This document shows positions 1 to 64,000 of a stretch of 64,000 nt of DNA, one piece after another. Under the pieces are notes generated by a model. It was not told the DNA's origin. It did not search any database and worked only from the letters and a program-made list of their open reading frames with translations. The translations under genes were made by a program, and so were the position numbers. The stretch comes from a virus, in IMG/VR virus record IMGVR_UViG_3300020220_003756, positions 9,531 to 73,530 of that record, one strand, 5' to 3'. Within the stretch, counting starts at the first letter, position 1. Each line of letters starts with the position of its first letter.

Positions 1-304
1 GCTCGAAATCTCTAAGAGCCAACCCTCTATGTAAAAACTCTACTGTAACATCATCGTTCTTATCTCTTTCGCCAATGATGGTAAGTTCGTTTTGTTCTAC
101 AGTGACCTTGATTTCGTCTTTTTCGAAGCCAGTGACAGCCATCTCGATCTCGTAGAGATTTTCCTGTAGTTTGGCTACATTGTATGGAGGATAATTATTG
201 CTGATCTGGTTGGAGAATCGACGCTCCATGTCATCGAAAATCCTATCAAAGCCAACTAATGCTCTGTTTAATGCCTGTGTGTCAAAACGTTGTAATTGTG
301 TCAT
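1..304 (-). CDS. Small heat-shock protein Hsp20/IbpA family (3' end outside window)
   Basis: Manual translation from ATG at 304: MTQLQRFDTQALNRALVGFDRIF...NYPPYNVAK...YEIEMAVTGFEKDEIKV...FLHRGLALRDFE; YPPYN and LHRG are IbpA motifs; SD AGGAG present. Absent from ORF track. Confidence 0.93.
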   Translation of the reverse strand, partial: MTQLQRFDTQALNRALVGFDRIFDDMERRFSNQISNNYPPYNVAKLQENLYEIEMAVTGFEKDEIKVTVEQNELTIIGERDKNDDVTVEFLHRGLALRDFE

Positions 305-381
305 TTTAAAATCTCCTTAAAAAGTAAGATAAGTTTGGGCCCTATGCCCTTGTGCTGAACCCATATAGGTGTCCTGCAACA
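305..381 (-). promoter_or_regulatory. Structured hsp20 5' leader, ROSE-like RNA thermometer candidate
   Basis: ATCTTACTTTTTAAGGAGAT hairpin pairs with the SD; same motif precedes groES and dnaK. Confidence 0.65.
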
Positions 382-417
382 TATTTATATTTTACTGTCT
401 CTGTCTGTGCGAGTCAA
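382..417 (-). promoter_or_regulatory. Overlapping sigma70-type promoter (TTGACT-17-TAAAAT) and T4-type late box TATAAATA for hsp20
   Basis: -35 at 417-412, -10 at 394-389, TATAAATA at 389-382. Confidence 0.65.
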
Positions 418-442
418 TGGGGGACTGGCCCCCATTGGATCA

Positions 443-2366
<1,924 letters not shown>

Positions 2367-2420
2367 TCGTATTTTCTCCTTATAAAGTAAGATTAACGAG
2401 GGACCCGATGGTGTCCCTAT
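2367..2420 (-). promoter_or_regulatory. Structured groES leader, ROSE-like candidate
   Basis: AGGGAC-A-CC-ATC-GG-GTCCCT hairpin followed by TCTTACTTTATAAGGAGA. Confidence 0.6.
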
Positions 2421-2422
2421 TA

Positions 2423-4315
2423 TTAATTCTTGGTTTCTGTGTATGTAGCATCGACTACATTATCATCCTGTGATTCCGGATTGGGTTTTTCTGCTTGTTC
2501 TTTAGCAGTACGTTTTTCCAAAAGAATCTTCATCGCAGGATAAACTTTTTCTAGTTCAGATTTAATCTTATCTGTGTCATCCCCTTTGACTGCTTGTTCA
2601 ACTGAGGCAACAGCAGATTCGATTTCTGATTTTTCTGAGTCTGTGAGTGTGTCTTTAAATTCCTCTACGTCACGTTTTACTTCATATACAGTAGATTCTG
2701 CTTGATTCCGTGCTTCTATTAATTCTCTGGCTTTTTTGTCTGCATCAGCATTGGCTTCGGCTTCTTTGATCATTTTTTCGATTTCTTCTTTGCTAAGACC
2801 AGAGTCAGACTTAATCGTGATCTTATTTTCTTTTCCTGTGCCTTTGTCTTTGGCAGAGATGTGCATGATGCCATTAGCATCGATGTCGAAAGTAACTTCG
2901 ATCTGTGGCATACCTCTACGTGCCGGTGCGATTCCTTCGAGGTTGAATTCGCCTAGCATTTTGTTATGTTGAACTAACTCTCTTTCTCCCTGGAATACCT
3001 TGATAGTTACAGCAGGTTGATTGTCTTCTGCGGTGGAAAATGTCTGCTGCCCCTTAGTAGGAATAGTGGTATTTTTTTGGATGATCTTGGCCATCACACC
3101 GCCCAATGTCTCGATACCGAGGCTCAGCGGAGTGACATCTAGCAGAAGAACATCTGTTCGATCACCGCCTAGCACAGCACCTTGTACTGCGGCACCAACT
3201 GCTACCGCTTCGTCGGGGTTAACGTCTTTACGAGGAGCCTTGCCGAACAATTTCTCGACTTCTTCCTGGACCTTAGGCATACGGGTCTGACCGCCAACGA
3301 GGATGACTTCATCGATGTCTGCAGCCGTAACAGCAGCATCCTTCATAGCGATGCGGCAGGGTTCTAGGCTGCGTTGGATAAGATCCTCAACTAGGCTTTC
3401 TAGTTTAGACCTAGAAATCTTAACTACTAGATGTTTCGGACCAGACGCATCTGCGGTTACATAAGGTAAGTTAACTTCTGTCTGAGCGCTGTTCGACAGT
3501 TCGATCTTGGCTTTTTCTGCAGCATCTTTAAGACGTTGCAATGCTAGGACGTCGTTCTTGAGATCTACACCGTTTTCTTTCTTAAACTCATCGACCAAGA
3601 AATCCATGATACGTTGATCAAAGTCTTCGCCTCCCAGGAATGTATCACCATTAGTCGACAACACTTCGATCTGCTTGTCACCGTCGACATTTGCGATTTC
3701 AATGATCGAAACGTCAAATGTACCGCCTCCTAGATCATACACGGCGATTTTTCGATCTTTCTTATCAGTTTTATCAACACCATAAGCCAGCGCGGCCGCT
3801 GTAGGTTCGTTGATGATACGCAGAACTTCTAGACCAGCGATCTGTCCAGCATCTTTGGTTGCCTGTCTTTGACTGTCATTGAAGTAAGCAGGAACTGTGA
3901 TAACTGCTTTGGTAACAGTTTCGCCTAGATAATCTTCTGCGGTCTTCTTCATCTTGCGAAGGACTTCAGCAGAGATTTGGGGCGGTGCTAGTTCTTTGCC
4001 CTGTGCTCGAACCCATGCATCTCCGTTTTTAGATTCCATAATTTCGTATGGCATTAAATCGATATCTTTTTGTACAGCCTGTTCTTTGAACTTGCGACCG
4101 ATCAACCGTTTGGCTGCATAAATGGTGTTTTTGGGATTAGTTACGGCCTGTCTTTTAGCGCTGGCTCCGACCAGGATTTCGTTTTCTGTGTAGGCAACGA
4201 TGCTAGGTGTAGTGCGAGCACCTTCTGAATTTTCGATTACTTTGGATTTTCCTGCCTCGATGATGGCCACGCACGAATTGGTGGTTCCGAGGTCAATACC
4301 GATGATCTTAGACAT
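2423..4315 (-). CDS. dnaK: Chaperone DnaK (Hsp70)
   Basis: [34 protein letters not shown] motifs; 630 aa. Confidence 0.99.
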
Positions 4316-4403
4316 ACATATCTCCTTATAAAGTAAGATCTATTTTTTAGGCTCTATGCCCTGAAAATTGCCCTAATAGTGGTACAATTTACGATTTTAT
4401 TTA
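4316..4403 (-). promoter_or_regulatory. TAAATA box plus structured dnaK leader, ROSE-like candidate
   Basis: TAAATA at 4403-4398; three hairpins ending in ATCTTACTTTATAAGGAGAT. Confidence 0.6.
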
Positions 4404-4420
4404 TCTCTGAGATTATACAG

Positions 4421-4521
4421 CTAGATAAAAATATTTACGATACCTACGATGTAGATCACAGTGATCACAGCCTGGACGATGAATAGGCTATGTTTCCGCC
4501 AAATTACAGCCTGCATGACCC
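4421..4521 (-). pseudogene. Orphan 3' fragment paralogous to the membrane protein at 4740-4982
   Basis: WVMQAVIWRKHSLFIVQAVITVIYI aligns with WAIQAIMWRKWSLLTVQTVITVIYL; similarity stops at the 27-bp repeat. Confidence 0.6.
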
Positions 4522-4724
4522 AGCTGACGATCTCTGTCAGCGTATTCTCGATCTCGGTTGGCTCTCCACCATTCAAGATACAGATTCCAATCGCCGCCAA
4601 ACTTTTCACGCTTGACAATTTCTGTGATTTCGATGCAGGGCATGATTTCGGTATTGGGCAGCAGGGCTCTTGATGCTGCCCAATCACAATGCCAAAAAAT
4701 TACTAGAACAGCAGCCAAATTCAT
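4488..4724 (-). CDS. Hypothetical protein, C-terminus probably altered at the repeat
   Basis: 78-aa ORF co-oriented with neighbours; EYADRDRQL is encoded by the repeat. Confidence 0.45.
   Translation of the reverse strand: MNLAAVLVIFWHCDWAASRALLPNTEIMPCIEITEIVKREKFGGDWNLYLEWWRANRDREYADRDRQLGHAGCNLAET
4522..4553. repeat. Direct repeat copy 1 (27 bp identical, 31/32 overall) with internal inverted repeat
   Basis: agctgacgatctctgtcagcgtattct also at 8049-8075; GCTGAC-N7-GTCAGC. Confidence 0.92.
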
Positions 4725-4739
4725 GACTGTTAATATCCT

Positions 4740-4982
4740 TCATGTTAATATACTCTTGATCAAGGGCGGCAAATAGATCACTGTGATCACTGTCTGTACA
4801 GTGAGAAGACTCCACTTGCGCCACATGATGGCCTGTATGGCCCAACCTAGATTGGAAACAAACAGGAACCATATATTTAGTGGATAGATATTCATAGAAG
4901 TCAAAACCGCACCTACTATTAGGATTGCGGTTATTGACCACTCAAACCAGAATTGCCAGGGTTTTCTAATCCATTCGATCAC
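4740..4982 (-). CDS. Small multi-pass membrane protein (PnuC/SemiSWEET-like size)
   Basis: 80 aa, three hydrophobic segments, ATGA overlap with upstream gene. Confidence 0.7.
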   Translation of the reverse strand: MIEWIRKPWQFWFEWSITAILIVGAVLTSMNIYPLNIWFLFVSNLGWAIQAIMWRKWSLLTVQTVITVIYLPPLIKSILT

Positions 4983-5680
4983 TTCATGGCCCTAGCTTCT
5001 TCACGCCATGGTGCAAGACTGACCAAAGGTGTCAGTGCCAAGATCACTCCTAGTTTGAACAGGGTGCTGCCGCTCACGATCCTAGCGATGGCCTTGTTGA
5101 GATCCATGGCATCACCACCCAACAGCGGAGGAATAAACACAAAGGCAAACAGTACAAATAAAACAGCATCCACTGGCAAGCTGACTAGGTTGCTGACAAA
5201 TGTTCTTGCCCACGAACCCCAGTCACGTTCCCACAGCACTTGATACACCCAGGTGTTGACCCACTGGCTGACCACAGTGGCGATTTCTGAACCGATCACT
5301 ATGCCCAGGCTCATCTTCCACACAGCATCAAAGTTCACACTGGGTCTAAATGCCGGAGCAGGAATAAAGGTCATGGCATACATGAATGCTGCCACAGCAA
5401 GATTCAAGACCACACCTATTAGAATCACTCGTTGCACCACAGCAGCACCGGCCAGTTTGTGCAACATGTCTCTGACCACAAACACCACAGCAAATAGCAT
5501 GGCGCCGGCAGGTGTCACTACCCAACCAAAATCCAGGAACTTGGCAGCAGCAAAGTCTGCCACGGTCATGGCCATGATTAGAGTGGCACTCAAACCAATG
5601 ATCCAGTACAGTGTTCGGTTGTCCAGTTCGATCAAAGGTCGATCAAAGAACTTATCGTTCAAGTTAGTTACTACACTCAT
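4979..5680 (-). CDS. VUT/YhhQ family (queuosine precursor transporter-like) membrane protein
   Basis: AAKFLDFG..TPAGAMLFAVVFVVRD, S..A..VSQWVN, RTFVSNLVSLPVD pattern. Confidence 0.8.
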   Translation of the reverse strand: MSVVTNLNDKFFDRPLIELDNRTLYWIIGLSATLIMAMTVADFAAAKFLDFGWVVTPAGAMLFAVVFVVRDMLHKLAGAAVVQRVILIGVVLNLAVAAFMYAMTFIPAPAFRPSVNFDAVWKMSLGIVIGSEIATVVSQWVNTWVYQVLWERDWGSWARTFVSNLVSLPVDAVLFVLFAFVFIPPLLGGDAMDLNKAIARIVSGSTLFKLGVILALTPLVSLAPWREEARAMK

Positions 5681-5701
5681 TTCAGTCTCCTCTTTAAAAA
5701 A

Positions 5702-6355
5702 TTAAAATTTTGCATGATCACTCTGTCTTTCTTGGTAGTGATCACAGATGTCTGTGAACATGCATTGATCGCATTTGGGTGATCTGGCACGGCAGATATA
5801 CTTGCCGTGATCTATCAACCATTCATGAGCACCCCAGCGATACTGATCAGGGGTATCCTGCTCTAATGTTTCTGCGGTCTTGTGTTCTGCTTTTGTATTT
5901 GCTATGCCCAGTCTGTTGCTGATACGATGCACATGGGTGTCCACGGCGATAGCAGGTTCATTGAACACAAAACGCATCATGATGTCTGTGCTTTTGCGAC
6001 CCACGCCTGCCAACTGCATCAACTGCTTTCTATCATTGGGCACTGTGCCGGCATGACGATCCAACAGTTGCTGACTCATCAACTTCAGATTCTTGGCCTT
6101 GTTGTTGTACATACCAGCAGGCCGTATTAATTGTTTTAATTTGTCTATGTCCAGGGATAGGATTTCTTCCGGAGTTTCAGCATGAGCGAATAAGTTAGCG
6201 CAGGCTTCAGCGGTGCGTTCATCTTTAGTCTGGGCACTCAGTGTCACACCCACCAGACTCTTGAACGCATTGTTGTAGATTTTTTCCCGCGGCGGATTAT
6301 TTGGCACAGGATTTTGTGCGTGAAATCGTTCGTAGACTGTGACTATTTTAGACAT
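5702..6355 (-). CDS. nth: Endonuclease III (HhH-GPD glycosylase/AP lyase)
   Basis: LSAQTKD, LAGVGRKS, IAVDTHVHRISNRLG and C-x6-C-x2-C-x5-C 4Fe-4S motif. Confidence 0.95.
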   Translation of the reverse strand: MSKIVTVYERFHAQNPVPNNPPREKIYNNAFKSLVGVTLSAQTKDERTAEACANLFAHAETPEEILSLDIDKLKQLIRPAGMYNNKAKNLKLMSQQLLDRHAGTVPNDRKQLMQLAGVGRKSTDIMMRFVFNEPAIAVDTHVHRISNRLGIANTKAEHKTAETLEQDTPDQYRWGAHEWLIDHGKYICRARSPKCDQCMFTDICDHYQERQSDHAKF

Positions 6356-6821
6356 TGGCCGCTTGTAGTTTCTTTTTATTGGCTACTGCCCAGTTGCCTC
6401 TCAGTGCAAAATAAAGTCCACCAATCCATAGGCTGAAGTGCAAGTAGTCAGAGAGAATAAAAGCCCATAGACTTTCAGGCTTGAGCACTACCCAGATCAC
6501 TCCGGTCATCACGCAACACATGACCAGGCCGCAGAATCTAGTGAGTGCATCTCCCAGTTCGGCAACATAGGGCAAGTCCCGAATCTTAGCCACAGTGGCT
6601 AATCCTCCCGCCAGTAGACCAACACCGGCTAGTATTTCACCAAAGACCACGAACCACCATACCAAGGCCGGCAGACCAAATGCTGCTCCACCCGCAGGAT
6701 CAAATGGCATCTTGGCCAAGCCCTGTGTGATAAACACCACGGCCAAAGGTATTCGCAACAGCAGGTTGCTCCAGTCAAAGTCTGGCAATGTGTGCCAATA
6801 ATTTTTTAGAACCAGTTTCAT
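6348..6821 (-). CDS. DoxX family membrane protein
   Basis: LLRIPLAVVFITQGLAK ... GEILAGVGLLAG; start moved to MKLVL behind GAAAGG SD. Confidence 0.75.
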   Translation of the reverse strand: MKLVLKNYWHTLPDFDWSNLLLRIPLAVVFITQGLAKMPFDPAGGAAFGLPALVWWFVVFGEILAGVGLLAGGLATVAKIRDLPYVAELGDALTRFCGLVMCCVMTGVIWVVLKPESLWAFILSDYLHFSLWIGGLYFALRGNWAVANKKKLQAANV

Positions 6822-6834
6822 AATATGTTTCCTT

Positions 6835-7359
6835 TCAAATGCGACGGCAAATAGAGACCGCACCGCGCGATCCCAGGTCAATCAACTTTACCCATAATTT
6901 CAATGCAGGGTTGATGGATCTAACACGCGACCCAGCATCATGCTTGTGATGCACTTCGTCGGCCTGGCATTTTTTAAGTACGACTACCAGATCGTTGTGT
7001 TCGGGATAGGAAGATAACTGATCAATCTGTTGTTGATAATGATGGTCCACAAAAGTTTCCACAGCTTGTATGGTAGCATACACTGTATTGCGTCCAAATA
7101 GAGCTGGCACAGCACCAGTGAGCCAACCTGCTATTCGCCAAGGAATCTGCAGACGACTTTGCTGTGACACATGTACCAGGGACTCCATCATTCTTAAATG
7201 CTGTCGTTCCACAGCTCCATGTGCATCAGCAAACTCCAACAATTCGGGGTCTTCCCGCCACAGGGCCACTGCTTTTATACCCCGATAGATTTCTACCGCT
7301 CCAACTTCACCTGCATGATCAGAGCGTAATTCCTGATTGATGTAGTTACTGATTGACAC
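6835..7359 (-). CDS. coq7: Demethoxyubiquinone hydroxylase (Coq7, di-iron)
   Basis: LRSDHAGEVGAVEIYRG, ERQH, VETFVDHHY, DEVHH di-iron ligands. Confidence 0.9.
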   Translation of the reverse strand: MSISNYINQELRSDHAGEVGAVEIYRGIKAVALWREDPELLEFADAHGAVERQHLRMMESLVHVSQQSRLQIPWRIAGWLTGAVPALFGRNTVYATIQAVETFVDHHYQQQIDQLSSYPEHNDLVVVLKKCQADEVHHKHDAGSRVRSINPALKLWVKLIDLGSRGAVSICRRI

Positions 7360-7360
7360 T

Positions 7361-7657
7361 TTACTTCAGTGTAGCAGTATAGGCCGCGATGTTTTTAATA
7401 TCGGCTGGAGATAGTTGTGCAGCAAAGCCCCACATCAACTGACTCTGTGCGCCAATCTGTTGCTTGTTTTTGTAGGCAGTGAGTTTCCTCTCAATGTCTG
7501 CCGCTGGCTGGCCGGCCAACTTGGGACCTGCACCACCTTGACCTTGTGCGCCGTGACAGGCCACACAGGTAGCGTACTTGACTTTGCCTTGGGCCGCATC
7601 TTGTGCCATGGCTGGTACGCTTAACGCGACCAAACTTGCAAAAATAAATGATTTCAT
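7361..7657 (-). CDS. Periplasmic mono-haem cytochrome c (c553/c4-like)
   Basis: Signal peptide, CVACH haem motif, GPKLAGQ, distal Met; start at MKSFIF behind AAGGA. Confidence 0.92.
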   Translation of the reverse strand: MKSFIFASLVALSVPAMAQDAAQGKVKYATCVACHGAQGQGGAGPKLAGQPAADIERKLTAYKNKQQIGAQSQLMWGFAAQLSPADIKNIAAYTATLK

Positions 7658-7667
7658 TTTGTTTCCT

Positions 7668-7841
7668 TTAAACAATTAAATTTACTAACATTAATAATGA
7701 TAACACAAACACTAGAGTTATTACAAGCCCCGCAACAACCAATACCACAGGATTAAGTTGTTCAGCGTCCTGTTCATATTCGGATCTTTTTCTGATGCCC
7801 AGAAAAGACCACATCACTGCCCGAATTGTTCTTAACCACAT
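7668..7841 (-). CDS. DUF2970-like small membrane protein (57 aa, not in ORF track)
   Basis: MWLRTIRAVMWSFLGIRKRSEYEQDAEQLNPVVLVVAGL...; WSF.GIRK...D...LNP pattern. Confidence 0.75.
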   Translation of the reverse strand: MWLRTIRAVMWSFLGIRKRSEYEQDAEQLNPVVLVVAGLVITLVFVLSLLMLVNLIV

Positions 7842-7848
7842 ATTGGAA

Positions 7849-8025
7849 TCACTGCTCGCCCCAACTGACTCTCAACCAAACACGTTCATGCACATAAAAG
7901 ATTATGGTATGTATGATGGCCAGAGCTATGGCCCCTTGCCAGCCTGCAAAAGGTATGGTTATTAACATGGCGATCAGTCTCCAACTGACTGCTCTAGCCC
8001 AGGTGCGTGTTTTGGTTTCTGTCAT
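7849..8025 (-). CDS. DUF2061-like small membrane protein (58 aa, not in ORF track)
   Basis: MTETKTRTWARAVSWRLIA...FYVHERVWLRVSWG. Confidence 0.8.
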   Translation of the reverse strand: MTETKTRTWARAVSWRLIAMLITIPFAGWQGAIALAIIHTIIFYVHERVWLRVSWGEQ

Positions 8026-8048
8026 TTGCTTTTGTTTTCAAACTGTGT

Positions 8049-8080
8049 AGCTGACGATCTCTGTCAGCGTATTCTGGATC
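8049..8080. repeat. Direct repeat copy 2
   Basis: Matches 4522-4553 at 31/32 positions. Confidence 0.92.
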
Positions 8081-8087
8081 ACAGTAT

Positions 8088-8450
8088 TTAGATACTCGCT
8101 GCCTTCTCGGCTCGTTCTTCATCACTCATCTCAGAATCTCTCTGGGCACGATCCGATTGTCGCAGTTGATCATATTTTGGTCGATCGGGATACTGTTTCT
8201 GCACAGTCTTGATCACCAACCAAGTTATGAACGCCATGCTGACGATGGCCATGTGTCCAAACACATTGTATCCCAGATACCACATCTCGCCCGCATATAA
8301 TGAAAACGCCAGGGCCCAAAAACAGGCCAGCATGATGCTGGCGATGTATTTGATCTGCATGGGAGCATTTCTCATACCATTGAAGTTGGGATCCAGCAAT
8401 TGATAGAAAGTCCTAAACAGTAATCGCAAAAATTTGTATAGTCCGTACAT
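8088..8450 (-). CDS. Hypothetical membrane protein, paralogue of 36264-36626
   Basis: 120 aa, nearly identical to the second copy. Confidence 0.85.
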   Translation of the reverse strand: MYGLYKFLRLLFRTFYQLLDPNFNGMRNAPMQIKYIASIMLACFWALAFSLYAGEMWYLGYNVFGHMAIVSMAFITWLVIKTVQKQYPDRPKYDQLRQSDRAQRDSEMSDEERAEKAASI

Positions 8451-8460
8451 GATTATCCTC

Positions 8461-8595
8461 TCATTGACACACAGAATCGTAATACTTGCAGAAGAAAAAA
8501 TGCCATGCGAGATGTTGGTCCCTCACAGACCATAGGCCTGCTGTGATCAGGGCAACGATGCCACATATTGCGGCGAATATTATGTAAACCTTCAT
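8461..8595 (-). CDS. 44-aa membrane peptide, paralogue of 36637-36771
   Basis: MKVYIIFAAICGIVALITAGLWSVRDQHLAWHFFFCKYYDSVCQ; frame and length conserved in second copy; ATGA coupling. Confidence 0.8.
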   Translation of the reverse strand: MKVYIIFAAICGIVALITAGLWSVRDQHLAWHFFFCKYYDSVCQ

Positions 8596-9650
8596 TTTAT
8601 CTCCTCTAGAGTGAACTTCTCCTTCAATATCTGACAGGCACGATTCAATGCGTGAACACGATCACTTCTGCTTTCCTTCGTGATGATTACATCAGCCGCG
8701 CAATGACAAATGTTTTTATTACAAATTATCTTTTCTTTAGGCCAGTCAAATCCTGTAACTATATTTCCTAGATGACCGCCAACTTCACAATTTGCACGTT
8801 GCACTCTTCCGTCATGTAAAACAAATAAACTTTCTAATCCTATAGAGCATTCCCATCCGAAAAAATTATTTGATTTAGTTTTTTCTAGATCCGATTGTAT
8901 GTTTAAAGAAAAAAATTCTTGAGATCCATCATCATATAACACATTTGATTTTGTTTTGTTCATTCGATGATTAGTTAATTTTTTTAGTTTCGGATCTCCG
9001 AAGACTATAGGCGTGTTTTTTAAAAAATCTAATTGTTCGTCAGTGTAAGATGCATCAAAATAATTAATTCCCGTACCAAAGTCAGGTAATATTCTTACCA
9101 CTTCGATAGTAAAAGGTTCAGATGCTAACAAAGCCTTTTCATACATTCTAACGCATCTATCCCAATTTCTGGGATGCATCATTATTCTTAATGTAACATA
9201 GGATTTGTGAGATAATTTTGATAACTTATCAATAAATTCGTCCTCTTCCTCTTCTGATATTACAAATTCTGAATGATAGCTTACGCTTATAGAACAAAAT
9301 TTATAAGCTATATCTTTCCAATAATCCCAAGAACGTACAAGATTTGTAGTCACATGCACAGTTCCGCCTTTATCATAAATGGTGTCAACTAAATCTTTAA
9401 AAAAAGGACTTACTGTAGGTTCTCCGCCTGAAAGACTGCAGTGGACATAAGAGAATTTTTCAAAGCACCGATCTAAAAAAGGCTTTACATGTTTCCAATC
9501 GTAGTGATGATTTTTGCCGCCATGCACAATTTCAGGACAATAACTACAATGATAGGTACAAATATTATTTAAAAGCCAGGTAAGAAAAAGTCCAGGAGAA
9601 GTTTTTTCTATCTTTATTATTTTTTTACCGTTATAGATTATTGGATTCAT
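8592..9650 (-). CDS. Radical SAM protein with C-terminal Cys cluster (SPASM/twitch-like)
   Basis: CTYHCSYC, SGGEPT, TTN, C-terminal cysteines; visibly AT-rich. Confidence 0.92.
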   Translation of the reverse strand: MNPIIYNGKKIIKIEKTSPGLFLTWLLNNICTYHCSYCPEIVHGGKNHHYDWKHVKPFLDRCFEKFSYVHCSLSGGEPTVSPFFKDLVDTIYDKGGTVHVTTNLVRSWDYWKDIAYKFCSISVSYHSEFVISEEEEDEFIDKLSKLSHKSYVTLRIMMHPRNWDRCVRMYEKALLASEPFTIEVVRILPDFGTGINYFDASYTDEQLDFLKNTPIVFGDPKLKKLTNHRMNKTKSNVLYDDGSQEFFSLNIQSDLEKTKSNNFFGWECSIGLESLFVLHDGRVQRANCEVGGHLGNIVTGFDWPKEKIICNKNICHCAADVIITKESRSDRVHALNRACQILKEKFTLEEIK

Positions 9651-9742
9651 AATTTAACCTAATATAATCTAGTTCTTGAATTCGTTCGTTCACGGTTGTT
9701 TTCCTTTCTTTTATTTTAAAAATACATCGTTGATTGCTTAAT

Positions 9743-10330
9743 TTATCTCTGTTTTGCCAGTGGTGTGAACAATTTTCCATCCATGCTGCTTGCAGATCTC
9801 AATTTCTTAAACACATTTTGTACACCCACTGCCTGATTCCAAGCATCTTCTAGCGCATGATGTTTCAGCACAGGTGGCCGCTGCGGATCTATACCGAGAT
9901 CGAACAATGTGCGTGTATCCCTGACTTCCCAAAAACTCCAAGGGATGGCTTTCCCGATCTTGCGGAAAAGGTGTTCGCAGATTATGACATCAAATCCTGC
10001 CCCATGGCTCCAAACCCGTTTCGCTCCCCAGCAGAATTTGTATAGTTGATTCATAGCATCAACGATATTGATTCTGCCTTCAGGATCGAATGCTTCTTCC
10101 TGTGCTGCCTTACTTTGATTTGCCCACCAGTCTAGGGTAGATTGGCTTACGGTGCAACCTATGCGATCACAACTATCTAAGTCTACTTTAACATAAAACT
10201 TTTCACAAGATGGTTCAGATATATCGTCACCGAATGGATCAAATTTGACTGCGCCAATCGTTAAAATAGTTGCTGTGGGGAGAACATCTAAGGTCTCCAT
10301 GTCGATCATGATATCAGTAAGTGCGGTCAT
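9743..10330 (-). CDS. DEDDh 3'-5' exonuclease (Rv2179c-like)
   Basis: IDMET, WSHGAGFD, RDTRT, HHALEDA. Confidence 0.85.
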   Translation of the reverse strand: MTALTDIMIDMETLDVLPTATILTIGAVKFDPFGDDISEPSCEKFYVKVDLDSCDRIGCTVSQSTLDWWANQSKAAQEEAFDPEGRINIVDAMNQLYKFCWGAKRVWSHGAGFDVIICEHLFRKIGKAIPWSFWEVRDTRTLFDLGIDPQRPPVLKHHALEDAWNQAVGVQNVFKKLRSASSMDGKLFTPLAKQR

Positions 10331-10336
10331 GCTGCT

Positions 10337-10365
10337 ATTATACTTTCTATTATCGTTTAAGTCAA
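10337..10365 (-). promoter_or_regulatory. sigma70-type promoter giving a probably leaderless transcript
   Basis: TTGACT-17-TATAAT, 6 nt before ATG, no SD. Confidence 0.75.
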
Positions 10366-11390
10366 ATATTATTTTTTACAAATACATCATTGATTTGTCG
10401 ATTGACCCGGATAAATGTAGTGCATTTCGATAGCTGTTTTAGGGTCGGGGCGCCTACATAAGTACAGGCACTGCGGAGTCCCCCCAGCAGATCTAGCACT
10501 GTGTTTTTTACTAGACCTTTGTATTTTACTTCTACTGTGCGTCCTTCTGAACTTCTATATTCAGCAACGCCGCCGCTATGCTTATTCATTGCTGTGTCCG
10601 AACTCATGCCGTAAAAGGTAACTAGGCCGTCCTTGACTTCGCCACCGCCTTCGTCGTGGCCGGCTAACATCCCACCCAGCATGACGAAGTCTGCGCCTGC
10701 GCCAAATGCCTTAGCCACATCGCCTGGGCAAGTGCAGCCACCATCAGCAACGATATGGGCGCCGAGCCCATGGGCCGCATCACTGCACTCAATGATCGCA
10801 GAAAGTTGCGGGTAGCCAACTCCAGTCTGTATCCTAGTCGTGCATACCGATCCCGGTCCGATTCCAACTTTGACGATGTCGGCTCCCCGTAAAATAAGTT
10901 CTTGGGTCATATCAGCAGTGACCACATTACCGGCGATGATGGTTTTGTCTGGCCAGGCGTCACGGACGTCTGCGACATAATCACCGAATGTTTCGCTGTA
11001 GCCGTTGGCTACGTCGATGCAGACGAAACGGATCTCTGGATAGGCATTGATTATTCGGCTCAGTCTTTGGAAATCTCGTTCGCCAGTGCCGGTGCTGACA
11101 GCGAAACAATTGCCGCTGTACTCAGTGGCTAAGTCAAACAGGTCCTCTTCGTCGTAAGACTTTACCAAACAGGTAAACATACTATGCCCGGAAAGAGTCT
11201 TAGCCATTTCGATCGTACCTACTCCATCCATGTTGGCAGCCATTATGGGAACGCCCGTCCATTCTTGACTGCTGTGACGGAATTTATAAGTTCTGGAAAG
11301 TTCTACTTCTTTTCGGCTGCTTAAAGTAGAACGTTTGGGACGGATCAACACATCACGAAAGTCTAATTTGACTTCGTCTTCGATACGCAT
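10362..11390 (-). CDS. guaC: GMP reductase
   Basis: [40 protein letters not shown]. Confidence 0.96.
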
Positions 11391-11402
11391 TTGATACCTT
11401 TC

Positions 11403-11642
11403 TTAGAAAAGTTTTGCCGGAAGTTGTTGTTCTCTTAATTTTTTACGCCATCTTGCTTTGGCAGCAGATTTTTTCCGTTTACGAATACTGGTTGGTTTTT
11501 CGTAAAATTCATGTTTTCTAAGATCATCTAAAATATTAGAATCTTCGATTTTTTTCTTGAAACGCCTGAGGGCCTGGTTAATGTTTTCGTTTTCTTTGAA
11601 AACAACCGTCCTTCCCTGTAATTGATTGTTAAATTGTTTCAT
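11403..11642 (-). CDS. rpsU: Ribosomal protein bS21
   Basis: ENINQALRRFKKK...LRKHEFYEKPTSIRKRKKSAA. Confidence 0.93.
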   Translation of the reverse strand: MKQFNNQLQGRTVVFKENENINQALRRFKKKIEDSNILDDLRKHEFYEKPTSIRKRKKSAAKARWRKKLREQQLPAKLF

Positions 11643-12018
11643 TATTTTCCATTCTAAAAGTAAGCAATTCTACAACATCTTCGACTGAGTATATAGCAGA
11701 TTTGTTAATTTTATTCAATTTTTTTAATGTGCCAAAGTAATAAGAATTTCGTTGGGCAGCAAAATATCCTACCATGGTATCATCGAGAGAGTCTGCATTA
11801 AAGATTATAAAGTCGCTTTTGAGTTTTTTGTCTAATATCCAATCTATTGAATCGGTAGGTCTAGCGGAATACACTACTATGTTTCCCACTTTGTTGAGAC
11901 GGAGTAAACTTTCTGAAATTATTTGGGTTTGATTTTCTGTAAGATCATAGATTAAAAATCTAAAACTATCTGGTAAAAAATCATCCGGAACAGTGACTAT
12001 GATTACATGGTCAGACAT
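11629..12018 (-). CDS. Hypothetical protein
   Basis: 129-aa ORF in operon-like run. Confidence 0.7.
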   Translation of the reverse strand: MSDHVIIVTVPDDFLPDSFRFLIYDLTENQTQIISESLLRLNKVGNIVVYSARPTDSIDWILDKKLKSDFIIFNADSLDDTMVGYFAAQRNSYYFGTLKKLNKINKSAIYSVEDVVELLTFRMENNETI

Positions 12019-12020
12019 CT

Positions 12021-13538
12021 TTAACCTTTTTTGATCCTTTGCCAGATAGTATTGTCATTTTGTTCGGCATTTTGAATATAATCGGTCATTCTTCCTTGCT
12101 TCGTACTATCTGCTGCATTCCCTCTTTCTCCATCCATCTCGTTATCTTTTTTTTTAGATTCTGACTCTACTAGATGATCTCCTGGGCGTTCGTTGGATTT
12201 TTGAAGTTGTTCTTGGGCCCATTTAGCTGCCTCCAACGCCGCTTCATCGTCACCGAAATCGGCTATAGGTTTAAGATAATCTTCCCAGGGCAATTTATCG
12301 ATGATCCCTCTTTCTAGCAACATTCTTTGATGCTTGACGCTGTTCTTGATACCTTCGGATTTCCAGATTCTCATCGCTATTTTTTCTGTTTCTGCTGCCT
12401 GCTCTATAAGTTCTTCTTCTTTTTCTTCGTCGACGGCTCGTTCTGCCTCGGCGATCATTTCGTTCCATTCTTCTAACGGATCCTTTTTAGATTCTTCAGA
12501 AACTTTAGATTTGACTGGATCGGTTTCTATCTCCGCTATTTTTCTGTTGGCTTCTTCTGCAACATCATCTCCAGTCTGTGTTTCTGGATCTGTTTGTGGT
12601 TGTCCGCCACTTCCTTCATCAACTGATCCGATCGCGGACTGCTGTGATGGGGATGTTTCTTCTCTGTCGACTTCCGATGGGGTGTCCTCTTGAACCAACT
12701 CATTTTTTCGCTCCTCTTCTTGTTGTCTGAACCATTGGAAACTGTATTGGCTAGACAATAGTAATACCACTGCCAGGGGATCGAACACCAACACGATGGT
12801 TATAATCACCCAGGTTACTGCTCTTTCTAACATGTTCTGATCGGTCTGATCGCCATAGATCAGTTTGGCGATATATTTGATTGGACCCACTTCGGCCTCG
12901 ACCTTGCGCATCTCTGCCCGAACAGGTGCGATTTCTTCCTGTAGTTTTACGATTCGAGATTGCGCTTCTTCGATCTGCTTGGTCAATGTTTCTCGATCTC
13001 GAGATTGGCTACGGCGGATCTGCAGGCTGCGTTCTGCGGCACTGCGCACCTGTGTCGTACCATCTTTGAGTTTGATTTCTTGATCACCTGTGGCGATGAC
13101 CCCAGTAACGGCTGCATCCATCTGTTTGATAACTGCCTGAGCGTTGGCTATGTTCTCACGCTCGATCTTGATCTTTTCATCTGCCAGAGATATCTTGGCC
13201 TGTACATCACCGCTGACGATATTTTGATCCAGATGCGCCTTTGACAGATACCCGAATATGCCCAAAGACGTTATGATCATCAATATGGCGATAGCGGCTA
13301 TGAGATATATCTTGATCAGACTAGGTGCCCGGTGCCAGTTCCATTTCAACCATACAGTGGCTACCAGTTTGCTGACTTCTAAGGCCACTCCCATTATGAT
13401 GATGGACACGGCACTAGCGGCAAAAATAGAAACTAGGCCTGCCACCGAATACCACACTGCCACAGCAGAAATTATCAATCCACTGAGCAATGTTAGATAT
13501 GCTATTATCTTGTCAGATGTGCCATACGTATATTTCAT
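12021..13538 (-). CDS. Membrane-anchored coiled-coil protein with acidic C-terminus
   Basis: 3 N-terminal TM segments, coiled coil, further TM (VFDPLAV), Glu-rich tail. Confidence 0.8.
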   Translation of the reverse strand: MKYTYGTSDKIIAYLTLLSGLIISAVAVWYSVAGLVSIFAASAVSIIIMGVALEVSKLVATVWLKWNWHRAPSLIKIYLIAAIAILMIITSLGIFGYLSKAHLDQNIVSGDVQAKISLADEKIKIERENIANAQAVIKQMDAAVTGVIATGDQEIKLKDGTTQVRSAAERSLQIRRSQSRDRETLTKQIEEAQSRIVKLQEEIAPVRAEMRKVEAEVGPIKYIAKLIYGDQTDQNMLERAVTWVIITIVLVFDPLAVVLLLSSQYSFQWFRQQEEERKNELVQEDTPSEVDREETSPSQQSAIGSVDEGSGGQPQTDPETQTGDDVAEEANRKIAEIETDPVKSKVSEESKKDPLEEWNEMIAEAERAVDEEKEEELIEQAAETEKIAMRIWKSEGIKNSVKHQRMLLERGIIDKLPWEDYLKPIADFGDDEAALEAAKWAQEQLQKSNERPGDHLVESESKKKDNEMDGERGNAADSTKQGRMTDYIQNAEQNDNTIWQRIKKG

Positions 13539-13548
13539 GAACTATTAT

Positions 13549-13992
13549 TTATTGCTTCAACCATCGCCAATTTGTGTGCGCATTATCAAAGCAGGCAGTC
13601 TGTGACAGGGTTTTTTCTACTCCGTAGGCGATCGCCTGAACATGCATCCTTCTGCAATAACCGGAACCAGTCGGCCAGGTCAACACCGGCCTAGCATAGC
13701 CGCTGGCATCGCCTCTATACCACTCAACCGTTTGACCGTTTTCAGCAAACATAACTGCATGCGTCAAGGCCTGATGATAAGCGGATTTTTGATCATCATC
13801 TAGTGTCTTGAAAAATCCAAAAGATACAGTTATAGCCTCATTGATAAATGATTCGCTTCGATATTCAAAGAATCTTGGATTGTTAATATCGTTGGCCTGA
13901 ACAGTGCTAGCGACCAATAACATCGACAACTTCCCAACTACCATCAGGCTTTTGACAACTGATACCTTTGCGTTGGACATCATTTCCTCCAA
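13549..13992 (-). CDS. Secreted protein, 17-kDa surface-antigen-like C-terminus (true start probably downstream)
   Basis: ENGQTVEW...GYCRR...TACFD...WR pattern. Confidence 0.6.
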   Translation of the reverse strand: MEEMMSNAKVSVVKSLMVVGKLSMLLVASTVQANDINNPRFFEYRSESFINEAITVSFGFFKTLDDDQKSAYHQALTHAVMFAENGQTVEWYRGDASGYARPVLTWPTGSGYCRRMHVQAIAYGVEKTLSQTACFDNAHTNWRWLKQ

Positions 13993-14227
13993 TCCTCATC
14001 CAATAAGTAAACTCACCGCAATACGGACTAAATCCGGCCCTTGATGCTGTTAATCTTTTGATCTGATCATCCGTGCATTCTACCTGAGTTTTACTGTTAA
14101 CACGTTCTCCATTTTGGGTTTCAATAGTTTGGCTAGTATGACAATACTGTGGCTTTTTCGCTGAAACCTTAGGTGCTGAAGAACACCCGACTAATAATAG
14201 GCCGGCTAATATGATAGCGATCTTCAT
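13907..14227 (-). CDS. Putative lipoprotein
   Basis: Lipobox LVGC; ends CQKPDGSWEV. Confidence 0.75.
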   Translation of the reverse strand: MKIAIILAGLLLVGCSSAPKVSAKKPQYCHTSQTIETQNGERVNSKTQVECTDDQIKRLTASRAGFSPYCGEFTYWMRIGGNDVQRKGISCQKPDGSWEVVDVIGR

Positions 14228-14715
14228 TACTGTGCCTTCGCAGACTTGGCTTCTTGCATCAATCTCTCAAAAGTTTCCAGAGGCATCTTGATCCGTACAT
14301 AGGTATGCACACGGCTAGTAGCAGCCAATTGATAAGAATGCTTCTTGACTTCAAGATGCTCTCGGATCACGGTATCTACCACTTTGTGCTCGACAAAAGT
14401 TCGAGTGTTGCGCTTGTCATTGGTGATGTCAATAGTGGTAGACGAGTTGACCGAACCGTTGATGCGTTCGGCGAAACCCTTGACAGCGAATGCATAGGCC
14501 TGTGCTTCTGCGGCCTGCTCATAGATGCTTTCTCCCATTCCGCAGGCATAGGCAAATTTGTCACGATTCCAGAACTTCCACCCTTCGGAGCCGATCTGTT
14601 CGCAATCAACATACCAATTAGGATGCGCTTTGGTATCACGGACTTCGATGGTTTTCATAGAAGAGCAGCCAGTGACTGCCGCAGCCATAATGCCGATTAT
14701 AATTGCCTTTTTCAT
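14227..14715 (-). CDS. Putative lipoprotein (LPP20-like)
   Basis: Lipobox VTGC; HPNWY, ACGMGES. Confidence 0.75.
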   Translation of the reverse strand: MKKAIIIGIMAAAVTGCSSMKTIEVRDTKAHPNWYVDCEQIGSEGWKFWNRDKFAYACGMGESIYEQAAEAQAYAFAVKGFAERINGSVNSSTTIDITNDKRNTRTFVEHKVVDTVIREHLEVKKHSYQLAATSRVHTYVRIKMPLETFERLMQEAKSAKAQ

Positions 14716-14750
14716 AATTACCTTTCTGTGTGTGAGTTACGACATTAATA

Positions 14751-14779
14751 ATTATAGCATCGCAGCCAACCAAAGTCAA
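14751..14779 (-). promoter_or_regulatory. sigma70-type promoter
   Basis: TTGACT-17-TATAAT upstream of the lipoprotein trio. Confidence 0.75.
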
Positions 14780-14796
14780 CTACGGTGATTACCAAT

Positions 14797-15132
14797 CTAC
14801 TTGAAGAAGATCAATGCCATCATCACGGCCTGGAGCATGAATCCAAAACCCAGGGTGACGATATTGAACATGTCTCGTTTGGCAGCGGCTTTGGCGAACA
14901 GCAGGGCCAGTCCAAACCAAACCATCAAAACCAAATCCACCGCAGGCATCTTGTCAGTGATGCCTGCCATCACTGCTAAGAAACTAGGTATAGTGGCCGA
15001 GTGTAAGACCAAAATGGCCACCCATTCTAGGCTCTCCGGGCTCAGCCGACTGAAATATCTTTTGAGACCGTCGCGGACCTTTTCTATGTCAAATGTTTTC
15101 ATTTGGTTTCCTGTAGAAGATGTGGGCTCCAA
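14797..15132 (-). CDS. Small membrane protein
   Basis: Three hydrophobic segments; follows the cell-wall hydrolase. Confidence 0.7.
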   Translation of the reverse strand: MEPTSSTGNQMKTFDIEKVRDGLKRYFSRLSPESLEWVAILVLHSATIPSFLAVMAGITDKMPAVDLVLMVWFGLALLFAKAAAKRDMFNIVTLGFGFMLQAVMMALIFFK

Positions 15133-15634
15133 TTTTAATTATCCTTTCTAGTTTCCAGTTAGGGCTGACGTAATCAGCATGATAATACAATGCTTTATTT
15201 AAGCTGTCAAGACGGAATCCTTCCAGGTAGACTTTTTTAGCCACTGCATAACTATCGGCATAGGCCTTATCGTTGATCTTGCGATTTCTATGGTTAGCAT
15301 CGCAGTACCAAGAGAACTGGCAGATAACCGTGGAAAAGATCACGGTCTTTTCGTAGACTACTCCGCATACCGTTTTTGGAAATCTCGGATCCTTCACCCT
15401 GTTTAGTGTGACCTGAGCGACAGCTACTTTACCTTCGAACGGTTCGTATCCCGCTTCGCGATAGATGTTCAGAGCAAGACATTCTAGATCTTTTTCTATG
15501 CTCTCCGCAGATACAAATTGATATCCTTCTTGTCCGCTTAACTTTTGAAATTTCCATCCGGTTATCGAACTTACTACAAACATCACCAACAACAGCGATA
15601 CTGCTATACTACCCAATCTAAGAGATTGAAACAT
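15089..15634 (-). CDS. Cell wall hydrolase (SleB/Hydrolase_2 family)
   Basis: CLALNIYREA..E...GKVAVAQVTLNRV, CQFSWYC, YYHADYVSPNW, IGAHIFY; start MFQSL behind AGGAGG. Confidence 0.92.
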   Translation of the reverse strand: MFQSLRLGSIAVSLLLVMFVVSSITGWKFQKLSGQEGYQFVSAESIEKDLECLALNIYREAGYEPFEGKVAVAQVTLNRVKDPRFPKTVCGVVYEKTVIFSTVICQFSWYCDANHRNRKINDKAYADSYAVAKKVYLEGFRLDSLNKALYYHADYVSPNWKLERIIKIGAHIFYRKPNENI

Positions 15635-15906
15635 TGTGTTCCTCCTTTCATTTGGTGTCACGATCTTCTGTGACATTACACTACAGGGAGTTAACTTCAC
15701 GAGGCTCTATAAGAGAACCCTTGGTTCGTGTAGTCGTCTCCATCAGTTACGACACGCTGCCTTGCTGTTTACAAGACTGCGCTTTCACCTTTGGCGAGCA
15801 TGGCTTCCCGAATCTCACGGGTTTCTCATTGGCCAAGACTCGCGGGTCTGGACATTAAACTGGTTCGCTCCGTCCGGACCAACTATCTCAGTTTCTTGCG
15901 AAACGT
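15635..15906 (-). ncRNA. Candidate structured RNA / long 5' leader
   Basis: About 270 nt without a credible ORF, containing at least six hairpins including a GCAA tetraloop. Confidence 0.5.
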
Positions 15907-15951
15907 TTAATATATATCGCATTTTACTGTCAGAGTGTAAAAAATACACGA

Positions 15952-16368
15952 TTATCGACGATTTTTGACAATATTTACAACGAAATCTTCAAAAACTTTT
16001 TCCGGCCAGGTACTCTTTGCGTTATTAACCCAATGAGTGGTAAATCTCACATTGCCTTTTACATAGCCTTTATTGTTGTTGATTCTATCCAAACTCGCTC
16101 GATATGGGTTTTTGTCTTCTCTAGTTCCAGATTTTGTCTGCATTTTAATGCCGCTTACAGCACACAATCCGTTTTGTCGATGCCACAGTTTAACGAGATA
16201 ATCTCGATCGAGATCAAAATCCCATCCGTTGTTTTTAGCCCGTTTAGCGCTGTCTTTTAAAATAGTCATTGATAACCAAGGACCGATATCATTATCGGCA
16301 TTTTGAAATACTTTCTTTATGTACCGTTCTCTTTTATTGTCAATCAAAAATAGGGTGTTAAATGTCAT
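15952..16368 (-). CDS. HNH-like phage endonuclease
   Basis: QNGLCAVSG...SLDRINNNKGYVKGNVRF...VNNAK. Confidence 0.7.
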   Translation of the reverse strand: MTFNTLFLIDNKRERYIKKVFQNADNDIGPWLSMTILKDSAKRAKNNGWDFDLDRDYLVKLWHRQNGLCAVSGIKMQTKSGTREDKNPYRASLDRINNNKGYVKGNVRFTTHWVNNAKSTWPEKVFEDFVVNIVKNRR

Positions 16369-16369
16369 T

Positions 16370-16759
16370 CTATCGCCTCATTTTAGAAATTTCAACTGCC
16401 TCTTCATCAGAAAAAATCGGCACAGCATTACTCTTGTGCATGGTACCAATGCCTTTGATCTTAGTGCCTGTATAGACTTTCTGTTCGGGCTTGGTGCAGG
16501 GACCAGCGGTAAATGGAAGGCTTTCGATCTTAGGTTGGTCGCTGCCTCGATAAGATCTAGGTGCAGGTTTCCAGGTATCCGCAGTCATGGCTCTGCGGCG
16601 CTTCTTTTCTTCTGATTCGATACCCCATTTTTTCTGTAGGGCCTTCCAAGATTCTTCCAATTCGCGAGCCTTGCGGGCTTCGTCGGAATTGCGGAACTGG
16701 CGTTTGCCCTTGCGTTTGCCTGTGGTGGATAACCAAGGGCCTTCTAGATGCATGCTCAA
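16370..16759 (-). CDS. Conserved phage hypothetical protein
   Basis: C-terminal GIGTMHKSNAVP motif recalled from T4-like phages; promoter TTGACA-17-TAGAAT at 16820-16792. Confidence 0.75.
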   Translation of the reverse strand: MSMHLEGPWLSTTGKRKGKRQFRNSDEARKARELEESWKALQKKWGIESEEKKRRRAMTADTWKPAPRSYRGSDQPKIESLPFTAGPCTKPEQKVYTGTKIKGIGTMHKSNAVPIFSDEEAVEISKMRR

Positions 16760-16816
16760 AAGATCCTCCTATACAGTTAGATAATGCTAGTATTCTAGCA
16801 TCTCTCCTAGAAGTTG

Positions 16817-17236
16817 TCAATCAAAATCTTTTTTGAGCGTTTCTGCCGTTTCGGGATCCAATTGAATCTCTTTTGGGGTATCGCCGAGATAGTAGCCAAA
16901 GTACACAGGAAATCCTGCTTGCCACAGTCTCCTTTCGTGTTGAGGCAATCTCCAGCACACATAGTCATCTGGTTTGACGATCGGTTCTTTAGGAGGCTCG
17001 TTGTAGGGGCGATTGAGTTCAGGTTCCGATCCTGCCCAGCCGCTGCTTCCTGGAAAGGCATAATTATATGGCCCGGTATCTACTCTAAAGTATAATTTTT
17101 TTGCTGCTTCTGGCAGCGATCCGAGCGACTTGTCATATTCTAATATTTTTGCCTCTAACACGATACCGTTACCATAGAAACATTCATTGAATTCAAGTTT
17201 AAACAGGTCGCTCAATTCTAATTTTGTAGTAAGCAT
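16817..17236 (-). CDS. Hypothetical protein
   Basis: 139-aa ORF with GAGG SD. Confidence 0.65.
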   Translation of the reverse strand: MLTTKLELSDLFKLEFNECFYGNGIVLEAKILEYDKSLGSLPEAAKKLYFRVDTGPYNYAFPGSSGWAGSEPELNRPYNEPPKEPIVKPDDYVCWRLPQHERRLWQAGFPVYFGYYLGDTPKEIQLDPETAETLKKDFD

Positions 17237-17270
17237 ATAATCCTCTCTGACAAATATTAGTTATCTCTCT

Positions 17271-17298
17271 AAAAAAGAGAGCCCGGATAAACCGGGCT
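17271..17298 (-). terminator. Intrinsic terminator after ahpD
   Basis: AGCCCGG-TTTAT-CCGGGCT followed by T tract. Confidence 0.7.
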
Positions 17299-17319
17299 AG
17301 AATACAACTATGTTTAAAA

Positions 17320-17835
17320 TTAATTTTGTAAAACTCTTGATACTGCGGTAATCACTGAGGCAATGCGGCCGATGTCACGAAGTTGTTCTACTGTATAGCC
17401 TTCCTTCTTTAGTGTTTCATAGTGTGCTTTGACGCAGAAATGACACTTACCTACGATCGAAGCCGATAATGCGTATGCTTCGAATCTGGCCTTAGTAGTT
17501 CCGCCATGTGTAGCGATGGCATTCATACGTAACTGTGCCGGCAATCCGCTGAGTGATTCATCCTCGGCCATTTCTACGTAAGGATACCAAACATTGTTCA
17601 TGGCCATTAAACTGGCTGCGGTAATTGCGGCTTCGGATTCTCGTTGATCTGCGATCTGACTCTGCATCCAAGTCCATAGTTTTGAATTACCTGTGGCAAA
17701 AGCCGCCGCGAGAGCAACCGCTTCTGCTTCTTCCTGTGGCAGAGTAGAACGCTTGACTACGGCATCGATATTGAGTCGTGTGTCCTTAGCGTAGTCAGGA
17801 ATAGTATCCTTGATTTGATCTACCCATGCAGTCAT
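17320..17835 (-). CDS. ahpD: Alkyl hydroperoxide reductase AhpD
   Basis: MAMNNVWY, LRMN, GKCHFCVKAH. Confidence 0.93.
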   Translation of the reverse strand: MTAWVDQIKDTIPDYAKDTRLNIDAVVKRSTLPQEEAEAVALAAAFATGNSKLWTWMQSQIADQRESEAAITAASLMAMNNVWYPYVEMAEDESLSGLPAQLRMNAIATHGGTTKARFEAYALSASIVGKCHFCVKAHYETLKKEGYTVEQLRDIGRIASVITAVSRVLQN

Positions 17836-18393
17836 TTAAGCCACCTTTAGTTTTTTGGTTTCTAATGTATCTGCACCTACTTGACGGTTACACTCACAGA
17901 GTTCGCCAGTTTGTAGTGCATCAAGAATACGCAGAGTTTCTTCTGCGTTACGGCCAACGTTCAAGTTATTCACAGTAACATGCTGGATGACATTGTCTGG
18001 ATCAACGATGAATGTTGCGCGAAGGGCCGCACCCGCCGGAACAAAGAACACGCCCAGTTGCTCAACAAGACTCAGTTCACCGCGCTGTGTGTCAGCGAAC
18101 TGAACGTGCTTGATCTTAGCAAGGTCGCTGTGTGCTTTCTGCCAGCCTAGTTTGCAGAACTCATTGTCTGTGCTTCCAGTCAGCAATACTGCATCACGGT
18201 CTGCGAAATCTTGTTGTAATTTATCATAGGCAACGATTTCTGTGGGGCAAACGAAAGTAAAGTCTTTTGGATAGCATACGATAACTTTCCATTTACCTTC
18301 AAAAGACTTTTCAGTGATGTCAAAAAACTTATCACTACCTGGATTGATACCGGTCACTACAAATGCTTCTAATCTATCACCAATTGTTTTCAT
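17836..18393 (-). CDS. ahpC: Peroxiredoxin AhpC
   Basis: YPKDFTFVCPTEI, RATFIVDP, VGRN. Confidence 0.96.
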   Translation of the reverse strand: MKTIGDRLEAFVVTGINPGSDKFFDITEKSFEGKWKVIVCYPKDFTFVCPTEIVAYDKLQQDFADRDAVLLTGSTDNEFCKLGWQKAHSDLAKIKHVQFADTQRGELSLVEQLGVFFVPAGAALRATFIVDPDNVIQHVTVNNLNVGRNAEETLRILDALQTGELCECNRQVGADTLETKKLKVA

Positions 18394-18574
18394 GTGTTTC
18401 TCCTTGTGTGTGTTGAAAACTTAGAACTATTTTACAATTTATTTAACCTATAGATCAAGAGATTTTAATAGGTTTTTGTTATTATTTTCCTATGGAGTTC
18501 ATAGGTAAAAACAATATTGTGCGTACAAAATATGCACTGGACAAGTATATAACCAACGGTCAGTAGGGGTCAAG

Positions 18575-18600
18575 AAAAAAGTGGCCCGAAGGCCACTTTT
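18575..18600 (-). terminator. Intrinsic terminator of the tmRNA gene
   Basis: AAAAGTGGCC-TTCG-GGCCACTTTT then T tract. Confidence 0.85.
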
Positions 18601-18886
18601 GGTATTTTGGGAAACAAGGCATACCAACCCCGTGGAGACTACGCCGCTAGGCGAGTTTCTCCAAAAAATGCGTCGTTTGCATTTATAGTTTTGCTTGATT
18701 TACAGTCATCGCCTACTGTGTTGCCGTCTCCGTTATCTCACCCTGTCGAAACCGGTCGGACCCCTCAGAAACACACTGTACAGATATTAGCAATGGCCTC
18801 TGTGGGACGATCAGTGTGCTTTTGGTGGATCCGGGGGGAATCGAACCCCCGTCCAGAATGCCTTCACATCGAAGGATGTACAACAA
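18601..18886 (-). ncRNA. ssrA: Circularly permuted (two-piece) tmRNA; tag ANDAFFGETRLAA
   Basis: Acceptor piece first (T arm GGGGG-TTCGATT-CCCCC, CGGATCC-ACCA ending 18823), 59-nt intervening hairpin, then 5' piece GGGTCCG at 18763 giving G3.U70; resume context ATAAAT-GCA at 18680, TAG at 18641-18639. Confidence 0.93.
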
Positions 18887-18895
18887 TACTGTTAT

Positions 18896-19153
18896 TTAAC
18901 TATCTCTTGACTCTAATGTCAATACTTTTAGATTTAGTAACATGTTTTCTACTGTTAGTTTGGTTATAGTACTTAGTAGAATGACTTTGTCATCGAACGT
19001 GTATTCGGGCTTGTCAAACATTTCTAATATGCTAGTCGCCACCATCTTATAGGCCTGTTCTTTGCCTACGGCCAATCTATCCCAAGGTATGGAATCCTGT
19101 CCTTCTACCTCTTGTGCTATATCTACTAGGAGATCTAGATCTACTTTATGCAT
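18896..19153 (-). CDS. Hypothetical protein
   Basis: 85-aa ORF in operon-like run. Confidence 0.7.
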   Translation of the reverse strand: MHKVDLDLLVDIAQEVEGQDSIPWDRLAVGKEQAYKMVATSILEMFDKPEYTFDDKVILLSTITKLTVENMLLNLKVLTLESRDS

Positions 19154-19156
19154 AAA

Positions 19157-19801
19157 TTATTTGATTTCTAATTGGTCTATGCTGGTACCAAATACGCCTT
19201 TGGGGAAAACGTTAAATGCTAGGCTATATCTGGTTTTGTCTGATAGATTTTCTGTGACAGAATGATATAAAAGGCTAGGAAATAATATCAAATCGCCGAC
19301 TTGAGGATATATTCCCCAGGCATCGGCGTTGAATACATTTAATCGATCTTGATCACCGTGTTGTTGATAATTGAATCCAATCTCAACCGTATCAGTCCAA
19401 AGGTTATAATAACTTTTATCTTTTTGGAACACTATGGCACCGCTTTGATCATAGACTTCGAGATAATAGATTCCGCTTATGATGCTGTTAGAATGTCGAT
19501 GAGAGCCTGCAAAATCATTCCTGTCGTGCCTATTGACCCAACTATTCTGTATCTCAAAGTTCAATCGATCATCACAGTCTAATATCTGGTGGAGGAAATA
19601 ATCAATGTGAGCCTGTATTTTTCCTCGAAGACCGACTAGTTCTGCCGAATCTAATATGCGTTTGTTTTCAGTGTAACTGCCATTTTCTGCAGGCATGCGA
19701 GAAAAGACCTGTGATTTTATAAAATTTAAATCATCGCTATCACGTTCTATATTAGACTGATACAAGGGAATAGGAAACAACGGAGTAAGATTATGATTCA
19801 T
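19157..19801 (-). CDS. 2OG-Fe(II) oxygenase (TIGR02466-like)
   Basis: SWVN, HRH, ISGIYY, LILFPSLLYHSV, RYSLAFN. Confidence 0.88.
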   Translation of the reverse strand: MNHNLTPLFPIPLYQSNIERDSDDLNFIKSQVFSRMPAENGSYTENKRILDSAELVGLRGKIQAHIDYFLHQILDCDDRLNFEIQNSWVNRHDRNDFAGSHRHSNSIISGIYYLEVYDQSGAIVFQKDKSYYNLWTDTVEIGFNYQQHGDQDRLNVFNADAWGIYPQVGDLILFPSLLYHSVTENLSDKTRYSLAFNVFPKGVFGTSIDQLEIK

Positions 19802-20445
19802 AGCGTAAGTTCGCTATTGCCTCCGCGACCAAAGACGCCTTTAGGAAACACGTTGAATGCTAGACTATATCTTATTATATCAGATTCATTGATCAAAACG
19901 CTATGTGCCAACGTGCTGGGGAAAATCAATATGTCGTTGTGTGCGGGAATAAACACGCTGGCATCGGTGGTGAAATCGGTGGTTTCGTCGAAATCTATTC
20001 TGATAGTATCGTGCCACAAGGGTTTATATGATGGTTCTTTGTGGAAGGCTATACCCCCTGACCGTTCATCTACATTGAGATACATTACTCCGCTAATAAG
20101 ACTATTGGCGTGTGTATGCATTGAACTGTAACCGCCTTTGACCACTTCATTGACCCACGATGTGGTTATCTGCCATGCTATGTCTTTTTGGCACTCTAAA
20201 ATATTGAAGGCGAATGTGTCTACGTGATCCTGTACTTGCTTTTTCAGTCCAGAAAATTGTGGCAGGTCAAGGATATGCCGTTCTTTGGTTTCTTTATGCG
20301 TGATAAACTCGAGCATATACCTGTCATTGGTTTCCCATTCAAATCCGTTGGTTAATTTGTGATAGGTTAAAGTATCTACTCTGATCTTACTTCTATACAC
20401 AGGAACAGGAAATAACTTGTGTACGGTATAATTTATCTGATCCAT
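19798..20445 (-). CDS. 2OG-Fe(II) oxygenase (TIGR02466-like), tandem paralogue
   Basis: SWVN, HTH, ISGVMY, IFPSTLAHSV, RYSLAFNVFPKG. Confidence 0.88.
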   Translation of the reverse strand: MDQINYTVHKLFPVPVYRSKIRVDTLTYHKLTNGFEWETNDRYMLEFITHKETKERHILDLPQFSGLKKQVQDHVDTFAFNILECQKDIAWQITTSWVNEVVKGGYSSMHTHANSLISGVMYLNVDERSGGIAFHKEPSYKPLWHDTIRIDFDETTDFTTDASVFIPAHNDILIFPSTLAHSVLINESDIIRYSLAFNVFPKGVFGRGGNSELTL

Positions 20446-20843
20446 CCTATCTTCTTTCCTGTGCTTTTTCGTTGATCGTATTCTGCAACACTACCTGGAA
20501 AACGCCAAGCCCATACAGCAACCAATGCCATAAACACAGCAGTGCTTAAAATACCAATAGGTTTGACACCGCCTGCCCACATCAACACAAGGCTCAGCGA
20601 CATCATACCAATCATAAAGAATTTCATCTTTGTAGGGAACACACGTTTTTCGTTCCAGTTGGTGAGGAATGGTCCAAACAGTCGATGATTATACAACCAA
20701 CGATGCATGCGCTCGCTGCCTTTTGAAAAACAGTAGGCAGCGGCCACCACCCAGATGCTGTAAGGAAATCCCGGAGTCACCACGCCTACATAGGCTAAAC
20801 CTAGGCAGAAGAATCCTAGGACGTTCCAAAATATTTTTTTCAT
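20433..20843 (-). CDS. YbaN/DUF454 family membrane protein
   Basis: GVVTPGFP, AAYCFSKGSERMHRWLYNHRLFGPFL. Confidence 0.85.
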   Translation of the reverse strand: MKKIFWNVLGFFCLGLAYVGVVTPGFPYSIWVVAAAYCFSKGSERMHRWLYNHRLFGPFLTNWNEKRVFPTKMKFFMIGMMSLSLVLMWAGGVKPIGILSTAVFMALVAVWAWRFPGSVAEYDQRKSTGKKIGWIR

Positions 20844-20844
20844 A

Positions 20845-21108
20845 TCAATTTACGTTTACATTACCGCTGCCGGATGTCGCATGGCCGCAAGTGGCTATAT
20901 CACCTGCTTTACATACGGGAATTCCGTTGGCAAACACATTGGCGCTGGCAGTGACCATCACTGGTGCTGCATGAGGTCCTTTTCCATGGGGAATAACAGG
21001 AGCACCCAAAACCGTGACTGGAACCCCATTAGCAAACACTGTGGGAGCAAGGGCACCTACGATCGTGCCTCCTGCTTTGTCAACTCCTACTCTACTGATT
21101 CCAGGCAT
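20845..21108 (-). CDS. PAAR-repeat tail spike tip protein (T4 gp5.4-like)
   Basis: TVFANGVP, PH...H, VFANGIPVCKAGDIATCGH, GSGNV. Confidence 0.88.
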   Translation of the reverse strand: MPGISRVGVDKAGGTIVGALAPTVFANGVPVTVLGAPVIPHGKGPHAAPVMVTASANVFANGIPVCKAGDIATCGHATSGSGNVNVN

Positions 21109-21110
21109 GA

Positions 21111-21404
21111 TTATCCCGCTATGGCTATGCCAGTGGTGCCTTGCGTATACTGGTTCGCGAATTCCTGTTCAGTGTTCACTATGACCATTACCGCAGATTT
21201 ATCGATAGTAAGATCTTTTTCATGATCTACGGTAAACAAAAAAGGTACCATGCCCAATCCCTTAGGCCCAGCACTCAATGTCAATGGTTTTGAGATTTTA
21301 TATCCGGTAGCAGTCGTTTCTACCAATTTGGCCAATATCTCTTCTCCGTTCACTAATTTTATCGTAACGACTGATCCTTCGGTCAATCCTTTGTCAATTA
21401 ACAT
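21111..21404 (-). CDS. Phage hypothetical protein (Sm-like fold suspected)
   Basis: VVTIKLVNGEEILAK...YTQGTTGI. Confidence 0.7.
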   Translation of the reverse strand: MLIDKGLTEGSVVTIKLVNGEEILAKLVETTATGYKISKPLTLSAGPKGLGMVPFLFTVDHEKDLTIDKSAVMVIVNTEQEFANQYTQGTTGIAIAG

Positions 21405-21633
21405 GTTTTTCCTTTGCGAAGTATGCTTTTAATTCTGTAAATCCACCTATCAATTTTTCATCTAAGAAAATCTGCGGTAAGGTTCTTGCATTAGGTACTG
21501 CTTCGAGAAGTTCTTCGCGTGTGTAGCCATCACCGATTTTTCTTTCTTCAAATGCGATATCTTTCTGTGTCAGCAATGATTTGGCTTGATCACAGAACGT
21601 ACAATTATATTTGCTCCAAACTACTGCTTTCAT
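21394..21633 (-). CDS. Glutaredoxin
   Basis: CTFC, TLPQIF, IGGFTEL; next to nrdAB. Confidence 0.93.
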   Translation of the reverse strand: MKAVVWSKYNCTFCDQAKSLLTQKDIAFEERKIGDGYTREELLEAVPNARTLPQIFLDEKLIGGFTELKAYFAKEKHVN

Positions 21634-21644
21634 CGTTTTCCTTT

Positions 21645-21815
21645 CTATGCCGAATAAACTGTTTTACCTTTGCTATCAACTACTCGTACCAATAATGCAC
21701 CTGCACGTTTTTTTCTTAATGCTTCTGCGATGGCTGCGGATTCGTTGCTGAAAGAACTGGCATTCTTCCAAGAATCAAATGGGCTACGCATCTTATATTG
21801 TGCTTTGTAGTTCAT
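21645..21815 (-). CDS. 56-aa hypothetical protein (not in ORF track)
   Basis: MNYKAQYKMRSPFDSW...VRVVDSKGKTVYSA fills the nrdB-grx gap exactly. Confidence 0.7.
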   Translation of the reverse strand: MNYKAQYKMRSPFDSWKNASSFSNESAAIAEALRKKRAGALLVRVVDSKGKTVYSA

Positions 21816-21817
21816 AA

Positions 21818-22918
21818 TTATATAGCCGGTAGCGACTCATAGTCAATATTTTCACTCATCACACCAATCACATAATTGGTACTTTCGTTTTCTTGTAGAG
21901 CAGTTTGCTTCTTGCTGGTATCACTGTGTTTGTTGAACCAGGGAATAGGTGTAGTTCTTGGTGCTGCCTGCTGATATTTAATCCCAATTTCTTTTAGTGC
22001 GGTCAGGGCGGTATAATCTACGAAATCTTTGAGGATAGCAGCATTAAGTCCAATCACTGGACCTTTCTTGAACAGATAGTCGGCCCACTGTTTTTCCTCG
22101 ACGATTACATCTGTGTACATTTTGTAGACTTCACTTTCGCACTCTTGTTTGGCTTCAACGAACCGCTCATCTTCTTTGACCACCTGATTGATCAGATAAG
22201 CAGTCCACCCCTTGTGCAACAGTTCGTCTTGTAGGATCAGCCCGATGATATTGCCGTTACCGATGAAGATCTTGTTCTCTACCATAGCGAGGCTAGTAGC
22301 GAAACTTACCATGAAGCGGAAGGCTTCTAGGGCGTATGAAGCGTTCAGTGCGAGCCAGATGGCCCGGATGTGTTCTTTTTCCGTGATCGTTTCACCCATC
22401 TCCTTGCGGCAGTTAACAAGGTGTAGGTCGTCGTAATATTTCCCCACACTTGAAGCCATATCCACGATTTCTTTAGTATCATGGATGGTATTAAAAACAT
22501 CTTTAGGAACATTATAGATATTACGGATGATATGGCTATAACTGCGGCTATGGATATTCGTTTCAAAAAAGGTCCAATTGTAAACAAGGGCTTCTAACTC
22601 CGGTAATGAAACAACAGGGGTGAAGATTTGGCTAGGTCCTCTACCCTGTAGGCTATCCAATGCGGTCTGCCTTAATAGATTAGATGTGAAGATATGTTTG
22701 ACAGCATCAGATGCATCCTTGAAATCCTGCGCATCTTTGGTGAGGCTGATCTCTTCAGGCTGCCAAAAAAACCCTCTGGCGGTTGTTTCGAAATCTGAGA
22801 TCTTTTTATATTTGACTTCTTCGAATCTCTGTATGGTCACGGGACCGGCAGGATCGAGAAACATTTTTCGATTTAGATAATCTGTGGTGTGTGTTAAATC
22901 ATATTGTGCTAAACTCAT
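21818..22918 (-). CDS. nrdB: Ribonucleotide reductase class Ia beta subunit
   Basis: FFWQPEEI, ETNIHSRSY, EAFRFMVSF, DELLH. Confidence 0.97.
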   Translation of the reverse strand: MSLAQYDLTHTTDYLNRKMFLDPAGPVTIQRFEEVKYKKISDFETTARGFFWQPEEISLTKDAQDFKDASDAVKHIFTSNLLRQTALDSLQGRGPSQIFTPVVSLPELEALVYNWTFFETNIHSRSYSHIIRNIYNVPKDVFNTIHDTKEIVDMASSVGKYYDDLHLVNCRKEMGETITEKEHIRAIWLALNASYALEAFRFMVSFATSLAMVENKIFIGNGNIIGLILQDELLHKGWTAYLINQVVKEDERFVEAKQECESEVYKMYTDVIVEEKQWADYLFKKGPVIGLNAAILKDFVDYTALTALKEIGIKYQQAAPRTTPIPWFNKHSDTSKKQTALQENESTNYVIGVMSENIDYESLPAI

Positions 22919-25254
22919 AATTTGCAGGCCTCGCAGTCTTCTTCTAATAATTCATTTGGTTCTATATGATACCCATTGATCTTTTCATGATATCCATTGA
23001 TGCTCGGAATGTCTTCTTGTTTGGCACCAGATTTATTGATTAGACTGTAATAGAATGTTTTCAGTCCCCATTTATGAGCCAACATTAAATTTTTAACGAT
23101 CAATGTTGTTGGGACTTTTCGATCCGAAAAATGTGCTGGATTATAAAATGTATTGGTTGAAATGCTCTGATCAACGTATGCTGACAATACTGCTGCAGTT
23201 TTGATATAGTGAACGCAATCTGATTGTTCCCACATCAATTGATATTTGTTTTTTAATTTATGATAGTCCGGGACTACCTGGGTGAAAGAACCTGCTTTTG
23301 ATTCTTTGGTGGAGATCAAACTCATAGGCATCTCAATTCCGTTAGTGCTGTTAATGACCACCGAACTAGATTCTACGGGTGCGATGGCCATCAATGTGGC
23401 ATTACGAACGCCATGCTGTTTCATTTCTTTACGCAACGATTCCCAGTCTAATTCAGGCGTAAAATTAGTCAATTCATCGACACCTTTGCTTCTTAGTTCC
23501 CAAGGGAAAATACCTTGACCATAGCGAGTTTTATCGCTGTCTAAACAGCGGCCTCTTTCTTTGGCTAATTCTACAGTTGCCTCAGTTAGATAGTAGGCCT
23601 GATGCTCGATCCAACTTTTCACTTCTGCCAGAGCATCTTTCTCACCGTATTGTAACCCACGTTTAGCATGCCAGTAGGCGAGGTTGGTAACACCAATGCC
23701 TAGAGGCTGTATCTCATCGTTCGAGAGTTTGCTCTGTATCGACAAGAAGTCCTGGTAGTCAAGAATGTTACACAGGCTACGCTGTAGGATACGACAGGCC
23801 CTACGCATGTCCTCTGGATTCCGGAACGATCCCCAGTTGATAGATCCCAGTGTACATAACGCTATGCGACCATCTTCGTCGTCTAATCGCTTAAATGGAC
23901 GTGTGGGTAATAGGATCTCACAGCACAGGTTACTTTGATAAATCGTATGGTATTCGGGATCAAATGGCCCCTGATTCATGACATTATCAATGAATACGAG
24001 ATATATTCGACCTGTGTCTGTGCGTTCTTTCAGTATACCACCCTTGAAAACATCTTCAGCATTCATGACCTTTTTGCGCAGATCCCGACGCTTCTCATAT
24101 TTCACATACAGTTCTTCGAATAAGTTCGAATCTTTGTAGAAGGCTTCATACAGGTCAGGAACTTCGTTGGGGTCAAAGAATGTTATATTTTCTCGGTTCT
24201 TGAATCTACGCCAAAAGAACGCTGACAATACGACACCGTAGTCCATGTGTCGGACACGAGTTTCTTCTGTACCTTGGTTGTTCTTGAGTACGATTAAATC
24301 ATCAAATTGGTGATGCCATATAGGATAGAATACGGTGGCTGAAGCGTTTCTGATGCCGCCTTGTGAGCACGAACGTAGGTCGCCAAACCACTTCTTAAGA
24401 AATGGGATCATTCCGGTGTGCATGATCTCCCCACCTCTGATGGGACTACCCAGGGGGCGGAGGCGACCAATCTCCAAACCGATGCCAGCTCGCTTGCTGG
24501 CATACTTGGCCATCATTTCACCACTAGCGAATATGCTATCAAGGTCATCATCGCTGCGAATAAGCACACAAGAACTAAATTGTTTGGTAGGAGTACCAAG
24601 CCCAGCAAGCACAGGGGTAGCCAAAGTAAAAAGACCATCACTAGCAGCATTATAATATTCCTTGATATAGCGCATACGAGCCGAATTTGGTTCTTCTTTA
24701 TGGAACACTGTGGCTGCAGCGATCATGTAACGCACCTGTGGTGTTTCATAGATTTCTTTAGTGGCACGATTGCGCACAAGATATTTTTCGATCAACTGTT
24801 CGATGGCTGCGTAACTATATTCTTCATCTTTACTATGATCAATAATCTCTTCCATCTTGTCCCATTCTTCTTCCGAATACCATTCAAGCAGTTCTGGAGT
24901 ATACAGTCCTGTTTCGACATTACGTTTTACTATGTCATAGAGGCGGGGAGGTGTGTAGTCTCCATATACGTCCTTGCGCAACATGCTTAATCTCTGTTTG
25001 CCTGCTACAAATTGGTAGTTGGTATGGCCAACATCTGGATTATTTTCTACATCGATAAGGTCTACGATAGCCCTGAGAGTTATTCCGTCGACTTCTCTAG
25101 TAGTGATGCCATCATAAAAATGTAACTGAGCCTTGATTTCTATCATCGATTGGCTAACATCTGCGATGCCTTTACAAATTTTTGCCACCTGGGCCTGCCA
25201 TTTCTCGATCATTAATGGCTCTTTTTTCCCATCTCTCTTAATCACTGTGATCAT
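22915..25254 (-). CDS. nrdA: Ribonucleotide reductase class Ia alpha subunit
   Basis: ATP cone VIKRDG, FSSC, SNLCCEI, GLKTFYY, C-terminal CEAC. Confidence 0.98.
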   Translation of the reverse strand: MITVIKRDGKKEPLMIEKWQAQVAKICKGIADVSQSMIEIKAQLHFYDGITTREVDGITLRAIVDLIDVENNPDVGHTNYQFVAGKQRLSMLRKDVYGDYTPPRLYDIVKRNVETGLYTPELLEWYSEEEWDKMEEIIDHSKDEEYSYAAIEQLIEKYLVRNRATKEIYETPQVRYMIAAATVFHKEEPNSARMRYIKEYYNAASDGLFTLATPVLAGLGTPTKQFSSCVLIRSDDDLDSIFASGEMMAKYASKRAGIGLEIGRLRPLGSPIRGGEIMHTGMIPFLKKWFGDLRSCSQGGIRNASATVFYPIWHHQFDDLIVLKNNQGTEETRVRHMDYGVVLSAFFWRRFKNRENITFFDPNEVPDLYEAFYKDSNLFEELYVKYEKRRDLRKKVMNAEDVFKGGILKERTDTGRIYLVFIDNVMNQGPFDPEYHTIYQSNLCCEILLPTRPFKRLDDEDGRIALCTLGSINWGSFRNPEDMRRACRILQRSLCNILDYQDFLSIQSKLSNDEIQPLGIGVTNLAYWHAKRGLQYGEKDALAEVKSWIEHQAYYLTEATVELAKERGRCLDSDKTRYGQGIFPWELRSKGVDELTNFTPELDWESLRKEMKQHGVRNATLMAIAPVESSSVVINSTNGIEMPMSLISTKESKAGSFTQVVPDYHKLKNKYQLMWEQSDCVHYIKTAAVLSAYVDQSISTNTFYNPAHFSDRKVPTTLIVKNLMLAHKWGLKTFYYSLINKSGAKQEDIPSINGYHEKINGYHIEPNELLEEDCEACKL

Positions 25255-25277
25255 CTATGTCTCTCGAAGTCTGATAT

Positions 25278-25703
25278 TTATGGCAATTCGTGTCCGGCCC
25301 AAATTTTGTCTGTGCGGATTTGATCAAATGATTTTCTATCATCAACACTGCGTGGAGTGAGATTTAGAACATGATTGTGATCTACTACTAGAAAAAATCT
25401 TTTATTATGTTTCTCTGGAAGCATAGACATATGTATCTCGCATTTGGTATCCATAAACCGCTGTGTTAATTTCAAAGTATACAACATTCCTAGACAGATA
25501 GCAAGATCATCTAATTTGAGATCTAGAATCAGATGCCACGGATCAGGCCAATCGGCAGGATTTTTTGGATCGAGATATGGATTAACGAACGGAGCACGGC
25601 TCCAGAGATCTGCAACACGGACCAAGGGTTCTTGATCCAATTCCAAACTATCTCTAAATCTTTTCCATTCGTTTAATCTATCTACGCCGTGTAGATCAAA
25701 CAC
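25278..25703 (-). CDS. Hypothetical protein
   Basis: 141-aa ORF coupled to upstream structural gene; WPDPWHLI. Confidence 0.7.
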   Translation of the reverse strand: MFDLHGVDRLNEWKRFRDSLELDQEPLVRVADLWSRAPFVNPYLDPKNPADWPDPWHLILDLKLDDLAICLGMLYTLKLTQRFMDTKCEIHMSMLPEKHNKRFFLVVDHNHVLNLTPRSVDDRKSFDQIRTDKIWAGHELP

Positions 25704-27288
25704 CGTAGGTGATAGAGTACGAAATAGTTCCTGTCGTGCCAGTTGACAAAGGATTCGTATATGACAACAGGATAGTTTCTAAACCGCTATCCCCGTTATT
25801 ATCTCTTAATTCTACATTAAATTGAAAATTTGTCATAAGAATTCCCCCTGGATCTGTTATAAACGGAGTTGAATATGCGTAATTATCTGCGAAAGATATC
25901 GATCCTTGGTCGTCGGGAGTCATGATGATGATCTGCCCTGCCCTAGAATGAACGCCCAGATTCAATACATAATCTATATAGGTATATCTATTGTAACCAC
26001 TGAATACTGCCAACGGTCTAAAACTATCAGAAAGATAGATATCTGCATAATTCATATCAATCAGACTAGTTTTGCTTGAATTTAAGACTTCAACTTCGGC
26101 GCCTTTGGTAGCCACATTGGTAAATCCGCCTTGTTGATGTCTGTTGATCGAGCAGTCAACGACGATATTTGCATTGGATTGCCCGAATGATATTATATCT
26201 GTGATAGGAGTCGCTGCAGTATTGATTTCATTACCACAATTAATAAAAGAAGATCTTTGTATTTTAGTTCCAATACCATAGTTAGATACAAAACCTCTTG
26301 CAAATATTTCTTCAAATTTACAGCCGTTGATATTCCAGCGATTTCCCTGATTAGTTATCCCGTTGATTAATATCCCTGTGTGTCCTACTGAGAACTGACA
26401 GTTCTCAAAATCTATGCGTGTGTCGTATATGGGCGGATTACTAGGATCCACAGTAATTTGATCTGATCTCACTGACAAAAGATTTGATTCCCAAATACAG
26501 TCACGAAAGGTTATATCTGTTACTTTGGTTCCGGGCAAACTATTCTCCCACTTGACTGCAGCAGTCTGTGAAGATATAGATCCAGTGAATGCGTCCCCTA
26601 ATTCATATTCTGAAACCCATTTAACATTTTCAAAGGTAGAATCGTATACTCCTGTAATGTCAGTTTGACCAACGCTTCGACTGATTGTTAAATCTTTTAT
26701 TTTTACATTTTGAGGACGATTGCTGCTGGTAAATTCCGCAACTTCTTCGCCGTTGCTGCCAACGAACAATATGTTATTAGCGTTAAATTCTAATCTCGCT
26801 CCGTCTCTGGTTTCACCTTGTAATATAGCAGTACTGGGAATTCTAAGGTTTCCGGCGAATATGTAAACACCGTTAGGTATATAGAGTATTTTTTTAAATC
26901 TACTATCGAGATTTCTAAATAACTCATTCATGGCATTCTCAAAAGCACTAGAATTGTCAGTGCTACCATCCGGTACTGCTCCGAAATCTAATACGCTGAC
27001 ATATTCGTCTAGTTTCGTTTGCAGAGATCTCGGAATGCTGAGAGAAATAGAAGGTTCCGGTTCTGCGAATTGATAACTAGATGCTAATTCTAAGATATTA
27101 TCGTGCTCTGTGAGGATTTTCGTATTACCCACATAAGGGGCACCTTCAGCAATTGAACCATTGCCTATAAATAATTCTTGGCTGTCCACTGCCCATGCGA
27201 ATTCTGCCGAACTTAATTGAGGGACACCTATTCCTGAATTTTTTTGGCCACGTCTGACCTGGATTTTTGAGATTTGCACAACGGCCAC
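25696..27288 (-). CDS. Virion structural protein with beta-helix (pectate-lyase-like) region
   Basis: IQVRRG...PQLSSAEFAW...ELFIGNG N-terminus typical of tail proteins; VSVLDFGAVPDG..DNSSAF; preceded by TAAATA. Confidence 0.75.
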   Translation of the reverse strand: MAVVQISKIQVRRGQKNSGIGVPQLSSAEFAWAVDSQELFIGNGSIAEGAPYVGNTKILTEHDNILELASSYQFAEPEPSISLSIPRSLQTKLDEYVSVLDFGAVPDGSTDNSSAFENAMNELFRNLDSRFKKILYIPNGVYIFAGNLRIPSTAILQGETRDGARLEFNANNILFVGSNGEEVAEFTSSNRPQNVKIKDLTISRSVGQTDITGVYDSTFENVKWVSEYELGDAFTGSISSQTAAVKWENSLPGTKVTDITFRDCIWESNLLSVRSDQITVDPSNPPIYDTRIDFENCQFSVGHTGILINGITNQGNRWNINGCKFEEIFARGFVSNYGIGTKIQRSSFINCGNEINTAATPITDIISFGQSNANIVVDCSINRHQQGGFTNVATKGAEVEVLNSSKTSLIDMNYADIYLSDSFRPLAVFSGYNRYTYIDYVLNLGVHSRAGQIIIMTPDDQGSISFADNYAYSTPFITDPGGILMTNFQFNVELRDNNGDSGLETILLSYTNPLSTGTTGTISYSITYGV

Positions 27289-27316
27289 GATTGTATCCTC
27301 TAACTTTATAGAGTAT

Positions 27317-28018
27317 TTATCTTAGGCTAGTGTAGTATTCCTCTACCTTGTTAAGCCACAGATCTTGGTACTTGTTGAAGTCCGAGGGCCATAGATCAAA
27401 CTGCTGGTATTCGCAGTTACGAGAGCACATAAACACATGTCCTTCGCGGATGTCTGTGCCGTAAACTTCATTATGTGCTAGTATATAGGCTATCAGTTGT
27501 ATTTTATAATCTTCCACCCACTCTTCTTTCTTGGGCTTGTTGGTCTGTTTATAATCTGCGATGCAGGGATTATCCTCGTACACGGCTACTAGGTCAGTGG
27601 TCCCAGAATAGAGTCCTGGAAAGTAAAGGCTCTGCTCCATGGCCCATACTTCATTGATTTTAGACAGACCATTAGAAATAATCACGTCCGCCATAGCATT
27701 AGCCTGGATATGAACAGGATTGTTGCCAGGTTGGCGTTGTATACCTGCAATGAATCTTTCTAGATTGCTGTGCATGGCTGTGCCTACTCCCGCGGCTTCT
27801 GTGGTAATCTGCCTAGCTTTCTCTTCTCCTATGCGTTTCTTCCATTCGTTTAACGCTGTCATATCTTTGGTGGCGCCGAGGATAGTCGTAACACTAGGAA
27901 GATGTTCTCCGTCGGGGGTTAGATAAACACGCTTGCGAGTCACAGGATCATTGATCTGCTGACAAGGCTTATATTGGATTTTTTCGACGAACGGAGGCGG
28001 AGTGTGTTGTATTTGCAT
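27317..28018 (-). CDS. PD-(D/E)XK exonuclease
   Basis: PSVTTIL, GTAMH, SGTTDL, IADYK, QLIAY; promoter TTGACA-17-TAATAT at 28054-28026. Confidence 0.85.
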   Translation of the reverse strand: MQIQHTPPPFVEKIQYKPCQQINDPVTRKRVYLTPDGEHLPSVTTILGATKDMTALNEWKKRIGEEKARQITTEAAGVGTAMHSNLERFIAGIQRQPGNNPVHIQANAMADVIISNGLSKINEVWAMEQSLYFPGLYSGTTDLVAVYEDNPCIADYKQTNKPKKEEWVEDYKIQLIAYILAHNEVYGTDIREGHVFMCSRNCEYQQFDLWPSDFNKYQDLWLNKVEEYYTSLR

Positions 28019-28050
28019 CCTATATATATTACAGGATTATTTCGGAATTG

Positions 28051-28437
28051 TCAAATCTGAGGTGTCGTTTGGCTCTGTGATAATTGTCCCGCGGCCGCTG
28101 ATGCCGCAGTTTTGTCTACGACATCCTGGCTGGTTTCTCCGCCTTGAGTAGGTTCTTGTTCTGCTGCATCTTTGGGCGCTCCGGGAACATTTAATTCCAC
28201 ACCTTTGTCGTTGAAATTCTTAACCAAATTTTGTATCGCAGGGCTGGCATCATACATGGCTTTGAATGTTTCATAATCTGCAGAGACTTCAAAGCCATTG
28301 CTGCGTAAGACCTGTTGTAACCCGTTCCAGTTTAATTTAGCAGGTGCTTTTTTAGAAGCAGCGCGACCTATATAGTTACGAAGAACCATAACGAACTTGT
28401 CCACACCTTGGTCACCTGCGAATTCAAAAAATCTCAT
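28051..28437 (-). CDS. Hypothetical protein, possibly virion-associated
   Basis: 128 aa, starts MRFFEF. Confidence 0.7.
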   Translation of the reverse strand: MRFFEFAGDQGVDKFVMVLRNYIGRAASKKAPAKLNWNGLQQVLRSNGFEVSADYETFKAMYDASPAIQNLVKNFNDKGVELNVPGAPKDAAEQEPTQGGETSQDVVDKTAASAAAGQLSQSQTTPQI

Positions 28438-28721
28438 CCTAGGCTCGCCAATTGTTTTCGAGTATCGGCCAACTGCTGTTCGAGTTGCTTGATCTGATCT
28501 TGCAGTTGTTTTTTTTGATCTTGCTGTTGTTTTGCTGCCAATGCTGCTTGTTTTGGATCTAAGCCACCGGGAGGTTGTCCGCTCTGCGGTGGGGTTTGAC
28601 CTGGAGTGGGTCGTCCCGGTGCGGCCTGGCCTGGTGGGCTTCCGGGCGTTGGGGCGGGAGTTGGTGCCAGTTCTTTGACCTGTAAGAAATCGCCGACACT
28701 GATGATATCAGAAAATCTCAT
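28434..28721 (-). CDS. Pro/Gln-rich coiled-coil hypothetical protein
   Basis: 95 aa, starts MRFSDII. Confidence 0.7.
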   Translation of the reverse strand: MRFSDIISVGDFLQVKELAPTPAPTPGSPPGQAAPGRPTPGQTPPQSGQPPGGLDPKQAALAAKQQQDQKKQLQDQIKQLEQQLADTRKQLASLG

Positions 28722-29992
28722 TAGCCTGCTAATACTTTTAGTAAACGACTTTGATAGTTGATGCTTTCTCGCTGTTCGCGACCTGCGGCTTCAACTCCTC
28801 CTGCGGCTGGTTCTGCCGCGGCAAATTCATCGGCGGCTGGTTCTTCGGCTGGCATATTCATTTCATCTGGTGGTGCCGCGGCCATGTCGCCTTCGGCACC
28901 CGGTTCAGCACCTAGCATGCCTGCGGCTTGTTCTTCTCCTGTGAGTGCGCGAACGCCGGTTGATAGTGTTTCTCTCGCACTTTTTAAATTTTCGAGTGCT
29001 TGCTGGATGGCAGGTGCCACTGTAGAAATAAAATTCTTAGCCTGCTCTTGTCCCATCTCGTCACGGATCGAATCACCTAGCTGGAGCAAGGTATCATTCT
29101 CCATGCCAGAAAGTTCTTCAATCCAGCGGCCTACTCTGTCTACCATTGTCTTGGCTGTAACGATCGCACTGGCCTGTTGGATCTCGCCTTCTGTTACCTT
29201 AGTCATTTCATCTCCTTGATTGACTGATTCATTTTTTTCTTTGTTGTGTTGCTTCCATGCTGTCGCATAGGCGATCGAACGTTCTTTATCTGTTAGTTTT
29301 CCATCATCGGCATAGCCTTTCTTGATGTGCTTGACCATACGCTCGGCCTTGGCTCCTGGAGGCGCTTTTTCGATCTGGATACTTTCATAATCCTCGTCTG
29401 AACCGTGACCTGCTGACGCTAGAGCATAGCCGTCATCGGTCTCTCCACCTTCGTCTTCAGAATCATTGCCACCGTGCTCATCAACTATCTTGTCCCACAG
29501 TATCTCGATCATCTTGTCGTAATCGTTGATGACATCGTTCATGCCTTTTGAGGCCAGCTCGTCTTTGACTTCATCCATCATGTTTTGTAGAACATCCGCC
29601 ACATTTGGGCCCATTTCGCCTTCTAGTGCAGCGACAAGATCTTCTTCATCTCCTCTGTCTGCTAATGTCTGTAGATCTATATCGATCTCGCTCATACCTT
29701 CATCTACATCTGCTTCGATGATGTGTTCATCGCGTTCTGCGATCTCAGAGTTGATAGCATCCAGCATCCATTGAGCCTGATGATAAGCATCATTTTCTAG
29801 ATTTTCGTTAAACCCGCTCTGTCCACGGATCTGGCTTACCTGTGTGCGTAGTTTGTTGCGAGCATCATGCAGTTGTGCTAGATCAAAATTTTCTAGGTTG
29901 ACGGTTTTTCCGAAAACTTTGAGTATGCTTTCGTTTAATCGCTTGCTTGATCTATTAATTTTAAAAAGGTCTGTGGTTTTCATATTGTCCAA
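28721..29992 (-). CDS. Acidic protein, possible prohead core/scaffold
   Basis: Very Asp/Glu-rich with many [ILV]xE sites; late-box upstream; function inferred. Confidence 0.65.
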   Translation of the reverse strand: MDNMKTTDLFKINRSSKRLNESILKVFGKTVNLENFDLAQLHDARNKLRTQVSQIRGQSGFNENLENDAYHQAQWMLDAINSEIAERDEHIIEADVDEGMSEIDIDLQTLADRGDEEDLVAALEGEMGPNVADVLQNMMDEVKDELASKGMNDVINDYDKMIEILWDKIVDEHGGNDSEDEGGETDDGYALASAGHGSDEDYESIQIEKAPPGAKAERMVKHIKKGYADDGKLTDKERSIAYATAWKQHNKEKNESVNQGDEMTKVTEGEIQQASAIVTAKTMVDRVGRWIEELSGMENDTLLQLGDSIRDEMGQEQAKNFISTVAPAIQQALENLKSARETLSTGVRALTGEEQAAGMLGAEPGAEGDMAAAPPDEMNMPAEEPAADEFAAAEPAAGGVEAAGREQRESINYQSRLLKVLAG

Positions 29993-30014
29993 TCCAGGAT
30001 TATGTATTATTTAT

Positions 30015-30455
30015 TCAATCGTCTGCCAAAGTCTTAGCGATATTTTTAGATTTTTCTGCTCTATCTCTGCTTTCTATGTACCGAGAATACAGCATGTCAG
30101 CACGATCGTAATCTGGTTTTTCTAAGGCTTTTCTGTGCTGTGTGCGCAGTATCTGACTGTCGACGAACCATTTTCCATATTCCTGATCTGCGGCATATAT
30201 TTTTTGTATCTGGATAGAACTAGGATTCCTATAACATAGATTAGCTAATTTTATAGCCACTGCATTGAGGTAGACATTGACAAACAGCATTTGATCTCTT
30301 TTTTTGATGTGTTTTAAATTTCCTTCGCTGATTATCAAAACATCTCCGACTAATATTCCTTCATCAGTTTTTATGGGAAGGATTTGATCTGCCTGTATCA
30401 GTTTCTTCTGTGCAGAATTTATGAATCTATCTAGACGTTTAGAAATATCAGTCAT
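30015..30455 (-). CDS. Hypothetical protein
   Basis: 146-aa ORF. Confidence 0.7.
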   Translation of the reverse strand: MTDISKRLDRFINSAQKKLIQADQILPIKTDEGILVGDVLIISEGNLKHIKKRDQMLFVNVYLNAVAIKLANLCYRNPSSIQIQKIYAADQEYGKWFVDSQILRTQHRKALEKPDYDRADMLYSRYIESRDRAEKSKNIAKTLADD

Positions 30456-30478
30456 AAAAAAAAGGACCTATGGTCCTT
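30456..30478 (-). terminator. Intrinsic terminator
   Basis: AAGGACC-ATA-GGTCCTT plus T tract. Confidence 0.65.
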
Positions 30479-30496
30479 ATTTAAGTGGGAAGATCT

Positions 30497-30862
30497 TTAA
30501 AATCCAAACATCTGGACGATAGCTGCTAAATCTACATGGGCCGCCCATCCCAGGGCAGCGATAGCACCTAGTCCTAGATACATCCATCTATTTTTAAAAT
30601 GCTCTATTTCTTCTATTTTCGCTGCCAACGCCGCGTGTGTTTTGCGATCCTCTTCGTGCAGAGAATTAGCATGCTCGTAAAATCTATCTCTATTTGTACG
30701 GTATTCGGTAAGCATTTCTTCCATTTTACCGTCTAACAGATCTCTAGTACGATCGAGACAATCATGCATGTCTTTGACATCGATTTTGAGATCGTCAATC
30801 TTTTCATCTATGTGCTGTACTTTGGTTTCCAGCACGCTCACTCGTTCTGCTACTACGGCCAT
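30497..30862 (-). CDS. Coiled-coil protein with C-terminal TM helix
   Basis: ERVSVLE heptads and terminal hydrophobic segment. Confidence 0.75.
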   Translation of the reverse strand: MAVVAERVSVLETKVQHIDEKIDDLKIDVKDMHDCLDRTRDLLDGKMEEMLTEYRTNRDRFYEHANSLHEEDRKTHAALAAKIEEIEHFKNRWMYLGLGAIAALGWAAHVDLAAIVQMFGF

Positions 30863-30959
30863 TCCGGCTCTCCTTAGGTTAAGTCAAGTGCTCGCTCCGA
30901 GCCATGTGCCTAAATTAAAGTCGCCTTAAATTTGCCTTTATAAAGTATATTTATCATGA

Positions 30960-31355
30960 TCACCGTGATTCACGTATCCAAATATTGATTTTAGAACCTC
31001 TAGTTTGGAACGCCGCAGGATCGATGATCGCTGTGTTATTTAGTCCGTCAACGACAGGCACACCATGGAGATCTGTTTTCAATAATCCCACTGGATCATC
31101 TGCTGTGGCATAGACTAGATCTCGTTCAGTTTCGAATTCCCATATCCAATAGGCAGCATGACCCTCGGCTGGGTCAGGCAATCTACCGGTCTCCATACAA
31201 GGATCTTTGGTCCAATCTATATTGGCACGTATACCGAGGGCTTGGAGGAGGCTGTTGAAATTAGCCTGTTGTCCTAGTTTGATCTTATCCGTCTCTGATC
31301 GTGAGGCCCGGCTTCTGGTGATATCTACTAGGGTTATGATTCGGTAGCGTTCCAT
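30960..31355 (-). CDS. Hypothetical protein
   Basis: 131-aa ORF behind TAAATA. Confidence 0.7.
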   Translation of the reverse strand: MERYRIITLVDITRSRASRSETDKIKLGQQANFNSLLQALGIRANIDWTKDPCMETGRLPDPAEGHAAYWIWEFETERDLVYATADDPVGLLKTDLHGVPVVDGLNNTAIIDPAAFQTRGSKINIWIRESR

Positions 31356-31378
31356 AATATGCTACTATTTACAGAGAT

Positions 31379-31406
31379 AAAAAAAGAGCGGAATAAATCC
31401 GCTCTT
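31379..31406 (-). terminator. Intrinsic terminator
   Basis: AAGAGCGGA-TTTAT-TCCGCTCTT plus T tract. Confidence 0.8.
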
Positions 31407-31430
31407 CCCTTCCCATCCCGAGGAATCTAA

Positions 31431-31841
31431 TTACTGTGCGTTAGCAAACAGAGGATAGCCTGTGGCTCTTGTTACTGTAGCACTACCTAAGTTCACAGAA
31501 TTGACTGTACCAAGACCTTGCACTTCGTCTTCTAAGTGTGCAGCCAATGTTTCTGAGTTGGTACCGTCATAGGTGTCAGTTCCGAACTCGCCCTCGATCA
31601 TCACGTCGAACATACGGCCTGCGCCAGAACCATTTGTTCTTAGTGCGCTTACGCCTACGATTGTTGTGATTCTAGACATTGCAGAAATGATTGCTTGAAA
31701 CGCACCGCCTGGACCCATGTTGGCTGATGATAGGTCTACTGCTGCTACAATGTCAACAGTGTACTTGTCAATGGTTTTACCTAAAAACGCACGACCACGT
31801 GTTGAGTCAATTGTTGGATTTACTTTTGTTACGACTGCCAT
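31431..31841 (-). CDS. Probable abundant virion protein
   Basis: Gly/Ala/Thr-rich; own TATAAATA box (31926-31919), strong SD and terminator. Confidence 0.65.
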   Translation of the reverse strand: MAVVTKVNPTIDSTRGRAFLGKTIDKYTVDIVAAVDLSSANMGPGGAFQAIISAMSRITTIVGVSALRTNGSGAGRMFDVMIEGEFGTDTYDGTNSETLAAHLEDEVQGLGTVNSVNLGSATVTRATGYPLFANAQ

Positions 31842-31946
31842 GATATTTTCTCCTTATCTCTAATATCTCAGTCCCGCTCCGGGACCGGCAATTATGAGAA
31901 TCGCCCGATTCTCATTAGTATTTATAGATTTTGGAAAAAAACGTGC

Positions 31947-33062
31947 TCAATCGGCTCTATATGGAGTCCAACGATCTCTAGGCACTAATTTTACAGCATC
32001 ATCGGTGCTCATGTAACCCTCACCCCCGGGCTTACCTCCTGTGTGAGCCACGATATCACCTTCAGCCTGGTCCAGTTCTCGTATAACTTCGTCTTTGGCT
32101 TTCATTAATTCTACTACCAGAGAAAACATTCCGTCCATCACGCCTGGATTGGTTTTGTCGAGGTCGGCGATTTTTGCCTGCTTGCCGGTGCTTACTTTGC
32201 TGTTCTGCAGCCACTGGAAAAAACTAGCCGAATCGATTTTATCTAAGGCCTTGGCCTTAGATTGATTGTTGACGAAGGTATAAATGATAGTCTGTAGATC
32301 TCCTAGTCCAGAGACCGGAGCCAATAGTTTGTCTACTTTAGGACCGATCTGATTAGCCAACTTTTCGATAACGCTGAGATTGTCGGCATTGACCGCAGGT
32401 TTCGTGGTCATATATGTTTGTCCAAACACCACCAGTTCTGGATTACCTGCGAATATTTCTGGCTCTGCGAAATCTTCACCTGATTTATCGCCGAAATATT
32501 CAAACACTTTATGTGCTGCCACTGCTACTTTAGCACCAGCGATGCGTCTTCCTATTTCACTCTGTCCCTTGACAGAATAGGTAGTCTGATTAGGAGTGAA
32601 ACTCATCTTTCCATCAGCGCCATCGTAGGGTTTTCCGGGATGGAATAATATATCCCCGTACACATAGCCGCGGAAATCTGCGGGGGTAGCCTTTTCGAAC
32701 ACGGGCCACATCGCAGCCATATCACCAGCGAACTTCTCGCGCCAATCTTCGCCCTTGCCTCTGCTCATGATGAAAGATTTAAGATCGTCTGGACTAGATG
32801 ATTTACCTTCTTCACGACCCCAGTTGTTCTTGCCCACCATGCGGAATGTGCCGTCGTCATCACGACCCCAATACACAGTGGGATTGCCATCCCACTTAAT
32901 AGATATCTTTTTCTCTGGTTGGCTTAACCCTTTAAGAACTTCTACGGCACGTCGAGCGCCGTTGGGTTCCGTGAACACTAGATCTTCGAGATGATTGAAC
33001 TCGCGGCCTACTTTCTTAGGAGCAGGCGCTTCGTTTTCTAATAGTAGTTCCCAGGCTCTCAT
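31947..33062 (-). CDS. Phage protein with ATP-dependent ligase-like motifs (DUF6267-like)
   Basis: HLEDL, KWDG (motif I-like), YGD (III-like), EGY (IV-like), VKLV (V-like); start set at MRAWELL. Confidence 0.65.
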   Translation of the reverse strand: MRAWELLLENEAPAPKKVGREFNHLEDLVFTEPNGARRAVEVLKGLSQPEKKISIKWDGNPTVYWGRDDDGTFRMVGKNNWGREEGKSSSPDDLKSFIMSRGKGEDWREKFAGDMAAMWPVFEKATPADFRGYVYGDILFHPGKPYDGADGKMSFTPNQTTYSVKGQSEIGRRIAGAKVAVAAHKVFEYFGDKSGEDFAEPEIFAGNPELVVFGQTYMTTKPAVNADNLSVIEKLANQIGPKVDKLLAPVSGLGDLQTIIYTFVNNQSKAKALDKIDSASFFQWLQNSKVSTGKQAKIADLDKTNPGVMDGMFSLVVELMKAKDEVIRELDQAEGDIVAHTGGKPGGEGYMSTDDAVKLVPRDRWTPYRAD

Positions 33063-33847
33063 TTTACGATATCTATGATTCTGCGCATCCAACCTATAGT
33101 GCCCGGTTGATAATTTTCTACCATTTCATTCTTGGGAAGTTCGATTCCCGAACGTCCTAGAGTTTCTCGGGCAGCCGCGACTAATTCTTCATAGTTGGGT
33201 AATTTTTTTATGTACGCGATGATATTTTCTACAGAACGTATATCTTTAACCGTGGCGGTCTTGCCTAGCAGGGTTTTTGCTATGGTATTCCAATCATCCC
33301 CTCCTGGAACTGTTTCGTCAGTTTCTACATTCATGAGACCAAATTTGGGGGAATATTTCATTCCTCTTGCCCTGGCAATGCTACTTAATAGTATATGACG
33401 ATGTTCTCCGCGGAAAGGGCTATCTGGTCCGCTGCCTAGCATGCTACCTTGTTGGAATTTAGGATTGGCTGAAAACATGAAGTCTGTCTGCGCAAACCCG
33501 TTTGCAGGATCTCCGTTGATAGGAGTTTTTAAGTGTACATTATCTCCGCTCAATTTCACAGACTCTTTTCCGAATATAGTTCTCAGTTTGTCTGCGAATT
33601 CTGTCTTGTTGATTTCGTTGGCATCTACTGAAAGATCGAGGTCTCCGCTGTCGGCTTTGCGTCCCGTGGTACCTAACCATTTGATAGGTACTCCTTCTTC
33701 ATCCTTGTCAGTTGAAAAATCGACTGCTGTTTCCTTTTCTAGATAGGCGATAGTGGTAGGGATTTCTGATCTAGTGATCCTGCGGGTCAGAGGCTGTTTA
33801 TCCGCATCTTTAAATATGTTTCCTCCTTCGAATACATTATTCTTCAT
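33059..33847 (-). CDS. Pol-beta-superfamily nucleotidyltransferase-like protein
   Basis: LGTTG..ADSGDLDL and downstream QTDF third aspartate. Confidence 0.65.
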   Translation of the reverse strand: MKNNVFEGGNIFKDADKQPLTRRITRSEIPTTIAYLEKETAVDFSTDKDEEGVPIKWLGTTGRKADSGDLDLSVDANEINKTEFADKLRTIFGKESVKLSGDNVHLKTPINGDPANGFAQTDFMFSANPKFQQGSMLGSGPDSPFRGEHRHILLSSIARARGMKYSPKFGLMNVETDETVPGGDDWNTIAKTLLGKTATVKDIRSVENIIAYIKKLPNYEELVAAARETLGRSGIELPKNEMVENYQPGTIGWMRRIIDIVK

Positions 33848-34124
33848 TTTTGGATTCTTCTAATTTTCGTTTCTGTCTGCGATCTTCTGCGATCCTTCGC
33901 ACTCCTCGCACGAATTTGCTGGGATCTTGACCCTTGACAGCATTTATCAATCTACGCTCTAGTTCGTGGGCCTGATCTGGTTCATAATGTTTATGGATGC
34001 TTTCTAATAGGTTGATAGCAGAGTTGATGATATTAGTGGCTCTGCTTTCGATTAAAGCGTCAGTGCTGCGCACTTCGGCTATGCTGTTTAATTCCTGTAG
34101 AATGCTTCTGGTTTTAAGTTTCAT
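33837..34124 (-). CDS. Hypothetical protein
   Basis: 95 aa, behind TAAATA at 34151-34146. Confidence 0.7.
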   Translation of the reverse strand: MKLKTRSILQELNSIAEVRSTDALIESRATNIINSAINLLESIHKHYEPDQAHELERRLINAVKGQDPSKFVRGVRRIAEDRRQKRKLEESKNEE

Positions 34125-34259
34125 ATAAGTCTCGACTATACGATGTATTTAACTGATTTGATATCAATATTACAACATGTTTAATCTAATGTCAAATCTC
34201 AGTATTTTGTGCGGTCGCACATGTCTCAGTATAAATACTGATACACAGGAGATACACAG

Positions 34260-34382
34260 ATGATCAAAAACTTTTTCAAATCTTTCATAGATTTTATCAC
34301 AGACGCACAAATGCGTAGAGCAGAGCAAGTCCTTGCCTACTACAAGAAAAATGGAACGCTAGGGGCTAGGGTATGGCGATGA
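34260..34382 (+). CDS. 40-aa hypothetical peptide
   Basis: TATAAATA at 34230-34237, AGGAG SD, MIKNFFKSFIDFITDAQMRRAEQ... Confidence 0.6.
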   Translation: MIKNFFKSFIDFITDAQMRRAEQVLAYYKKNGTLGARVWR

Positions 34383-34498
34383 AATGGATGATAGCTCTTT
34401 TTGATTCTATAATGCTGGCTAGAGAAGCAGTCACACTGACCCGACAGAACAAGTATGAAGAAGTGAGGAAACTGATGCTAGGCGAGAAGCGTGTTTGA
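34379..34498 (+). CDS. 39-aa hypothetical peptide
   Basis: ATGA-coupled to previous ORF. Confidence 0.45.
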   Translation: MKWMIALFDSIMLAREAVTLTRQNKYEEVRKLMLGEKRV

Positions 34499-34671
34499 AC
34501 GTTATCTAGCACTTTGGGATCCTTGGGTAGAATACTATTGCAAAGTAAGATTCGGTCCGAGTTGGCGTTGGTATTACCTCAATTGGGAAAATAACAGAGA
34601 ATTTTTACCATAAATAATCTTGTTTTACGAAAATAAAGATATATAATAGTAAGACACACACGGAGATCATA

Positions 34672-34914
34672 ATGTTCACCCCAGAGTTTTTTATAGACAT
34701 CATACAGAACACCAAACGCTCTGTATCCAGACGCATCATTCAAGACGAACAACTACAACGAATAGCAGATCGTTATCTAGATGCACAGACAGATTTCGCC
34801 AAGATGATAGTGCTCAATGCCATCGATCTGGCTAAGTATTCTTTGGATCAATGCGGTCCTAAGAAGGAGCAGGCTTCACGGGCTCCCTACAAAGTAGAAA
34901 AAGAAGCCAACTAA
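34672..34914 (+). CDS. Hypothetical protein
   Basis: 80 aa, GGAG SD. Confidence 0.7.
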   Translation: MFTPEFFIDIIQNTKRSVSRRIIQDEQLQRIADRYLDAQTDFAKMIVLNAIDLAKYSLDQCGPKKEQASRAPYKVEKEAN

Positions 34915-34939
34915 GACATACACACACAAGGAGAAAATT

Positions 34940-35218
34940 ATGTCAAATACATTTATTGTACCAGAAGTAAAAGCACCCGAAGTCAAGTTCAACAAGAACG
35001 GCTATGAGATCCGTACAGAGATCCTCAAAGAAGCCAAAGACATCGTTGCACAAGAGTTCACCTACAAATGGCAGGGTTGGGAAATGTCAGCCCAGCGCGA
35101 TGACAAAACTGGTCAGATCGTTACCACAGTAGGTATGCCTGAATTTCCAGGTCTAGACAAAGTTCTAGAAACTGCTGAAAAGATGTATGCTTTCGTTAAT
35201 CAAGGTGTCAAGAAATAA
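34940..35218 (+). CDS. Conserved phage hypothetical protein
   Basis: KNGYEIRTEILKEAKD...AEKMYAFV; strong SD. Confidence 0.75.
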   Translation: MSNTFIVPEVKAPEVKFNKNGYEIRTEILKEAKDIVAQEFTYKWQGWEMSAQRDDKTGQIVTTVGMPEFPGLDKVLETAEKMYAFVNQGVKK

Positions 35219-35247
35219 TATCGTCTGCGTAGCAGAATTATAGAATA

Positions 35248-35269
35248 GAAACCTCCTTCGGGAGGTTTC
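35248..35269. terminator. Hairpin between convergent genes
   Basis: GAAACCTCC-TTCG-GGAGGTTTC. Confidence 0.75.
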
Positions 35270-35272
35270 GTC

Positions 35273-35578
35273 TTATTCAGCAGTAGACTTAAAATCGTTG
35301 TAAATCTTAACGATATCTAAAGTCGACGGATCGCTGTTTTTTTCTTTAGGCAATGGTAGATTTTGCCATTCGTCTTCTGTGATATCAGTGACGATCATTA
35401 GTTTGTATGGATGGCCGTCCGACCCGTATAGTGTGATAGTTTCTAAGCCTACTGCACCATCTGCGGCCTGTTCTAGTTTCTTTGCTAAGGCTCTAAGTCC
35501 TCTGCGTTCTGCTACGATATAGCCTGTGCCGTTAGGCTCTTTGTGTGGATATAGATGTACTCTGCTCATTGTTCTCAT
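35273..35578 (-). CDS. Hypothetical protein
   Basis: 101-aa ORF. Confidence 0.65.
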   Translation of the reverse strand: MRTMSRVHLYPHKEPNGTGYIVAERRGLRALAKKLEQAADGAVGLETITLYGSDGHPYKLMIVTDITEDEWQNLPLPKEKNSDPSTLDIVKIYNDFKSTAE

Positions 35579-35648
35579 TTTACATGTCTCACTTGATCTA
35601 GATTGAATTTCTTATGTTTATATACTGTAACATATTTTTATCCTTTTG

Positions 35649-35816
35649 TTAGTAACGAAACGCACTGTCAGATCTATATTCGCATTTTGCTTTGACGATC
35701 CTAGTATCTTTAGCCACCACTGCCAGATCCGCTCGGCATTGAGCCTCCAATGCGTAAGCAGCGATCCTAGATTCGGTAGGGGCATTGAAAGCCCAGACAA
35801 CATACATTATCCACAT
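35649..35816 (-). CDS. 55-aa two-cysteine peptide (not in ORF track)
   Basis: MWIMYVVWAFNAPTESRIAAYALEAQC...KCEYR; GGAG SD; same layout as 63272-63451. Confidence 0.5.
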   Translation of the reverse strand: MWIMYVVWAFNAPTESRIAAYALEAQCRADLAVVAKDTRIVKAKCEYRSDSAFRY

Positions 35817-36031
35817 TCTCCAACTCCGAAATGTTCTTTAATCAAACTTGCCGCAAGGTCTTCATCAAAAGGAAAAGGTTCACCTTTCCATTTCTGTAAA
35901 ACTTCGGCACATTCCCGCACAATCAACTCAGCGAACTTATGAGTATCAAAGTGTAATTGTCCGTCTACTAGAGCACCCTCTACACGATGGCTCCAGCATT
36001 GTTTTTCTAGTTCTTGAATTCGTTCGTTCAT
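35807..36031 (-). CDS. Small phage protein of the MNERI...KFAELIVREC...IKEHFGV type
   Basis: Recognisable sequence pattern; 5' end duplicated at 9668-9692. Confidence 0.75.
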   Translation of the reverse strand: MNERIQELEKQCWSHRVEGALVDGQLHFDTHKFAELIVRECAEVLQKWKGEPFPFDEDLAASLIKEHFGVGECG

Positions 36032-36264
36032 GCGCTACTCCAGTCATTATTGGTAGTCTTTGGTTTGTTTTCTTCTTTTACTTGATCGATAAGTTTCTGT
36101 ATAGGAAGTTCATGTGCAGGTTTGGGTTGTTTTCGATGTTGTATTTTTTTGTATATCTCTACAGGCACAGTCCATATGAGTATATAAATCAATAGACCCG
36201 TGCCTACAATCGGTCCCCAGACAAACATAAAAATCCATTTGAATATGTCAATTGCTTTGTCCAT
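36028..36264 (-). CDS. Hypothetical membrane protein
   Basis: 78 aa, coupled on both sides. Confidence 0.65.
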   Translation of the reverse strand: MDKAIDIFKWIFMFVWGPIVGTGLLIYILIWTVPVEIYKKIQHRKQPKPAHELPIQKLIDQVKEENKPKTTNNDWSSA

Positions 36265-36626
36265 CAGATATTCTTAGCCAGTTTTTGTCGCTGTTCATCA
36301 CTCATCTCGAAATCTCTTTGAGCACGATCCGGTTGACGCAGTTGATCATATTTTGGCCGTTCTGGATACTGTTTCTGCACAGTCTTGATCACCAACCAAG
36401 TTATGAACGCCATGCTGACGATGGCCATGTGTCCAAACACATTGTAGCCTAGATACCACATTTCACCAGCATACAAGGTAAATGCCAGGGCCCAAAAACA
36501 TGCTAGCATGATGCTGGCGATGTATTTGATCTGCATGGGAGCATTTTTCAAACCATTGAAGTTGGGATCCAACAGTTGCCAAAAGGTCCTAAACAGTAAG
36601 CGTAAAAATTTGTATAATCCGTACAT
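36264..36626 (-). CDS. Hypothetical membrane protein, paralogue of 8088-8450
   Basis: Near-identical 120-aa protein. Confidence 0.85.
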   Translation of the reverse strand: MYGLYKFLRLLFRTFWQLLDPNFNGLKNAPMQIKYIASIMLACFWALAFTLYAGEMWYLGYNVFGHMAIVSMAFITWLVIKTVQKQYPERPKYDQLRQPDRAQRDFEMSDEQRQKLAKNI

Positions 36627-36636
36627 GATTATCCTT

Positions 36637-36771
36637 TCAGTGACATTCGGAATCGTAATACTGGCAGAACCAAAAATGCCATGCGAGATGTTGGTCCCTC
36701 ACGGACCACAGTCCTGCTATGATAAGTGCAGTGATGCCGCATATGATGGCGGCGGCTATATAACCCCTCAT
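36637..36771 (-). CDS. 44-aa membrane peptide, paralogue of 8461-8595
   Basis: MRGYIAAAIICGITALIIAGLWSVRDQHLAWHFWFCQYYDSECH. Confidence 0.8.
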   Translation of the reverse strand: MRGYIAAAIICGITALIIAGLWSVRDQHLAWHFWFCQYYDSECH

Positions 36772-38435
36772 TTAATCTCCTCTAGAGTGAACTTCTTGTG
36801 CTTGTATACTGTAACATATTCCGAATTGTTTTTGTAGCCCAATCTGCCCGATCCCCATAAGATTGGATGATCGTGGAATGAAATGGCATGAGGAACCACT
36901 ACATCTAGATAACGACCGTTGCCCGTGCCCAGTGTGACGAATGTGATGTACTCTCGAGGTTTGGATTTGAACACGCGATAGTTAGCGACCAATCCACAGA
37001 ACTCTACAGATCCTGGTTTTCTTATCTCTTGGCACACAGGTATGAATCTCTCTGATCGCCAGCGGCCAGTCTTCATGAGATCGTCTACCTCACCGCCTTC
37101 ACCTATGGCAGGCACAGCGCCCGCCAGTTTGGCTTCTTGATGATAGACCCAGCGAGCATATGATCCTTGGCAGTGTTTCAGTGCTGCCTGCCAGAACCGT
37201 TCCGGATTATGTGCCTTCTGATAGGCCAAGGCCCAGATCAATCTACCTAGATTTATCGCATGGGCACGACATAGGCCAAAATGGCTTAACTCTCGCAGGG
37301 CGGCAAACACATCGTCCTTGCGGGGATGATTACCTACCAACTGCATGAACTCAAACATCTTTTCTTCGTTCTTCTTGGCGAATGCTCTGCGCCACATGTC
37401 TGCGGTGTATTGGTCGCAGCCTAGGATCTCCGATATTAGTTCTATGGCATCATCCTCGAACACGATAGTTTCATCGAAGTTGTCTTTGGACCAGTCCTGG
37501 AAGAACGATGCTTTCCGGCGGCCCATGGTAGCCACAGGGCGTATCAGTGCTGTGCCTAGTACACAGTCGGCACGACTCTTAGGACGGATAGCACGGAACA
37601 GTCTCTTCATCGCCGGCGACTCTGCCTGTGTAACTCCTAGAACATCTCCACGGCTCAGCAATTCGGCAGTGGCTTCATCCTCTTCTGGATAGTCTAATAA
37701 GTCACGCTGTTCTATTTCCCACAGTTGGCTCAGTCCGCGATTGGCCAGTATATCTATCTTAAAATGCTCTAGGTCTTCTATCTCATATTTGTCTAGCAGG
37801 ATTTGATTATCGCCGTTGATTAGACTCTTAGGTACTGAACGATCAAATATCAGTATGCCGCCACAGTGTTTTGATATGCAGCGTTTCTTGCCTAAAAGTT
37901 TATTGGCCAGACGCTGTGCTTCCTCTACGAAACTCTTGTCAATGACGTTTTCTAGTTTGAAGTTGCGTTTCAGCGTGCCTTTGGCACCATAGCGTTTGGC
38001 TGCTTCTCTCAGTGCAGATTTTTCTTTATAGGTCACATAGTTTGACACACGAGCACTCTGTCCTGGCCAGTGTTTGAATATGCGATTCATCACTGTTTCC
38101 TGCTGCCAATGTGGGAAATCTAAGTCGATGTCGGGTAGGTCATCGCGCTTGGGATTCATGAAGCGTGATAAGGGTATATGTTCTTTAATTGGATCTACAT
38201 CAGATATATCTAACAGCCAACAGATCAAACTGCTGCCTGCAGATCCTCTGGTTATGTGGGGGATATCTCTAGTGAGATTCAGTATCTCTACTACTCGTAG
38301 AAAGTGTTTGGCGAAACCCAATCGTGCTATGATTTCTAGTTCTTCTGCTAGCCTATCTGCGTATGCTTGGCCTTGGGGTACGTCTCTGACAAACTTGCCT
38401 ACCAGTGTTTCTAGTTCTTTGTATCTTGCTTCCAT
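36768..38435 (-). CDS. dnaE: Compact family C DNA polymerase (DnaE-like, no PHP domain)
   Basis: RGSAGSSL, RFMNPKR..LPDIDLDF, SKHCGG, KIDIL, GVTQAES, ALIRP, C-terminal OB-like region. Confidence 0.88.
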   Translation of the reverse strand: MEARYKELETLVGKFVRDVPQGQAYADRLAEELEIIARLGFAKHFLRVVEILNLTRDIPHITRGSAGSSLICWLLDISDVDPIKEHIPLSRFMNPKRDDLPDIDLDFPHWQQETVMNRIFKHWPGQSARVSNYVTYKEKSALREAAKRYGAKGTLKRNFKLENVIDKSFVEEAQRLANKLLGKKRCISKHCGGILIFDRSVPKSLINGDNQILLDKYEIEDLEHFKIDILANRGLSQLWEIEQRDLLDYPEEDEATAELLSRGDVLGVTQAESPAMKRLFRAIRPKSRADCVLGTALIRPVATMGRRKASFFQDWSKDNFDETIVFEDDAIELISEILGCDQYTADMWRRAFAKKNEEKMFEFMQLVGNHPRKDDVFAALRELSHFGLCRAHAINLGRLIWALAYQKAHNPERFWQAALKHCQGSYARWVYHQEAKLAGAVPAIGEGGEVDDLMKTGRWRSERFIPVCQEIRKPGSVEFCGLVANYRVFKSKPREYITFVTLGTGNGRYLDVVVPHAISFHDHPILWGSGRLGYKNNSEYVTVYKHKKFTLEEIK

Positions 38436-38477
38436 ATCTGCCTCTCGTTGCCTTAGGCAGATATTTATTGTGAAAGA

Positions 38478-39188
38478 TCAGTTGGTTTTTCTTATTTTGG
38501 CTAGATTGAAAAACTCTAAGATTAGTATATAGATCCATCCTATGTCTATTTCATACCAGCGTTGTTTGAACTTAGCAGAGGCACCATCTGCGTGATGATT
38601 ATTATGTAGTTCTTCACCACCTATCCATACAGCCCAAGGCCAAAGATTACGGCTAGTATCTTTGGTGTCTGTGTTGCGATATCCCCACCAATGGCTCAGT
38701 CCGTTGATAACTCCTGCTGCCCAGAAAGGTATCCACAGCATTTGAACACCCCAGACCACGAATCCCACAGGACCAAAAAGAGCAAGATCTATGATCAACA
38801 TTATGAGAATCCCTAGGCGACTGTGTGGGGTGTATAAGTTTTCTTCTATCCAGTCGTTGGGCGTACCTGTGCCCAGTTCCTGTAGAAGTATTTTATTTTT
38901 TGCTGCTTTGACATAGAGCAAGGCACCACCAAACAGCACACGCCAGATACCACATATCTGAGGTGAGTGCGGATCTCCTTCTTGGTCGCTGCGTTGATGA
39001 TGTTTACGATGTATGGCCACCCATTCTTTTGTGACCATGCCTGTGGTTAGCCATAACCAAAAACGCATAAAGTGTGCTACCGCAGGATGGAACTGCACTG
39101 CTCTGTGTGCCTGGCTACGATGTAGATACAGAGTAACACAGGCTATGGTGATTTGTACCATCACCAAGGTATATATGATTGTTAACAT
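38478..39188 (-). CDS. Membrane fatty acid (delta-9 type) desaturase
   Basis: His boxes HRSQAH, HRKHH, HNNHH. Confidence 0.93.
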   Translation of the reverse strand: MLTIIYTLVMVQITIACVTLYLHRSQAHRAVQFHPAVAHFMRFWLWLTTGMVTKEWVAIHRKHHQRSDQEGDPHSPQICGIWRVLFGGALLYVKAAKNKILLQELGTGTPNDWIEENLYTPHSRLGILIMLIIDLALFGPVGFVVWGVQMLWIPFWAAGVINGLSHWWGYRNTDTKDTSRNLWPWAVWIGGEELHNNHHADGASAKFKQRWYEIDIGWIYILILEFFNLAKIRKTN

Positions 39189-39814
39189 TAGTAGTTACCT
39201 GAGGCTAAAACTATTTTACAGATATGTTCCAGTCGCTCGATATGTTCGAAGGATCTCCATGGAGATTGATCTATGGCTACAACCCCGTGACCTTTGATAC
39301 CTACGATATCGTACTTAATCTCACCTGTAGTTTCATTTAAACCCAAGTTTTTGTGACACTGATCTCCTAGTTCCTGTGATATAGGAGGAACATCACCTAC
39401 GTTCGTTGCTACCCTTGTATATCGACTAAGTTCTGGAAAATCTTTTACTAGTTCACTTAATTCTATACCGGCATGCATAGCGGCCACACAATAAGTCGGA
39501 TGAAGGTGTGTTACAACTCTAACTTCATCTTTATGAATAGATTTTTGTAGTCCAAAATGTAAAGGCATTTCTCCTGTGGGCTTTAGTCCCTGTGAGATAT
39601 CGCTGTAGGGCATCTCTTGCCATAATGTAACAGGACCTTTTAAAATTTTTATCTTCTTAAATTGGTCTGGTTGTAGTGTCTGTTTGCGAACACCACTGGG
39701 TGTGACATAAAAATGATCGCGGTCGTGATGACGGATACTGATATTACCATCACGACTCGTAATCCAATTACGCTTATATGCCTCTACTAGAATATCACAG
39801 ATAGTTTCTAACAT
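39188..39814 (-). CDS. Class II aldolase/adducin family protein
   Basis: DGNISIR, TPSG, EMPLH, HLHP, GHG. Confidence 0.88.
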   Translation of the reverse strand: MLETICDILVEAYKRNWITSRDGNISIRHHDRDHFYVTPSGVRKQTLQPDQFKKIKILKGPVTLWQEMPYSDISQGLKPTGEMPLHFGLQKSIHKDEVRVVTHLHPTYCVAAMHAGIELSELVKDFPELSRYTRVATNVGDVPPISQELGDQCHKNLGLNETTGEIKYDIVGIKGHGVVAIDQSPWRSFEHIERLEHICKIVLASGNY

Positions 39815-41112
39815 TAATGAAACTGTTCCTCTTCTGTGCTGCCTTTCAATGCCTGTGTTGAAGCATTTTTTTCTATAGTAGTAGTCACTCTATCGAAATA
39901 TCCCGTACCTACTTCTCGCTGATGCTTGACTGCTTCAAATCCTCTGTCAGCGGCAGCGAACTCTTTCTCTTGTAGTTCCACAAATGCTGGCATGCCATCA
40001 CGAGCATAGCCATAAGCCATATCAAACATATGGTAGTTAAGATTATGAAACCCAGCGAGTGTAATGAACTGGAACTTATAACCCATTGCTCCAAGCTCGC
40101 GCTGGAAACGGCTAATTGCGTCTGCATCTAGATTCTTCCTCCAATTAAATGATGGTGAACAGTTGTAGGCCAACATCTTGCCGGGATAGTGTCGGTGGAT
40201 CTCTTCGGCAAACCTGCGTGCGAAATCAAGATCGGGTTTCCCTGTTTCACACCATACGAGATCTGCATAGGGGCAGTAGGCCAGTGCTCTGCTGACTGCT
40301 TGGTCGAATCCTGCTCGGGTTCTAAAGAAACCTTCCACAGTTCTTTCACCAGTAAGAAAAGGAACGTCGTTAGGATCAACATCGCTAGTGATAAGGTCAC
40401 CAGCTTCGGCATCAGTACGAGCGATAACGAGAGTAGGCACGCCCAAGACATCAGCAGCGAGACGAGCGGCAACAAGTTTATTGACTGCTTCTCTGGTTGG
40501 TACAAGGACTTTTCCTCCCATATGTCCGCATTTCTTGACTGATGCTAACTGATCTTCGAAGTGTACTCCTGCAGCACCTGCTCGGATCATGGCTTTCATC
40601 AGTTCAAAAGCATTTAACACACCACCAAAGCCTGCTTCAGCATCAGCGACTATGGGTGCGAAGAAATCTCTATCTCCCGTCTGTTCCATCCACTGTATCT
40701 GATCTGCTCTGCGGAATGTGTTGTTTATTCTATTTACTACCGCAGGCACTGAATCTGCTGGGTATAGACTCTGATCTGGATACATCTCTCCTGCTAGATT
40801 AGCATCACCTGCTACCTGCCATCCGCTTAGATATATTGCTTTGAGTCCTGCTTTGACCTGCTGTAGGGCCTGCATGCCTGTTAGAGCACCTAGTGTATTG
40901 ACATATGGCTCATCGTGCAAGAGTCGCCATAGTTTTTTGGCTTGATCGACAGCAAACTGATCTGGATAAACTCGCGAACCTTGTAGATTTACTACATCCT
41001 CTGCTGTGTAGGGTCTTTTAACCCCACTCCATCTGTCATTGGTGGCCCATTCTTTTTGTAGACGATATGCCAGCCAACTTCTATCTGCTGTCTGTGAGTG
41101 TGTTGGTTCCAT
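39814..41112 (-). CDS. aceA: Isocitrate lyase
   Basis: [34 protein letters not shown]. Confidence 0.98.
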
Positions 41113-41160
41113 TTTGCTTCTCCTAATTTGTGTCCAGTATTTATGGCAGAGCAGCAGAGG

Positions 41161-41189
41161 TTGACAAAATCATTAACTGAGCATATAAT
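41161..41189 (+). promoter_or_regulatory. Consensus sigma70 promoter, probably leaderless transcript
   Basis: TTGACA-17-TATAAT, 6 nt before ATG 41196, no SD. Confidence 0.8.
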
Positions 41190-41195
41190 AACAAT

Positions 41196-41924
41196 ATGAA
41201 AAAAAGCATCGCAGCTCTGTCCATTTTAATTGCTTGTCAGAGTTGGGCACAACAATGGCACATCGAAGAATCATGGAAATCTGCTGTTGTGCATGTACCA
41301 GGAAAATGGTTTTCTTCTAAATTGGAAAATGTAGAAGTAGAAAATCCCATGCCTGTGGTTATATACTTGCATGGATGCTCTGGCATTTCTCAGACAGATC
41401 AAAGTTGGGCTCGAACATTAAAGGGCATGGGCTTCGTGGTGGTCATGCCCGATTCTTTAGCCATACCCGGTCGGCAAAGCAATTGCGATACTGTTAATAA
41501 AAAAACTAATCTAGGCAAAGTGAATGCTACAGAACTCCGTAGCCGAGAAGTCGAATACGCACTAAAACAAATAAGACTCAAACCTTGGGCGGATCAAAGA
41601 AGAATCTTTATTATGGGACACAGCGAAGGCGCAGTAGGGGTTACGAGAGTCAACGACGAATTAATCAAAGGCATAGTGATATCAGGTTTCCCTTGTGTGC
41701 ATGGCCTTTGGGCAGATAAAAATATTCCAGTTCTGGCGATAGGTTGGAGTGAGGATCCCTGGTTCGGTAATAGATATAATCATCGACAGTGTATCGATCA
41801 TTGGGGTGATCGATCAGATGCTACACAGATAGTTCTAGAAGGTAGAGGGCACGGAACTGCTGAAGAATCCAGGGCTATAGAAGGTGTCAAAAGTTTTTTT
41901 AAAAGGTTAATCAGTGAAAAATAA
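41196..41924 (+). CDS. Secreted alpha/beta hydrolase (dienelactone hydrolase-like)
   Basis: Signal peptide, LHGCSG, GHSEG nucleophile elbow, D and H downstream. Confidence 0.85.
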   Translation: MKKSIAALSILIACQSWAQQWHIEESWKSAVVHVPGKWFSSKLENVEVENPMPVVIYLHGCSGISQTDQSWARTLKGMGFVVVMPDSLAIPGRQSNCDTVNKKTNLGKVNATELRSREVEYALKQIRLKPWADQRRIFIMGHSEGAVGVTRVNDELIKGIVISGFPCVHGLWADKNIPVLAIGWSEDPWFGNRYNHRQCIDHWGDRSDATQIVLEGRGHGTAEESRAIEGVKSFFKRLISEK

Positions 41925-42504
41925 AGTTATTTTAACAGACGCAGACGGTGTAATTTTGGATTGGGAGTACGCCTTTGATATTTGGATGCAAGAACACGGT
42001 TTCCAAAAGCAAGACGGTGGACAGTTCATCTACAATATCGGTCGTCGATACGGCATCGATATGGAGCAGGGCAAGAAGCTGATTAAAATCTTTAACGAAT
42101 CGGCATCTGTTGGATTCCTTCCTGCACTACGAGATTCGATGTATTATGTAAAACGACTGCACGAAGAGCAAGGTTATGTGTTCCACTGCATCACTAGCCT
42201 TAGCAAAAACGAAAACGCTCAAAAACTTCGCACGATGAATCTGCAGAAGCTGTTTGGCAAGACAGCCTTTGCACACTACATCTTCCTAGATACGGGTGAG
42301 GACAAAGACGGTGTCCTGCAGGATTACAAAGATTCTGGACTTTGGTGGATTGAGGACAAGATCACTAATGCAGAAACAGGATTGAATTTAGGATTGAAAC
42401 CTTTGCTCATGGAACACGGGCATAATATGGATTACGATAACCCATTGATTCCTAGAGTAAAAAATTGGAAAGATATCTACGAAAGAATCGTAGACAGTGT
42501 TTAA
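41914..42504 (+). CDS. HAD-family phosphatase (T4 gp30.2-like)
   Basis: ILTDADGV, WIEDK. Confidence 0.8.
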   Translation: MKNKVILTDADGVILDWEYAFDIWMQEHGFQKQDGGQFIYNIGRRYGIDMEQGKKLIKIFNESASVGFLPALRDSMYYVKRLHEEQGYVFHCITSLSKNENAQKLRTMNLQKLFGKTAFAHYIFLDTGEDKDGVLQDYKDSGLWWIEDKITNAETGLNLGLKPLLMEHGHNMDYDNPLIPRVKNWKDIYERIVDSV

Positions 42505-42607
42505 AGTTTTAAACTTTATACTTTTGTGCTTAGTGGTTTTTGGAATGTGCCTGCTGATCATTCCGATTATTGGAATAGTGTTCGGCTTAATAAAAAGCTC
42601 ACTTTAG
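42497..42607 (+). CDS. 36-aa hydrophobic peptide
   Basis: GTG start overlapping previous stop; single TM. Confidence 0.4.
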   Translation: MFKVLNFILLCLVVFGMCLLIIPIIGIVFGLIKSSL

Positions 42608-42692
42608 GATGCCATTCCGGGGCACGACTCCCATAACATCCACGCCAGCAGCCGGCGACACCTATGTAACGATAACGTCCTAAGGTAGGTGT
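42603..42692 (-). ncRNA. Candidate compact structured RNA
   Basis: Stems ACACCTA/TAGGTGT, CGCC/GGCG, GGATGTTAT/ATGGCATCC, plus TTAGGA/TCCTAA long-range pairing. Confidence 0.5.
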
Positions 42693-43129
42693 TAGTTGCA
42701 CCAACTTTGTTTTGCATCACCGTAGTATTCACGGGCTAGTCCGTTGGCGATCAAACCTTGGCGCACACTCTGTCCATTGACCGTGATGTCACCTAGCACT
42801 CGTCCACCGAACTTGTCCCAACCGTATAAGGTGACCTGTATCTTACCTCCCTGTTGTATCAGCTGTGTGGTCCACTTGCTGGCCATCTGTGCTCGCTGGT
42901 CCTCCTGCGGGCACTGGGCACGGTGTCCTTTCTCTGGGGTATCCACACCAAAAATCCTGACAGCCAGTTCTGGCTTTAGGGGTGCTGGTAGGAAGGGTGC
43001 GGCAATCACGATGGTGTCGCCGTCTGATACTCTAATGACCTGCGCATCGTAGGTCGCAGAGTTCTTGGGCATCTTCTGCGCCAGGGCGATCATTGGTACT
43101 GCCAGTAATAATAGTAGTAGTTTTTTCAT
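42692..43129 (-). CDS. Secreted thermonuclease (SNase family)
   Basis: Signal peptide, VSDGDTI, RIFGVDTPE, DKFGGRVLG. Confidence 0.9.
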   Translation of the reverse strand: MKKLLLLLLAVPMIALAQKMPKNSATYDAQVIRVSDGDTIVIAAPFLPAPLKPELAVRIFGVDTPEKGHRAQCPQEDQRAQMASKWTTQLIQQGGKIQVTLYGWDKFGGRVLGDITVNGQSVRQGLIANGLAREYYGDAKQSWCN

Positions 43130-43144
43130 GATATTTCCTTTTTG

Positions 43145-43743
43145 TTATTTATTCTTAGTCCAGAAGCCCAGGCGTTCTCCAGCAGGGCTGGCATACCACG
43201 AATATCCCTGGGGATTCGCGAGACTGTCCCCTCGCCAGACGGGTATTATTTCGTCCGATCCATGATTCGCGAAATCATCGTTCCAGCGCAGATGCACTTC
43301 TATGGCTTTGGTACCTATGTATTCTACATTGACCCAGGCTGCCTGTGTTTCTAGTCCTTTTAGAAAACTCGGAAACGGTAATCTATCTGATACCTTAGAC
43401 CAGCGGCTGAACCTATCTAGCCTGTCGGGATCGTTCCGGAATCCCTCCACGGTGAGTTCCTGCTGTCCCCAGTGATAGTCTACAGAGATGTGCCTGCCCA
43501 CAAGCACTTCGCTCCAGAAATATCCGTCTGGTACTACTCCATCGTCACCTCGATGCATGAACATTTTTTGGGCGCCTCGGCTCATCATCCTTATATTAGT
43601 GATGGGACGCACGATATAATAACCGTCTCGGGGTACAGGTATACCTGCGGGAGCAGCCATTATGTCCTGCTTACGGGCTACGATCAGTTTGTCGTAGATC
43701 CAAAGCCAATCGCGAGGACAGCGATTCCACACGTCTCTGTCAC
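43145..43743 (-). CDS. Phage hypothetical protein (ATP-grasp-like suspected)
   Basis: WIYDKL, YIVRP, HISVDY, NVEYIG..IEVHLR; start placed at GTG overlapping upstream stop. Confidence 0.65.
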
Positions 43744-44393
43744 TGACCTGATCCACGGTCTGTTTCTTTGAACTGATAGAACCAATTGGTATCACCGCCC
43801 GTGCTCCATTTGCTGACGTTCTCCACTGACCATATATCTGCGGGGATCTTGAAATCTGGTGTTTTCAGTTCATTGGGCACGAGACTGACATCATACCATA
43901 GGCAGCGATTGTTGGGTTGGCAGGCAAACTGTCCATTGTCTAGTTTGATAAAATTATAGCTCTTGTGTTCCTGCGCTCCTTCCGTGAATGTGACATCCAG
44001 CCTGTTGTGGTCGGGCGCAGCGAAGTCTATGGTGAACAGATAGTTGCCCAGATGAAACTTGCGATCCTTGCCATAATATTTGACCTTGAGTCCACGGAGA
44101 TTTGATTTCTCTATGACTGCCATATCGTAGCCTAGGCAGTCCCAGATCTGGAGATTATCCAAGGGCAAATATTCAGACACGGGCTTCCACACGAACGCTG
44201 AGATGGGCAGTTTGTCGTAGAGCGCACCGTAGTCTGTGAGCATACATTCTATGCGGAAGGCCTGTCCTTTGATCGCTTTGGCTGTGATCCAGAAGCAGGG
44301 TTCTAGTTCACCCTGTCGCCTTTCCTGATTGTAAAGGAACTCCGCACGGACGAAACACTTCACGGGAGGTATGTTGGCTACTAGGAAAGTCAT
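43740..44393 (-). CDS. Conserved phage hypothetical protein
   Basis: FLVANIPP, YGALYDKLPISAF, QPNNR. Confidence 0.75.
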   Translation of the reverse strand: MTFLVANIPPVKCFVRAEFLYNQERRQGELEPCFWITAKAIKGQAFRIECMLTDYGALYDKLPISAFVWKPVSEYLPLDNLQIWDCLGYDMAVIEKSNLRGLKVKYYGKDRKFHLGNYLFTIDFAAPDHNRLDVTFTEGAQEHKSYNFIKLDNGQFACQPNNRCLWYDVSLVPNELKTPDFKIPADIWSVENVSKWSTGGDTNWFYQFKETDRGSGQ

Positions 44394-44566
44394 TACAACC
44401 TACCTATTTCGACTCTTTCTTCAGTTTCAGCACAATTAGGACAACTGCATTCTGTACAGTCACAGTCGTCAGTCATGCAACTGTTTCCGCAGTGTTGGGT
44501 ACAGCCGCATCGACATTTTGCTTGCAATTTGAAATATGCTTCGTTGTCGTCTATGAAGTTTTCCAT
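44393..44566 (-). CDS. Cys-rich metallothionein-like peptide (57 aa, not in ORF track)
   Basis: KCRCGCTQHCGNSCMTDDCDCTECSCPNC; AGGAG SD; TAATG coupling to next gene. Confidence 0.75.
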   Translation of the reverse strand: MENFIDDNEAYFKLQAKCRCGCTQHCGNSCMTDDCDCTECSCPNCAETEERVEIGRL

Positions 44567-44608
44567 AATTTATCGCTCCTTCAATTCTAATCCCTGCAAA
44601 CTTTCTCA

Positions 44609-46720
44609 TCATGCGTGTTCCTGCCAAGTTACAGTTCCTGTGGCTTGACCGTCGGCCACAGAGCTTATAGCGGCCAAACACCATATATCTGACACGCCAG
44701 CTAATGTTCTACCTAATTGTTGACTAAAATCAATTTCGTTGCCCATGGATAGACTGCCACCTCTAGTTGGGCCTATAAACATACCCTGATCTATCACAGT
44801 GCCCCCAGTAAGTGCAGTGGCTGATAAGTCATATTCGACTGAACTATCTGCTCCTGCTGACTGGAAACTTGCTCCAGTTAAAGTAGGATTTAGAATAATT
44901 CTATATGAATAATTTGCATCATTCAGTCCAAGCACTTCAAATTTAGCTGGAACTACAACTGCATCTAAAAACTGACTTTTTAATCTAATATTTATTAACG
45001 GTCGGTAAATTGAATCGCTTAGATTTTTTCCAGACAAACTATTTCCTATGGATCTAGGTATACTGCGATTTACGTATCCGCCCTCAGAAATAACCGTGCT
45101 ACAAATAACCTGCATAGCAGTGTACTCTGATACTTCTCTTTCCGATTCGTCAACTAACAGTTCATATCTTACAGGCAAGGTAGCAGTGGTCATGTAAACC
45201 AAAGCTAGATTTCCAGCATGATGGAATGTATGACATACTATGAAGTTACCGTCGATTACAAAACCAGTTCTAACTGATCCAACTCCTAGCCATTCTAAAT
45301 CGCACCACCATATCTGTGCTTTAGTTACGTTTAGTGTTTTTCCGCTGGCACCTGTGCCATCAAGCTTGTCTCCATTCCAGCTACTTTGCGGAATTTTCTC
45401 TGTGCTGTCGTCTACAGAGCCTGTTGTGTACTTACGTATGACTATGTTCTTTATGGTGTCATTAGTTTCAAAATACACTCCGTTCTCTGTGCCAAAGAAT
45501 CCAACACGTTGCGTTACACCTATTGTTGGATTGTTCATTACAAAGGATGCCATTACCAAAAGACTTTTACCTGGTTGGTAACTGAACACCCTCTTGCTTT
45601 CTCTGACACAGGTTCCACCGGCACTTGTGGACATGGTGATTGTGCTAGTAAATGCATCAAATGTGATCGAACCAGAGGATGTAGTTGATTCACTCCATTT
45701 TAGAGGATCATCTCTATATCTCAGAGCACCATCAAACAAGGTGTAAGGATCGCTAACACGAAGCCGGGCTACAGCATCTAGGTTAGTGCCAGTGATAGTG
45801 GTTTCCGTAGTGCCCGTTATAGGTAGAGGATTAATGCTTGATACTGTTTGCCCATCTAAAGTTAAGGAAACTTGTCCTATAATGCTAAGACTACTTTCGC
45901 CGCAGTTCTGTATCTCTAAACAGGTATTAGTGATGTTTACATCTAATGTAGTGTCTACGCAGTTCTGCACTCCTATACAGGTGTTGCGGAGATCTACGGG
46001 GAATGGATTTTCTACAGTGACCGCCACACCTTCAACGGTGATATTTCCAGAAACACTTAACACCCCATCTGTGCCGCAATTCGTCACAGGTATACAGGTG
46101 CCTTCTGGAAAGGCTACTATCAACGGATTCAAATCTGACACTGGCAGACCTTCTAGGCCAGTTTCTATCTTTACTATTCCTACTACGCTGAGACTGCCTT
46201 CTCCACAGTTTTGTATAGATATACAGTCGTCGCCTAGAGTCACTGGTAAAGGATTGTTGTTCGCCACAGGCAATTCGTTGATAAGGATTATAGAATTAGC
46301 ATTGGTGTTTAACCTGGTACCGTCGCAGTTCATGACCTTGAGGCAGGTGTCTGTGATGTCTACTGGTATGGGATTGCCCGTGGCCAGCGGTAGTCCTCCT
46401 ACCAGCAATCCCACGTTGCCGCTAATCACCCAGGGGCTTGTGCCCTGATAGACCGTGCCCTGTATGGCCAGCGTGTTGCCGGAATCCGTCTTCACACTGA
46501 CTTCTGGCATCGAGTTGATATCTACAGGTGGCATTGAAACAACATTAATATTAGTATCAATATTGATATCACCTTGTACAATGATATTACCTTGGAAGTT
46601 AGAAATTACCCTCAGCGCAGGTTCGCCCGTGCTCAGGTAATCCATAGCGGTATGGAGGTCTGAAACATTGGGCTCCCAACTGTGTTGGTAGTTGGTTGAA
46701 TTGGGATTCATTATTCCCAT
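44609..46720 (-). CDS. Large virion structural protein with internal repeats and lectin-like C-terminus
   Basis: NP[LIF]P repeats; YQPGKS, QRVGFF, LEWLGVGSVRTGF C-terminal domain. Confidence 0.7.
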   Translation of the reverse strand: MGIMNPNSTNYQHSWEPNVSDLHTAMDYLSTGEPALRVISNFQGNIIVQGDINIDTNINVVSMPPVDINSMPEVSVKTDSGNTLAIQGTVYQGTSPWVISGNVGLLVGGLPLATGNPIPVDITDTCLKVMNCDGTRLNTNANSIILINELPVANNNPLPVTLGDDCISIQNCGEGSLSVVGIVKIETGLEGLPVSDLNPLIVAFPEGTCIPVTNCGTDGVLSVSGNITVEGVAVTVENPFPVDLRNTCIGVQNCVDTTLDVNITNTCLEIQNCGESSLSIIGQVSLTLDGQTVSSINPLPITGTTETTITGTNLDAVARLRVSDPYTLFDGALRYRDDPLKWSESTTSSGSITFDAFTSTITMSTSAGGTCVRESKRVFSYQPGKSLLVMASFVMNNPTIGVTQRVGFFGTENGVYFETNDTIKNIVIRKYTTGSVDDSTEKIPQSSWNGDKLDGTGASGKTLNVTKAQIWWCDLEWLGVGSVRTGFVIDGNFIVCHTFHHAGNLALVYMTTATLPVRYELLVDESEREVSEYTAMQVICSTVISEGGYVNRSIPRSIGNSLSGKNLSDSIYRPLINIRLKSQFLDAVVVPAKFEVLGLNDANYSYRIILNPTLTGASFQSAGADSSVEYDLSATALTGGTVIDQGMFIGPTRGGSLSMGNEIDFSQQLGRTLAGVSDIWCLAAISSVADGQATGTVTWQEHA

Positions 46721-46723
46721 TGA

Positions 46724-47146
46724 TTAACTCCAGGGTCTACCGTTGACTGCTCCGCCCGGGTTGGGATTATCTACCACCGAGTTACCTACATATTTGGTTG
46801 GTAGATCTGTAAGGGTATAGGTGCTTCTTGGATTACCGTCTGCTGCTCTAGTAGCCGCGGCAATTTCTAATTTTTGTATCTGTCTATCTTCTTTGGTACC
46901 TACTTGATTTGGAGTGCAAAGCACAGTGTCTCCATCTACTATGCCTAGAGTAGTCAGTGAGGTACTGCTGTCTCCATATACAGTATCATTTATTGCAGGG
47001 TTATTTAATAAACTGATTTTGTAATAGTCAGTGGGTAGCCCTTCATCGGCAGCGATAGCGATAATCAATTGATCTATGGTGATCGTCAATGCCACTGTGA
47101 CATCACGTTTTCTGCTGGTAAGCCCTATATAGTATATTGTGGCCAT
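46724..47146 (-). CDS. Protein with N-terminal ubiquitin-like (beta-grasp) domain
   Basis: Ungapped manual alignment to ubiquitin residues 1-45 gives 11 identities including LT, TI and EG.P.D. Confidence 0.65.
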   Translation of the reverse strand: MATIYYIGLTSRKRDVTVALTITIDQLIIAIAADEGLPTDYYKISLLNNPAINDTVYGDSSTSLTTLGIVDGDTVLCTPNQVGTKEDRQIQKLEIAAATRAADGNPRSTYTLTDLPTKYVGNSVVDNPNPGGAVNGRPWS

Positions 47147-47436
47147 TAAATACTCCCATGAATTCTTATGCTGTTGCCTCTGATATCATCAACATGTTTG
47201 GGTTTGTTTGGACCGCCGCCTGCGGCTGTGGTCACTGCTTCAATGCTGGCATATTCTTCTTTGGGAGTATTGGAGTATTCTGTCTCTTCTCTATTGTCGT
47301 TTAGATCTACGATCTGGCGGAATCTACGCATGTCATCATCATAGAACTGTTCAGCAGGCACGGGTTCATCAGCTCGAACTTGATCTTTGCCGTCGATGAT
47401 ATCTAAGATACCTCGTATAAGTTCTGATATCCTCAT
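47146..47436 (-). CDS. Hypothetical protein
   Basis: 96 aa, starts MRISELI. Confidence 0.7.
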   Translation of the reverse strand: MRISELIRGILDIIDGKDQVRADEPVPAEQFYDDDMRRFRQIVDLNDNREETEYSNTPKEEYASIEAVTTAAGGGPNKPKHVDDIRGNSIRIHGSI

Positions 47437-47747
47437 TGTATGCCGCCTAGTTGTTTGATACGTGCTAATTCATCAACTTCTGCGGTTTCAGCATACTTGT
47501 TGGCTTTCATATAATCACGTGCAGTATCTAGATAGTCCATGGCTTTGACGATCTTGGCCTGTACCCATTCTGGCAAGTTTTCGTCCGCATGGATGATACT
47601 GTATAATTCTTTAGCAGCATCGTTGATAGTTCTTAAATCGTCTTTGGCCATATCACCTTCACGATCGTATTCGCCTTTGTTGTACTCTGCATCAGGATCT
47701 ACTGGACCGTGATCTTCGTTGGTTTCGCTGTTTACAATATTTGACAT
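47433..47747 (-). CDS. Hypothetical acidic protein, possibly head-associated
   Basis: EGDMAK, LPEWVQAKI, ELARIKQLGG; TAAATA at 47772-47767. Confidence 0.7.
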   Translation of the reverse strand: MSNIVNSETNEDHGPVDPDAEYNKGEYDREGDMAKDDLRTINDAAKELYSIIHADENLPEWVQAKIVKAMDYLDTARDYMKANKYAETAEVDELARIKQLGGIQ

Positions 47748-47791
47748 GGTATTATCCTCGGTCTAATATTTATCGGGTTAAATAACTTTGT

Positions 47792-49000
47792 ATGATAAAC
47801 AAAGAGCCCTTCAAACACCTAATACGTGACTTAAAAGATTCAGGAAAATACAGAGTTTTCAACGACATTTTGCGTGAAAACGGTAAATTCCCCAGCGCCA
47901 TATGGTATGGCCCTTATGCTATCAAGAATATCGTAAACTGGTGCTCTAACGATTATCTGGGTATGGGGCAGCACAAGGTAGTTATAGATGCTATGAAAAC
48001 TGCTTTAGAAATGACTGGCGCAGGTTCTGGGGGTACTAGGAACATAGGCGGTACCAGCCATTATCATGTGGCCTTAGAGCACGAACTGGCCCAACTGCAT
48101 AATAAAACCGGAGCATTGCTGTTTAGTTCGGCGTATGTGGCCAATGAATGGTCCATGATAGCCCTGAGCAAGATAGTGCCAAATATTCAGTTTATATCTG
48201 ACAGTAACAATCACAATAGCCTTATCGTTGGCATACAACATAGTCGGGCACCTAAACAGATATTCCATCATAATGATATGCAGGATTTAGAAGATAAACT
48301 AGCAGCATCTAGGCTAGCGGGATTTAATCCCTGTGTGGTTTTTGAATCGATATATTCCATGGATGGAGATGTTTCACCTATTAGAGAAATCTGCGATCTA
48401 GCAGACAAATATCAGGCCATAACTTACATAGATGAAGTTCACGCTGTGGGCATGTATGGCGACCACGGAGCCGGCAAAGTAGAAGAACTAGGTTTAGAAG
48501 ATCGCATTGATTTTGTCAACGGTACATTGGGCAAAGCATTCGGTGTCCAAGGTGGATATATCGCTGCTGACAAAGACATAATCGATACCATAAGATCAGT
48601 TGCCGCTGGGTTTATATTCACTACCAGTATAAGTCCTGTACTCTGTGCAGGAGCATTGGCCAGTGTGCGTTTCCTCAAAGAACACGATGAGGTGAGAAAA
48701 AAGCATCAAGAACGAGCGAGAAAATTAAAGACTCGCTTATCGGAAAATGGAATCCATGTTATGGAATGTTCTACCACACATATCGTTCCTGTTTTAGTGG
48801 GTGAAGCAAAGAAGTGTAAACAGATCAGCGATGATCTATTAAATCAATATAATATATATGTACAGCCGATTAATTATCCTACTGTTGACGTTGGGACTGA
48901 ACGGTTGCGCTTTAGTCCTACTCCATTCCATGACGAGGCAATGATAGAGGACTTGATCACTGCGCTCAAAGACGTGTTCAGTAAAAACGATTTAACTTAA
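47792..49000 (+). CDS. hemA: 5-aminolevulinate synthase (Shemin/C4 pathway)
   Basis: [52 protein letters not shown]. Confidence 0.93.
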
Positions 49001-49853
49001 GATATTCCCAATAAAGATCTATACCCTGCCAAGGTTCTAGAAATGTATCTACATCTACGCCTGCTGACTGTAATTTAGAAATGTCTGCCCTAGTATCTGT
49101 TTGATATTGCAGTTTTAGATCATCGGGCATAGGTATAAATTGTTTGTTACCTTGTCCTTTACATTTTAAAACTATGTTTGCCACCTTATCAAAGTCAACG
49201 CTTTCTCCTGTGCCTAGATCGTATGTTCCGGGTTGGTAATTTTGTATGAAATGGTAAATTGTTTTACAAACATCTTCTACCCAAACAAAGTCTCTACGAT
49301 ACTGGTCGCTTCTTTCGAATATTCGTAATGTGTTAGACTGCTCTATTTGATCAAACCAATGCATGATAGTCGATGCCATACGACCTTTATGATATTCATT
49401 AGGTCCGTAAACATTGAACAATCTTAATGTTACTGCAGAAATTTCATTTTCGCTTACGGATTTACTAAAAGCATATTGATTAAGCGGTCCTTGGCCGTTG
49501 CCGTAAACTGCTGCTGAACTGGCGAAGATGAATGGAATATTATTTGTAGCACAGAATTCATTCCATATGCGTGTGCTCTGTACATTAGTCTTGTAAATTT
49601 TTAACCAATCGGTTTCTAATGTGTTAGAATTGGCTCCAAGATGTATTACACAATCTATATCCTTGGGATTGAGATTTACTTTTTCGTAAACACTATGAGG
49701 ATAGATACTGCGAAACTTTTTATTAATTAAATTCCTAAATTGCAGTGGTTCTGATAGATCATCAAATAGAATTATATCAGTAATCTTTAGTTTATTCAGA
49801 TATCCCAACATCACGGATCCTATGAACCCGCCGGCTCCAGTTAATATTATCAT
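48978..49853 (-). CDS. hldD: ADP-L-glycero-D-manno-heptose 6-epimerase-like SDR
   Basis: [46 protein letters not shown]. Confidence 0.88.
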
Positions 49854-50629
49854 TTAATTTCCTCTAGTCTAGGAGCATATACTCCAAAATGTTGTACAGT
49901 GATTCCCGCAGCACAATTAGCAAAATCTATGGCCATCGAGTGATCATGTGATCGAAGAAACTCGAAGGCAAATGCAGATAAAAACGTGTCTCCTGCACCC
50001 GTGACATCTACCACTTCGACCTGGGGACAACTGTAGACGGTTTCGTGTTTGGGGTCTCGGCCTGTTTTATACATAGCGCCCCTGCTGCCTAAGGTGACTA
50101 TGAGTCGATCGTTTATGCTCCAACGATTGTTGTATTCTAGTTCGTTGATCTTGACGTATATGCCGTGGAAACAGGCCAGGTCTGGTTTCTTGGTATCCAT
50201 AAAAATAGGACCTTGGAAACTTTTCCTGATCTTCTCTACTAGGTCATAGGTCACTGTGCCTTTGTTATAATCGCTGATGACCACGGCATCATAGACGTCT
50301 GGCATGTCTGTGACGAACTCTATAGGAGTTGATGCTACATCGTGATCTATCCTAACTATCTGTTGACGGCTGCGTAGATCCACTATCCTAGTTTTCGTAG
50401 AAGTTTCGCTGTGTAGATAGTTTATTTCGCAGCCTAATGCTTCTAAATTACGTAGAACATTGCCGGCCATGCCTGGCTTGCGCTCTTCGTGACTAAACTT
50501 GAAAACAGGCACAGGTGCTTCAGGACTGATCCGATCAACGGTACCATATTGGTAAACGTCCTCGCAGTCATCCCCGATTAATAATATCTTGTATTTTGTT
50601 TGTGGTTGAGTATCGTTCGAGTCTGTCAT
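49850..50629 (-). CDS. Heptose-7-phosphate kinase (RfaE domain I/HldA-like, PfkB family)
   Basis: RISPEAPVPV, SDYNKG, DVTGAGDTF. Confidence 0.88.
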   Translation of the reverse strand: MTDSNDTQPQTKYKILLIGDDCEDVYQYGTVDRISPEAPVPVFKFSHEERKPGMAGNVLRNLEALGCEINYLHSETSTKTRIVDLRSRQQIVRIDHDVASTPIEFVTDMPDVYDAVVISDYNKGTVTYDLVEKIRKSFQGPIFMDTKKPDLACFHGIYVKINELEYNNRWSINDRLIVTLGSRGAMYKTGRDPKHETVYSCPQVEVVDVTGAGDTFLSAFAFEFLRSHDHSMAIDFANCAAGITVQHFGVYAPRLEEIK

Positions 50630-50972
50630 AGAATCTTATTTCTTTGCAGTGTTCTGCACCAATGATCGTCTTGCCTCTGTAATCGCTGCCTTTGACCATT
50701 ATGTCAGGAGCATAGTTTTTTATCAGCGTTTCTAGTTCTCGATCTGAATCAAATATTTCTACTCGATCTACATATTTGAGAGCAAATAAAAAACTACAAC
50801 GTTCGTATTCATTGTGGACAGGACGAGTTGGTCCTTTTAACTCTTGTATTCTGCGATCTGTATCTGTTAACACTAAGACATAGCTCTGAGGGAAAGATCT
50901 AGCATATTCTAACAGTCGAATATGGCCTAGATGTAATATATCAAAACTTCCATTGACTATGACTTTGGTCAT
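50568..50972 (-). CDS. Heptose-1-phosphate adenylyltransferase (RfaE domain II/HldC-like)
   Basis: NGSFDILHLGH, LKGPTRP, VKGSDY, YSTT. Confidence 0.88.
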   Translation of the reverse strand: MTKVIVNGSFDILHLGHIRLLEYARSFPQSYVLVLTDTDRRIQELKGPTRPVHNEYERCSFLFALKYVDRVEIFDSDRELETLIKNYAPDIMVKGSDYRGKTIIGAEHCKEIRFYDRLERYSTTNKIQDIINRG

Positions 50973-51586
50973 GATAAACTTTCTACAAACTGTGCGAGAT
51001 CGTCGAATATCTGTGTCTGTCTTTTTAAATCTCTATGTGCATATCTGTTCAATTCTTTTTCGGTTTCTGATCCATATCCGGTTCTGACCAAGATAGGTTG
51101 TGCGCCGACGTTAACGGCTGCTTTTAGATCTTTGATCTTATCGCCTACATAATATCCTTCTTTGAACTTGATATCTTTGATTTCTCGTTCGCAGCGTTTG
51201 AACATTCCTGTATTGGGTTTGGCAAATGGGTCTTCTTTGCGGCTGCTGGCAGAATAATAGATAGCATCTATGCTAAAACAGCCGGCCTCTCCTAGCAGTT
51301 TTAACATGTGTTCGTGGAGAGCATCAACCTGTTCTGGTGTGTAAATACCTTTTTCGATACCTCCTTGATCGGTGATGATAGCGATTTTATAGCCTTTGCG
51401 TCTTAGAGTAGCGATAGCATCTAAACTTCCGGGAATAGGATCAAAATCTTCGATTTTATAGCAGTATGTTCCCAAGTCGCGATTAATGACACCATCTCGG
51501 TCTAGCCCTATCACGCACTTTGTTCGGAACTCGCCGCCGGTCCAAATTATCTTAGGCTGATTGTTGTTCGGTGGGCTTGGCTGCAC
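50969..51586 (-). CDS. gmhB: D,D-heptose-1,7-bisphosphate phosphatase
   Basis: LDRDGVIN, TDQGGI, KPNTGM, VGDK..D, LVRTGYG. Confidence 0.88.
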   Translation of the reverse strand: MQPSPPNNNQPKIIWTGGEFRTKCVIGLDRDGVINRDLGTYCYKIEDFDPIPGSLDAIATLRRKGYKIAIITDQGGIEKGIYTPEQVDALHEHMLKLLGEAGCFSIDAIYYSASSRKEDPFAKPNTGMFKRCEREIKDIKFKEGYYVGDKIKDLKAAVNVGAQPILVRTGYGSETEKELNRYAHRDLKRQTQIFDDLAQFVESLS

Positions 51587-51950
51587 TTTGGCTGTCTCCG
51601 GGGATGATCCTATAATTGTCTTCTACTGAATCAGGAGTACTGACTTCGAATAACATGCTGTTATCTTCCAGCGCGATAAGTTGATGGGGCATTAAGGGCG
51701 GGTTGCGCCATACATCACCTTCTTTGAGTATCTTCTCTGCATAGGTAGCAGTCGATGTATCGCAATAGATCAATTTGAAACTGCCAGCGTTGATAAACCA
51801 AGTTTCATCTTTTTCTTTGTGAAAATGCATGCTAAACTTGGCTCCCTTCTTTTCAAAAACTAGGATCTTCCCGGCATATTTGTCGTTGGTGGCCCAGATT
51901 ATCTCATAACCCCACCCTTTATCTATTTTTCCTTGTAATCTCTGTGTCAT
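51552..51950 (-). CDS. Cupin, sugar isomerase-like
   Basis: KGWGYE, SMHFH..KDETW, H, EVST..DNYR. Confidence 0.8.
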
Positions 51951-52537
51951 GGTCGTTTCTCGATAATCTTATCGATAAGTCCGTAGTCCAATGCTTCCTG
52001 CGCTGTCATGAACTTATCTCTCTCCATGTCTGCGGTCAATTGTTCGAAACTCTTACCTTTGCTGTTATGCTTGACATAGATATCGGTGAGGGTCTTTTTC
52101 ATTTTTAGTATTTCTTCGACCTGTATGGCCATATCCGTGGCCTGGCCTCGGGCACCTCCGCTGGGCTGATGTATCATATGGCGAGCATTAGGCAGCATAG
52201 AACGCTTACCTGCGGTACCTGCGGTCGATAACAAACTGCCCATGCTGCAGGCCTGTCCCATCACGTAAGTGGCTATGTCACATTTAACAAATTGCATGAC
52301 ATCGTAGATGCTCATTCCTGCGGTAACTACGCCGCCCGGACTGTTGATAAAAAGATTGATGTCTTTATCTGGATTTTCACTTTCTAAAAACAATATCTGC
52401 GCCACGATGAGATTGGCCATATAATCTTCGATGGGACCATTTAACATAATGATCCGCTCTTTGAGCAATCTGCTATAGATATCAAAAGCACGTTCACCTT
52501 TCGATGTGCTTTCTACTACGACTGGAACTAGGTTCAT
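51947..52537 (-). CDS. clpP: ATP-dependent Clp protease proteolytic subunit
   Basis: [34 protein letters not shown]. Confidence 0.97.
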
Positions 52538-52627
52538 ATGATTCCTTTTACTTTATTTTATGTCAATTTGCTTGACTGTACAAGCAAACTGAGTGTAACA
52601 TAGATCGTATTAAATACACAAGACATC

Positions 52628-53137
52628 ATGACAACTTTAGTTCTCAATGCGGATGCCCAACCCACTAGCCTGCTGCCGTTGTCCACGGTAGATTGGCAGG
52701 AAGCCATCCGCTATCTGGTTTTAGATAAAGTCACAGTTATGGCCTGGTACGAAGACTGGGTCGTTCATAGTGCCTCTTGGAGCACTAGGGTTCCTGCTGT
52801 GATCATGCTCAAGGAATACCAGAAGCCCAAAAATTATGCCCGATTAAGCAAACGAAATGTGTTTCTGCGAGACTTATATAAATGCCAATACTGCGGCGTA
52901 AACTGCAATGGCGCAGATGCTACTCTGGATCATGTCCTGCCTTTAAGTCGGGGTGGTAAAAATTCTTGGCTCAATCTCACCACTGCCTGCAAACCCTGCA
53001 ACTATCGCAAGGCCAATCAAGTCAAGATGAAGCCTAAAACTGCACCCCACAAACCCGATTTTTGGGAATTGGCAGAGAAGCGGCGCCAGTTAGGTTTTCA
53101 ATATGCCCATCCTAGTTGGGGTGACTTCTTAGGTTGA
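52628..53137 (+). CDS. HNH endonuclease
   Basis: RDLYKCQYCG, TLDHVLP..GG, CKPCN. Confidence 0.92.
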   Translation: MTTLVLNADAQPTSLLPLSTVDWQEAIRYLVLDKVTVMAWYEDWVVHSASWSTRVPAVIMLKEYQKPKNYARLSKRNVFLRDLYKCQYCGVNCNGADATLDHVLPLSRGGKNSWLNLTTACKPCNYRKANQVKMKPKTAPHKPDFWELAEKRRQLGFQYAHPSWGDFLG

Positions 53138-53162
53138 CTACTACTCACGAGTGTGTTAAAAT
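53134..53162 (+). promoter_or_regulatory. sigma70-type promoter
   Basis: TTGACT-17-TAAAAT. Confidence 0.7.
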
Positions 53163-53187
53163 TATCATATCTTACAAGGAGTAATAA

Positions 53188-53742
53188 ATGAGTACCATTA
53201 TCAACGATATGAAAAATTTTGATTGGCAAAAGGTTGTGGATTACGGTAATAATCTAGATGAATTGAATGACGCACAATTAAGATTCGTCAAAGGTCGAGC
53301 AGTCGAATTGGCTATTGAAAAATTCGCCGACGGTGATTTGAAATATGTAGGTGAGCGTCATAAAGATTATGTATGGCCGAAACATAACGTAGATGTTGAA
53401 GCGAAAAGTCAATTTAGTAGCGAAATGTTTGATAGAAAAGGTGACCTCAAACAAGAGTTTGATATTAAGATTAACAACTCAAACGGGACTAACAAGAAAA
53501 CAGTATTAGATCCTGCGGATGTAGCAGACTACGTTCTAGTGATAAGAAAAGACGGTGCATTTGTCTTGGACAGACAGACAGTAATTTCTAACAGCAAAGG
53601 AGACGGCGACGGATTCGTGTGTACGGTAACTAAGAATCAAATAACGCCTCTCACAGGAAAAATTACAGCGAATCCAATCCCCGCCAGTAACATTAAAGCA
53701 GGTATAGACAGAGTCCTAAGAGAAAGTCTAGACAGTTTGTAA
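53188..53742 (+). CDS. Putative PD-(D/E)XK restriction-endonuclease-like protein
   Basis: E...KD-x9-EAK spacing; adjacent to methyltransferase. Confidence 0.5.
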   Translation: MSTIINDMKNFDWQKVVDYGNNLDELNDAQLRFVKGRAVELAIEKFADGDLKYVGERHKDYVWPKHNVDVEAKSQFSSEMFDRKGDLKQEFDIKINNSNGTNKKTVLDPADVADYVLVIRKDGAFVLDRQTVISNSKGDGDGFVCTVTKNQITPLTGKITANPIPASNIKAGIDRVLRESLDSL

Positions 53743-53780
53743 TCCGTTAAATAAACAACAAAGGCAAATTAAAGGCACAT

Positions 53781-54644
53781 ATGAAATATCAAGTATACAA
53801 TCAATCCTGCATCGAGGGCATGCGTGAGCATGTCAAGGACGATTTCGTGGACCTAATCTTCACAGATCCTCCTTATGGTATCGACGGTGACGGACTTGAC
53901 ATCCATTATCACAGAGATGAAAGCAACGTAGTTCCCGGATACGTCGATGTTCCATTAGATCAATATCAACAGTTTAGCCAAGATTGGATCCGCGAGTGTG
54001 AACGGGTTCTTCGACCGGGCGGATCTATCTATATCGTTTCTGGGTATACCAATCTGCATCACATCTTGAACGCCCTGCACAGCACCGGGCTGGAAGAAGT
54101 GAATCATCTTATAGCCAAATATACCTTTGGAGTCAATGCAACTAAGAAATGGATCTCTAGCCATTATCATATCCTATTTTGGCAAAAGCCTGACAAAGGC
54201 TCGCAGAAACGCACCTTCAATCACTTGTACAAATGGTCGGATAACAAAGACAGTTATAACGATCGACTGAGCGTACAGGATATGCCTCGTGACTATAAAC
54301 CAGGACAGATCAAAAACAAGAATCAACTCAGCGAAGACTTTATCGAAAAGTTTATTCTGTACAGTTCCAATCGAGGTGATACTGTGCTGGACTGTTTCGG
54401 TGGTGGTTTCACCACAGCCCGAACTGCGCTACGATTTGGTAGAAAGTTTGTGGGATTTGAACTGAATCAAAATGCCTATGATGCTTTCGTACCGGGTTTG
54501 GCTGATGTAGAAGAATTGCCCGATCCGGAAAAGGTCGTGGTAGATCCAGACGAACTGGTCAAAAGACAGCGTATGCGTGAAGGCTGGCGAAGAGATCGAG
54601 CCAAAAAGAAAGCCCAAATTACTGCCATCGATATTGAAGATTGA
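53781..54644 (+). CDS. DNA N6-adenine/N4-cytosine methyltransferase (beta class)
   Basis: DPPY before VLDCFGGG; GFEL. Confidence 0.9.
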   Translation: MKYQVYNQSCIEGMREHVKDDFVDLIFTDPPYGIDGDGLDIHYHRDESNVVPGYVDVPLDQYQQFSQDWIRECERVLRPGGSIYIVSGYTNLHHILNALHSTGLEEVNHLIAKYTFGVNATKKWISSHYHILFWQKPDKGSQKRTFNHLYKWSDNKDSYNDRLSVQDMPRDYKPGQIKNKNQLSEDFIEKFILYSSNRGDTVLDCFGGGFTTARTALRFGRKFVGFELNQNAYDAFVPGLADVEELPDPEKVVVDPDELVKRQRMREGWRRDRAKKKAQITAIDIED

Positions 54645-54669
54645 CAAGTACCTTGTCAGATGCTATAAT
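54641..54669 (+). promoter_or_regulatory. Consensus sigma70 promoter
   Basis: TTGACA-17-TATAAT. Confidence 0.8.
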
Positions 54670-54699
54670 AGCATTATAGTAAACTTTTAAGGAGATACC

Positions 54700-54948
54700 G
54701 TGAAAGTAGCAATGATTGGTTTAGGCAAACTAGGTTTGCCCTGTGCAGAAGTAATGGCAGAGCATTACGATGTCTGTGGTTATGATGTTGCCACAGTAGA
54801 CCCTACCATGACAGTGGCCATAGTAAAAGAAATTAACAGGCTAGTAGAATTGCCAGATGCAGAATTTAAACACATCATTGATCAATGCCAACACATTGTG
54901 GACTATAATAGACAATTGTTTTTTAATTCTACAGCATTAAAAAAATAA
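54700..54948 (+). pseudogene. Truncated UDP-glucose/GDP-mannose dehydrogenase N-terminus fused to unrelated tail
   Basis: IGLGKLGLP...GYDV Rossmann start, but only 82 aa. Confidence 0.7.
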
Positions 54949-54982
54949 TTTCTAGAGAATTTTTAGAAAAAATCAACGAAGT

Positions 54983-55804
54983 ATGAATAATTTAAAAAAA
55001 TATTCTAGACTGTTTACATTTGGCTGTAGTTTTACTCAATACCATTGGCCTACCTGGGCTGACATTTTAGGGCAAGAAGCGCAGTCATTTCAAAATTGGG
55101 GACTCAGTGGCGCTGGCAATGATTTTATTCTTAATAGACTCATAGAGTGCCATCGACGCAACACTATCAATAAAAAAGATTTGGTTATTATAATGTGGAG
55201 TAGTGTAACTAGAGAGGATCATTTTGTCGATGGTCAGTGGCGACTTTTAGGCAATGTCTATAATAGAGGATGGGCAGATCAAATAACACAGCCATATTCC
55301 GGTGTATGGTTAAAGAAGAACCGTAGCAATGAAGGCTACCTACTGAAAACTCTAAACTACATAACCGCAACAAAAATTATATTAGACAGCATAGGCTGTG
55401 AATATCATTTTTTAAGCATGGTGGACATTGATTATATAGATTTTAAATTTAAAACTGCCGATTTTAACACTGAAATGTTAGAATTATATCGTGGAATTTT
55501 AAATTTAATTAAGCCTAGTGTTCATAATATAATCTACAATTATGATTGGCTCAGTCAGCCTGGCGTCAAAATACAGTGGCCGGGTCACCAAGAAAAACGC
55601 ACGGATCCACATCCTACTCCTGCTAGACATAGAGATTATCTGAACAAATCCTTTCCAGATCTTAGGTTAAGTAAGAGCACTGAGAAATTTATCAACCATT
55701 GGGAACAAAAAGTGTTAAATTTAACCATTAAGGATCATGACAAAATCATCTATCCGATTAAAATTGGTCCATTATATCCACTGCCCAATATTCAAACATT
55801 TTAA
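54983..55804 (+). CDS. SGNH-hydrolase-like phage protein
   Basis: FGCSFT, NWGLSGAGN, DPHP. Confidence 0.7.
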   Translation: MNNLKKYSRLFTFGCSFTQYHWPTWADILGQEAQSFQNWGLSGAGNDFILNRLIECHRRNTINKKDLVIIMWSSVTREDHFVDGQWRLLGNVYNRGWADQITQPYSGVWLKKNRSNEGYLLKTLNYITATKIILDSIGCEYHFLSMVDIDYIDFKFKTADFNTEMLELYRGILNLIKPSVHNIIYNYDWLSQPGVKIQWPGHQEKRTDPHPTPARHRDYLNKSFPDLRLSKSTEKFINHWEQKVLNLTIKDHDKIIYPIKIGPLYPLPNIQTF

Positions 55805-55813
55805 GGAGACGAA

Positions 55814-56209
55814 ATGCTAGAAAGTCAATACGGATCTATTCCTATGGAATCTGGTACTCGTTATTATATTGTCAGTTGGGACTGTGAGGGTGTAGAATTC
55901 TTCCAGGAAATCACAGAACATCATCCTGCTAATTGGGCTAAACAACATCTATTTGATACTATCAAACAGAACAAGAAAGTTGAAAAGCCTTTTAGTTTTC
56001 CTCTTACTCATCTTATCCTACGAGCACAGATGAACACTCATAGACATTATGAGATCTATGTTTTTACCAGTGCTGAATTAGTAGGACCAAAAGAGATCAA
56101 AGCCTGGTTTACTCGTGACCCGCAGAACTTTGCCGATTGGGTACGTGAGCACCACAGCTATCAGGTATATAATAATCGACGCAAGACAAAAAAGGATGTT
56201 ATCGTATGA
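55814..56209 (+). CDS. Hypothetical protein
   Basis: 131 aa, AGGAG SD. Confidence 0.7.
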   Translation: MLESQYGSIPMESGTRYYIVSWDCEGVEFFQEITEHHPANWAKQHLFDTIKQNKKVEKPFSFPLTHLILRAQMNTHRHYEIYVFTSAELVGPKEIKAWFTRDPQNFADWVREHHSYQVYNNRRKTKKDVIV

Positions 56210-57525
56210 GAACACAGCCAGAAACTATTATTCAAAATCTCGAAGCAGACAATTCACGGCTAGCCAAGGAAGCCATTCTAGAAGCCGCCATGCAAGAAGG
56301 ACTTGATGAGTTCTTTGAAGGTGTGCGTATGTGTTTGGATAAACTCTACACCTTTGGTGTTAAACAGGTGCCTATCAAGGAGGAAGAAGGTGGTCAAGGA
56401 TTGTCTTGGAATAATTTTAAAGAACTCGCTGAAAGCCTTTATCGTCGAGAACTCACAGGCCATGCTGCCCGTGATGCTATCAAACTAGCCATGGATGTGG
56501 CTACAAAGCCGCAATGGGATTACTATCGTCGTGTTCTTATCAAAGATCTTCGTTGCGGTGTTTCGGAAAAAACAGTAAATTCTGTGGCAAAGAAACTTAA
56601 AAAGACTCAATATGCTGTGCCTGTATTCGAAGTGATGTTGGCACACGATGGTGCCAATCACGAATCAAAAATAACTGGCAAGAAACTGGTAGAACCCAAA
56701 CTGGACGGCGTTCGTTGTTTGACTGTTGTTGATTTTGAAAGTCGCACTGTGACACAATACACACGCAACGGTAAAGAATTAATAAACTTTCCTCATATAG
56801 TCAAAGCCTTTGAAGATAATATGGACAATTGGGGTAGGAGTTATGTCTTTGATGGAGAGGTAGTATCAAAATCCTTTCAGACCTTGATGACTCAGATACA
56901 CAGAAAATCCGATGTGCAGGCACAGGATGCCAAATTACAGTTGTTCGATGTGATTCCATTGGTGGAATTTAAAAAGGGCGAATCGGTGATGGGACAGCGC
57001 AGACGCAGTGCATTCCTGCGTGAGAACTTCTCAAAGATCTTTTCCGATTCTGGTTGTATTGAAATCGTATCGCAGAAAGAATTTGATTTGGATGTTTTCA
57101 CTGATGAAATCGCTTTCAAAGACTATAACAAACAAATGGTCGAGGCAGGCTTTGAGGGAATTATGATCAAAGATCCCAACGGCAAGTGGGAGGGCAAACG
57201 TTCGACTGCTTGGCTAAAACAAAAACCATTTATTGAAGTATCATTGGAGATCACAGATGTCGAGGAAGGCACAGGACGTAATGTTGGGAGGCTCGGGGCT
57301 GTTATTTGTCGGGGGAATGATGACGGCAGAGAAATCCTGGTTAATGTTGGCTCAGGTTTTACTGATAGTAACCGTCGTGAATATTGGGAGTCACGTGACT
57401 CGCTACCAGGCCAAGTTGTGGAAGTGCGAGCAGATGCTATCACGCGAAATCAAGATGGAACATTTTCGCTCAGATTCCCCCGTTTCATGCGATTCCGTGG
57501 TTTCAAGATCGGAGAAAAGATCTAA
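56206..57525 (+). CDS. ATP-dependent DNA ligase
   Basis: EPKLDGVR, FDGE, EGIMIKD, WLKQK, VGSGF, SLRFPRF. Confidence 0.96.
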   Translation: MRTQPETIIQNLEADNSRLAKEAILEAAMQEGLDEFFEGVRMCLDKLYTFGVKQVPIKEEEGGQGLSWNNFKELAESLYRRELTGHAARDAIKLAMDVATKPQWDYYRRVLIKDLRCGVSEKTVNSVAKKLKKTQYAVPVFEVMLAHDGANHESKITGKKLVEPKLDGVRCLTVVDFESRTVTQYTRNGKELINFPHIVKAFEDNMDNWGRSYVFDGEVVSKSFQTLMTQIHRKSDVQAQDAKLQLFDVIPLVEFKKGESVMGQRRRSAFLRENFSKIFSDSGCIEIVSQKEFDLDVFTDEIAFKDYNKQMVEAGFEGIMIKDPNGKWEGKRSTAWLKQKPFIEVSLEITDVEEGTGRNVGRLGAVICRGNDDGREILVNVGSGFTDSNRREYWESRDSLPGQVVEVRADAITRNQDGTFSLRFPRFMRFRGFKIGEKI

Positions 57526-58196
57526 TGCAGATCGGGTTTTACAACGATGATGCTGCCATAGTAGAATATTTTCCGCCAAGATCCGCAAATAAAGTTGTTC
57601 CGGATTGGTACAAAGAATTGCCTATGCAGATTGTCAAGGCCGCAGAAAATATAAATGTGCCTACTATTAAACATTGTATGCCAGTACAAGATCTGATCAC
57701 ATCTGGTTATATTATATTCAATCCCTATGAAACACATCTTATACCAAATAAAAATCATCTTGGCTACGATGACTTTATGTCTAAATGCCCCCACAAGCCT
57801 CACGTAGGTGGGCATCATCATTTACAGTGGCCTTTAGAGATACAAGGTAAGAATCATAACTATTTCAAGATCGGCAATAGTTGGTTAGTAAGGACTCCTC
57901 CGGGATACAGTTGTCTATTTGTGCAACCTTTTTATCAGATGGAAGAAAGATTCCAGATGTTGCCAGCGATCGTAGACACTGACCGTCACGATATGACCAT
58001 TGAGTTTCCTGGTTATTTGCTCACAGATAAACCAGTGACTTTGCAGCCCGGTGATCCACTGATGCAGGTTATTCCTTTTAAACGGGACGACTGGGAAATG
58101 GTAGTGGCGCAACAGCCTAAGAAGCGCAGCCTTTTAGAATTCTATTGGGAATCTGCATACCGAAGAGTGTTCCATACTAAAAAATCATTCAAATGA
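57525..58196 (+). CDS. Phage hypothetical protein (dUTPase-like fold suspected)
   Basis: TIKHCMP, TPPGYS, AIVDTD, GDPLMQVIPFKR. Confidence 0.7.
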   Translation: MQIGFYNDDAAIVEYFPPRSANKVVPDWYKELPMQIVKAAENINVPTIKHCMPVQDLITSGYIIFNPYETHLIPNKNHLGYDDFMSKCPHKPHVGGHHHLQWPLEIQGKNHNYFKIGNSWLVRTPPGYSCLFVQPFYQMEERFQMLPAIVDTDRHDMTIEFPGYLLTDKPVTLQPGDPLMQVIPFKRDDWEMVVAQQPKKRSLLEFYWESAYRRVFHTKKSFK

Positions 58197-59081
58197 CTGT
58201 TTGGTAGCCTGTACATCAAAGCCGTTGACACAGGCTTCTAATTGACAGATCATAGGTGTGTCGTACCAAAAAAGTTCTAGATCTTTTAGATATCCCATGA
58301 AGCCGTTCTTTCTACAGTGGCCTCTGTAGACTCTGCCCCAAGCATCTAAGATTATCTGTTCTACACCGGCCCAGCATTTATATCCTCGAAATCGATTTGT
58401 CTTTTCTATGATCATTGTTTGAAAATCAGTGTAAGAGACATCAGATCCATGTTCGATTTTTATGTTACCTTGTTGCTCTTTCAGGACGATGATCTGTTCT
58501 TCATTATAATCCTTAGGTGTCGTATTAAACACAGGGTCTTCAAATACTATCTTTTTGTTTAAGGATATCGTTGGATGTCGTTGCGAGATTTTATCATATA
58601 GATCTTCCATTTCATTCCAATAATCTGGCAGCATATTGATGTTCACTAGAATTTCTAGATTAGACTTTACCGCTGTCTGTAAAGCAAACAGTAGGTGCCC
58701 GATATTTGAAAATTCCGGATGGACTTCTATAATCACGGAATCAGTACTCTTAAAAACTTCTGTGAGAGTTGACATAGTTGCCGTAGCGTTCGTTATGAAT
58801 CTCACTCGACAATTTTGGTTCTTACAATAGGCTAGGAGGTCAGAAAAATCTTCCCATTCAGTGACTTCTCCTCCGGTAAAGTTAACATCGACCTGCTTGT
58901 TCAGCCTAGAAGAAAATAACGTTGTTTGATCTATGAATCTTTTGCAGTCTTTGAGGTAGGGAAGATCTATATTTCCGCAGTGTAGAAGTTCGTGTTCATA
59001 ACTGGCTCTGCGACTGTTATGATTCATCAACCACCAATCTACATAAAAAAGATTAGGGTTCCTTGTGCTGGAGATTCGCAT
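58185..59081 (-). CDS. Radical-SAM-like protein lacking the CxxxCxxC motif
   Basis: Aligns with 8592-9650; TGGE and C-terminal Cys retained, motif reads NSRRASYE. Confidence 0.75.
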   Translation of the reverse strand: MRISSTRNPNLFYVDWWLMNHNSRRASYEHELLHCGNIDLPYLKDCKRFIDQTTLFSSRLNKQVDVNFTGGEVTEWEDFSDLLAYCKNQNCRVRFITNATATMSTLTEVFKSTDSVIIEVHPEFSNIGHLLFALQTAVKSNLEILVNINMLPDYWNEMEDLYDKISQRHPTISLNKKIVFEDPVFNTTPKDYNEEQIIVLKEQQGNIKIEHGSDVSYTDFQTMIIEKTNRFRGYKCWAGVEQIILDAWGRVYRGHCRKNGFMGYLKDLELFWYDTPMICQLEACVNGFDVQATKQSFE

Positions 59082-59639
59082 CTAGGTCAGCCATGATTCT
59101 ACTGCCTGCTGGCCGCTGATCGAACAACCGGTACTCCAAAGATGCTCGATATCGTTCATCATCCAATCTGGATCTGGGTCGTTGACTATCAACCAACTGT
59201 GCTCCTGTCTCCATGGTTCTTCGCCCCGAAGTTCTCCTTCTAACTGTCCAGGGCCCCATGCGGCATGACCGTAAAATATGCGGAATCGATCTGGTGAGTA
59301 TCCGTTTACGATCTTTTCGAACATGTCTGAATGACTGGTCACTGACCAGTCATCGTTTACGGGCAATGAATTTTCAATGCTCCATGCATTGTCATGCAGC
59401 ATCCAAATCGTGTTTGGACTTACGGGTCCGCCCCAGTATAAAGGACAGTCTAGTTCTATTCTCACATTCATGGGCTCTAGTATGTCATTCACGGTATGAT
59501 CTGACTGTTTGTTGAGGCACAGCGCGAATGATCCTCTGCTGTTGGTATGCGTTACAAACATGACAGTTTTTTTAAATCTAGGGTCTATTATATTAGGAGG
59601 TGCAACCAACAGATCGCCGGCATTCAACCTTGACGGCAT
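59082..59639 (-). CDS. YqgE/AlgH family protein
   Basis: LLVAPP..DPRF, GGPV, GHAAWGPGQLEGEL. Confidence 0.9.
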   Translation of the reverse strand: MPSRLNAGDLLVAPPNIIDPRFKKTVMFVTHTNSRGSFALCLNKQSDHTVNDILEPMNVRIELDCPLYWGGPVSPNTIWMLHDNAWSIENSLPVNDDWSVTSHSDMFEKIVNGYSPDRFRIFYGHAAWGPGQLEGELRGEEPWRQEHSWLIVNDPDPDWMMNDIEHLWSTGCSISGQQAVESWLT

Positions 59640-59644
59640 ATCTT

Positions 59645-60136
59645 TTAACTCCAGTCAGGCAAAGGTCCGCCGTATTTCCTGCCTTTGATCTTCTTGCCAC
59701 GGACTTTGACTCTCTCCGAACCCACCTTATGGGTTTTGCCACCATCCCGGCCTCTGTAACCCTGGCTCTTGCAGGATGCCAGTTGGCTGGCTCCCAGTGC
59801 TGAATCAGGTTTGCCAGATTTGCACAGTTTACGACTGGCAGGTTCTTCGTCCAAGGATTGATCTTCTGAAGAATTGGCTCCGAACATGACTGCATCATTC
59901 AAGGGGAAATCTAGATCGACGAAGCGTTCGGGAAGTTCGCCCGTATCTAGGATGAATTCTAGTTCTTCGTCTGTGGGATGCACTTTCAGCAAGACTTTGG
60001 CCGCATCATCGTGCGCTTCGCCGTTTTCCCAGATGTTGATCGAGTAATGGTCTTGATATAATTTAGCCACAGCATTCATTACCTTGTGATAGTCCGTGGT
60101 AAAGATATTTTCTGCGAGGACTTCACGGATCTTCAT
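59645..60136 (-). CDS. Hypothetical protein with basic C-terminus
   Basis: Start set at MKIREVLAE (ATGA overlap). Confidence 0.7.
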   Translation of the reverse strand: MKIREVLAENIFTTDYHKVMNAVAKLYQDHYSINIWENGEAHDDAAKVLLKVHPTDEELEFILDTGELPERFVDLDFPLNDAVMFGANSSEDQSLDEEPASRKLCKSGKPDSALGASQLASCKSQGYRGRDGGKTHKVGSERVKVRGKKIKGRKYGGPLPDWS

Positions 60137-60366
60137 GCCAGTTTCGCTCCAATCATGATGCAAGAAACCAACATGTTTTTCACATCCATGTCGTCGGCTT
60201 CTTCATTGAGTTTGTCTGAATTAATGAGATCGGCCATCAAGGCCTGATACTCTGATTCTGATATGGACCCTTGGTTCAAGGCCTCAGTGATCTCTAGTGC
60301 GAACTGTGCTCGCTGTTCAGCCCAGGGCCTACCACAGGTGCTGAGAAATTGCAGTTGTTCAATCAT
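60133..60366 (-). CDS. Hypothetical protein
   Basis: 77 aa, coupled. Confidence 0.65.
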   Translation of the reverse strand: MIEQLQFLSTCGRPWAEQRAQFALEITEALNQGSISESEYQALMADLINSDKLNEEADDMDVKNMLVSCIMIGAKLA

Positions 60367-60747
60367 TTACCATCTCCCTAGTATGACCTTTGAGGCACGC
60401 TCGCCCTGTTGTGTTAATAGTTTCTTTTTGAGTTCGCAATAGGTCTTGGAACCTTCACCTCTCTGCGACCATTCTTTCACGGTGCTCTGCATGGGCTCTA
60501 TGACTCTGAGTACATCTTTCTGCAGAGAGCCTTTGGCCTCCGAATATAGTTGGAATCTGCGGAGATCTTCGGCCAAAACGCGGACCTGAGGCAGTTGTGG
60601 TTCAGCACAGTTGATGCGCTCCACAGCAAGCCTCGCTGAGATGATGTAGTCGCTCTGATTATCGTCCCAGAAACTGGGTATCCAAGTCTGTACTGTGGCA
60701 CAGCCCTGTAACAGTAGCACGGATGCGATGAGAATGTATTTGATCAT
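60367..60747 (-). CDS. Putative lipoprotein
   Basis: Lipobox LQGC; TAAATA at 60758-60753. Confidence 0.75.
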   Translation of the reverse strand: MIKYILIASVLLLQGCATVQTWIPSFWDDNQSDYIISARLAVERINCAEPQLPQVRVLAEDLRRFQLYSEAKGSLQKDVLRVIEPMQSTVKEWSQRGEGSKTYCELKKKLLTQQGERASKVILGRW

Positions 60748-60762
60748 ATAGATATTTACCTA

Positions 60763-61398
60763 TCAGCGTAGATTGAAAGCGATACTTATCTTAGTGCCCT
60801 TACAGGTACTGACAGAATGTGTCAACCATCCAGGAAACAGGATCAATCTGCCCGTCTGAGCGGGAACACGCTCCGCGCTCAAGGTGGGCTGGCTGTTGCT
60901 GGGCCATATGTGATTCAACATCAAGGGATTGGGGTTCCTGAACCATAGGTCTCCGCTGCCTTCTTCTGCCTGCAGATAGTAGATGCCGCTGACCCTGCAA
61001 CCGGGATGCTCGTGATCGCTCATGTAGCCACCTGTATCATAGCAGTTGAACCAACTTTCGAACAGCACCAACGGTTCTCGGCTGTTCTGGCTGGCTGCGT
61101 AATGGTTGGCAGATTCTGTGATGATCTCTGCCAGCGCTGACAGATCCTGATCCGCGATGTCATTGACCCTGTGATTGTTATAGGTGGTCCTGACCATATG
61201 GCGTGCCTGATCGCTGTGGAATTCTAGGTCGTGGAATCTCGATTGGATCTGCTGATCTATCTGCTGGCGCTGGGCCGCGGTGACGTCGCGGACCAATATC
61301 TGTACGGGAAACAAGGTGTAAATGGTCATATGAAATGCAGATAAGTGCTGAGTATGTATTTGTCCTGCTGTTTGGGTTCGTGACCTATATGTGGCCAC
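60763..61398 (-). CDS. 2OG-Fe(II) oxygenase (TIGR02466-like; true start probably MTIYTLFP)
   Basis: SWFN, HEHP, SGIYY, LILFPGWLTHSV, ISIAFN. Confidence 0.85.
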   Translation of the reverse strand: MATYRSRTQTAGQIHTQHLSAFHMTIYTLFPVQILVRDVTAAQRQQIDQQIQSRFHDLEFHSDQARHMVRTTYNNHRVNDIADQDLSALAEIITESANHYAASQNSREPLVLFESWFNCYDTGGYMSDHEHPGCRVSGIYYLQAEEGSGDLWFRNPNPLMLNHIWPSNSQPTLSAERVPAQTGRLILFPGWLTHSVSTCKGTKISIAFNLR

Positions 61399-61916
61399 TG
61401 CAGTCCGGGCGGAAACATCACTAGTCGGCCCTGCTGTGCTGCGACCGTGAAGTTTTCTAGAGGAAACTCCGTGCCCGCATCGGAATCGTTGAGATAGAAC
61501 AAGAACGCCAAGAATCTAGTGCTCATCTCTCTGCCGCCCGCATCTGTGTGTATGGGGAACCCGTCGCCTGAGCCCGCTCGATACGATTTGATGCGGAATC
61601 CTTCCATAGAGAAATCGTTGGGAAAACAGTGCAGATGATCCCAGTGTTCTCTGTATGCTCCGACCACACCATAGACCCTGTCCACTAACAGGTCAGTCTC
61701 TTCGGTGAAATCTTGGTGGCCCTGTAAGAGTTCCGTGGCTCGGATCTGCCTGTGATCGCGGTTGAAGAGATTCAACTCTCTGAGCCTAGGGTAGTCTTGT
61801 CTGCGTGTCTGCTGCCTAGTCGAGGCGTGGAATCTGTCTATGAGGTGCTGACAGAACTCTCTGTCCAGCACATGATCTATGACTCTGATCCAATTGTGGT
61901 CCAAGATGATCTGCAT
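61326..61916 (-). CDS. 2OG-Fe(II) oxygenase (prolyl-hydroxylase-like)
   Basis: HTD, FLFYLND, GTEF, FPP...PH, KY. Confidence 0.85.
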   Translation of the reverse strand: MQIILDHNWIRVIDHVLDREFCQHLIDRFHASTRQQTRRQDYPRLRELNLFNRDHRQIRATELLQGHQDFTEETDLLVDRVYGVVGAYREHWDHLHCFPNDFSMEGFRIKSYRAGSGDGFPIHTDAGGREMSTRFLAFLFYLNDSDAGTEFPLENFTVAAQQGRLVMFPPGLQWPHIGHEPKQQDKYILSTYLHFI

Positions 61917-61923
61917 GGGGTAT

Positions 61924-62700
61924 TTAACTACCCAGTGCTATGCTCAGTGCTATATTGAGAGGCTGTTGCTGCTGTATCTGTGCCAGCACGAAATCACGTC
62001 TAGTAGCGGCTGCGGGGCCTAGACCCTGCTCAGTCAACTCCACGGTGCCCACGAAGTTGCCCGTGGTGGCGGAGGTATCCAACACGAAGTTTAGGGTATA
62101 GTTGGGTGCCGTGCCTGTTATGGTAGCCGTGCTGCCCAGGCCGGAGGGGTTCTGGGACACAGAGCCTATAGCCAGCGTGGGCACCACCTGCCCTGCGGTG
62201 ATGTCCTGCAGATCGTCCAAGATGATCCTGAGATCACCGTTGCTGTCTATGAACACATCACCTATGCCCAATCCAGGAGGTCCCTGTGTGCCCGACACTG
62301 CGAGAGAGTCACGACCCTGGACCGGTGGCCTCCCAGCAGTGGTAGTCGACAGGCCTATCTCAGTGATCGATCGTCCTCGGCTGTCAGTGATGTTGTCAGC
62401 GCCAATCCGGGTCTCTCGATCCGGGAATACTTGCACGCCCACTCTACTGTTTTCTTCGTAGATCTGCTGCCAGCGCAGGGTCCATGCAGCCCTCGCTGTG
62501 TAGGTCTCTCCATCCAATCGCATCGATCGTATCTGTTGTGGTCTAGCCAGAGCGGGCGCACGAGGTGTCACGATCTGCGATCTAGGGTAAGTGAGATAGA
62601 TCTCGTTGATGACCCTAGCGATGTCCGTGCTGCCCTGCGCAGTCTCAGAGACTATCAGCGTGTTCAGTTGTTCGCGAGTGAGAGTGAGTTCAGCCATCAC
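61924..62700 (-). CDS. Putative tail-fibre/structural protein
   Basis: GTQGPPG, ATITGTAPNYTLNF, ends ALSIALG; TAAATA at 62709-62704. Confidence 0.6.
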   Translation of the reverse strand: MMAELTLTREQLNTLIVSETAQGSTDIARVINEIYLTYPRSQIVTPRAPALARPQQIRSMRLDGETYTARAAWTLRWQQIYEENSRVGVQVFPDRETRIGADNITDSRGRSITEIGLSTTTAGRPPVQGRDSLAVSGTQGPPGLGIGDVFIDSNGDLRIILDDLQDITAGQVVPTLAIGSVSQNPSGLGSTATITGTAPNYTLNFVLDTSATTGNFVGTVELTEQGLGPAAATRRDFVLAQIQQQQPLNIALSIALGS

Positions 62701-62873
62701 GGGTATTTATCAGCCCGGAGGGCAGCAAAATTTTAGGCTGCGAAGCAGCAGCGCGACAGATCGTGCTGGGTCAATAAAATAGCCAAACTAAGAGTAAAAT
62801 GATCACGTATATGATCAACGACCAGATCAGCTGGCGACCGGTTACGTCTGGCGGTGGCGATTCATGCATACAG

Positions 62874-63068
62874 TTATGCGTGATCTCGTTCAGGATAGCG
62901 AGCTAGATCGGGACGCAAGCACTCAGACATTGGTGCTGACTGCTCAGGAACCCAGATCCAGCACGACTCCAGTTCTGGCTGCGAATGGCCTCCCGAACGA
63001 TCCGCATAGAGTCGTACGGCTTCTAGATTCGCATCAGAATAGAGATGCCATAGATAACACTTCAGCAT
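62874..63068 (-). CDS. Hypothetical protein
   Basis: 64 aa, overlaps upstream stop. Confidence 0.5.
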   Translation of the reverse strand: MLKCYLWHLYSDANLEAVRLYADRSGGHSQPELESCWIWVPEQSAPMSECLRPDLARYPERDHA

Positions 63069-63247
63069 AACAGATGTATATATGTCGCTGATTCCGGTGA
63101 GCAGTCAATGATGACGAAGATCAGATCATCCGTTAGGCGATGCTGCACGCCCAAGATGTACTGCGGTGAACCTTGGGCGTAGAGTCTCTCCAAATAGTCA
63201 GTGACACGCTCTAGAACCTGTTCAGTGAGAGTAAATGTGTATAACAT
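63062..63247 (-). CDS. Hypothetical protein
   Basis: 61 aa behind TAAATA at 63258-63253. Confidence 0.6.
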   Translation of the reverse strand: MLYTFTLTEQVLERVTDYLERLYAQGSPQYILGVQHRLTDDLIFVIIDCSPESATYIHLLC

Positions 63248-63271
63248 ATGGATATTTAAGTAAATATTTAC

Positions 63272-63451
63272 ATGATGACACCAATGACGACTGCGACTAC
63301 GGTATGGCTGCTGTTAGTGATAACTCCAACTGGCTTGACCAGCTTGCAGAGCGTACACAGTACGCCAGCAGCATGCGAGGCCGCTAGAGAGACATATAGA
63401 GCTAGCCCCTATTACACAGTTAGATGCGAGGCCAAGGAGCGATCACGATGA
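63272..63451 (+). CDS. 59-aa two-cysteine peptide (not in ORF track)
   Basis: VWLLLVITP...CEAARE...RCEAK behind TAAATA at 63261-63266. Confidence 0.5.
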   Translation: MMTPMTTATTVWLLLVITPTGLTSLQSVHSTPAACEAARETYRASPYYTVRCEAKERSR

Positions 63452-63585
63452 CCTCCGCAGAAGGCGTACTAACACTGCTAGAATGGATAGGCACGGGGTT
63501 GGCTAGCATGCTGATACTGATATGTGCCATAATGTTCTGGGCATTGGTCCGGAGCACAGATCGAGATGACGACCAAAGGAGATAA

Positions 63586-63867
63586 ATGATGATGATGATG
63601 GGATTACTAGATCAATACCGAGGCGACCCCTCTTACAGGATATTTAGGATCAGTTTAGGCGATTTACTGTTGGATGATCAGGTCACGGAGACAGGGCCCC
63701 GACGAGATCAGGTGCTGGGAGGGATATTAGAGGCCGTGGGCTGCTCTATATATCAGGCCCAGGCTGCAGGTGAGGGCCTAGACCTAGAGTTCGTGCTCAA
63801 GGAGAGTTCCCTCACTGTGGCAGAGTTAGAGGCTAGGATCGGCCGGGCAGGGCTAACAGAACTCTAA
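63586..63867 (+). CDS. Hypothetical protein
   Basis: 93 aa, AGGAG SD. Confidence 0.6.
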   Translation: MMMMMGLLDQYRGDPSYRIFRISLGDLLLDDQVTETGPRRDQVLGGILEAVGCSIYQAQAAGEGLDLEFVLKESSLTVAELEARIGRAGLTEL

Positions 63868-63944
63868 CCGGGATCGGCCCCGCTGCGTGAGTGTGGCTAC
63901 GCAGTCAGTACGTGCGGGTCTTGGGGCGAACGCCAAGGGCGAGG

Positions 63945-63980
63945 GTGTGAAAAAGTGTGATAAAGTGTGGATTTGTGTGA
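63945..63980. repeat. GTGTG repeated four times at exact 10-bp period
   Basis: GTGTG at 63945, 63955, 63965, 63975. Confidence 0.75.
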
Positions 63981-64000
63981 CCATTTGAGCATAGCCTCTC

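Follow-up and report, generated by a model that had tools for sequence, protein, structure and literature searches.

A ubiquitin-family domain joined to a conserved 58-residue module, encoded beside a fibre-like gene in an uncultured jumbo phage

The window, a 64,000-nucleotide stretch of viral DNA, comes from an IMG/VR virus record of 73.5 kb that CheckV rates as 21% complete, which implies a genome of about 350 kb. On its minus strand, from position 47146 to 46724, lies an open reading frame of 140 amino acids. An earlier sequence-only reading of this stretch quoted a peptide from here, and that peptide is indeed the N-terminal start of a real reading frame; the plus-strand frame at 46724-47146 is closed by many stops. 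The 140-aa reading frame is a genuine gene under purifying selection: against four relatives (76-81% identity), non-synonymous changes amount to 0.12-0.19 per site and synonymous changes to 0.61-0.85 per site, which is near saturation, and this pattern holds in each half of the gene. In a collection of 5.8 billion proteins, the 140-aa protein has 261 relatives at E ≤ 0.01, all of them named "hypothetical protein," and 243 cluster representatives match it at E ≤ 1e-3. One homologue (P0062, 74% identity) is encoded on a 357-kb contig. The window also encodes DnaK, GroEL, ClpP, RNR, DNA polymerase, DNA ligase, and an ALA-synthase-like enzyme. The source virus is a jumbo phage, and none of 50,697 deposited phage genomes is closely related to it.

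The gene lies in a minus-strand operon, in which a TAAATA box (47767..47772) is followed by p104 (47433..47747), p96 (47146..47436), the 140-aa gene, and the gene for a 703-aa fibre-like structural protein (44609..46720); successive stops and starts overlap or are 3 nt apart. p104, the first gene of this coupled operon, encodes an acidic 104-aa protein that matches phrog_32745 weakly (E = 2e-4) and no Pfam family, and its stop overlaps the start of p96. p96 encodes a 96-aa protein with no Pfam, PHROG, or NCBIfam family, and its stop overlaps the ATG of the 140-aa gene. With this spacing, all four proteins would be made from one translationally coupled operon. The promoter-like TAAATA box is 25 nt upstream of p104. 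Eighteen of 45 copies of TAAATA are 8-80 nt before a gene start on the same strand, compared with 2.1 expected without correction for the AT-rich composition of intergenic regions; minus-strand examples are at 47767-47772, 25275-25280, 38462-38467, and 41138-41143. To judge from these positions, this phage seems to use TAAATA as a general promoter element. Because it also stands ahead of the genes for RNR, DNA polymerase, and isocitrate lyase (ICL), its presence is no ground for calling the operon late, and the operon's description as a late operon in the sequence-only reading is not established. There is no enrichment of the T4-type late promoter TATAAATA, which has 4 copies where 3.05 are expected, and ATAAATATT occurs in the window in 2 copies, with 1.37 expected.

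The 140-aa gene had also been placed just upstream of a fibre-like gene, which is correct. Its TAA stop (46724..46726, minus strand) is followed by one TCA codon and then, in frame, by the ATG of the 703-aa gene, so that the junction reads ...TGG AGT TAA TCA ATG. Within the codons for Trp139 and Ser140 is a Shine-Dalgarno-like GGAG (46728..46731, minus strand), seven bases before that ATG; by its position, this element probably serves the downstream gene and may work in translational coupling. We compared 27 IMG/VR loci, a set that includes near-duplicates (L006-L008, L014/15, L016/17, L018-20, L024/25, and L027/28), and 24 of them have a complete junction. In 20 of the 24, the stop, three nucleotides, and a start follow each other, and the stop is TAA in all 20. 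The exceptions are L004 and L012, which have no fibre-like gene; L010, with a spacer of 51 nt; and L026, where the context is different. That the two frames agree, are separated by TAA plus one codon, and keep this spacing in 20 of 24 loci would fit stop-codon read-through or a recently split gene, with the 140-aa and 703-aa frames forming one protein. We regard this as highly improbable. TAA is kept at all 20 loci, each with a start codon after it and a GGAG-like element before it, and a conserved spacer of three bases makes the shared frame automatic. The same spacing is found after 358-aa and 252-aa variants of the upstream gene and after an unrelated upstream gene in cyanophage S-RIM12. 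Furthermore, none of 268 stored relatives of the 140-aa protein is fused to a downstream fibre-type protein; hence there is no Rosetta-stone evidence for contact between the two proteins either.

Residues 1-82 of the 140-aa protein (46901..47146, minus strand) form a ubiquitin-like (Ubl) domain that is homologous to ubiquitin. The sequence-only reading had proposed this from 11 identities in 45 ungapped positions (I3, L8, T9, V17, T22, I23, I30, E34, G35, P37, and D39). By eye, the alignment is correct, and a second matching block that it gave agrees with the HMMER profile alignment; by itself, 11/45 identity with ubiquitin is not significant. Searches with the single sequence gave little. A Pfam scan of the 140-aa protein found no Ubl family at E ≤ 1, and the protein is below the gathering cut-off of PF00240. 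A six-frame search of the window's own record with PF00240 found nothing. phmmer against 177,635 PDB sequences at E ≤ 10 returned a single match, to a cadherin-type receptor, and no ubiquitin. These and the other single-sequence negatives (Pfam, PHROGs, NCBIfam, PADLOC, phmmer, and tblastn) mean only that the window's copy is divergent. It has an insertion of 10-15 residues in the second half of the Ubl, near residues 48-62.

Once relatives are included, the likeness to ubiquitin is significant. A profile built from an alignment of 29 members (A1) matched 364 PDB sequences at E ≤ 10, and each of the 60 matches listed is ubiquitin itself, a fusion that contains it, or an engineered variant of it. 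The chains of mono-ubiquitin matched at E values of 2e-5 to 7e-5, in alignments that pair profile positions 3-77 with residues 2-71 of ubiquitin. Of 72 members, 14 match PF00240 at E ≤ 0.01 (best E = 3.5e-11) and 6 match Rad60-SLD. Relative P0196 reaches 37.2 bits against PF00240, for which the gathering cut-off is 25.4, and in a six-frame search, relative G003 also passed (25.9 bits), while none of 14 control prokaryote genomes did. An AlphaFold2 model of the 140-aa protein, made with 72 sequences, has a pLDDT of 91.9 and a pTM of 0.84. In Foldseek, residues 1 to about 82 of this model superpose on SUMO1, ubiquitin, NEDD8, and ISG15 (E about 3e-5, TMt 0.75-0.83), and the best 50 structural matches are eukaryote-type ubiquitin or Ubl throughout. 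Among 43 matches at E ≤ 1e-3 in a library of viral structures, four are phage proteins, all of this same family and from uncultured Caudovirales; the others are from viruses of eukaryotes. The predicted fold and the profile searches, which the sequence-only reading had named as the results that could overturn its ubiquitin-like beta-grasp, thus both support it. Separately, GroEL, DnaK, and ClpP are all encoded by the phage itself (window 443-4315 and 51947-52537, both on the minus strand), and a proteostasis link with a UBL domain might merit a look.

The domain does not end like a modifier. In a conjugatable Ubl, Gly or Gly-Gly follows the last beta-strand directly and is free or can be exposed. 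Here, the beta-grasp continues as ...Q-V-G-T-K-E into a helix of the next module, with no Gly-Gly after the last strand. The translation also bears out two earlier remarks, that the protein has no terminal GG and that a tail of roughly 60 aa ends in ...GRPWS. The Gly-Thr-Lys at the boundary is mostly conserved across the family, and its glycine is not invariant.

The rest of the protein, residues 83-140 (46727..46900, minus strand), is a conserved module that we refer to as GRPW. From its conserved residues and from structure prediction, it consists of a helix (residues 85-102), a beta-hairpin (strands 117-120 and 123-126), and a C-terminal strand, and we propose that it is a docking or anchor module. 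Residues Q89, K92, L93, R100, L115, P116, Y119, L133, R137, P138, and W139 are invariant or nearly so. AlphaFold2 gives a pLDDT of 87-94 for residues 81-130 and 67 for the last ten. No Pfam, PHROG, or NCBIfam model covers the module. Foldseek and VIA searches with the whole model gave matches only within residues 1-85, and a search of the ESM Atlas with residues 81-140 gave no usable match.

To see how the two parts are combined, we split A1 into two HMMs (Ubl and module) and classified the 268 stored relatives. The Ubl and the module make up the whole protein in 150 of them; another 53 have a C-terminal extension, and 2 have an N-terminal one. Two are Ubl-only fragments. In 59, the module occurs without the Ubl: 40 of these are extended at the C terminus, 14 are short and probably fragments, and 5 are of other kinds. 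The remaining two, repeat proteins P0136 and P0252, match neither HMM and are probably spurious. These counts lean towards Ubl-bearing forms because the query carried the Ubl. The earlier suggestion to look for homologues that share the tail and lack the Ubl is therefore answered positively, both by these 59 proteins and by one syntenic slot described below (L027/28). In the Ubl-less proteins, the module is at residues 9-66, after a short conserved N terminus.

The domains attached to the module are similar with and without the Ubl. At E ≤ 0.01, the 72 Ubl-bearing members match 13 Pfam families, including Laminin_G_3 (17 members), GLEYA (7), PA14 (7), and ILEI (2). The Ubl matches are to families of the ubiquitin type; PF06805, which we take to be the accession of Lambda_tail_I, is not among the 13, and neither is ThiS. 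The 41 Ubl-less members of at least 140 aa match Laminin_G_3 (12), GLEYA (7), PA14 (7), and ILEI (6), with one match each to Gly_rich_2, Calx-beta, and Sialidase-N. By these matches, the extensions are predicted to be adhesin- or lectin-type domains. Domains are also inserted ahead of the module's last strand (P0126, P0133, P0220, and P0264) or ahead of its helix (P0197 and P0264). In P0187, the Ubl and the module are at the C-terminal end, so that the Ubl is internal, after an N-terminal domain of 340 aa. With three insertion points for passengers, the module appears to act as a small platform, and the Ubl is one passenger. A short constant module combined with exchangeable domains of the receptor-binding type is what is expected of a fibre or adhesin attachment module.

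Two proteins have an unusual composition. P0130 (167 aa) is a chimera: after the Ubl and half of the GRPW module, its sequence goes on as the last ~45 residues of a p96-type protein, owing either to natural recombination between two adjacent genes or to an artefact of assembly. At L026 (599-1267), a Ubl-less GRPW protein has a C-terminal domain that matches internal parts of very large "tail protein" PHROGs (phrog_23593, E = 3e-11, and also phrog_5911). Its neighbours are genes for an HNH endonuclease, an RNA-binding protein, and a ClpP-like protease, away from the ALAS (ALA-synthase-like) locus, so proteins with this module also occur at other genomic sites.

The 703-aa neighbour begins with a conserved N-terminal peptide (residues ~1-45), followed by a Cys-containing repeat shaft (~46-300), a domain with a ConA-like lectin/glucanase fold (~319-549), and a C-terminal beta domain. 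It matches phrog_1645, "virion structural protein," at E = 1.3e-100; this is the database annotation of distant homologues of the 703-aa protein and not of the Ubl protein. Over its C-terminal ~415 aa, it shares 39-46% identity with proteins annotated as virion structural protein in T4-like cyanophages and in Puniceispirillum phage HMO-2011. Its relatives keep the first ~45 residues and are mosaic in the remainder. A complex prediction for the Ubl protein with residues 1-70 of the 703-aa protein scored 0.00 (mark 0.32), a result that weighs neither way on binding. The shaft (window 45820-46585, minus strand) has about five Cys-containing repeats of ~25-30 aa (N-P-x-P-V ... C ... N-C-G). This ~250-aa insertion is missing from 10 of 11 aligned relatives, and AlphaFold2 gives it a pLDDT below 50; given its cysteines, disulfides or bound metal may stabilise it as a shaft of the fibre. 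Right after the fibre-like gene is a 57-aa reading frame (window 44393-44566, minus strand) with 10 cysteines in CxC/CxxC-type spacing. It is 59% identical in L027/L028 and belongs to no Pfam or PHROG family.

We also looked at what precedes the fibre-like homologue in sequenced phages. In S-RIM12 (KX349325.1; L029 5596-5925), a 108-aa gene is followed by its stop, 3 nt, and the ATG of the fibre-like homologue. As a candidate relative of the Ubl/GRPW protein, the 108-aa protein was rejected: it shows no resemblance by eye. The gene directly upstream of the homologue in the HMO-2011 region likewise has no similarity to the Ubl/GRPW protein that is evident by eye.

Across the compared loci, gene order is conserved: an opposite-strand ALAS gene comes first, p96 and the module gene follow, then comes the fibre-like gene, and further on there is an endonuclease gene. 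A p96 homologue is directly upstream of the module gene in 25 of 27 loci and is missing in L023 and L026. The operon is surrounded by metabolic genes (ALAS, sugar-nucleotide enzymes, and the endonuclease), with no recognisable tail module. The slot for the module gene is filled in four ways: by Ubl-module proteins of 139-149 aa; by a 358-aa Ubl-module-LamG protein (L018-20 and L024/25); by a 307-aa Ubl-module-PA14/GLEYA protein (L010); and by a 252-aa module-PA14/GLEYA protein without the Ubl (L027/28). The phage with the Ubl-less form is closely related to that of the window, with 82% identity for ALAS and 74% for p96. In L004 (5584-6660) and L012 (6001-7200), the Ubl gene is kept and the fibre-like gene is gone; in L004, the Ubl gene is directly followed by a homologue of the window's 217-aa phrog_3704 protein. 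The Ubl gene and the fibre-like gene are thus not an obligatory pair.

These data bear on the two functions that the sequence-only reading had offered, a decoy or inhibitor of Ubl-conjugating defences or a structural beta-grasp domain. The structural option is favoured: the tail is conserved and occurs without the Ubl on lectin proteins in the same slot. The decoy option has found no positive support. It would have the Ubl titrate or block an E1, E2, or DUB of Bil/Bub or type II CBASS systems, or else shield the fibre, and the fold is closest to ubiquitin proper. A Bil system conjugates its Ubl to the central tail fibre of phage, in the available part of a preprint (bioRxiv 10.1101/2023.09.04.556158), and the Ubl gene here adjoins a fibre-like gene; since Bil systems attack phage fibres in this way, a phage Ubl beside a fibre gene is a reasonable candidate for counter-defence, so far without support. 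However, no free or processable Gly-Gly follows the beta-grasp, and the internal GG that might have been cleaved belongs to the GRPW motif, and Ubl-less proteins have this GG too. At the same locus, close relatives do without the Ubl. PADLOC, whose 2023 library may lack Bil models, had no match, and no ThiF (E1) was found in five partial records (19-29% complete). Nothing ties the lineage to hosts with Bil- or CBASS-type systems: a pattern scan of 185,579 prokaryote species genomes, one per species, found no close relatives. We therefore consider a decoy very unlikely.

In our view, the 140-aa protein is probably an accessory protein, built of two modules, in a fibre or adhesin cassette of an uncultured aquatic jumbo phage; GRPW would dock, and the Ubl would be a non-conjugatable head. 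The constant and functionally central part would be the C-terminal 58-aa module, which would attach the protein to the virion or to the fibre whose gene comes directly downstream; in relatives, what appears to be the same docking piece forms the N-terminal part of proteins with LamG, PA14/GLEYA, or ILEI sugar-binding domains. The 82-residue Ubl would be an optional head on this module, perhaps a protein-protein adaptor or cap, or an aid to assembly. It is unlikely to be a conjugatable modifier, because no Gly-Gly ends the domain and the docking module follows it without a break. We infer the location in the virion, the docking by GRPW, and the role of the Ubl; the docking role, in particular, is suggested by the constancy, position, and neighbours of the module, for which the whole-model and ESM Atlas searches found no structural relative. 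As none of the 50,697 deposited phage genomes has a member of the family, no cultured system stands behind the docking reading.

The main rival is a removable tag like that of phage lambda. In lambda, gpI (TAPI) has an N-terminal Ubl and a small C-terminal structural domain and is encoded next to the host-specificity gene J (PMC1779556, in the text available), and the JAB peptidase gpK removes the Ubl once gpI is in the tail-tip complex (PMC1779556 and PMC12908700, in the portions available). By analogy, a phage or host peptidase would cut the Ubl off the GRPW module once the protein is in the fibre complex, as an assembly checkpoint, and the particle would keep the 58-aa module. The layout agrees with that of lambda and T1 TAPI as far as PMC1779556 describes it in the available text: an N-terminal Ubl, a small C-terminal domain, and an adjacent host-specificity fibre gene. 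The mostly conserved Gly-Thr-Lys at the boundary also speaks for such a tag, and the Ubl-less versions in the same slot imply that the module works without the Ubl. But the boundary glycine varies, and the flanking genes (p104, p96, and the 703-aa gene) match no peptidase family in Pfam, PHROG, or NCBIfam. Prok-JAB, JAB/MPN, Peptidase_C48 (ULP), and NLPC_P60 were each matched in none of the five partial records (19-29% complete), and neither was OTU, for which the search was positive in no control genome either. The Ubl is ubiquitin-like and not ThiS/MoaD-like, and PF06805 is absent from the Pfam families of the 72 members. Finally, the internal Ubl of P0187 fits a permanent spacer better than a pro-domain. 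On balance, we judge a removable tag to be unlikely.

Another way to read the tight translational coupling to the fibre-like gene is that the protein is an intracellular helper that stays outside particles, for example a chaperone that helps the downstream fibre to fold or oligomerise. Eukaryotic UBL domains often recruit chaperone or proteasome machinery, and this phage encodes DnaK, GroEL, and ClpP. We find this reading quite unlikely, and distinctly less convincing than a fibre or adhesin accessory protein: the same module bears lectin-type domains, which would be purposeless on a cytoplasmic chaperone, and the Ubl gene persists in L004 and L012 without the fibre-like gene.

On the evidence of the genes, we rate the protein as a candidate Ubl-tagged accessory protein of a phage fibre or tail tip. 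tblastn of the Ubl protein gave no match in the 50,697 deposited phage records, and we found no description of the family in the literature, supplementary tables aside; a survey of 224 jumbo phages (PMC7824862) mentions ubiquitin twice, neither time relevantly. The Ubls known so far in phage morphogenesis are of the lambda gpI type, which are ThiS/MoaD-like and are removed by a JAB peptidase. The family described here would be a second, independent use of a Ubl in phage, with a domain from Pfam's ubiquitin family proper on a previously undescribed 58-aa module. In uncultured aquatic jumbo phages, that module would be a platform that various sugar-binding domains share, and p96, the module protein, and the lectin-fold fibre would form a cassette in which host-recognition parts are swapped. 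Because natural variants with and without the Ubl exist at one locus, the contribution of the Ubl is directly testable. A bolder idea is that a jumbo-phage lineage recruited a genuine ubiquitin-family domain to its fibre apparatus to engage ubiquitin-like machinery of the host cell, as a mimic or shield against Bil-type defences or as a JAB-independent assembly tag. We hold this to be a long shot; if true, it would be the first ubiquitin-proper domain that functions in the particle of a bacterial virus.

How does the family compare with known systems? First, it is not a member of the TAPI family. The two share a Ubl with a small C-terminal structural domain, a gene beside a host-specificity fibre gene, and occasional fusions (TAPI to other tail proteins; PMC1779556, available text), and in neither does the Ubl act as a free modifier, so far as the available portions of PMC1779556 and PMC12908700 go. 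In contrast, TAPI has a ThiS/MoaD-like Ubl that ends in a conserved glycine and whose partner is the JAB/NlpC peptidase gpK (PMC1779556, available text), whereas the Ubl here is like ubiquitin proper (PF00240 in 14 of 72 members) and is unmatched by PF06805. The C-terminal module is unrelated to that of TAPI and also heads lectin proteins, no JAB/NlpC gene was found nearby, the adjacent genes include no gpK-type peptidase, and the carrier is a jumbo phage and not a siphovirus.

Second, compared with eukaryotic ubiquitin and with UBLs of the Rad23/Dsk2 type, the domain is found in a phage of bacteria. The window's copy has the insertion of 10-15 residues, is below the PF00240 threshold, and, by eye, does not conserve the equivalents of the Ile44 patch. 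Third, the Ubls of Bil/Bub and type II CBASS systems are also beta-grasp domains in a conflict between phage and bacterium, with the tail fibre as the Bil target in the part of the preprint cited above that was available. However, those Ubls are host encoded, are conjugatable via a C-terminal glycine, and lie in operons with E1, E2, or DUB genes; here the Ubl is phage encoded, its domain ends without that glycine, and searches of the operon and of the five partial records found no E1- or DUB-type gene.

Fourth, the proteins of T4-like cyanophages and HMO-2011 in phrog_1645 have the C-terminal ~415 aa in common with the 703-aa protein, which differs in its extra ~250-aa Cys-containing shaft; S-RIM12 and HMO-2011 differ also in the gene directly upstream, which by eye has no evident similarity to the Ubl/GRPW protein. 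Finally, there are the fibres and tailspikes with an N-terminal attachment domain. The GRPW module, a putative attachment module, differs from these in being a new sequence family that takes domains at three positions, including the N-terminal one. What it shares with them is a constant short module joined to variable LamG, PA14, or ILEI domains that are swapped at one slot.
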